23,052 bases of DNA from Patescibacteria group bacterium (GTDB lineage: Bacteria > Patescibacteriota > Patescibacteriia > Patescibacteriales > UBA12465). How positions within the stretch are numbered: position 1 is the first letter of the stretch; each line of letters begins with the position of its first letter. Made by a program: the position numbers and the translations under genes. Of this stretch, positions 1 through 23,052 are shown piece after piece. Under the pieces are notes generated by a model. It saw only the letters and a list, made by a program, of their open reading frames with translations, made no database searches and was not told the DNA's origin. The stretch is from contig JAVEZP010000006.1 in assembly GCA_034002925.1 (NCBI GenBank), forward strand, positions 1-23,052. The letters are read 5' to 3'.

Positions 1-18
1 TGATCTGTACCCCAAAAA

Positions 19-43
19 GTAGACACAAAATGTCTGCTTTTTT
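19..43 (+). terminator. Probable intrinsic terminator of an upstream (off-window) plus-strand gene
   Basis: Stem GTAGACA/TGTCTGC (7 bp, one T.G wobble) with loop CAAAA at 19-37, followed by TTTTTT at 38-43. Confidence 0.4.
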
Positions 44-58
44 GGTGTATTAAAACTA

Positions 59-67
59 TGCTATAAT
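59..67 (+). promoter_or_regulatory. Extended -10 promoter element TGcTATAAT; its distance to the ATG at 74 implies a leaderless transcript
   Basis: TG at 59-60, TATAAT at 62-67. Only 6 nt separate the -10 box from the start codon, so the predicted TSS falls at about the ATG. Confidence 0.4.
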
Positions 68-73
68 ACTCTT

Positions 74-529
74 ATGAATAAGAAAAAAGTTGGGAAAAAT
101 CAAATTGCTATATATCAAGCAAAAAATGGAGCCATTAAACTGCGTGCTGATTTTAATAAAGACACAGTTTGGGCTAGCCTAGATCAAGTTGCAAGTCTTT
201 TTGGTCGCGATAAATCTGTTATTTCTAGGCATATTAAAAATATTTTTAAAGATAAAGAATTGGAAGAGAGTTCAGTTGTTGCAAAAAATGCAACAACTGC
301 TAGAGACGGAAAAAGTTATAAAGTGGTTTTTTATAATTTAGATATGATTTTGTCCGTTGGATATAGAGTAAATTCAAAGATTGCAACTCAATTTAGAATC
401 TGGGCGACGAAAACATTAAAACAACATATTACCAAGGGCTATACTATCAATCCTGCTTTAATAAAAAACAAGTTTTATTTCAAAAAAAATCTTACTCATA
501 GTTTTTTTTTGAATTTTATAAGCAATTAG
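74..529 (+). CDS. RhuM-family (virulence-protein-like) N-terminal DNA-binding domain; truncated relative to full-length family members, probably frameshifted in the T9 run at 502-510
   Basis: The translation (…SLDQVASLFGRDKSVISRHIKNIF…YNLDMILSVGYRVNSKIATQFRIWATKTLKQHITKGY) matches the conserved N-terminal domain of the RhuM family, which is normally about 330 aa; this ORF stops at 151 aa. Frame 1 stays open from 502 to 747. Confidence 0.6.
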   Translation: MNKKKVGKNQIAIYQAKNGAIKLRADFNKDTVWASLDQVASLFGRDKSVISRHIKNIFKDKELEESSVVAKNATTARDGKSYKVVFYNLDMILSVGYRVNSKIATQFRIWATKTLKQHITKGYTINPALIKNKFYFKKNLTHSFFLNFISN

Positions 530-842
530 CTAGAGAGGCGGAAAAAGATTGTTCAGAAATGCAAAAGGTAATTAATCCATTATTACCTGAAAGAAATAAT
601 TTATTTAAAATGTATTTTACAGAAAATGTAATTGGCAAATATTCAATATATATTCCTGAATTAGCTTTAAATAATGTTTTAGAAAAAAAATGTGCCACCG
701 AAGAAAAACGAAAAGCCACTATTTCGATGATAGATAATATAGAATAAGGTTTGTGGTCTGTAAATAGGCTAGTAATAATATATTTGTGTATAAAATCTAT
801 AAACACTAGAACCCCTGGATAGTAATTTTTTATTGATCTATT

Positions 843-870
843 AAAAAAAGGCCATCCGAGAGGATAGCCT
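843..870 (-). terminator. Intrinsic terminator for the LysM membrane protein gene
   Basis: On the minus strand the stem AGGCTATCC/GGATGGCCT is 9 bp, a G.U wobble replaces the plus-strand C/A mismatch, the loop is TCTC, and TTTTTTT follows (plus-strand A-run at 843-849). It lies immediately 3' of the stop at 893. Confidence 0.6.
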
Positions 871-892
871 TATAATTTTTGCACCTTGACGA

Positions 893-1894
893 TTATTTCT
901 TCTTCTTGTCAATTTTAATTGACAGTTTAATATCTCCAGATTTTTCCTGGAAAGATATCTCAATCTGATTGCCAGCTTTATTCATTGATTCAATTATTTT
1001 AGCCAAGTCTATCAAATTGTTTGTAGTTTGAGATGGTGTGGTTTTTAAACTTTGAGCGCCATTTTCGTCAGTTTCTGTGAATACTCTTCCGGCTTCTTCG
1101 TCTTCATCGTATTGAATAAACCAACCATTCGGCAGCTGAAACTCATTGCTGCCAAAACCATTAGCACAAGCACTGCGAAAATGTTGTGTGCGACGAATAC
1201 CATTTTGATTTTCAATTACAGCGGTAGCTACTCTTTCGCCTGATTTTAACCAAACATTGCGATTAACATGATCACCAAATTCCATGTTTGTTTGAAATCC
1301 TTTTTGTTTTAAAGTGTTAGTGAGACTACCTCGGCGAAAATTAATAAGTCTCTCTCCAGGTAAAAGATAGCGGGTCATGATTGCTCTCAAATTTTCTTCT
1401 CGCGGCGTTGTGTCCATATTACTACCAACTGCTTGATAACGATCTGGGTCTTTAGCGCTTCTAAAACTATAACTCTTTAAAAATGCTAGTAGTAACCCAA
1501 GACCAAAAACAATCACAGTTAGGAGAAGCCACCAATTAAATTTTTTATTCGCACTGACTGGTGTGTCGACTGTTTCTTTAATTTTGATTTTAATGGTGTC
1601 AGCTGGAATGGTGAGCAATTGACCTTTTAAGTATTTTTCACTCAAACGCCAGAATGAATCGTGTTTGCCTTCTGATGGCTCGTCTGCTAACCAAACTTCA
1701 ATACCATAACCATTACGAGCTGGAAACAAGACAGTGTCACCGACATAAATTAGATTAGGGTTAACAAATCTGTCTTTGTTTAATTCAAGTGCTTGTTTAT
1801 ACACTTTTATTAATTGATTGTTGTCAATCTGAGACTGAGCCTCAATTAATGTGAAACTAGCCATAATGGCCATCATTAAAAAAATTTTTTTCAT
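893..1894 (-). CDS. Membrane protein with an N-terminal signal/anchor, a LysM-like peptidoglycan-binding motif, one internal TM helix and a C-terminal domain of unknown function
   Basis: The N-terminus is hydrophobic (MKKIFLMMAIMASFTLIEA). A LysM-like segment (YKQALELNKDRFVNPNLIYVGDTVLFP) follows, then a TM helix (WWLLLTVIVFGLGLLLAFL). The C-terminal 190 aa or so match no family I recognise. Confidence 0.55.
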   Translation of the reverse strand: MKKIFLMMAIMASFTLIEAQSQIDNNQLIKVYKQALELNKDRFVNPNLIYVGDTVLFPARNGYGIEVWLADEPSEGKHDSFWRLSEKYLKGQLLTIPADTIKIKIKETVDTPVSANKKFNWWLLLTVIVFGLGLLLAFLKSYSFRSAKDPDRYQAVGSNMDTTPREENLRAIMTRYLLPGERLINFRRGSLTNTLKQKGFQTNMEFGDHVNRNVWLKSGERVATAVIENQNGIRRTQHFRSACANGFGSNEFQLPNGWFIQYDEDEEAGRVFTETDENGAQSLKTTPSQTTNNLIDLAKIIESMNKAGNQIEISFQEKSGDIKLSIKIDKKKK

Positions 1895-1971
1895 TTTTTG
1901 TTGTTTTTAATGAACCGATAACACAACCCCCTGTGTCTTGGGATAGAAAAGTTGTTAATTTCTATGATTGC

Positions 1972-2000
1972 ATTATAACATAATAATATATATATGTCAA
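1972..2000 (-). promoter_or_regulatory. Consensus sigma70-like promoter for the LysM membrane protein gene (TTGACA-17 bp-TATAAT on the minus strand)
   Basis: Plus-strand TGTCAA at 1995-2000 reads TTGACA on the minus strand. Plus-strand ATTATA at 1972-1977 reads TATAAT on the minus strand. The spacer is exactly 17 bp, and the element sits about 70 nt upstream of the start at 1894. Confidence 0.5.
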
Positions 2001-2004
2001 GATA

Positions 2005-2033
2005 TTGACAAAATATTAAATATAGATTATTTT
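2005..2033 (+). promoter_or_regulatory. Candidate promoter for the flotillin gene (TTGACA -35, weak TATTTT -10)
   Basis: TTGACA at 2005-2010 is the right half of the palindrome TGTCAAgataTTGACA. A 17-bp spacer leads to TATTTT at 2028-2033. Confidence 0.35.
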
Positions 2034-2038
2034 AATGA

Positions 2039-2055
2039 GTTGCTAAAATAGCAAC
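2039..2055. promoter_or_regulatory. Perfect inverted repeat GTTGCTA-aaa-TAGCAAC (8-bp arms when the flanking A/T are included) between the promoter and the flotillin start; candidate operator
   Basis: AGTTGCTAaaaTAGCAACT at 2038-2056 is self-complementary with a 3-bp spacer. It lies about 30 bp downstream of the -35 box and 55 bp upstream of the ATG at 2112. Confidence 0.35.
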
Positions 2056-2111
2056 TTTCATCACATTTTGTCATGAAAAAATAGTTCATAAACAATCTAA
2101 ATTCATTTACT

Positions 2112-3449
2112 ATGGAAAGTGTTTCAATGTTTCTTCCGATTATTGCTGTCTTGGGCGGCGTCTTTGTTATTTGGGTTTTTCTGGCCATCTTCTATCGTAC
2201 AGTTGTGCCGACCAATATGGTGCACATTGTGCAAAGTAAAAAATCAACTACTTCCTATGGCACCGGTCAAGAAGGTAGTAATGTGTATTATGCTTGGCCA
2301 TCTTGGATTCCTGGTTTTGGGGTTACTGTTATCAAATTACCAGTTTCAAATTTTGATCTTTCATTGAAAGATTATGAGGCTTATGATAAAGATCGTGTGC
2401 CTTTTATGGTTGACGTTACCGCTTTCTTTCGCATCAAGGATACCAGTAAGGCCGCTCAGCGCGTCGAAAGTATCGCTGAACTGCAAGGACAATTATTATT
2501 GATTGTACAAGGCGCGGTTAGAAAAGTTTTGGCATCTGATAATATCGATGCCATTATGCTTGAGCGTTCAAAGTTTGGCGAACAGTTTACTTCTGAGGTC
2601 AGTGAGCAGTTGGCTGAATGGGGGATTGAATCTGTGAAATCGATGGAGCTTATGGATATCCGTGATGGTCATGGTGGTAAAGTTATTTCTAATATTATGG
2701 CTAAAAAAACTTCTCATATTGAGATGGAGAGCCGTAAGGAGGTGGCTGCCAACACTCAGGCTGCTGAGACTGCCGAAATTGAAGCACGGCAAATTGTGGA
2801 AATTCGTCGTCAGGAATCTGAAGAGGCAATTGGTCAGCGTACGGCCGATAAAGAAAAGACCATCGGTATTGCCAAAGAATTATCACAACAAGAGGTTCTG
2901 TCTCAGGCTAAAGAAACTAAAACCCGTGACATGGAAGTAAGACGTGTCGAGACAGTGAAATTGGCAGAAATAACCAAGGATGAGCAAATTGTGTTTGCTG
3001 AGCAAACCAAACAAACCACAGTTATTACTGCCGAAGGAGAGCTTGAAGCTAAGAAAAAAGAAGCTGAAGGTATTACCGTTGAAGGTGCTGCTAGAGCTGA
3101 AGCTGAAAAACTGATGCAACTTGCTCCAGTTGAAGCCATGATTGCTCTCGCGCACGAAATTGGCACTAATGCCAATTATCAACAATATCTGGCTACCATT
3201 GAAGGCATTAAAGCATATTTGACTGTTGGGTCACAACAAGCAGAAGCATTGCAACATGCGGATGTTAAAATTATTGCTAACGCTGGTGATGCTGTTAGTG
3301 GCATGAATAATGTCATGGATATGTTTACTAGCAAGGGTGGCACTAATTTATCTTCCATGGTTGAAGCTTTTGCTCAAACTCCAATGGGAAAGGCTGTTCT
3401 TGATGCTATTGGTGTTATCAAAGATGGCCCCAAGAAAGAGAAAGAATAA
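2112..3449 (+). CDS. Flotillin-like SPFH/band-7 domain protein (FloT/YqiK type)
   Basis: The protein has an N-terminal TM helix, an SPFH core (…VPFMVDVTAFFRIKD…), a long Glu/Ala/Gln/Lys-rich coiled-coil region typical of flotillins, and a C-terminal tail. Confidence 0.8.
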   Translation: MESVSMFLPIIAVLGGVFVIWVFLAIFYRTVVPTNMVHIVQSKKSTTSYGTGQEGSNVYYAWPSWIPGFGVTVIKLPVSNFDLSLKDYEAYDKDRVPFMVDVTAFFRIKDTSKAAQRVESIAELQGQLLLIVQGAVRKVLASDNIDAIMLERSKFGEQFTSEVSEQLAEWGIESVKSMELMDIRDGHGGKVISNIMAKKTSHIEMESRKEVAANTQAAETAEIEARQIVEIRRQESEEAIGQRTADKEKTIGIAKELSQQEVLSQAKETKTRDMEVRRVETVKLAEITKDEQIVFAEQTKQTTVITAEGELEAKKKEAEGITVEGAARAEAEKLMQLAPVEAMIALAHEIGTNANYQQYLATIEGIKAYLTVGSQQAEALQHADVKIIANAGDAVSGMNNVMDMFTSKGGTNLSSMVEAFAQTPMGKAVLDAIGVIKDGPKKEKE

Positions 3450-3463
3450 AATTTAAGATAGTG

Positions 3464-3496
3464 GTCCGAGTGCAATTTGTGCTCGGACTTTTTATT
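3464..3496 (+). terminator. Intrinsic terminator after the flotillin gene
   Basis: GTCCGAGTGC…GTGCTCGGAC forms a stem of about 10 bp with 2 G.U pairs and loop AATTT, followed by TTTTTATT. Confidence 0.6.
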
Positions 3497-3584
3497 AGAT
3501 TATAATAATTCACATGCACAAAAGTGGGTTCTTATATATAAAATTAGAGAATTTTTTATATTTTTTTTATATTTCAGAAAAGCG

Positions 3585-3593
3585 TGATATAAT
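3585..3593 (+). promoter_or_regulatory. Extended -10 promoter TGaTATAAT for the 3614 gene
   Basis: TG at 3585-3586 and TATAAT at 3588-3593, about 20 nt upstream of the ATG at 3614. Confidence 0.4.
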
Positions 3594-3613
3594 ATAAACA
3601 TAATATTTATTAT

Positions 3614-4252
3614 ATGAAAAAAATTAATAAGATAATTTTAATAATTATCATTGTAGCTTTGTTTCTTTTTTTGGCTTTATGGTTGTTAAATCGTTACATT
3701 TATGAAGCGAAACAAGCTGATGAGCCAATAAATTCTCAAGAGATTAGTTCTTTTGAAGATTGCGTAGCGGCTGGTTATCCAATGATGGAATCCTATCCAC
3801 GACAATGCTCAACGGCTGATGGACTTCATTTTACCGAAATAATTGAAGCAAATAGTGATCCTAGTTTAAATTTTCAAGTACCAGATACGAGCAGTTTCCA
3901 ATATGCTTCTTTTCGAGACTGGCAATTTGATGCTTTGCCATTTGACACCTCAATGGAATTAAATTGTGAAGTAACTGATTTGGCAGCTAGTCAAAATTTA
4001 CGTCGCTTTGAAGCGATGATTAATGATGTCGCATATTGTATAGAAGCTAGTAGTGAGGGCGCAGCTGGTTCGGTCTATACCGAATATAAATATACTCGTA
4101 TTTTAGGAGATTATTTAGTAAATGCTAGATTTACCGTGCAATATCCTAATTGTCAAAATTATAGTGACGCTGAGGCTTTAGCTTGTAGCGAGGAAAGGGA
4201 AAATATGAATATGGATGACATAATTGCTTCTATCTTTCATAATCTAAATTAA
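3614..4252 (+). CDS. Membrane-anchored cysteine-containing (6 Cys) extracytoplasmic protein of unknown function
   Basis: A single N-terminal TM helix (IILIIIIVALFLFLALWLL) is followed by a soluble domain with 6 Cys. It matches no family I recognise. Confidence 0.5.
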   Translation: MKKINKIILIIIIVALFLFLALWLLNRYIYEAKQADEPINSQEISSFEDCVAAGYPMMESYPRQCSTADGLHFTEIIEANSDPSLNFQVPDTSSFQYASFRDWQFDALPFDTSMELNCEVTDLAASQNLRRFEAMINDVAYCIEASSEGAAGSVYTEYKYTRILGDYLVNARFTVQYPNCQNYSDAEALACSEERENMNMDDIIASIFHNLN

Positions 4253-4265
4253 TTTATTAATAAAT

Positions 4266-4610
4266 ATGACTATTATTCTTAAATGGCTGTCTTCAGCCTT
4301 GGCCGTCCTTATCGTTGCTTATATTCTACCGGGGGTAGAAGTAGCTGGTTTGTGGACAGCTTTAATTTTAGCAGCTCTTTTGGGTCTTTTTAATGTTTCT
4401 ATTAAGCCAATTTTAATAGTGTTAACCTTGCCAATAAATATTTTAACTTTAGGTTTATTTACTTTTGTGATTAATGCTCTTATCATTCTTTTAGCTTCCA
4501 GCATGGTTAAAGGTTTTATTGTCGGTGGCTTCTTTAATGCTTTATTATTTGGCCTATTTCTCACTGTTATTCAAGAGTTATTTGAATTATTACAAAAAAA
4601 GACTGCTTAA
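4266..4610 (+). CDS. DUF360 / phage-holin-family-4_2-like small membrane protein
   Basis: The 114-aa protein has 3-4 TM segments and the family-typical pattern …ILPGVEVAGLWTALILAALLGLFNVSIKPILIVLTLPINILTLGLFTFVINALII…. Confidence 0.6.
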   Translation: MTIILKWLSSALAVLIVAYILPGVEVAGLWTALILAALLGLFNVSIKPILIVLTLPINILTLGLFTFVINALIILLASSMVKGFIVGGFFNALLFGLFLTVIQELFELLQKKTA

Positions 4611-4634
4611 TTAACAGATTAATTAAACAAAAAA

Positions 4635-4655
4635 GCCGGTTAATACCGGTTTTTT
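4635..4655. terminator. Bidirectional intrinsic terminator between the convergent genes ending at 4610 (+) and 4659 (-)
   Basis: GCCGGT-taat-ACCGGT is flanked by AAAAAA upstream and TTTTT downstream. Confidence 0.65.
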
Positions 4656-4658
4656 ATT

Positions 4659-5795
4659 TTATTTAATAGCTTGAGAGACTGCTTGAACTACCCGTTTGTC
4701 AAAAGGATCAGGAAGAATATATTCTGGTCTTGGTTCAGCTACGAGAGCGGCGAGATTATGAGCTGCTTGAATTAACATTGCGTCAGTGATTTGAGCTACT
4801 TGATTATCAATCGCACCTCGAAAGATTCCAGGAAAGGCTAAGACATTATTAACTTGATTAGGGAAATCGCTTCTACCACTAGCTACAATAAAAGCTCCAG
4901 CTTCTTTAGCTTCTGCGGGCATAATTTCAGGCACAGGATTAGCGAGAGCAAAAATAATAGCTTGAGGGGCCATGCTTTTAATCATGTCTGCGCTTAATAG
5001 CCCAGGACCGCTAACACCAATGAAAACATCGCTACCTACTAATATTTCAGCTAGAGCACCTCTTTGTTTTTTGGGATTGCTAAAAGAGGCTAAATCCGCT
5101 TTACTATCATTTAAATCAGGTCTGCCTTGATAGATAGCTCCTTGTTTGTCACAGACAATAATATTTTTAAAGTGAGCTTGATGCAAGAGGTCGGCAATGG
5201 CGCTTCCAGCTGAGCCGGCGCCATTGATAACAATTTTAGCCTCTTCTTTAGCTAGATTTTTTAACTTTAAGGCATTAATTAAGGCTGCTAGAACGACAGT
5301 AGCGGTGCCGTGCTGATCGTCATGCATGATAGGGATATCTAGTTCGGCTTTTAATCTTTTTTCAATACTAAAACAACGAGGAGCAGATATATCTTCTAAA
5401 TTAATAGCTCCAAAAACAGGAGCAATTTTTTTTATAGTTTGAATAATTTCTTCTTCATCTTGAGTGTCTAGGCAAATAGGGAAGGCATCTAAAGCCGCAA
5501 ACTCTTTAAAGAGAATGCACTTGCCTTCCATAACTGGAATGGCTGCTTGAGCGCCGATGTTACCTAAACCTAAGACAGCGCTGCCATCGCTGATAACAGC
5601 CACAGTATTGCCTTTAAGGGTAAGGGCTTTAGTTTGCTTGGGGTCTTGAGAAATCACTCGACAGGCTTCAGCTACACCTGGGGTGTAAGCTAAAGATAGG
5701 TCGTGTTTAGAAGTTAGAGCCACTTTACTGTTAGTAGCTAGTTTGCCTTGATGTTTTAAGTGCAAGGCTAAAGACTCTTCATATATATCAGACAT
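4659..5795 (-). CDS. NAD(P)-dependent malic enzyme (malate dehydrogenase, oxaloacetate-decarboxylating), short form
   Basis: Conserved malic-enzyme motifs are present: …LSLAYTPGVA…, a dinucleotide-binding GAGSAG, and …FALANPVPEI…. The length (about 380 aa) matches the short bacterial form that lacks the PTA domain. Confidence 0.9.
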   Translation of the reverse strand: MSDIYEESLALHLKHQGKLATNSKVALTSKHDLSLAYTPGVAEACRVISQDPKQTKALTLKGNTVAVISDGSAVLGLGNIGAQAAIPVMEGKCILFKEFAALDAFPICLDTQDEEEIIQTIKKIAPVFGAINLEDISAPRCFSIEKRLKAELDIPIMHDDQHGTATVVLAALINALKLKNLAKEEAKIVINGAGSAGSAIADLLHQAHFKNIIVCDKQGAIYQGRPDLNDSKADLASFSNPKKQRGALAEILVGSDVFIGVSGPGLLSADMIKSMAPQAIIFALANPVPEIMPAEAKEAGAFIVASGRSDFPNQVNNVLAFPGIFRGAIDNQVAQITDAMLIQAAHNLAALVAEPRPEYILPDPFDKRVVQAVSQAIK

Positions 5796-5823
5796 AGAGA
5801 TAGAAGGTTAGTAATAAATATAA

Positions 5824-5852
5824 ATTATGCTCCTTGTTGTCTTAGTTGTCAA
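5824..5852 (-). promoter_or_regulatory. Candidate promoter for the malic enzyme gene (minus strand: TTGACA-17-CATAAT)
   Basis: Plus-strand TGTCAA at 5847-5852 reads TTGACA on the minus strand. After a 17-bp spacer, plus-strand ATTATG at 5824-5829 reads CATAAT. The -35 box lies inside the proximal GTTGTCAAAT direct repeat. Confidence 0.4.
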
Positions 5853-5898
5853 ATCGGTTGTCAAATTATAGCTCAGAGTTTTTTTATCTCTTTGAATG

Positions 5899-5907
5899 TG
5901 TTATAAT
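5899..5907 (+). promoter_or_regulatory. Extended -10 promoter TGtTATAAT for the 5929..10337 operon
   Basis: TG at 5899-5900 and TATAAT at 5902-5907, about 22 nt upstream of the ATG at 5929. Confidence 0.45.
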
Positions 5908-5928
5908 TAAGCAATAGTAGCTAATTTT

Positions 5929-7101
5929 ATGACACAAGTACAAAAGTTTTATCTGGCTTCTTTTTTAAAGAACCAGATTTATTTCGTACCCGTAATTGTT
6001 TTATTCTTTCAAGATTTAGGCTTAAATTATAGTCAGATTTTTTGGATTTTTACGATTGGGGCAGCTTTTTCTTTTCTAATAGAAATACCAACTGGCGTGA
6101 TAGCTGATCTTTATGGTAATCGTCGTAGTATTATTTTGTCTAAGTTTTTAATCTTTGTTAGTTTTATTGCTTTTGCTTTTTCTTTTAATTTTTTAACTCT
6201 TTTAATTGCTAATCTGCTCTATGAATTAGGTAAAAGTTTTCGCTCTGGCACAGAAACGGCTTATGTCTATAATTATTTAGCTGAGAACAAAGAGGCACCT
6301 AGTTATACTGTGGTTAAAGCTAATCAAAAGTTTTATGCTCGTCTATCAGAGAGTTTAGGAGCTTTATTGGGTGGTTTTTTAGCTTATTATTTAGGTTTCA
6401 CTTGGGTCTTTTTCATTGCCGCTCTACCAGCTTTTATTAATTTTATTCAAACTTTAAGTTGGGAGAAATTAAAAGAAGCAGATCAGGGTGTTGAAAAAAG
6501 TTGGCAGAATAGTTATCTTTTTATTGTTTCCGCTTTTAAAGTTTTAAAAGAGAATAAGATAGCGCAGAGAATTATTGTGAATATTAGTCTGTTTTCTGCT
6601 TCTTTTGTGGCTCTGGATAAATTTGTCCAGCCTTATATGAAAAATGTGGGCTTGGATTTACAATATTTTGGTGTGGTTTATGCGGTTTTTTTAATTATTA
6701 TTGCTTTTTTAGTAAAAAAAGCAGTGAAACTAGAAGAGCGCTGGGGCGCCGCCAGAATTATGAATTATTCTGGTCTATTAGCTTTTATTCCCCTATTAAT
6801 CTTAGCTAGTGGTTTACAATCAATTTGGGCAGTGGCATTATTCTTCTTTGTTTTAATGATTGCTAATTTCCGCTCTCCGGTGGCCAATACTTTATTTCAT
6901 GAACAAGTAGCTTCGAATCAAAGAGCGACGATGGGTTCAATTTTAGCGCTTTTTACTTCTTTAAATCAATTATGGATCTTGCCAATTATTGGTTATTTAG
7001 CTGATTGGCGATCAATGAGTTTTTCTATTTTGATTCTTGCTTTTTTAATCCTCATGAATGCTTTATTTTTCTGGATCAAGCCTCTAAAAATTGTTAATTA
7101 A
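5929..7101 (+). CDS. Major facilitator superfamily transporter
   Basis: About 12 predicted TM helices. The MFS loop signature …GVIADLYGNRRS… sits between TM2 and TM3. Confidence 0.7.
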   Translation: MTQVQKFYLASFLKNQIYFVPVIVLFFQDLGLNYSQIFWIFTIGAAFSFLIEIPTGVIADLYGNRRSIILSKFLIFVSFIAFAFSFNFLTLLIANLLYELGKSFRSGTETAYVYNYLAENKEAPSYTVVKANQKFYARLSESLGALLGGFLAYYLGFTWVFFIAALPAFINFIQTLSWEKLKEADQGVEKSWQNSYLFIVSAFKVLKENKIAQRIIVNISLFSASFVALDKFVQPYMKNVGLDLQYFGVVYAVFLIIIAFLVKKAVKLEERWGAARIMNYSGLLAFIPLLILASGLQSIWAVALFFFVLMIANFRSPVANTLFHEQVASNQRATMGSILALFTSLNQLWILPIIGYLADWRSMSFSILILAFLILMNALFFWIKPLKIVN

Positions 7102-7116
7102 TTTTTTAATGTTTCT

Positions 7117-8277
7117 ATGTCTATCAATAAATTAATACCAAAGTATATATTTTCACTGTTAATAGTATTGTCATTTTTATTTTCCCCTTCTTTAGTTGGC
7201 GCTCAGAGTGATCAATCGGAAGTGATTATCTTTACTAGCCCTACCTGTCCTCACTGTAATGCGGCTAAAGATTTTTTTAATGACTTGTCTGTTACTAATG
7301 ATTATGATTTTAAATTAGTTGATTATACTTTAGCGAATGAAATTGCTTTAGCAAAACAGTATTACGAAGATTATCAAGTTCCAGCGAGTTATCAAGGTTT
7401 AGTGCCAATTATGTTTATTGGTGATCGTTATTTTGTTGGCTTTAATGATCAGATAGCTTTAGATATTCAAGCACAGCTTAATGTTATCGAGGGTGTGGAT
7501 GCTATGCCAAAGAGTGATAATCATAATCAAAAAGAAAAAATCATCAAATTGCCATTCTTGGGAGAAGTGGATTTATATAGTTTTTCTTTGCCAATTTTAG
7601 CAATTATTATGGGTGCTATTGATGGTTTTAATGTTTGTTCTTTGGGGGCTTTAGTTTTAATTTTAGGTTTAGTTATTGCCTTGCGTTCTCGTCGTCGCAT
7701 TTTGTTATTAGGTTCAACTTTTTTGTTAACTACTGGTCTAGTTTATGGTTTAATGATTTTTCTCTGGCATCAAATATTTTCTGTTTTAGCTCCTTATGTC
7801 CGTAGTTTAGAGTTGGTGGTGGGCATATTGTCTATCTTTGGTGGTATTTATTTGCTCCGAGAATTTTATCAAGCCTGGAAGCGAGGGCCAATTTGTAGTA
7901 GTAATAATATTCTCTCGAGATTAATGCCGAAGGTAGAGCAAATTTTTCAAAATAAAACTAATTGGTTTTTGTTAATGGCTACGGTAATTCTTTTTTCAGG
8001 GGCAGTGACAATTATTGAATTTCCTTGTTCAGCAGTTTTACCAGTTCTATTTACTGGCATTTTAGTCGAAAGTGGTGTTAGTCAATCGACAGCTATAGCC
8101 TACATAACTCTCTTTTTATTGTTTTATCTCTTAGACGAGTTGATCATTTTTCTAATTGCCGTCTTTACTATGAAAATTAAAATAGTGTCTCCACGTTTTA
8201 TTATTTTCTTTAATTTATTAGCGGCCTTAATTTTCTTAGCTCTAGGCGCTTTCTATCTTTTAGGTTTAAGTCTTTAA
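7117..8277 (+). CDS. Signal-peptide thioredoxin-fold (CPHC) domain fused to a CcdA/DsbD-like polytopic membrane domain carrying two intramembrane cysteines
   Basis: Domain order is signal peptide, a Trx/Grx-like domain (…IIFTSPTCPHCNAAKDFF…), then 6-8 TM helices. Cys lies in two pseudo-symmetric motifs (…DGFNVCSLGALVL… and …IIEFPCSAVLPVL…), as in CcdA/DsbD_2 electron transporters. Confidence 0.55.
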   Translation: MSINKLIPKYIFSLLIVLSFLFSPSLVGAQSDQSEVIIFTSPTCPHCNAAKDFFNDLSVTNDYDFKLVDYTLANEIALAKQYYEDYQVPASYQGLVPIMFIGDRYFVGFNDQIALDIQAQLNVIEGVDAMPKSDNHNQKEKIIKLPFLGEVDLYSFSLPILAIIMGAIDGFNVCSLGALVLILGLVIALRSRRRILLLGSTFLLTTGLVYGLMIFLWHQIFSVLAPYVRSLELVVGILSIFGGIYLLREFYQAWKRGPICSSNNILSRLMPKVEQIFQNKTNWFLLMATVILFSGAVTIIEFPCSAVLPVLFTGILVESGVSQSTAIAYITLFLLFYLLDELIIFLIAVFTMKIKIVSPRFIIFFNLLAALIFLALGAFYLLGLSL

Positions 8278-8281
8278 AATC

Positions 8282-9286
8282 ATGACTATTAAAAAATTGT
8301 TCAGCAGCTTAATAATTATTCTGGCTCTATGGTTATTGTTTCCCAGTTATAGTCAGGCTTCAGATATCTCCTATCGTTTACGTGGCTCTTTTTTGCTATC
8401 GGTAGAAGAGGAGGGAAAAGTATATTATGTTGATACAGATAATGGTTTGAGGCATGAATTAACAAATTTCAATCTTGCTAAGTTAGAGCAATTAGCTTTA
8501 GGTATTAAAACAAGTGATTTAGCTAAAATTCCTGTCGCGGTAGACGCTCGTTTTCTTCGTTATGATAGTGATGGTGATGGTCTTGATGATCGCTTAGAGA
8601 GAGCCTTGGCTTTAAATCCAGCTTTAAGTGATACAGATAATGATTCCTATAGCGATGCTGTTGAGTTAAGATATCATTTCAACCCCTTAGGGGAAGGGAG
8701 GGCTAATTTGGATTTAGATTTTAGCGCGAGTTTAAGGGGTATGATTTTAATGCAAGTGGAGGCTGAAGGGCAGTTATGGTACGTTAATGTTGAAGATAAT
8801 TTACGCTATTATTTAGGTGATAGTGAAGATCTAAGACGTTTAATTTTGTATTTAGCGAAAGGCATTACGAAAAATAATTTAGATGAAATTGTAGATGCTC
8901 GTGTGATTAAGGATGATAATAAAAAAAGTATTCGGGTTGATGTTGGTCCTAGTCAGAGAGTGTATTATTATTTAGATGGTGTAGAATTGGGTTCCTTCCC
9001 TGTGTCTTCGGGGTCTAAAGATATGCCCACTCCTCAGGGTAGTTTTGAGATTATTAATAAACATCCTAAAGCTTGGTCTTCTTATGGTCTCTGGATGCCA
9101 TATTGGCTCGGCTTGGGCACGGGTCGTTTTGGTTTTCATGAACTGCCTATTTGGCCCAGTGGTTATCGTGAAGGAGAGGATCATTTAGGCAGGGCAGTGT
9201 CTCATGGTTGTATCAGGCTAGGCATTGGTCCAGCTCAATTTTTATATAATTGGGCAGAGATAGGAACGCCGGTAGAAATTTATTAA
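8282..9286 (+). CDS. L,D-transpeptidase (YkuD domain) with N-terminal thrombospondin-type-3-like Ca-binding repeats
   Basis: A signal peptide, DxDxDG repeats (YDSDGDGLDD and SDTDNDSYSD), and a C-terminal YkuD catalytic domain ending in the His/Cys signature …FGFHE…AVSHGCIRL…. Confidence 0.8.
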   Translation: MTIKKLFSSLIIILALWLLFPSYSQASDISYRLRGSFLLSVEEEGKVYYVDTDNGLRHELTNFNLAKLEQLALGIKTSDLAKIPVAVDARFLRYDSDGDGLDDRLERALALNPALSDTDNDSYSDAVELRYHFNPLGEGRANLDLDFSASLRGMILMQVEAEGQLWYVNVEDNLRYYLGDSEDLRRLILYLAKGITKNNLDEIVDARVIKDDNKKSIRVDVGPSQRVYYYLDGVELGSFPVSSGSKDMPTPQGSFEIINKHPKAWSSYGLWMPYWLGLGTGRFGFHELPIWPSGYREGEDHLGRAVSHGCIRLGIGPAQFLYNWAEIGTPVEIY

Positions 9287-9296
9287 TTAATTATTT

Positions 9297-10337
9297 ATGA
9301 CTAAAAATAAAAACCAAAATAAATTATCTCGAGCTTTTCTATATATTCTAGTAATTAGCGCCAGTGTGGCGGTTTTATATCTTTTAAGGCCATTTTTAAA
9401 AGAAATTATTATGGCAGCGATGTTAGCTTCAGTTTCTTTTTGGCCTTATCAAAAATTAAGTAAAATTTTAGCAGGTAGAAAAATTTTAGCAGCTTTAATG
9501 ATGTTATTGCTTTTATTTATTGTTATTATTGGTCCTTTAAGTCACTTTTTAATTTATTTAGCCAAACAAGCTCCTAATTTATATACTCAGACTAGTCATT
9601 TCATCGCTGAGGCCGATATTATTGAAAACAATTTATTATCCTTATTTCACATCAGCCCTAGCGCTGAAGATAGTTTAAAGTCTTTACTGGCTAATTTTCT
9701 TAATCAAGGAGGTGCGTGGCTAATTAATAGTACTTCTTTGTTTTTGCAAAATGTGAGTTCTTTCTTTTTATCTCTTTTTATTTTATTGTTGGCATATTTT
9801 TATTTTTTAGTACATGGGAAAGTGATTGTGAAAAAACTTTTCTATTATTCACCCTTGCCTCAAAATTATAATTTAGAACTTAGTCGTAGCTTTAGTACTA
9901 TTTCTCGCACTGCCTTATTATCAGTGGGAATCAGTGCTATCATTCAAGGTTTGTTAAGCGCCTTGGGCTTATTAATTTTAGGATGGCCCTTTTTATTGGT
10001 GTTTGCGGTCTCAGCTCTGTTAGCCGTTATTCCTTATATGCTGACTTTATTTTATTTGCCCATTGCTCTTTTTTTATTAGCCTCAGGACAAATTTGGCAA
10101 GCTCTATTAATTATTATTTGGAATATGTTAATTGTAGTGAATATTGACGAGCTAATTCGAGCTTATATTGCTAAGGGAGGCACGAAGGTTAATATGGCTT
10201 TTATGTTGTTTGCTATTTTAGGGGGTATTGCTTTATTTGGCTTACCAGGTGTTTTTATTGGTCCACTTATTACCGCTTTAACGCTCACAATTTTAAATAT
10301 TTATGCTCAAGAATTTAGTGAAAAAATTAGTTATTAA
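9297..10337 (+). CDS. AI-2E family transporter (UPF0118/PerM-like)
   Basis: An 8-TM protein with the family-typical N-terminal …LYLLRPFLKEIIMA… region and overall architecture. Confidence 0.7.
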   Translation: MTKNKNQNKLSRAFLYILVISASVAVLYLLRPFLKEIIMAAMLASVSFWPYQKLSKILAGRKILAALMMLLLLFIVIIGPLSHFLIYLAKQAPNLYTQTSHFIAEADIIENNLLSLFHISPSAEDSLKSLLANFLNQGGAWLINSTSLFLQNVSSFFLSLFILLLAYFYFLVHGKVIVKKLFYYSPLPQNYNLELSRSFSTISRTALLSVGISAIIQGLLSALGLLILGWPFLLVFAVSALLAVIPYMLTLFYLPIALFLLASGQIWQALLIIIWNMLIVVNIDELIRAYIAKGGTKVNMAFMLFAILGGIALFGLPGVFIGPLITALTLTILNIYAQEFSEKISY

Positions 10338-10357
10338 TTGAATTGTTTAGATAAGAT

Positions 10358-10383
10358 AAAACCGCCTATGGGCGGTTTTGTTT
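10358..10383 (+). terminator. Intrinsic terminator closing the 5929..10337 operon
   Basis: AAAACCGCC-tatg-GGCGGTTTTGTTT. Confidence 0.7.
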
Positions 10384-10475
10384 AGAATTAAATAATTTTA
10401 TGCTATTATATAACTACTAATTAATTAAGTATTTAGCTGGTAAATTTTTTAATTTACTCAGACTAATTCACATAT

Positions 10476-10883
10476 ATGTCTAAGAAAAAAAATAATTATG
10501 GACTGTGGTCATTGCTAGCGGTCTTTGTACTTATTTTAGGTGCTATCTATTTTTCTAATCGCTATTCTCAGTCTACTACTGGAGAAAATGATGTAGCTTT
10601 AAGTTCTTTTGCTCAATGTTTAGAGGATAAGGGGGCGCGTTTCTATGGAGCTTTTTGGTGTTCTCATTGCCAAGACCAAAAAGAAATGTTTGGCGGAGCC
10701 GCTAAAGATTTACCCTATGTCGAGTGTTCAACTCGGGATGGCAAGGGACAATTACCAGAATGTCAGAAAAACAATATCTCCGGCTATCCTACTTGGGAAT
10801 TTGCTGACGGTAGTCGCATGTCCGGTAGTTTGCCATTAGGTATATTGGCCGAGAAGAGTGGCTGTGCTTTACCTGCAGTTTAA
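10476..10883 (+). CDS. Membrane-anchored extracytoplasmic thioredoxin-like protein of the type that partners VKOR (CxxC = CSHC)
   Basis: A single N-terminal TM helix, then …FYGAFWCSHCQDQKEMFGGAAKDLPYVEC…. This closely resembles the Trx-like domain found fused to bacterial VKOR. Confidence 0.55.
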   Translation: MSKKKNNYGLWSLLAVFVLILGAIYFSNRYSQSTTGENDVALSSFAQCLEDKGARFYGAFWCSHCQDQKEMFGGAAKDLPYVECSTRDGKGQLPECQKNNISGYPTWEFADGSRMSGSLPLGILAEKSGCALPAV

Positions 10884-10900
10884 TATTTTTATAACTTAAA

Positions 10901-10929
10901 AGCCCCAGTAATTAGCTGGGGCTTTTTTT
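10901..10929. terminator. Bidirectional intrinsic terminator between the convergent Trx-like gene (+) and glgP (-); the glgP stop codon overlaps the T-run
   Basis: AGCCCCAG-taattag-CTGGGGCT followed by TTTTTT; the plus-strand run before it is A-rich. Confidence 0.7.
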
Positions 10930-12607
10930 ATAGATAGGCGCTTTGAATATATTGTTGGAGCATTCGTTCGGAGTTAAAGAAAGAGGCGTTAATAGCAATA
11001 GTGTAGCGCATAGTCTCTTGCCAGTTGTCCGGACGCTGGTAGTAGCGGGGAAGAATGCGATTTTCTAGCTTATCATATAAATTAGCAGCGTCTTTAGCAT
11101 TTAATTCCTTAGGGTTTAAAGTGCTGCGACGATCACCAATTGACCAGCCGGTTTTGCGATTAATAAAGCCCTCTATCCACCAACCATCTAAAGTACTGAA
11201 ATGAGGCACACCATTATGTGCTGCTTTCATGCCACTGGTACCAGAGGCTTCATTAGGGGGCAGGGGGGTGTTTAGCCAAACATCAACTCCAGCTACCATT
11301 AATTTAGCGATGTCCATGTCATAATTGGCTAGAAAAATAATTTTAATTTCTTTTTTGTATTTTTCTTTTAAAGTGTGAATTTCTTTAATCATGGCTTTGC
11401 CATCTAAATCTCGAGGATGAGCTTTACCAGCATAGATAATTTGAATGGGACCAGCTTCTTTGTTGATTCTAATGAGTTCGTCTATATCATGAAACAAGAG
11501 AGTTGATCTTTTATAGCCAGTGAAGCGACGAGCAAAGCCGATGGTGAAAACATTTAATTTTAGTTTTTCTTTTTGTTTTTTATAAATATAATCTAATAAT
11601 CTTTGTTTTGCATTTTGATGAGCCTTCCAAATTTCTTGAGTGGGAATATTAAAGGCATTACGCAAAGATAAGCTATCATGGCGCCAAGTGGGAATGTGTT
11701 TATCAAATAATTTTTGAAATTCAGGAGCTGTCCAAGTACGAGAATGGACGCCATTTGTGACGGCGGCAATATAATGATTGGGAAACATTTTAGCCGAGAC
11801 GGCTTGATGGCTAAAGGCCACGCCATTAACAAAAGAGCTGAAATATAAAGCGAGTTCCGTCATATTTAACTCTTGGTTTTTAATCAAATCTTTTAATTGA
11901 AAAGGGAAGTCTGTTTGCAGTTCTTTAGCTAATGCAATTGGAAAACTATCATGCCCAGCTTTAATGGGTGTGTGGGTGGTAAAAACACATTGTTCTTTAA
12001 CGGCATTAATTCTTTTGGTTAGATTTTTTTCTTTATTGTTCAAAAACAATTCAATCGTTGCTAAAGCAGCGTGACCTTCATTGAGGTGATATTTTTTAAT
12101 TTCTTTATAGCCTAGTTTTTTTAATATTTTTACCCCTCCTCGCCCTAAAACTATTTCTTGCATTAATCTATAGTCATCATCAGCGCGATAGAGTTCACCG
12201 CTGAGACGACGATATTTTTCTTTATTTGTACTAATATCAGTATCAAGAAAATAGATAGGGAGGAAATTGCCGTTATAGCCTTTTAAGAGATATTCCCAAG
12301 CTTGAATATAGACAGTATCCTGAGCAATTTTAATGCTCGTTTTAGCTTTTAGTTTTTTAAACTTTTTATAATCATAGAAATCTGCTTTTTCTGTTTGTTC
12401 CCCAGCTTGATTGATAATTTGTTTGAAGTAGCCGCTTTTATTTAAAATAGTAATACCTAGCATTGGCACTTTTAAATCAGCGGCTGATTTTAGGGTGTCC
12501 CCAGCTAGAATTCCTAAACCGCCAGAATAGCTTTTTATTTGATTATCTAAGGCTATTTCCATGCTGAAATAGGCAATTTTAATATTTTTTTTGTCGTTTC
12601 CAGTCAT
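10928..12607 (-). CDS. glgP: Alpha-glucan (glycogen/maltodextrin) phosphorylase, GT35 family
   Basis: The pyridoxal-phosphate site motif …NEASGTSGMKAAHNG… and GT35-like motifs throughout. The length (559 aa) matches the short form of the family. Confidence 0.85.
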   Translation of the reverse strand: MTGNDKKNIKIAYFSMEIALDNQIKSYSGGLGILAGDTLKSAADLKVPMLGITILNKSGYFKQIINQAGEQTEKADFYDYKKFKKLKAKTSIKIAQDTVYIQAWEYLLKGYNGNFLPIYFLDTDISTNKEKYRRLSGELYRADDDYRLMQEIVLGRGGVKILKKLGYKEIKKYHLNEGHAALATIELFLNNKEKNLTKRINAVKEQCVFTTHTPIKAGHDSFPIALAKELQTDFPFQLKDLIKNQELNMTELALYFSSFVNGVAFSHQAVSAKMFPNHYIAAVTNGVHSRTWTAPEFQKLFDKHIPTWRHDSLSLRNAFNIPTQEIWKAHQNAKQRLLDYIYKKQKEKLKLNVFTIGFARRFTGYKRSTLLFHDIDELIRINKEAGPIQIIYAGKAHPRDLDGKAMIKEIHTLKEKYKKEIKIIFLANYDMDIAKLMVAGVDVWLNTPLPPNEASGTSGMKAAHNGVPHFSTLDGWWIEGFINRKTGWSIGDRRSTLNPKELNAKDAANLYDKLENRILPRYYQRPDNWQETMRYTIAINASFFNSERMLQQYIQSAYL

Positions 12608-12666
12608 ATCGAAGAATGAATTAGTAATTATATTCTTTTATTATACCCTAACAATTACATTAAGCC

Positions 12667-12696
12667 AATAAAAAATCCGATCATGATTGATCGGAT
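12667..12696 (-). terminator. Intrinsic terminator for the 12704..13396 gene
   Basis: Stem TCCGATCA/TGATCGGA (8-9 bp). On the minus strand it is followed by a T-run (plus-strand A-run at 12670-12675). Confidence 0.6.
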
Positions 12697-12703
12697 AATT
12701 GCT

Positions 12704-13396
12704 TTAAGCGGAGATAATTAATCCGCTTCTTATCTGACTTTCATTTTTTAGCCTTAAGCTATTACCAGAAACCCATAGCCCGCCAATAAATTGAATTGAA
12801 TTGCCATTACGGTTGATGATTAAACGATAGGTGGTGTTGCGGCAAGGATCTTTTGGCCCGGCTAGTGGCGGCAAATAAGGCTGATAATAATTCGCACCCA
12901 GTTTGTGCAAAAAGCGTAACATTTCGTAGCGAGTTACCGCTCCAGCCGAGTTAATGTCCTGGCTTTTAATTTTACCTTTTGCCTTTTTGCGCTCTAACAT
13001 CGGGTCATAGATTTTCATTTCTCCTGAAGGTTTTTTGATTACAAAACTTTCTTGCCAGTCAATAACTTTTTCGAAGCTAGAAAACTCAAGTTTTTCCCAG
13101 AGCTCAAGATGAGCACCTGCTTCGTAATCAATTTTAAAGCTCTGAGCTTCTTCAATTTGCAATTCTAGAGTTGCGGTGGGTAAATGATGTAGTTTAAACA
13201 GCTCTAATAAACGTTTAGCATCATGTTTGCCATCTACATAATGAAAAGCATTTAATTTGCCATTAGGGACACAGTCCAAAGCGATTAGGCTTTGTTCTGG
13301 TAATACTCTTTTTAGCCGAACTACTAAAGTCTCGGCCATTGCCTGATAGTGATTATCAAGCGTTAAAATCAAATCGGATAATTCTGCTTTTTCCAT
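12704..13396 (-). CDS. Hypothetical protein, no recognisable family
   Basis: A clean 230-aa ORF with its own terminator and no TM segments. The C-terminal segment (…PYLPPLAGPKDPCRNTTYRLIINRNGNSIQFIGGLWVSGNS…) does not match any domain I recognise. Confidence 0.45.
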   Translation of the reverse strand: MEKAELSDLILTLDNHYQAMAETLVVRLKRVLPEQSLIALDCVPNGKLNAFHYVDGKHDAKRLLELFKLHHLPTATLELQIEEAQSFKIDYEAGAHLELWEKLEFSSFEKVIDWQESFVIKKPSGEMKIYDPMLERKKAKGKIKSQDINSAGAVTRYEMLRFLHKLGANYYQPYLPPLAGPKDPCRNTTYRLIINRNGNSIQFIGGLWVSGNSLRLKNESQIRSGLIISA

Positions 13397-13474
13397 GGTA
13401 TTTTATTTTATTAGCAATGAACGTGCTTTATAAATTAACATAAATTTTATAATTAGGCAATAGTAAAGTAGCAA

Positions 13475-13500
13475 TAAAAAAAGAGGTTTTTAAACCTCTT
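13475..13500 (-). terminator. Intrinsic terminator for the 13490..14074 gene; the stop codon lies in the hairpin loop
   Basis: AAGAGGTT-ttaa-AACCTCTT is palindromic and preceded by AAAAAAA, which reads as a T-run on the minus strand. Confidence 0.6.
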
Positions 13501-14074
13501 CATCTTTTGGCTCGGTGAATATTATGTCCAGTATATCTGGAATGGATGAGCGCATATGATAGTGCATTCTTGCATTTAAAGCTTTTCTTCTGTCATTTGG
13601 TCTAATTTTGATATTTTTAGACCATAGTTTTTTGCCGTTATGCTGCAGATCATATAGGGCAATCATGGCTTTTTGTGTTTTAGTGGCTAGCTTCCATGCC
13701 TCGGTATATGCTTGAGGACCGCTATAGTCTTTGAATTTTTCTAATGGCCCTGGGTGAAACAGGAAAATAGGTTGCGCTCGTAATATTTCTGATGGCAAAA
13801 TTAAATGCCAGTCCCAAAATAAAAATTTAGCATTAGGATAATTATTGAAGATGTCGGTATATTTAGATCTCTCTTCATCATAACCTATGTCATAAAATTT
13901 TATTTTTTTATCTTGAGCTAATGTGTAGTTGCCATTTTGATGGGCGCTGGCAATTCCTATTAATTCAATTTTGTCGTCAGTTTTTTGCTGATCCAAGAAG
14001 GCACTGAGACTGGCTAAATTACCGCCGTTGCTGCGCAGTGATTCAGTAGAAAAAAGAAAAATCTGCTTTTTCAT
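13490..14074 (-). CDS. Formyltransferase-fold (PurN/Fmt N-terminal domain-like) protein with a substituted catalytic Asn
   Basis: Collinear with PurN. The glycine loop is SNGGNLASL (PurN SGNGSNLQAI). …KFLFWDWHLILPSEILR… corresponds to …VVLAGFMRILSPAFVS…. FLFHPGPLEKFKDYSG corresponds to LLNIHPSLLPKYPG, so the His is kept but Asn becomes Leu. ALYDLQHNG corresponds to FVTDELDGG, so the Asp is kept. Confidence 0.5.
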   Translation of the reverse strand: MKKQIFLFSTESLRSNGGNLASLSAFLDQQKTDDKIELIGIASAHQNGNYTLAQDKKIKFYDIGYDEERSKYTDIFNNYPNAKFLFWDWHLILPSEILRAQPIFLFHPGPLEKFKDYSGPQAYTEAWKLATKTQKAMIALYDLQHNGKKLWSKNIKIRPNDRRKALNARMHYHMRSSIPDILDIIFTEPKDEEV

Positions 14075-14102
14075 GATTTTATATTTTTAAGGTTCTATAT
14101 TT

Positions 14103-14131
14103 ATTCTAAAGTTAATTAAAAAGCCTGTCAA
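14103..14131 (-). promoter_or_regulatory. Candidate promoter for the 14074 gene (minus strand: TTGACA-17-TAGAAT)
   Basis: Plus-strand TGTCAA at 14126-14131 reads TTGACA on the minus strand. After a 17-bp spacer, plus-strand ATTCTA at 14103-14108 reads TAGAAT. Confidence 0.4.
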
Positions 14132-14155
14132 ATAATAGGAAAATAGAGAAAAGTA

Positions 14156-14164
14156 TGTTATAAT
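14156..14164 (+). promoter_or_regulatory. Extended -10 element TGtTATAAT upstream of the MscS gene; an alternative TTGACA (14203-14208) / TATAAT (14229-14234) pair with a 20-bp spacer also exists
   Basis: TG at 14156-14157 and TATAAT at 14159-14164, about 95 nt upstream of the ATG at 14262. Confidence 0.3.
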
Positions 14165-14261
14165 AAATATTCTCATTTTAAATTTAAGTTTTATTTTTTA
14201 TGTTGACACAATTATTAAATTATTTTTTTATAATAATAGCGGTCGTGATTATTTAGAATCT

Positions 14262-15251
14262 TTGTTATTTTTTGTTTTAGCACTGATTATTTTAATGCTG
14301 ATACAAAAAATTGTCTTAGCACGTCTGCAAAAATTTTCTCAACACACTAAAACAGCAATAGATGATGTAATGATTAATATTTTAGCTAAAATCAAGCCAC
14401 CTTTTTATTTAATCATTGCTTTTTATCTGGCGGTTCAATCTTTACATTTAAGTGTAAGTTTTAAGTATTGGTTAAACTTCTTGTTGGCCGCTATTTTAAT
14501 TTATGAAGGAATTCGAGCATTGGAAAAAATCATTGCCTTTTTTATTACCCAGTCTTTAGAGAAGAATAATAGCAGTGAACAAGCGGTGGCATCGTTTAAA
14601 ACTTTAAATATTTTTATTCGGATTATTTTATGGAGCATAGGTCTTTTACTATTACTCTCTAATACTGGAATTAATATTACTTCCTTAATTGCTGGTTTAG
14701 GTATTGGTGGTATTGCCATTGCCTTAGCTCTACAAAATGTTTTAGGTGATATTTTCTCTAGTTTTTCTATTTTAATAGATAAGCCTTTTCAAGTGGGCGA
14801 TTTTATTAAAATTGATACTGACATGGGTACGGTTGAGAAAATTGGTATTAAAACTACCAGATTACGTACCTTAGATGGTCAAATCTTAGTAGTGGCAAAT
14901 CAGGAATTAACTACAGCGAGAGTGGAGAATTTTCGTCAAGCGCAAAAAAGGAGAGCTTTATTTACTTTAGGGCTCATATATCAAAGTAGTCGGAAACAAT
15001 TAGAAAAAGTGCCGGAAATTATTAAGAGTATTGTGGCTTCATATGAATTAGCTGAATTCGATCGTTGCCATTTTAAAAGTTATGGTGATTTTAGTTTAAA
15101 TTTTGAAGTTTCTTTTTATGTTAAAACAGATAATTATCAAGTTTTTCTAGATGTTTTGGAAAAGATTAATTTAGATATTTTTAGCCATTTTCAAAAAGAA
15201 GGCATAGAATTCGCTTATCCGACTCAACTGCAATATAATAAAAATATTTAA
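14262..15251 (+). CDS. Small-conductance mechanosensitive channel (MscS family)
   Basis: Three N-terminal TM helices, then the conserved MscS pore/beta-domain region …IAGLGIGGIAIALALQNVLGDIFSSFSILIDKPFQVGDFIKI…GTVEKIGIKTTRLRTLDGQILVVANQEL…. Confidence 0.85.
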   Translation: MLFFVLALIILMLIQKIVLARLQKFSQHTKTAIDDVMINILAKIKPPFYLIIAFYLAVQSLHLSVSFKYWLNFLLAAILIYEGIRALEKIIAFFITQSLEKNNSSEQAVASFKTLNIFIRIILWSIGLLLLLSNTGINITSLIAGLGIGGIAIALALQNVLGDIFSSFSILIDKPFQVGDFIKIDTDMGTVEKIGIKTTRLRTLDGQILVVANQELTTARVENFRQAQKRRALFTLGLIYQSSRKQLEKVPEIIKSIVASYELAEFDRCHFKSYGDFSLNFEVSFYVKTDNYQVFLDVLEKINLDIFSHFQKEGIEFAYPTQLQYNKNI

Positions 15252-15270
15252 TTAGCTTTTAGTAGATAAA

Positions 15271-15296
15271 AAAAAGAGCTTACTGAGCTCTTTTTT
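15271..15296. terminator. Bidirectional intrinsic terminator shared by convergent MscS (+) and mscL (-); the mscL stop codon lies inside the stem
   Basis: AAAAAAAAGAGCT-tactg-AGCTCTTTTTT. Confidence 0.7.
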
Positions 15297-15729
15297 GTTG
15301 TTGTAATATATCTTTGATTTCTTGGAGCAGTTTGGCTTCTTGACTAATTTTTTCTTCTTTAATTTCTTTTGGTTTTTCTACTTCTTTTTGAAAATGTTTT
15401 TTGACGCTTATTAAGGCCTTAATCATTAAAAACACTGAAAAAGCAATAATGAGGAAGTCAATAATATTTTGCAGAAAAAGACCAGCGTTTAAATTTAAAG
15501 CAGTTTGTATAATTTCGCCATCAGCGCTAATTTTTTCTGGTCTTAATAAAATTTTCCAGGCTTTAAAGTCACTACCACCACTGAGTAGTCCAATAATAGG
15601 CATAATAATATCAGCTACCAGCGAGGAAACAATTTTGCCAAAAGCGCCACCCACGATAACAGCGGTGGCTAAATCTATGACATTGCCTTTAATGGCAAAA
15701 GCTTTAAATTCTTGAATTAATTTTTTCAT
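15280..15729 (-). CDS. mscL: Large-conductance mechanosensitive channel MscL
   Basis: Nearly collinear with E. coli MscL: …[43 protein letters not shown]…, two TM helices and a charged C-terminal helix. Confidence 0.9.
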
Positions 15730-15809
15730 ATTTTTATTTAATATTAATTAATTAAATTATATCATTTCTCTTTAAAAGTGGCTATTTATTTGGTTATCTC
15801 TTAGAAAAT

Positions 15810-15818
15810 TGGTATAAT
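15810..15818 (+). promoter_or_regulatory. Extended -10 promoter TGgTATAAT for the Nramp-like transporter gene
   Basis: TG at 15810-15811 and TATAAT at 15813-15818, about 23 nt upstream of the ATG at 15848. Confidence 0.45.
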
Positions 15819-15847
15819 AGAGAAAGTTATAAATTATTTTTTTACTT

Positions 15848-17233
15848 ATGGCTTTAAAAAAGTTTCCTTTACCTTTAAGGCTTAAACAAATGTTAGGTCC
15901 TAGCTTTATTATTTTAGCTTTAGGTCTTGGTTCCGGTGAAGTTATTCTGTGGCCTTATTTAGTTTCAAACTATGGTTTAGGAGTAGCTTGGGGCGCTTTG
16001 CTTGGTATTACTTTTCAATTTTTTATGAACATGGAAATTGAACGCTATGCTTTAGTAAAGGGGGAAAGTGTATTTGTGGGTATTGCTCGTTTTTTTCCAG
16101 CGGCTATTTATTGGTTTATCATTTCCACTTTTATTGGTTTTGGTTTACCGGGTATCGTGGCGGCTTCTGCTCAGGTTTTGGCTGAGGTGTTTTCTTTGCC
16201 TGATTTTAAGTGGTTGGCGATTATTTTACTGCTGATTATCGGCCTGATTCTTACTTTTGGACGAACAGTTTATGGCATGATGGAGAAAATTACTAAATTA
16301 ATTATTTTCCTTGGTGTTCCTTTTATTTTTGTACTAGCTCTTTATTTTGGTAGTTCTGAGTCTTGGCTGACTTTAGGGCAGGGATTAGTTGGTAAAGGTG
16401 AGGGTTTTTGGTTTTTTGCTCCTGGTATTGCTATTGCTACCTTTTTAGGTGCCTTTGCTTATAGTGGCGCAGGTGGCAATTTAAATTTAACTCAATCTAT
16501 TTATATTAAAGAAAAGGGTTATGGCATGGGCGCTTATAGCCAAAAAATTGCTGGTTTATTTGCTCATAAAGGCAAACAGGAAGTTCGTTTAGCAGGTGAA
16601 GATTTTGAGCTAAATCAAGAAAATATTAGTTTATTTAAAAAGTGGTGGCGTTTAATCAATTTAGAGCATTTTTTAGTTTTTTGGTTAATAGGCTTTATTT
16701 CCATGAGCATGTTAATGTTTTTAGCTTATAATACTGTTTATGGTTTAGGTGGTAATGCCGAGGGAATTAATTTTGTTATTAAAGAGGGTTTACAAATTGG
16801 TGCTCTCACTACTCCTACTTTAGGTCTGTTTTTCTTAATTGTAATCGCAGTGATGTTGTTTCAAACTCAATTAGGCATCATGGATTCCACTAGTCGGATT
16901 ATGTCGGAGAACGCGGCGATTGCCAGATTGCGTCGTAGTGGCGCTAAACAGATTGCTCTTTCTCGTATTTATTACATTTTTGTGTGGGCCCAAATTGCTT
17001 TTGGTATTACCTTGTTTCTCTTTAATTTCTATGAACCCAAGACATTAATTGTTTTAGGGGCAGTAATTAATGCGTTTGCGATGTTAGTACATACGATTTT
17101 AGTAACTATTTTAAATCAAAAAGCATTGAAGCCGGTTTTTCGTCCACGTCGATGGCGTAAAATCATCATTTATCTTATTATTGCTTTCTTTGCGGTCTTT
17201 AGCGCGATTGTATTTAAAGCACAATTATTCTAA
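15848..17233 (+). CDS. Nramp/SLC11-related transporter homolog with a non-canonical metal-site motif
   Basis: The TM1 region GPSFIILALGLGSGEVILW…GVAWGALLGITFQFFMNMEIE is collinear with MntH GPAFIAAIGYIDPGNFATN…LLWVVVWANLMAMLIQ. However DPGN is replaced by GSGE, and the TM6 A-M-P-H region reads GAFAYSGAGGN. About 11-12 TM helices. Confidence 0.45.
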   Translation: MALKKFPLPLRLKQMLGPSFIILALGLGSGEVILWPYLVSNYGLGVAWGALLGITFQFFMNMEIERYALVKGESVFVGIARFFPAAIYWFIISTFIGFGLPGIVAASAQVLAEVFSLPDFKWLAIILLLIIGLILTFGRTVYGMMEKITKLIIFLGVPFIFVLALYFGSSESWLTLGQGLVGKGEGFWFFAPGIAIATFLGAFAYSGAGGNLNLTQSIYIKEKGYGMGAYSQKIAGLFAHKGKQEVRLAGEDFELNQENISLFKKWWRLINLEHFLVFWLIGFISMSMLMFLAYNTVYGLGGNAEGINFVIKEGLQIGALTTPTLGLFFLIVIAVMLFQTQLGIMDSTSRIMSENAAIARLRRSGAKQIALSRIYYIFVWAQIAFGITLFLFNFYEPKTLIVLGAVINAFAMLVHTILVTILNQKALKPVFRPRRWRKIIIYLIIAFFAVFSAIVFKAQLF

Positions 17234-17331
17234 ATTGTTATCTTTTTTTGTTATTTACGTCTATACTATATAGGGAGTAATATGCTTCATTAAAATTATT
17301 AATTCATTTAATATAATTAAATTAAAACAAT

Positions 17332-18078
17332 ATGAAAAAAACTAGTTTTATTTTAGCAGTCATTGGTATCTTAGTTTTAGCTGGGGTGTCAATTACAGCG
17401 ATTGTGATGAGTAATCGCGTTAATAATCAAGATCGTTTTTCGGTTAATGGCTCAGGTGTAGTTTATGCTAAAGCTGATATTGCTAATATCACCATTGGCT
17501 TTAAAACAGAGGTGAAAAAAGAAGCAGCGGCCGCTTCTCAAGAAAGTGCGGAGAAAATGAATGCTATTATTGAAGTCTTGGATGATTTAGGGGTAGAGGA
17601 AAAAGATATTAAAACTACTGATTATAGTTTACGTCCAGTCTATCGCTGGACAGAAAAAGATGGTCAATTATTACAAGGTTATGAAGTTTCACAAAACATT
17701 CAAGTGAAAGTGCGCGATTTAACAAAAATTGGTGAAGTAATTAGTCGTAGCACCGAAAAGGGCGCTAATCAAGTGGGTAATGTGAATTTCAGCATTGATG
17801 ATGAATATGAATTAAAAAATGAAGCTAGAGAATTAGCTATTCAAAAAGCGAAAGAAAAAGCTGAATTAATGGCTAGTCAGGCAGGTATGAAATTAGGTAG
17901 AGTGACTAGTGTTTATGAAAATGATAGTAATAATTATCCTGTACCAATGTATGCTAATGCTAAGCTAGAAATGGCTGACGATGCTGGTTTAGGTGGTGCT
18001 TCGTTTGAGATTAACAATATTCAGACTGGTCAGAATGAGATTAGGGTAGAGGTGACTTTAGTCTATGAGGTGAAATAA
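17332..18078 (+). CDS. SIMPL-domain (DUF541; BP26/OMP28-like) secreted or membrane-anchored protein
   Basis: An N-terminal TM/signal segment followed by the typical SIMPL pattern …YEVSQNIQVKVRDLTKIGEVISRSTEKGANQVGNVNFSIDD…ARELAIQKAKEKAELMASQAGMKLGRVTSVYE…. Confidence 0.75.
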   Translation: MKKTSFILAVIGILVLAGVSITAIVMSNRVNNQDRFSVNGSGVVYAKADIANITIGFKTEVKKEAAAASQESAEKMNAIIEVLDDLGVEEKDIKTTDYSLRPVYRWTEKDGQLLQGYEVSQNIQVKVRDLTKIGEVISRSTEKGANQVGNVNFSIDDEYELKNEARELAIQKAKEKAELMASQAGMKLGRVTSVYENDSNNYPVPMYANAKLEMADDAGLGGASFEINNIQTGQNEIRVEVTLVYEVK

Positions 18079-18105
18079 GACAAAAGAATTAAGTCATAGT
18101 TTATA

Positions 18106-18130
18106 AAAACCGCTGAATTAGCGGTTTTTA
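18106..18130 (+). terminator. Intrinsic terminator after the SIMPL gene
   Basis: AAAACCGCT-gaatt-AGCGGTTTTTA. Confidence 0.7.
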
Positions 18131-18222
18131 TATATAAACAATCTTTTCTTTGACTTTTTTAACTTTTTATGTTAAGTTGCAATTAAATAGTCCTTTTATC
18201 AATTTCCAAATATTATAGTATC

Positions 18223-18678
18223 ATGAAAAAAATAGAAAAAATAAGAGCTTTAATTGATCAGTATGATCGTGTTGACAGCGATCCAAGCGAGTTAAAAGAT
18301 TATTATTTTCGTCATTTGCAAAGAAATTTCTTTTTATTTTGTATTTTCTTTGTTTTTGTGAGCGCTGTTATTGAGGCTTATTTTATGCCTCATTTATCTG
18401 TGATTAGCCCGATGCTGATTACGGCTGCTATATGTTTATTTCTTGCCTTATATTCACAGACTTGGCACGCTGACATGAAAGGTGTATTTTTTTTAAGCCT
18501 TTTTAGCTTGAAGAACCCTCAGGATGTGAAGTCTAGCACACGGCTAGATATCGCCCGTCAATTACATGCGCTCGGCGCCCATCGTCTTGCAGGAGGACCA
18601 GAGGAAGCAGTTTTAGCAGGGAAGGTGATTGATATAATTGCTGAAAATATTGAATATGATATTGCGTTGGCAATCTAA
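18223..18678 (+). CDS. Hypothetical small membrane protein (2 TM helices)
   Basis: A clean 151-aa ORF between two terminators, with two hydrophobic helices and no recognisable family. Confidence 0.45.
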   Translation: MKKIEKIRALIDQYDRVDSDPSELKDYYFRHLQRNFFLFCIFFVFVSAVIEAYFMPHLSVISPMLITAAICLFLALYSQTWHADMKGVFFLSLFSLKNPQDVKSSTRLDIARQLHALGAHRLAGGPEEAVLAGKVIDIIAENIEYDIALAI

Positions 18679-18683
18679 AAAAT

Positions 18684-18710
18684 ACCCGATCTATTAGGAT
18701 CGGGTTTTTT
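18684..18710. terminator. Bidirectional intrinsic terminator between the convergent genes ending at 18678 (+) and 18712 (-)
   Basis: ACCCGATC-tattag-GATCGGGT followed by TTTTTT; the plus-strand run before it is AAAAA. Confidence 0.7.
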
Positions 18711-18711
18711 C

Positions 18712-19287
18712 TTATCTTAGATAATGTAAAATATTAATTGCAGTTTTTGCGAGTCTGTCTTTATTTTTTTCTAAATTTCTGGCATTAGCAAAGAGAAAGG
18801 ATTTAGTTTTCATGCCGCAGAAAGCTAGTATATGTTTTTTAAGAGCGTTGATAGCAGCATTAGCGGTGAAAAAACGAGTATAAATAGCGGGACCTGCGCT
18901 ACTAGCAAAAATGGCGGCTTTTTTGCCTTTTAATAAACCAACGGGGACACCTAAAACATATTTAAAGCCAAAACCACCAGTAATAACTCTATCAAGAAAA
19001 CCTTTTAAAATAGCAGGCATATTTTGCCACCAAATAGGGTAGATAAAAATTAGGCGATCAGCAGTTGTAATTTTTGTTTGAAAAATTAAATTTTCTTCAC
19101 TTATTTCTTTATTGCCAGCGCTGTATAATTCTTCTTTCTTCAGTAGAGGGTCATAATTTAAGGCATAGAGATCAATTAGTTCGTAATCTTTTTGTTCATT
19201 CTTTAATCTTTTCTCAATCTCGGATAAAAGATAGCCGCTATGTCCTTCGTGACTAGGATGAGCAAAGATAATTAAATATTTAGACAT
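18712..19287 (-). CDS. Flavodoxin-like-fold NAD(P)H dehydrogenase (quinone) family protein (NQO1/MdaB/KefF-like)
   Basis: …LIIFAHPSHEGHSGYLL… and …LIFIYPIWWQNMPAILKGFLDRV… are typical of the Flavodoxin_2 family of quinone reductases. Confidence 0.7.
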   Translation of the reverse strand: MSKYLIIFAHPSHEGHSGYLLSEIEKRLKNEQKDYELIDLYALNYDPLLKKEELYSAGNKEISEENLIFQTKITTADRLIFIYPIWWQNMPAILKGFLDRVITGGFGFKYVLGVPVGLLKGKKAAIFASSAGPAIYTRFFTANAAINALKKHILAFCGMKTKSFLFANARNLEKNKDRLAKTAINILHYLR

Positions 19288-19297
19288 AAAAATTGAA

Positions 19298-19325
19298 AAA
19301 TTCTCATCATCATGTCTGAGAATTT
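19298..19325. promoter_or_regulatory. Inverted repeat AAATTCTCA-(10 nt)-TGAGAATTT between the HxlR gene and the quinone reductase gene; candidate HxlR operator or attenuator hairpin
   Basis: The 9-bp arms are perfect. The repeat sits 10 bp upstream of the reductase start (19287) and 25 bp downstream of the HxlR stop (19350). Confidence 0.35.
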
Positions 19326-19349
19326 TGTAATAGTGATTTTTTTATTTTT

Positions 19350-19697
19350 TTATTTATTTTTCTTAGTAGCTTTTCTATTTTTAGCATGGGTTTGTCCCCA
19401 GTCTGCTAGTTTACTTAAAACCGTTTTCAAGCTTTTTCCGTAGGGAGTAATCCAATATTCTACTTTTGGTGGTACTTGAGGATAGACTTCACGGTGGATA
19501 ATACCATCTTGTTCTAAGGCGCGTAATTCGGTGGCTAACATTTTTTGAGAAATGCCTTGTAGTTGTCTCTGTAATTCATTAAAACGCACCTTGCCTTCAA
19601 ATAAATGCCAAAGAATTAGAGGTTTCCATTTACCTCCAATGACTTTTAAAGTGGCCGCGACAGCGGCGTGACAATGGTATTTATTTTGTTTAGACAT
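19350..19697 (-). CDS. HxlR-family (DUF24) winged-helix transcriptional regulator
   Basis: …[82 protein letters not shown]… matches the HxlR signature throughout. Confidence 0.85.
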
Positions 19698-19717
19698 ACA
19701 CTTACTTTTATTCCTGT

Positions 19718-19748
19718 ATTATATATTATAGTTGGTACTTGTGTCAAT
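19718..19748 (-). promoter_or_regulatory. Candidate promoter for the HxlR gene (minus strand: TTGACA-19-TATAAT)
   Basis: Plus-strand TGTCAA at 19743-19748 and plus-strand ATTATA at 19718-19723. It is divergent from the YceI promoter. Confidence 0.3.
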
Positions 19749-19758
19749 GTTTGTATTA

Positions 19759-19767
19759 TGTTATAAT
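19759..19767 (+). promoter_or_regulatory. Extended -10 promoter TGtTATAAT for the YceI-like gene
   Basis: TG at 19759-19760 and TATAAT at 19762-19767, about 35 nt upstream of the ATG at 19801. Confidence 0.4.
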
Positions 19768-19800
19768 CATGATACTTTATAAATTTAATTATTATAATAT

Positions 19801-20469
19801 ATGAAAAAATTACTTTTTCTTTTTGTTTTGGGTTTTGGCTTAATCGCCTTTTCTGCTTGTACCAGCAATCTTGCTAATCAAGAAGCTCCTATAGGAGAAG
19901 ACTCTAACAATTCTATTAATACTGCTATTAATAATGAAGTAGCGCCTGTTTTAATTGACGGCAGTTATGTGGTGGATGTTAATGCTTCACAAATGACTTG
20001 GCATGCTTCTCGGGTAATTGCTAGTGATCACACTGGTTTAATCCAAATTAAGAATGGTAATTTAGATGTTAGTGAAGGGAATTTAATGGGTGCTAATTTC
20101 ATTATTGATATGAATAGCATCTCTAGTGATGAAGGTTTAGACGCTTTAGTTGGTCATCTGAAAAGCGAAGATTTTTTTGATGTCGCTAATTATCCAGAAG
20201 CATTTTTAGAAATTAATAATGTTACTTATCTTGATGGCGCTTATCAAATAACCGCTGATTTAGGTATTAAAGGCACTGTCTCCAGTATTACTTTCCCCGC
20301 TCAAATCACTACTGAGGCTGACAGATTATTAGCCACCGCTGCTTTTAGTATTGATCGTACTGTTTGGGATATTCGCTATGGTTCTGGTAAATTCTTTGAA
20401 GATTTAGGAGATAAGACAATTAAAGATGAAATTGATTTTACTATTCAGTTAGAAGCTCAGCGTCAATAA
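19801..20469 (+). CDS. YceI-like domain lipoprotein (polyisoprenoid/quinone-binding family)
   Basis: Lipobox …LIAFSAC…, then the YceI pattern …YVVDVNASQMTWHASRVIASDHTGLIQIKNGNL…FIIDMNSISSDEGLDALVGHLKSEDFFDVANYPEAF…FSIDRTVWDI…. Confidence 0.7.
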   Translation: MKKLLFLFVLGFGLIAFSACTSNLANQEAPIGEDSNNSINTAINNEVAPVLIDGSYVVDVNASQMTWHASRVIASDHTGLIQIKNGNLDVSEGNLMGANFIIDMNSISSDEGLDALVGHLKSEDFFDVANYPEAFLEINNVTYLDGAYQITADLGIKGTVSSITFPAQITTEADRLLATAAFSIDRTVWDIRYGSGKFFEDLGDKTIKDEIDFTIQLEAQRQ

Positions 20470-20492
20470 TTACTTAGATTAATTTATTTACA

Positions 20493-20518
20493 AAGAGCGC
20501 TTTTGAAGCGCTCTTTTG
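20493..20518 (+). terminator. Intrinsic terminator after the YceI-like gene
   Basis: AAGAGCGC-ttttgaa-GCGCTCTT followed by TTTTG. Confidence 0.65.
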
Positions 20519-20596
20519 CTGTTACTAGATTTTTTTAAGCTTTTCTGTTATTCTAAGGAAGAATTATGTTATTTTTTATTTCAATTATCTAAACTT

Positions 20597-22060
20597 ATGG
20601 CCGAAGAAGTAATTTTAAGATTTGATGACGTCACTTTTGAATATTTAGCCAAAAAGCCTGTGTTGGAGGAGGCTAATTTTAGTTTGCGCAAAGGAGCAAA
20701 AATTACCTTAATGGGACAAAATGGGGCGGGGAAAAGCACTATTTTTTCTTTAATCAAAGGAGAAATTACGCCTAAAAGTGGCAAGATTTCCTTAACTAAT
20801 AATCCTAGTATTGGCGCTGCTAGACAAACGATGGCGCAGGAACATTTAGCTTTAAATGTAGAGGATTATTTTGCGACTGCCTTTACTGATCGTCCTGCTA
20901 ATTTACGTAGTCGTATCAGCAAGGTCTTAGAAGCAGTTAATTTAGAAGTGCCCTATGAACGTCTAGTGGGAGAATTATCTGGTGGTCAACAAGCTCGTTT
21001 ATTATTAGCTTATGCCTTAATTCAAGACCCAGATATTTTATTACTAGATGAACCGACTAATAATTTAGATAAAGAAGGTATTGATCATTTACTGACTTTT
21101 TTAATCATGTATGACAAGACGGTTTTAGTTATTTCTCATGATGCTGATTTTTTAAATTGTTTTACCGAGGGTGTTATTTATCTTGATGTCTTTACCCATC
21201 AAACAGAAATGTATGTTGGAGATTATTATTCTGTAGTTGAAGAAATTAGTCGTCGTATTGAAAGAGAGCGTAAAAAGAATGCTCAGTTAGAAAAGAAAAT
21301 TATTGATCGTAAAGAAAAAGTGAACTTTTTTGCTCATAAAGGAGGTAAGATGAGAAAATTAGCACAAAAGATGAAAGAGGAGACTGAAGAGCTGGAAGAT
21401 AATATGGTGGACGTGAGACGAGAGGATAAGACAATTCGTCCTTTTGAAATTCCTGTGCAGGAAGATTTATCTGGTGAAATCGTGCGTTTAGATAAGGTAA
21501 GGGTAATTAAAAAGAATGAACCTATTTTTCATGAGATTAATAAAGCTTTAACTCGACGTACTCGTCTATTGGTCACCGGTCCTAATGGTATTGGCAAAAG
21601 CACTTTATTGCGTTCTTTAGTGGCTGGTAATCAAGAAGGCTTAGCTATTGCTAAGGCTGTTAAAGTAGGTTACTACAGTCAGGATTTTTCTAATCTTGAT
21701 TATAGTAAAACTGCCTATCAGGTTTTAGAAGAAAGTATGGCTGATGGTTTAGGTGAGCATGAGTTACGTTCTTTAGCGGCTGGTTTTTTGCTTATTGGAG
21801 AAGTTCTAGCCTTACCAGTAGCGGCTTTATCAGAAGGACAAAAAGCCCTTTTAGCTTTTGCTCGTCTGGCTTTAATGCAACCCGGTTTATTAATTTTAGA
21901 TGAACCAACTAATCACATTAATTTTCGTCATTTACCAATCATTGCGGATGCTTTAAATGCTTATGAAGGCGCTATTATTATGGTGAGTCACATGCCTGAT
22001 TTTGTGGAAAAGATTAGAATGGATGAAGAATTGGATTTAGGTAAATTGGCAGAGAAATAA
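20597..22060 (+). CDS. ABC-F family ATPase (tandem ABC domains with a charged interdomain linker; translation factor of the EttA/Uup type)
   Basis: Two Walker A motifs (GQNGAGKST and GPNGIGKST), two ABC signature motifs (LSGGQQAR and LSEGQKAL), a 70-aa or so Lys/Glu/Arg-rich linker, and no TM domain. I place the start at the ATG at 20597, not the TTG at 20516 suggested by the ORF track. Confidence 0.8.
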   Translation: MAEEVILRFDDVTFEYLAKKPVLEEANFSLRKGAKITLMGQNGAGKSTIFSLIKGEITPKSGKISLTNNPSIGAARQTMAQEHLALNVEDYFATAFTDRPANLRSRISKVLEAVNLEVPYERLVGELSGGQQARLLLAYALIQDPDILLLDEPTNNLDKEGIDHLLTFLIMYDKTVLVISHDADFLNCFTEGVIYLDVFTHQTEMYVGDYYSVVEEISRRIERERKKNAQLEKKIIDRKEKVNFFAHKGGKMRKLAQKMKEETEELEDNMVDVRREDKTIRPFEIPVQEDLSGEIVRLDKVRVIKKNEPIFHEINKALTRRTRLLVTGPNGIGKSTLLRSLVAGNQEGLAIAKAVKVGYYSQDFSNLDYSKTAYQVLEESMADGLGEHELRSLAAGFLLIGEVLALPVAALSEGQKALLAFARLALMQPGLLILDEPTNHINFRHLPIIADALNAYEGAIIMVSHMPDFVEKIRMDEELDLGKLAEK

Positions 22061-22085
22061 AGAAAATGATTTGCTAATATAAATA

Positions 22086-22116
22086 AAAAAGCTCGTTTTG
22101 ATAACGAGCTTTATTT
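22086..22116. terminator. Bidirectional intrinsic terminator between ABC-F (+) and the 22111..22635 gene (-); the minus-strand stop lies in the T-run
   Basis: AAAAAAGCTCGTT-ttgat-AACGAGCTTTATTT. Confidence 0.7.
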
Positions 22117-22635
22117 AATTATGTAGTTTAATACTATAGCGATAACATAGAGCGTTAAGGCGAGTATAAAACCATAGATTAAACCAATGAAAGTCAGGCC
22201 AAAAATGAAACCAGTTAAAAGAGCTAGAAATAAAGCACTGCGATCACTAAAGAACAAAAAGACAATTGTAATCCAGGCTAGACTAGCGCAAATAGCAAAA
22301 ATATTAGAAGCTAATATTTGCGATCCGATGCTTGTGATTAAAAGAACAATGGCCAAAATCCAGGAATTAGCTGCTTGGTGAGCTAAATATCCTTGACGAA
22401 TGATAAAATAAATAAATATTGGCCAGAGACTTGCATCCCAAAGACGAGAATAGGGATGAAATAATTCAATAAATTCTGGCATCCCTAAGCGGTATACTGG
22501 GTTCTCATACAGTCTGATACTATTAATATCTGGCCAGATGATGATACCAAGATAATCTAGGCAATATGCCCAAGTAGTTAAAATTAGGCTTAATCCGATT
22601 ATCAGAAAAAGCCAACTATGAAGAAACTTTTTCAT
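22111..22635 (-). CDS. Hypothetical polytopic membrane protein (5-6 TM helices)
   Basis: A 174-aa protein, strongly hydrophobic, with no confident family assignment. Confidence 0.45.
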   Translation of the reverse strand: MKKFLHSWLFLIIGLSLILTTWAYCLDYLGIIIWPDINSIRLYENPVYRLGMPEFIELFHPYSRLWDASLWPIFIYFIIRQGYLAHQAANSWILAIVLLITSIGSQILASNIFAICASLAWITIVFLFFSDRSALFLALLTGFIFGLTFIGLIYGFILALTLYVIAIVLNYIIK

Positions 22636-22646
22636 GATAATTTTTT

Positions 22647-22675
22647 TTGATTGTTAAAGAATAATATAGTATTAT
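22647..22675 (+). promoter_or_regulatory. Candidate promoter for the yjjX-like gene (TTGATT-17-TATTAT)
   Basis: TTGATT at 22647-22652, a 17-bp spacer, then TATTAT at 22670-22675, about 38 nt upstream of the ATG at 22713. Confidence 0.35.
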
Positions 22676-22712
22676 ATGATAGATTATTATTTTTGTAAAT
22701 CTTACTAATTTT

Positions 22713-23052
22713 ATGATAAAAATTATTGTTGCTTCTTTAAATCCAATTAAAATTGAAGCAGCTCGTTTAGCTTTTAGTCGAGCTTTTCCTCAGAGTAGTT
22801 TTGAAATTAAAGGTTGCAGTGCCAACTCTGGAGTGTCTAACCAGCCTTTATCTGATCAAGAAACTAAGTTAGGGTCTTTAAATCGAATTAAATCAGCTCA
22901 GTTATTAGAGCCAAGCGCAGATTTTTATTTTTCTTTTGAGGGTGGAGCAGAGGACAAGGAAGGCCTTTTAGAAGAATTTGCTTGGGTAGCGATAGAAGAC
23001 AAGAATGGTCGTGCCAATCAGTCGCGGAGCGCCAGTTTTATCATCCCTGATA
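22713..23052 (+). CDS. yjjX: Inosine/xanthosine triphosphatase (YjjX / non-canonical purine NTP phosphatase family); 3' end lies beyond the window
   Basis: MIKIIVASLNPIKIEAARLAF…GCSANSGVSNQPLSDQETKLGSLNRIKSA…ADFYFSFEGG…FAWVAIEDKNGRANQSRSASF is collinear with E. coli YjjX (VVCATTNPAKIQA…[25 protein letters not shown]…ADFWVAIEAG…SWVVIENASQRGEARSATL). The ORF track did not list it because no stop codon falls inside the window. Confidence 0.7.
   Translation, partial: MIKIIVASLNPIKIEAARLAFSRAFPQSSFEIKGCSANSGVSNQPLSDQETKLGSLNRIKSAQLLEPSADFYFSFEGGAEDKEGLLEEFAWVAIEDKNGRANQSRSASFIIPD

What the first reader, a model, noticed from the sequence alone, without database searches (positions are those of the whole stretch)
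7117..10883. Compact extracytoplasmic thiol-redox module genetically coupled to an L,D-transpeptidase
The gene at 7117..8277 encodes a signal peptide plus a thioredoxin-fold domain with a DsbA-like CPHC active site, fused N-terminally to a CcdA/DsbD-like membrane domain. That membrane domain carries one Cys in each of two pseudo-symmetric motifs (NVCSLGALVL and FPCSAVLPVL). It ends 4 bp before a YkuD-type L,D-transpeptidase gene, whose catalysis depends on a free active-site Cys (SHGCIRL). A second, membrane-anchored Trx-like protein (CSHC) follows the operon terminator. Its closest sequence relatives I can recall are the Trx domains fused to bacterial VKOR. In E. coli, DsbD-to-DsbG electron flow is known to rescue the sulfenylated catalytic Cys of L,D-transpeptidases. 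This locus looks like a single-operon, fused version of that protection pathway. The alternative is an oxidative DsbA-like system built on a CcdA-like scaffold rather than DsbB or VKOR. A Trx domain fused N-terminally to a CcdA-like domain is an unusual arrangement. No DsbB or VKOR gene is present in the window.
Basis: partly seen in the sequence, partly recalled or inferred. Interest (0 to 1): 0.7.

Follow-up and report, generated by a model that had tools for sequence, protein, structure and literature searches.

The report
Glutaredoxin-fused, highly divergent CcdA-like thiol relay
A candidate-phyla-radiation (Patescibacteria) bacterium encodes an exported glutaredoxin-like domain fused to a very distant relative of the CcdA/DsbD membrane electron carrier; this protein family is widespread and apparently unstudied, and its position next to a cell-wall L,D-transpeptidase is local gene order in close relatives, not a family-wide link.

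Summary
The described sequence features are all present. Gene 7117-8277 encodes a signal peptide, a glutaredoxin-fold domain with CPHC, and a six-helix membrane domain.

The family has 1575 clusters at 50% identity, mostly from CPR genomes.

The L,D-transpeptidase neighbour occurs only in close relatives (at least 64% identity; 2 of 80 species-level loci). Elsewhere the neighbours include thioredoxin plus AhpD-like genes, ZIP transporters, DUF134 and ArsF/ArsG-like pairs.

A reductive direction is favoured but unproven. The small CSHC protein does resemble the VKOR-fused Trx domain (E 2e-19).

Verdict: a new variant of a known kind, of moderate interest.

The parts
5929..7101 (+). MFS transporter gene, first gene of the co-directional array. 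It ends 15 bp before the fusion gene and encodes no cysteines.
   Evidence: Pfam MFS_1, E 3.4e-27. Cys count. Syntenic in L001, L082-L084.
7117..8277 (+). Fusion gene (386 aa): signal peptide or anchor (aa 1-30), Grx-fold CxxC domain (aa 33-124), low-confidence linker, then a six-helix CcdA-like membrane domain (aa 150-386).
7246..7257 (+). CPHC active-site motif (C44, C47) of the exported Grx-like domain.
   Evidence: C44 is present in 65 of 68 members and C47 in 66 of 68. The motif is CPHC in 42 of 66 members. The conserved cis-Pro loop GLVP (P97) is present in 67 of 68.
7636..7638 (+). C174 codon, in the break of TM1 (motif DGFN-x-C).
   Evidence: Present in 68 of 68 members; D169 and N172 are also invariant. 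Aligns with the TM1 Cys of CcdA.
7894..7896 (+). C260 codon (GPxCSSNN), in the K/R-rich cytoplasmic TM3-TM4 loop. This stretch is a family-specific insertion relative to CcdA.
   Evidence: Present in 66 of 68 members. Falls in a gap of the CcdA profile in the hhalign alignment.
8026..8028 (+). C304 codon, in the break of TM4 (motif E-F-P-C-S...P).
   Evidence: Present in 68 of 68 members; E301 in 67 of 68, P309 in 68 of 68. 'FPC' aligns with the 'TPC' of CcdA TM4.
8282..9286 (+). Exported YkuD-type L,D-transpeptidase with TSP3-like Ca-binding repeats. Its only cysteine is the catalytic C310 (codon 9209-9211).
   Evidence: Pfam YkuD, E 2.3e-19. PDB L,D-transpeptidase hits. Cys count.
9297..10337 (+). 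AI-2E/PerM family transporter, last gene of the array. It encodes no cysteines.
   Evidence: Pfam PF01594, E 4.4e-35.
10358..10379 (.). G+C-rich hairpin flanked by A and T runs, resembling a bidirectional intrinsic terminator.
10476..10883 (+). Membrane-anchored Trx-like protein (135 aa) with WCSHC and six cysteines in all, homologous to the Trx-like domain fused to cyanobacterial VKOR.
   Evidence: phmmer E 1.7e-19 to 3kp8 and 3kp9. Cys count. Also present after AI-2E in L082.

Best explanation
Gene 7117-8277 encodes a single-polypeptide transmembrane thiol-disulfide relay. An N-terminal signal peptide or anchor puts a glutaredoxin-fold CxxC (CPHC) domain outside the cell. This domain is tethered to a six-helix membrane domain that is a very remote, so far unmodelled relative of the CcdA/DsbD electron transporters.

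Proposed mechanism, by analogy with CcdA/DsbD (inferred): the membrane-embedded pair C174 (TM1) and C304 (TM4) alternates between the two faces of the membrane. It accepts electrons from a cytoplasmic dithiol protein such as thioredoxin, possibly through the extra cytoplasmic C260. It then passes them by disulfide exchange to the fused CPHC domain, which reduces oxidised cysteines (disulfides or sulfenic acids) of extracytoplasmic proteins.

In this genome and its close relatives, the single-cysteine L,D-transpeptidase encoded 4 bp downstream is a plausible client. It is not the family's general partner.

Shown here: domain anatomy, topology, cysteine conservation, remote similarity to CcdA, family size and distribution, and gene contexts.
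Inferred: the relay itself, its direction and its clients.
For: (1) Anatomy. The fusion has five cysteines and all five are family-conserved. The Grx fold is confirmed.

(2) Topology. Inside loops carry 14.3 K+R against 1.3 for outside loops, and 65 of 65 members have an N-terminal hydrophobic segment. AF2 gives six TM helices, with TM1 and TM4 broken next to C174 and C304.

(3) Remote homology. hhalign of the family profile against a 16-sequence CcdA/DsbD profile gives 82-90% probability (P 1e-5 to 2e-7) over 192-211 collinear columns, with both catalytic cysteines in register. Each half of the domain aligns to the matching half of CcdA. Reversed and unrelated-TM controls give at most 3.8%.

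(5) Gene order. Canonical CcdA genes are preceded by TlpA, ResA or DsbA-family genes, the same order as the domains in the fusion. One locus, L091, has the two parts as separate overlapping genes.

(6) Reductive direction.
- Cytoplasmic thioredoxin plus an AhpD-like CxxC gene lie directly upstream, with small gaps or overlaps between successive genes (4-19 bp from Trx to CMD; -26 to 108 bp from CMD to the fusion), in L028, L031, L032 and L033. The AhpD-like gene is at position -1 in 7 loci. Desulfoferrodoxin and rubrerythrin-like genes are neighbours in 4 loci each.
- The nearest solved relatives of the soluble domain are reductases: Grx, MJ0307 Trx (which also has CPHC) and NrdH.
- Close relatives L082 and L084 carry a DsbB about 2.3 kb upstream of the fusion, and the window has a VKOR-type Trx-like protein. 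An oxidative pathway is therefore already accounted for.
- The Ldt has a single, catalytic cysteine. DsbD is known to feed sulfenic-acid reduction in E. coli (abstract of PMC3322552).
Against: - No curated model recognises the membrane domain: Pfam DsbD and DsbD_2 match 0 of 68 members, NCBIfam finds none, and a PDB sequence-profile search finds none.
- Foldseek against the PDB finds nothing significant (best E 0.94).
- The hhalign probability depends on which CcdA sequences are used (26-58% with subsets). It is far below the 98% seen between DsbD_2 and CcdA.
- The family lacks the canonical PCxxP motifs. Instead it has invariant membrane-embedded D169, N172, E301 and a D/E pair in TM5, features that also fit cation binding.
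- CPHC is the classical DsbA (oxidase) motif.
- Gene contexts are heterogeneous, and CPR genomes have long co-directional arrays, so adjacency is weak evidence.
- No experiment exists for any member.
Confidence: 0.55

Rival explanations
1. Oxidative pathway. The CPHC domain is a DsbA-like disulfide donor. The CcdA-like domain re-oxidises it, standing in for DsbB or VKOR without quinone, by passing electrons inward through C174/C304 and C260 to a cytoplasmic acceptor.
For: - CPHC is the dominant motif, in 42 of 66 members, and is the E. coli DsbA motif (established knowledge).
- The extra cytoplasmic Cys is absent from CcdA.
- No DsbB or VKOR is present in this window.
- In S. gordonii, CcdA2 and SdbB are reported redox partners of the oxidase SdbA (PMC7034828). 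This is a precedent for a CcdA scaffold serving an oxidative pathway.
- Exported proteins nearby carry even numbers of cysteines: ORF 3614-4252 and the 135-aa Trx-like protein have six each.
Against: - MJ0307 thioredoxin also carries CPHC, so the motif does not decide the question.
- Close relatives have a DsbB beside the same syntenic block. The window also has a separate VKOR-type DsbA-like protein.
- Neighbours where present are cytoplasmic Trx, AhpD-like and oxidative-stress genes.
- No cytoplasmic oxidant is evident.
- The soluble domain lacks the DsbA helical insert.
Confidence: 0.15
2. Thiophilic metal or metalloid handling. The membrane domain is a LysE-superfamily-type cation transporter whose Cys, Asp, Glu and Asn residues bind a soft metal. 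The exported CxxC domain and the cytoplasmic C260 act as hand-off sites, in a MerP/MerT-like logic.
For: - D169, N172, E301, S305 and the TM5 D/E pair flank the two cysteines and are invariant or nearly so.
- A ZIP transporter gene lies within 4 genes of the fusion in 12 loci and is the next gene downstream in 7. It sits within 3 bp of the fusion's end, or overlaps it by 4 bp, in L032, L044, L054 and L065.
- ArsP_1 with ArsF-like and ArsG-like genes lies directly upstream in L003, L007 and L016. DUF134, MinD-Fer4 and DUF5320 clusters are also nearby.
- One member weakly hits SfLAP, a family of the LysE clan.
Against: - The fused Grx-fold CxxC domain and the register of both cysteines with the CcdA catalytic cysteines point to disulfide exchange.
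- Canonical CcdA genes also sit beside cation transporters on plasmids (L087, L088), so metal-gene adjacency does not discriminate.
- There is no His-rich or Met-rich motif.
- The contexts are heterogeneous.
Confidence: 0.12
3. One reading: a dedicated single-operon module whose main function is to rescue the sulfenylated catalytic cysteine of the downstream L,D-transpeptidase, as a fused DsbD-DsbG equivalent.
For: - The gap is 4 nt, and the order fusion-YkuD is conserved in L001, L002, L082, L083 and L084.
- The Ldt has one cysteine, the catalytic one.
- DsbD-dependent sulfenic-acid reduction is established in E. coli (abstract of PMC3322552; the Ldt substrates are from my own knowledge of Depuydt et al. 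2009).
Against: - YkuD is a neighbour in only 2 of 80 species-level loci. All positive cases are close relatives (at least 64% identity) sharing one syntenic block that also holds unrelated MFS and AI-2E genes.
- The family is far more widespread than this linkage.
Confidence: 0.1

Closest known systems
CcdA (Pfam DsbD, PF02683; Thermus thermophilus CcdA, PDB 5vkv)
   Same: - Six TM helices with the N-terminus outside.
- One essential Cys in broken TM1 and one in broken TM4.
- Collinear profile-profile alignment with both cysteines in register.
- Usually encoded just after an exported Trx-fold partner.
   Different: - No HMM-level match.
- The motifs are DGFN-x-C and E-x-P-C-S rather than PCxxP.
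- Invariant membrane acidic residues are present.
- A third conserved Cys sits in an enlarged cytoplasmic loop.
- The partner is fused N-terminally.
- CPR hosts generally lack c-type cytochromes (my own knowledge), so the classical CcdA job is unlikely.
DsbD / ScsB / DipZ-type fusions
   Same: A CcdA-like core is covalently joined to extracytoplasmic redox domains, forming a one-protein electron hub that supplies reductant to several envelope pathways (abstract of PMC3322552).
   Different: E. coli DsbD has eight TM helices, an Ig-like N-terminal domain and a C-terminal Trx-like domain (L081, plus established knowledge). Here there is one N-terminal Grx-like domain and six TM helices. No sequence-level match was detected.
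ArsF-like CxxC lipoprotein plus ArsG-like DsbD_2 transporter pairs (NF040494, NF040495)
   Same: This is the split version of the same architecture: an exported CxxC protein followed by a six-TM, two-Cys protein. The pair is encoded immediately upstream of the fusion in L003, L007 and L016.
   Different: ArsG-like proteins are clear DsbD_2 members (E 2e-19) and align to CcdA at 98% probability. The fusion family aligns to them at only about 5% with the four sequences available.
VKOR-Trx fusion (Synechococcus, PDB 3kp9) and DsbB/DsbA
   Same: A membrane redox domain is coupled to a Cxx(H)C Trx-fold domain outside the cell. The window's separate 135-aa protein is a true homologue of the VKOR-fused Trx domain.
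   Different: VKOR and DsbB are four-helix, quinone-dependent oxidases whose cysteine pairs lie in external loops (established knowledge). The fusion's membrane domain has single cysteines inside TM1 and TM4 and shows no similarity to them.
E. coli DsbD to DsbG/DsbC protection of single-Cys L,D-transpeptidases
   Same: The idea is the same: reductant is carried across the membrane to keep an exposed catalytic Cys of a YkuD enzyme reduced. The Ldt here has a single Cys.
   Different: No DsbG or DsbC homologue is present, and the organism is presumably monoderm. The linkage is limited to one shallow clade.
MJ0307-type Trx/Grx-like proteins (PDB 1fo5), NrdH and small clostridial Grx (7c10)
   Same: These are the closest solved relatives of the soluble domain. 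MJ0307 shares the TSP-x-CPHC-x-x-AK signature.
   Different: They are small cytoplasmic proteins. Here the domain is exported and tethered to a membrane domain.

Membership tests
CcdA/DsbD family (Pfam PF02683) and DsbD_2 (PF13386) | Match to the curated family HMM at or above the gathering score. | tested here: not met
   No hit at E<=0.1 for the window protein. None of 68 diverse members hits either model at E<=1. NCBIfam finds none. The control ArsG-like neighbour hits DsbD_2 at 2e-19.
CcdA/DsbD family (Pfam PF02683) and DsbD_2 (PF13386) | Six TM helices with the N-terminus outside; TM1 and TM4 broken. | tested here: met
   AF2 models have pLDDT about 80 and pTM 0.74 for the membrane domain. 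Positive-inside count is 14.3 against 1.3.
CcdA/DsbD family (Pfam PF02683) and DsbD_2 (PF13386) | One invariant redox cysteine in TM1 and one in TM4. | tested here: met
   C174 and C304 are present in 68 of 68 members. They align with the CcdA cysteines.
CcdA/DsbD family (Pfam PF02683) and DsbD_2 (PF13386) | Conserved Pro-Cys-x-x-Pro type motifs around both cysteines. | tested here: inconclusive
   TM4 has F-P-C-S-A-x-L-P, with Pro before the Cys and at +5. TM1 has N-V-C in the window and N-P-C in the wider family, with no Pro at +3.
CcdA/DsbD family (Pfam PF02683) and DsbD_2 (PF13386) | Detectable homology by profile-profile comparison. | tested here: inconclusive
   The probability is 82-90% with the 16-sequence CcdA profile and 26-58% with subsets. 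Controls give at most 3.8%, and the known pair DsbD_2/CcdA gives 98%.
CcdA/DsbD family (Pfam PF02683) and DsbD_2 (PF13386) | Fold similarity to solved CcdA. | tested here: inconclusive
CcdA/DsbD family (Pfam PF02683) and DsbD_2 (PF13386) | Thioredoxin-dependent electron transfer across the membrane. | not testable with these tools
   Needs biochemistry or genetics.
Glutaredoxin / thioredoxin fold | Beta-alpha-beta-alpha-beta-beta-alpha fold with CxxC at the N-terminus of helix 1 and a cis-Pro loop. | tested here: met
DsbA family | Trx fold with an inserted helical domain. | tested here: not met
   The domain is about 90 aa with no insert (secondary structure). DSBA Pfam hits appear only in 10 of 68 members, with best E 0.006.
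YkuD L,D-transpeptidase (gene 8282-9286) | YkuD catalytic domain with the His ... S-x-G-C-(I/V)-R motif. | tested here: met
   Pfam PF03734 scores 70.8 bits. The motifs HELPIW...SHGCIRL are present. PDB L,D-transpeptidase hits support it.
VKOR-associated Trx-like domain (gene 10476-10883) | Sequence homology to the Trx-like domain of bacterial VKOR fusions. | tested here: met
   E 1.7e-19 to 3kp8 and 5e-19 to 3kp9, with WC-x-HCQDQKE conserved.
VKOR-associated Trx-like domain (gene 10476-10883) | Fused or adjacent VKOR membrane domain. | tested here: not met
   No VKOR or DsbB Pfam hit in any window ORF of at least 100 aa. No tblastn hit to a relative's DsbB.

The most novel reading that the evidence does not exclude
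The family is a three-cysteine, cofactor-free transmembrane disulfide relay. In this reading it gives quinone-poor, ultra-small CPR bacteria and DPANN archaea their extracytoplasmic disulfide oxidase (a DsbB/VKOR substitute) or a bidirectional redox shuttle. The conserved cytoplasmic C260 and the membrane acidic residues would provide a mechanism not seen in CcdA/DsbD.
Probability: 0.15. Interest if true: 0.75.

Novelty: new variant of a known kind. Interest (0 to 1): 0.45.

Why it matters
CPR/Patescibacteria and DPANN organisms have tiny genomes and depend on cell-surface proteins for their episymbiotic lifestyle. How they manage cysteine redox chemistry outside the cell is essentially unknown.

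This protein belongs to a large family that no Pfam or NCBIfam model describes: 1575 clusters at 50% identity. It appears to be their version of the CcdA/DsbD electron conduit, already fused to its partner domain and carrying an extra conserved cytoplasmic cysteine.

Characterising it would:
- define a new branch of the DsbD/LysE superfamily;
- supply a missing family model for annotating the membrane domain, which current Pfam and NCBIfam models do not recognise;
- test whether a CcdA scaffold can run with a three-cysteine relay, or in the oxidative direction.

The specific Ldt-protection idea remains testable, but only for one shallow clade.

Tried and rejected
1. Pfam and NCBIfam scans of the window protein and of 68 diverse members found only Grx/Trx-type domains. 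There was one weak SfLAP hit.

2. A PDB sequence-profile search found nothing for the membrane domain.

4. The afdb50 fold library was unavailable.

5. Foldseek against the PDB was uninformative.

6. hhalign against single E. coli DsbD-beta gave 0.1%. Against a low-diversity Thermaceae CcdA alignment it gave 3-5%, rising to 32-57% once E. coli DsbD-beta was added. The signal only became useful after plasmid CcdA sequences were also added.

7. hhalign of the N-half against the C-half gave only a weak TM3/TM6 match (E 0.007). Pseudo-symmetry is therefore not demonstrable at sequence level.

8. hhalign against the four ArsG-like DsbD_2 sequences gave about 5%.

9. I looked for YkuD by phmmer and by the catalytic-motif regex in 80 loci. 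Only L001 and L002 were positive.

10. I looked for CcdA and DsbB in the loci flanks and the window and found none.

11. I checked whether window ORF 3614-4252, which sits where relatives have DsbB, is a DsbB. It is not: it is a secreted six-Cys protein.

12. Literature searches for this family in CPR found nothing specific.

13. To fish the 5vkv sequence out of the PDB I used a B. subtilis CcdA sequence recalled from memory. It served only as bait and is not in any alignment.

Full report
**1. What is in the sequence**

The window carries a co-directional array:
- MFS transporter, 5929-7101;
- 15 bp gap, then the gene in question, 7117-8277 (386 aa);
- 4 bp gap, then a YkuD L,D-transpeptidase, 8282-9286;
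- 10 bp gap, then an AI-2E/PerM transporter, 9297-10337.

A G+C-rich hairpin at 10358-10379 follows. After it comes a 135-aa Trx-like gene, 10476-10883.

The fusion protein has exactly five cysteines. The Ldt has one, the catalytic C310. The MFS and AI-2E proteins have none.

**2. The soluble domain**

Residues 33-124 form a classical glutaredoxin/thioredoxin fold:
- Pfam Glutaredoxin scores 25.8 bits against a cut-off of 22.9.
- A PDB profile search hits Grx, MJ0307 thioredoxin (which shares TSP-x-CPHC-x-x-AK) and NrdH-like proteins.

There is no DsbA-type helical insert, so the domain is "DsbA-like" only in the CPHC motif. Across 68 diverse relatives the motif is CPHC in 42 of 66. The cis-Pro is conserved in 67 of 68.

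**3. Topology**

All 65 members with a complete N-terminus have a hydrophobic segment before the CxxC. The predicted cytoplasmic loops carry 14.3 K+R on average, against 1.3 for the external loops. AlphaFold models (pLDDT about 80; pTM 0.74 for the membrane domain) give six TM helices, with TM1 and TM4 broken beside C174 and C304.

The Grx domain is therefore outside. C174 and C304 lie within the membrane.

**4. Is the membrane domain CcdA/DsbD-like?**

Evidence against, or uninformative:
- Curated models say no. There is no Pfam DsbD or DsbD_2 hit for the window protein at E<=0.1, nor for any of 68 members at E<=1. There is no NCBIfam hit and no PDB sequence-profile hit.
- Foldseek against the PDB is empty (best E 0.94).

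The informative test was profile-profile comparison. I assembled CcdA/DsbD sequences from three sources:
- Thermus and Meiothermus homologues of 5vkv;
- six annotated plasmid CcdA genes;
- the beta domain of E. coli DsbD.

Against this 16-sequence profile, the family profile aligns over 192-211 collinear columns. The probability is 82-90% and P is 1e-5 to 2e-7. C174 lands on the TM1 "SPC" cysteine and C304 ("FPC") on the TM4 "TPC" cysteine. Each half of the domain aligns to the matching half of CcdA.

Controls and calibration:
- Reversed profiles and unrelated membrane families score at most 3.8%.
- Less diverse CcdA profiles give only 3-58%.
- The known relatives DsbD_2 and CcdA reach 98% by the same procedure.

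My reading: a genuine but very remote CcdA/DsbD relative that forms its own unmodelled family. Membership of the Pfam families as defined is not met. "Works like CcdA" is the best-supported mechanism.

The family differs from CcdA in three respects:
- invariant D169, N172 and E301, and a D/E pair in TM5;
- no PCxxP motifs;
- C260 in an inserted cytoplasmic loop segment.

**5. The family**

A search of 1.84 billion cluster representatives with the membrane-only profile found 1575 clusters at E<=1e-3 and 255 at E<=1e-30. Most of the 150 best have the same N-terminal extension of about 140 aa; a minority are shorter, TM-only or truncated, such as P0127, P0156 and P0157.

A pattern scan of species-representative genomes found 173 relatives. 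Record titles are mostly Patescibacteria and CPR lineages: Paceibacterota, Moraniibacteriota, Falkowbacteria, Nealsonbacteria, Roizmanbacteria and others. Two DPANN archaeal MAGs also appear. More distant members occur in Bacilli MAGs.

Sources name these proteins only "glutaredoxin domain-containing" or "hypothetical". I found no paper describing the family.

One metagenomic contig, L091, has the two parts as separate genes overlapping by 4 bp. This is either a true split or a frameshift.

**6. Linkage to the L,D-transpeptidase**

Of 80 loci from different species, only L001 and L002 (65-66% identity) have a YkuD gene within about 6 kb. This holds both by phmmer and by the catalytic-motif pattern.

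Three further metagenomic relatives (64-72% identity) show the same whole block, MFS-fusion-YkuD-AI-2E. The linkage is therefore inherited synteny of one shallow clade, not recurrent association. The refutation criterion that the finding itself named ("no recurrent linkage with L,D-transpeptidases") is met for this part.

The Ldt remains a reasonable local client, because its only cysteine is the catalytic one. DsbD-fed sulfenic-acid reduction is established in E. coli (abstract of PMC3322552; the identity of the Ldt substrates is from my own knowledge).

**7. What else sits next to family members**

Contexts are heterogeneous:
- DUF134 in 18 loci.
- A ZIP transporter within 4 genes of the fusion in 12 loci. 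It is the next gene downstream in 7, and within 3 bp of the fusion's end (or overlapping it by 4 bp) in L032, L044, L054 and L065.
- MinD-type 4Fe-4S ATPases in 9 loci.
- Family-4 UDG in 9 loci.
- An AhpD/CMD-like CxxC protein at position -1 in 7 loci. In L028, L031, L032 and L033 it is preceded by a cytoplasmic thioredoxin, with small gaps or overlaps between successive genes (4-19 bp from Trx to CMD; -26 to 108 bp from CMD to the fusion).
- Desulfoferrodoxin and rubrerythrin-like genes in 4 loci each.

In L003, L007 and L016 the fusion directly follows ArsP_1, an ArsF-like CxxC lipoprotein and an ArsG-like DsbD_2 protein. The last two form a split system of the same architecture.

Canonical plasmid CcdA genes are preceded by TlpA, ResA or DsbA-family genes. 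The domain order of the fusion mirrors that common gene order.

**8. Direction of electron flow**

For a reductive role:
- Trx and AhpD-like genes lie upstream, and oxidative-stress genes are neighbours.
- The soluble domain's nearest solved relatives are reductases.
- Close relatives L082 and L084 carry a BdbC-like DsbB about 2.3 kb upstream of the same block.
- The window has a separate VKOR-type, DsbA-like Trx protein. The oxidative arm therefore seems to be covered by other genes.

For an oxidative role:
- The CPHC motif.
- The extra cytoplasmic cysteine.
- The S. gordonii precedent, where CcdA2 and SdbB partner the oxidase SdbA (PMC7034828).

A metal-handling role cannot be excluded, given the invariant acidic and amide residues beside both cysteines and the ZIP and Ars-type neighbours. 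However, canonical CcdA genes also sit beside cation transporters.

My estimates, for the reported readings with the remainder left open:
- transmembrane thiol relay, reductive direction favoured: 0.55
- oxidative relay: 0.15
- metal handling: 0.12
- dedicated Ldt rescue as the main function: 0.10

**9. Verdict**

This is a new variant of a known kind. It is a large, unmodelled, CPR-centred clade of CcdA-like proteins with a fused N-terminal Grx domain and a third conserved cysteine. Interest is moderate (0.45).

Noticed in passing
window 3614-4252 (+): A 212-aa ORF with an N-terminal hydrophobic segment, six cysteines and no Pfam hit. It lies just upstream of the Phage_holin_4_2 gene, in the position where relatives L082 and L084 have a BdbC-like DsbB gene. 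It is a possible disulfide-bonded exported protein.
   Followed up: partly
L082:2735-3268 and L084:2750-3283: Close relatives of this locus carry a DsbB (PF02600, motif CNLCWWQR) about 2.3 kb upstream of the fusion gene. The window has no DsbB (tblastn negative). DsbB in CPR organisms, which are thought to lack quinone synthesis, is itself curious.
   Followed up: partly
L003:3541-5908, L007 and L016 (genes -3 to -1 of the fusion); an ArsG-like gene also at L037:2389-3117: A conserved ArsP_1 permease, an ArsF-like CxxC lipoprotein (NF040494) and an ArsG-like DsbD_2 protein (NF040495) lie directly upstream of the fusion. This second, split Trx-like plus six-TM two-Cys system sits beside the fused one.
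   Followed up: partly
L091:938-2082: The Grx-like part (143 aa) and the membrane part (238 aa) are separate ORFs in different frames, overlapping by 4 bp. This is either a natural split of the fusion or a frameshift in the assembly.
   Followed up: partly
L047 (Aenigmatarchaeota MAG) and L072 (Nanoarchaeota MAG), match at 6001-7140 and 6001-7053: Full-length family members (38-39% identity) occur in DPANN archaeal MAGs. This suggests transfer between CPR bacteria and DPANN archaea, or mis-binning.
   Followed up: no
L001-L080 record titles: Many loci that clearly resemble CPR genomes are titled 'uncultured Gammaproteobacteria', 'Bdellovibrionales' or 'Candidatus Saccharibacteria' (TPA MAG sets). 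These organism labels look unreliable.
   Followed up: no
window 8282-9286 (Ldt aa 30-150): The N-terminal half of the L,D-transpeptidase holds two similar segments of about 30 aa (RLRGSFLLSVEEEGKVYYVDTDNGLRHEL and SLRGMILMQVEAEGQLWYVNVEDNLRYYL). They flank TSP3-like Asp-rich calcium-binding repeats. There is no Pfam model for the repeat.
   Followed up: no
window 18712-19697 (-): A flavodoxin-like-fold NAD(P)H oxidoreductase (PF02525) lies next to an HxlR-type regulator. This resembles a typical redox or electrophile-responsive pair. An exported YceI-like protein lies across from it at 19801-20469.
   Followed up: no
window 14262-15729: MscS-type (14262-15251, +) and MscL (15280-15729, -) mechanosensitive channel genes are convergent and adjacent.
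   Followed up: no
window 1-1000: This is the lowest G+C stretch of the window (0.286). It includes a truncated RhuM-family ORF (74-529) and may be a mobile-element remnant.
   Followed up: no
L085 (Aquibium plasmid), L087, L088: Canonical plasmid CcdA genes sit in compact clusters: TlpA-CcdA-DsbB-DsbA in L085, or next to CDF/cation transporters and lspA in L087 and L088. Co-location of reductive and oxidative arms, and of metal transporters, is therefore normal for CcdA.
   Followed up: partly
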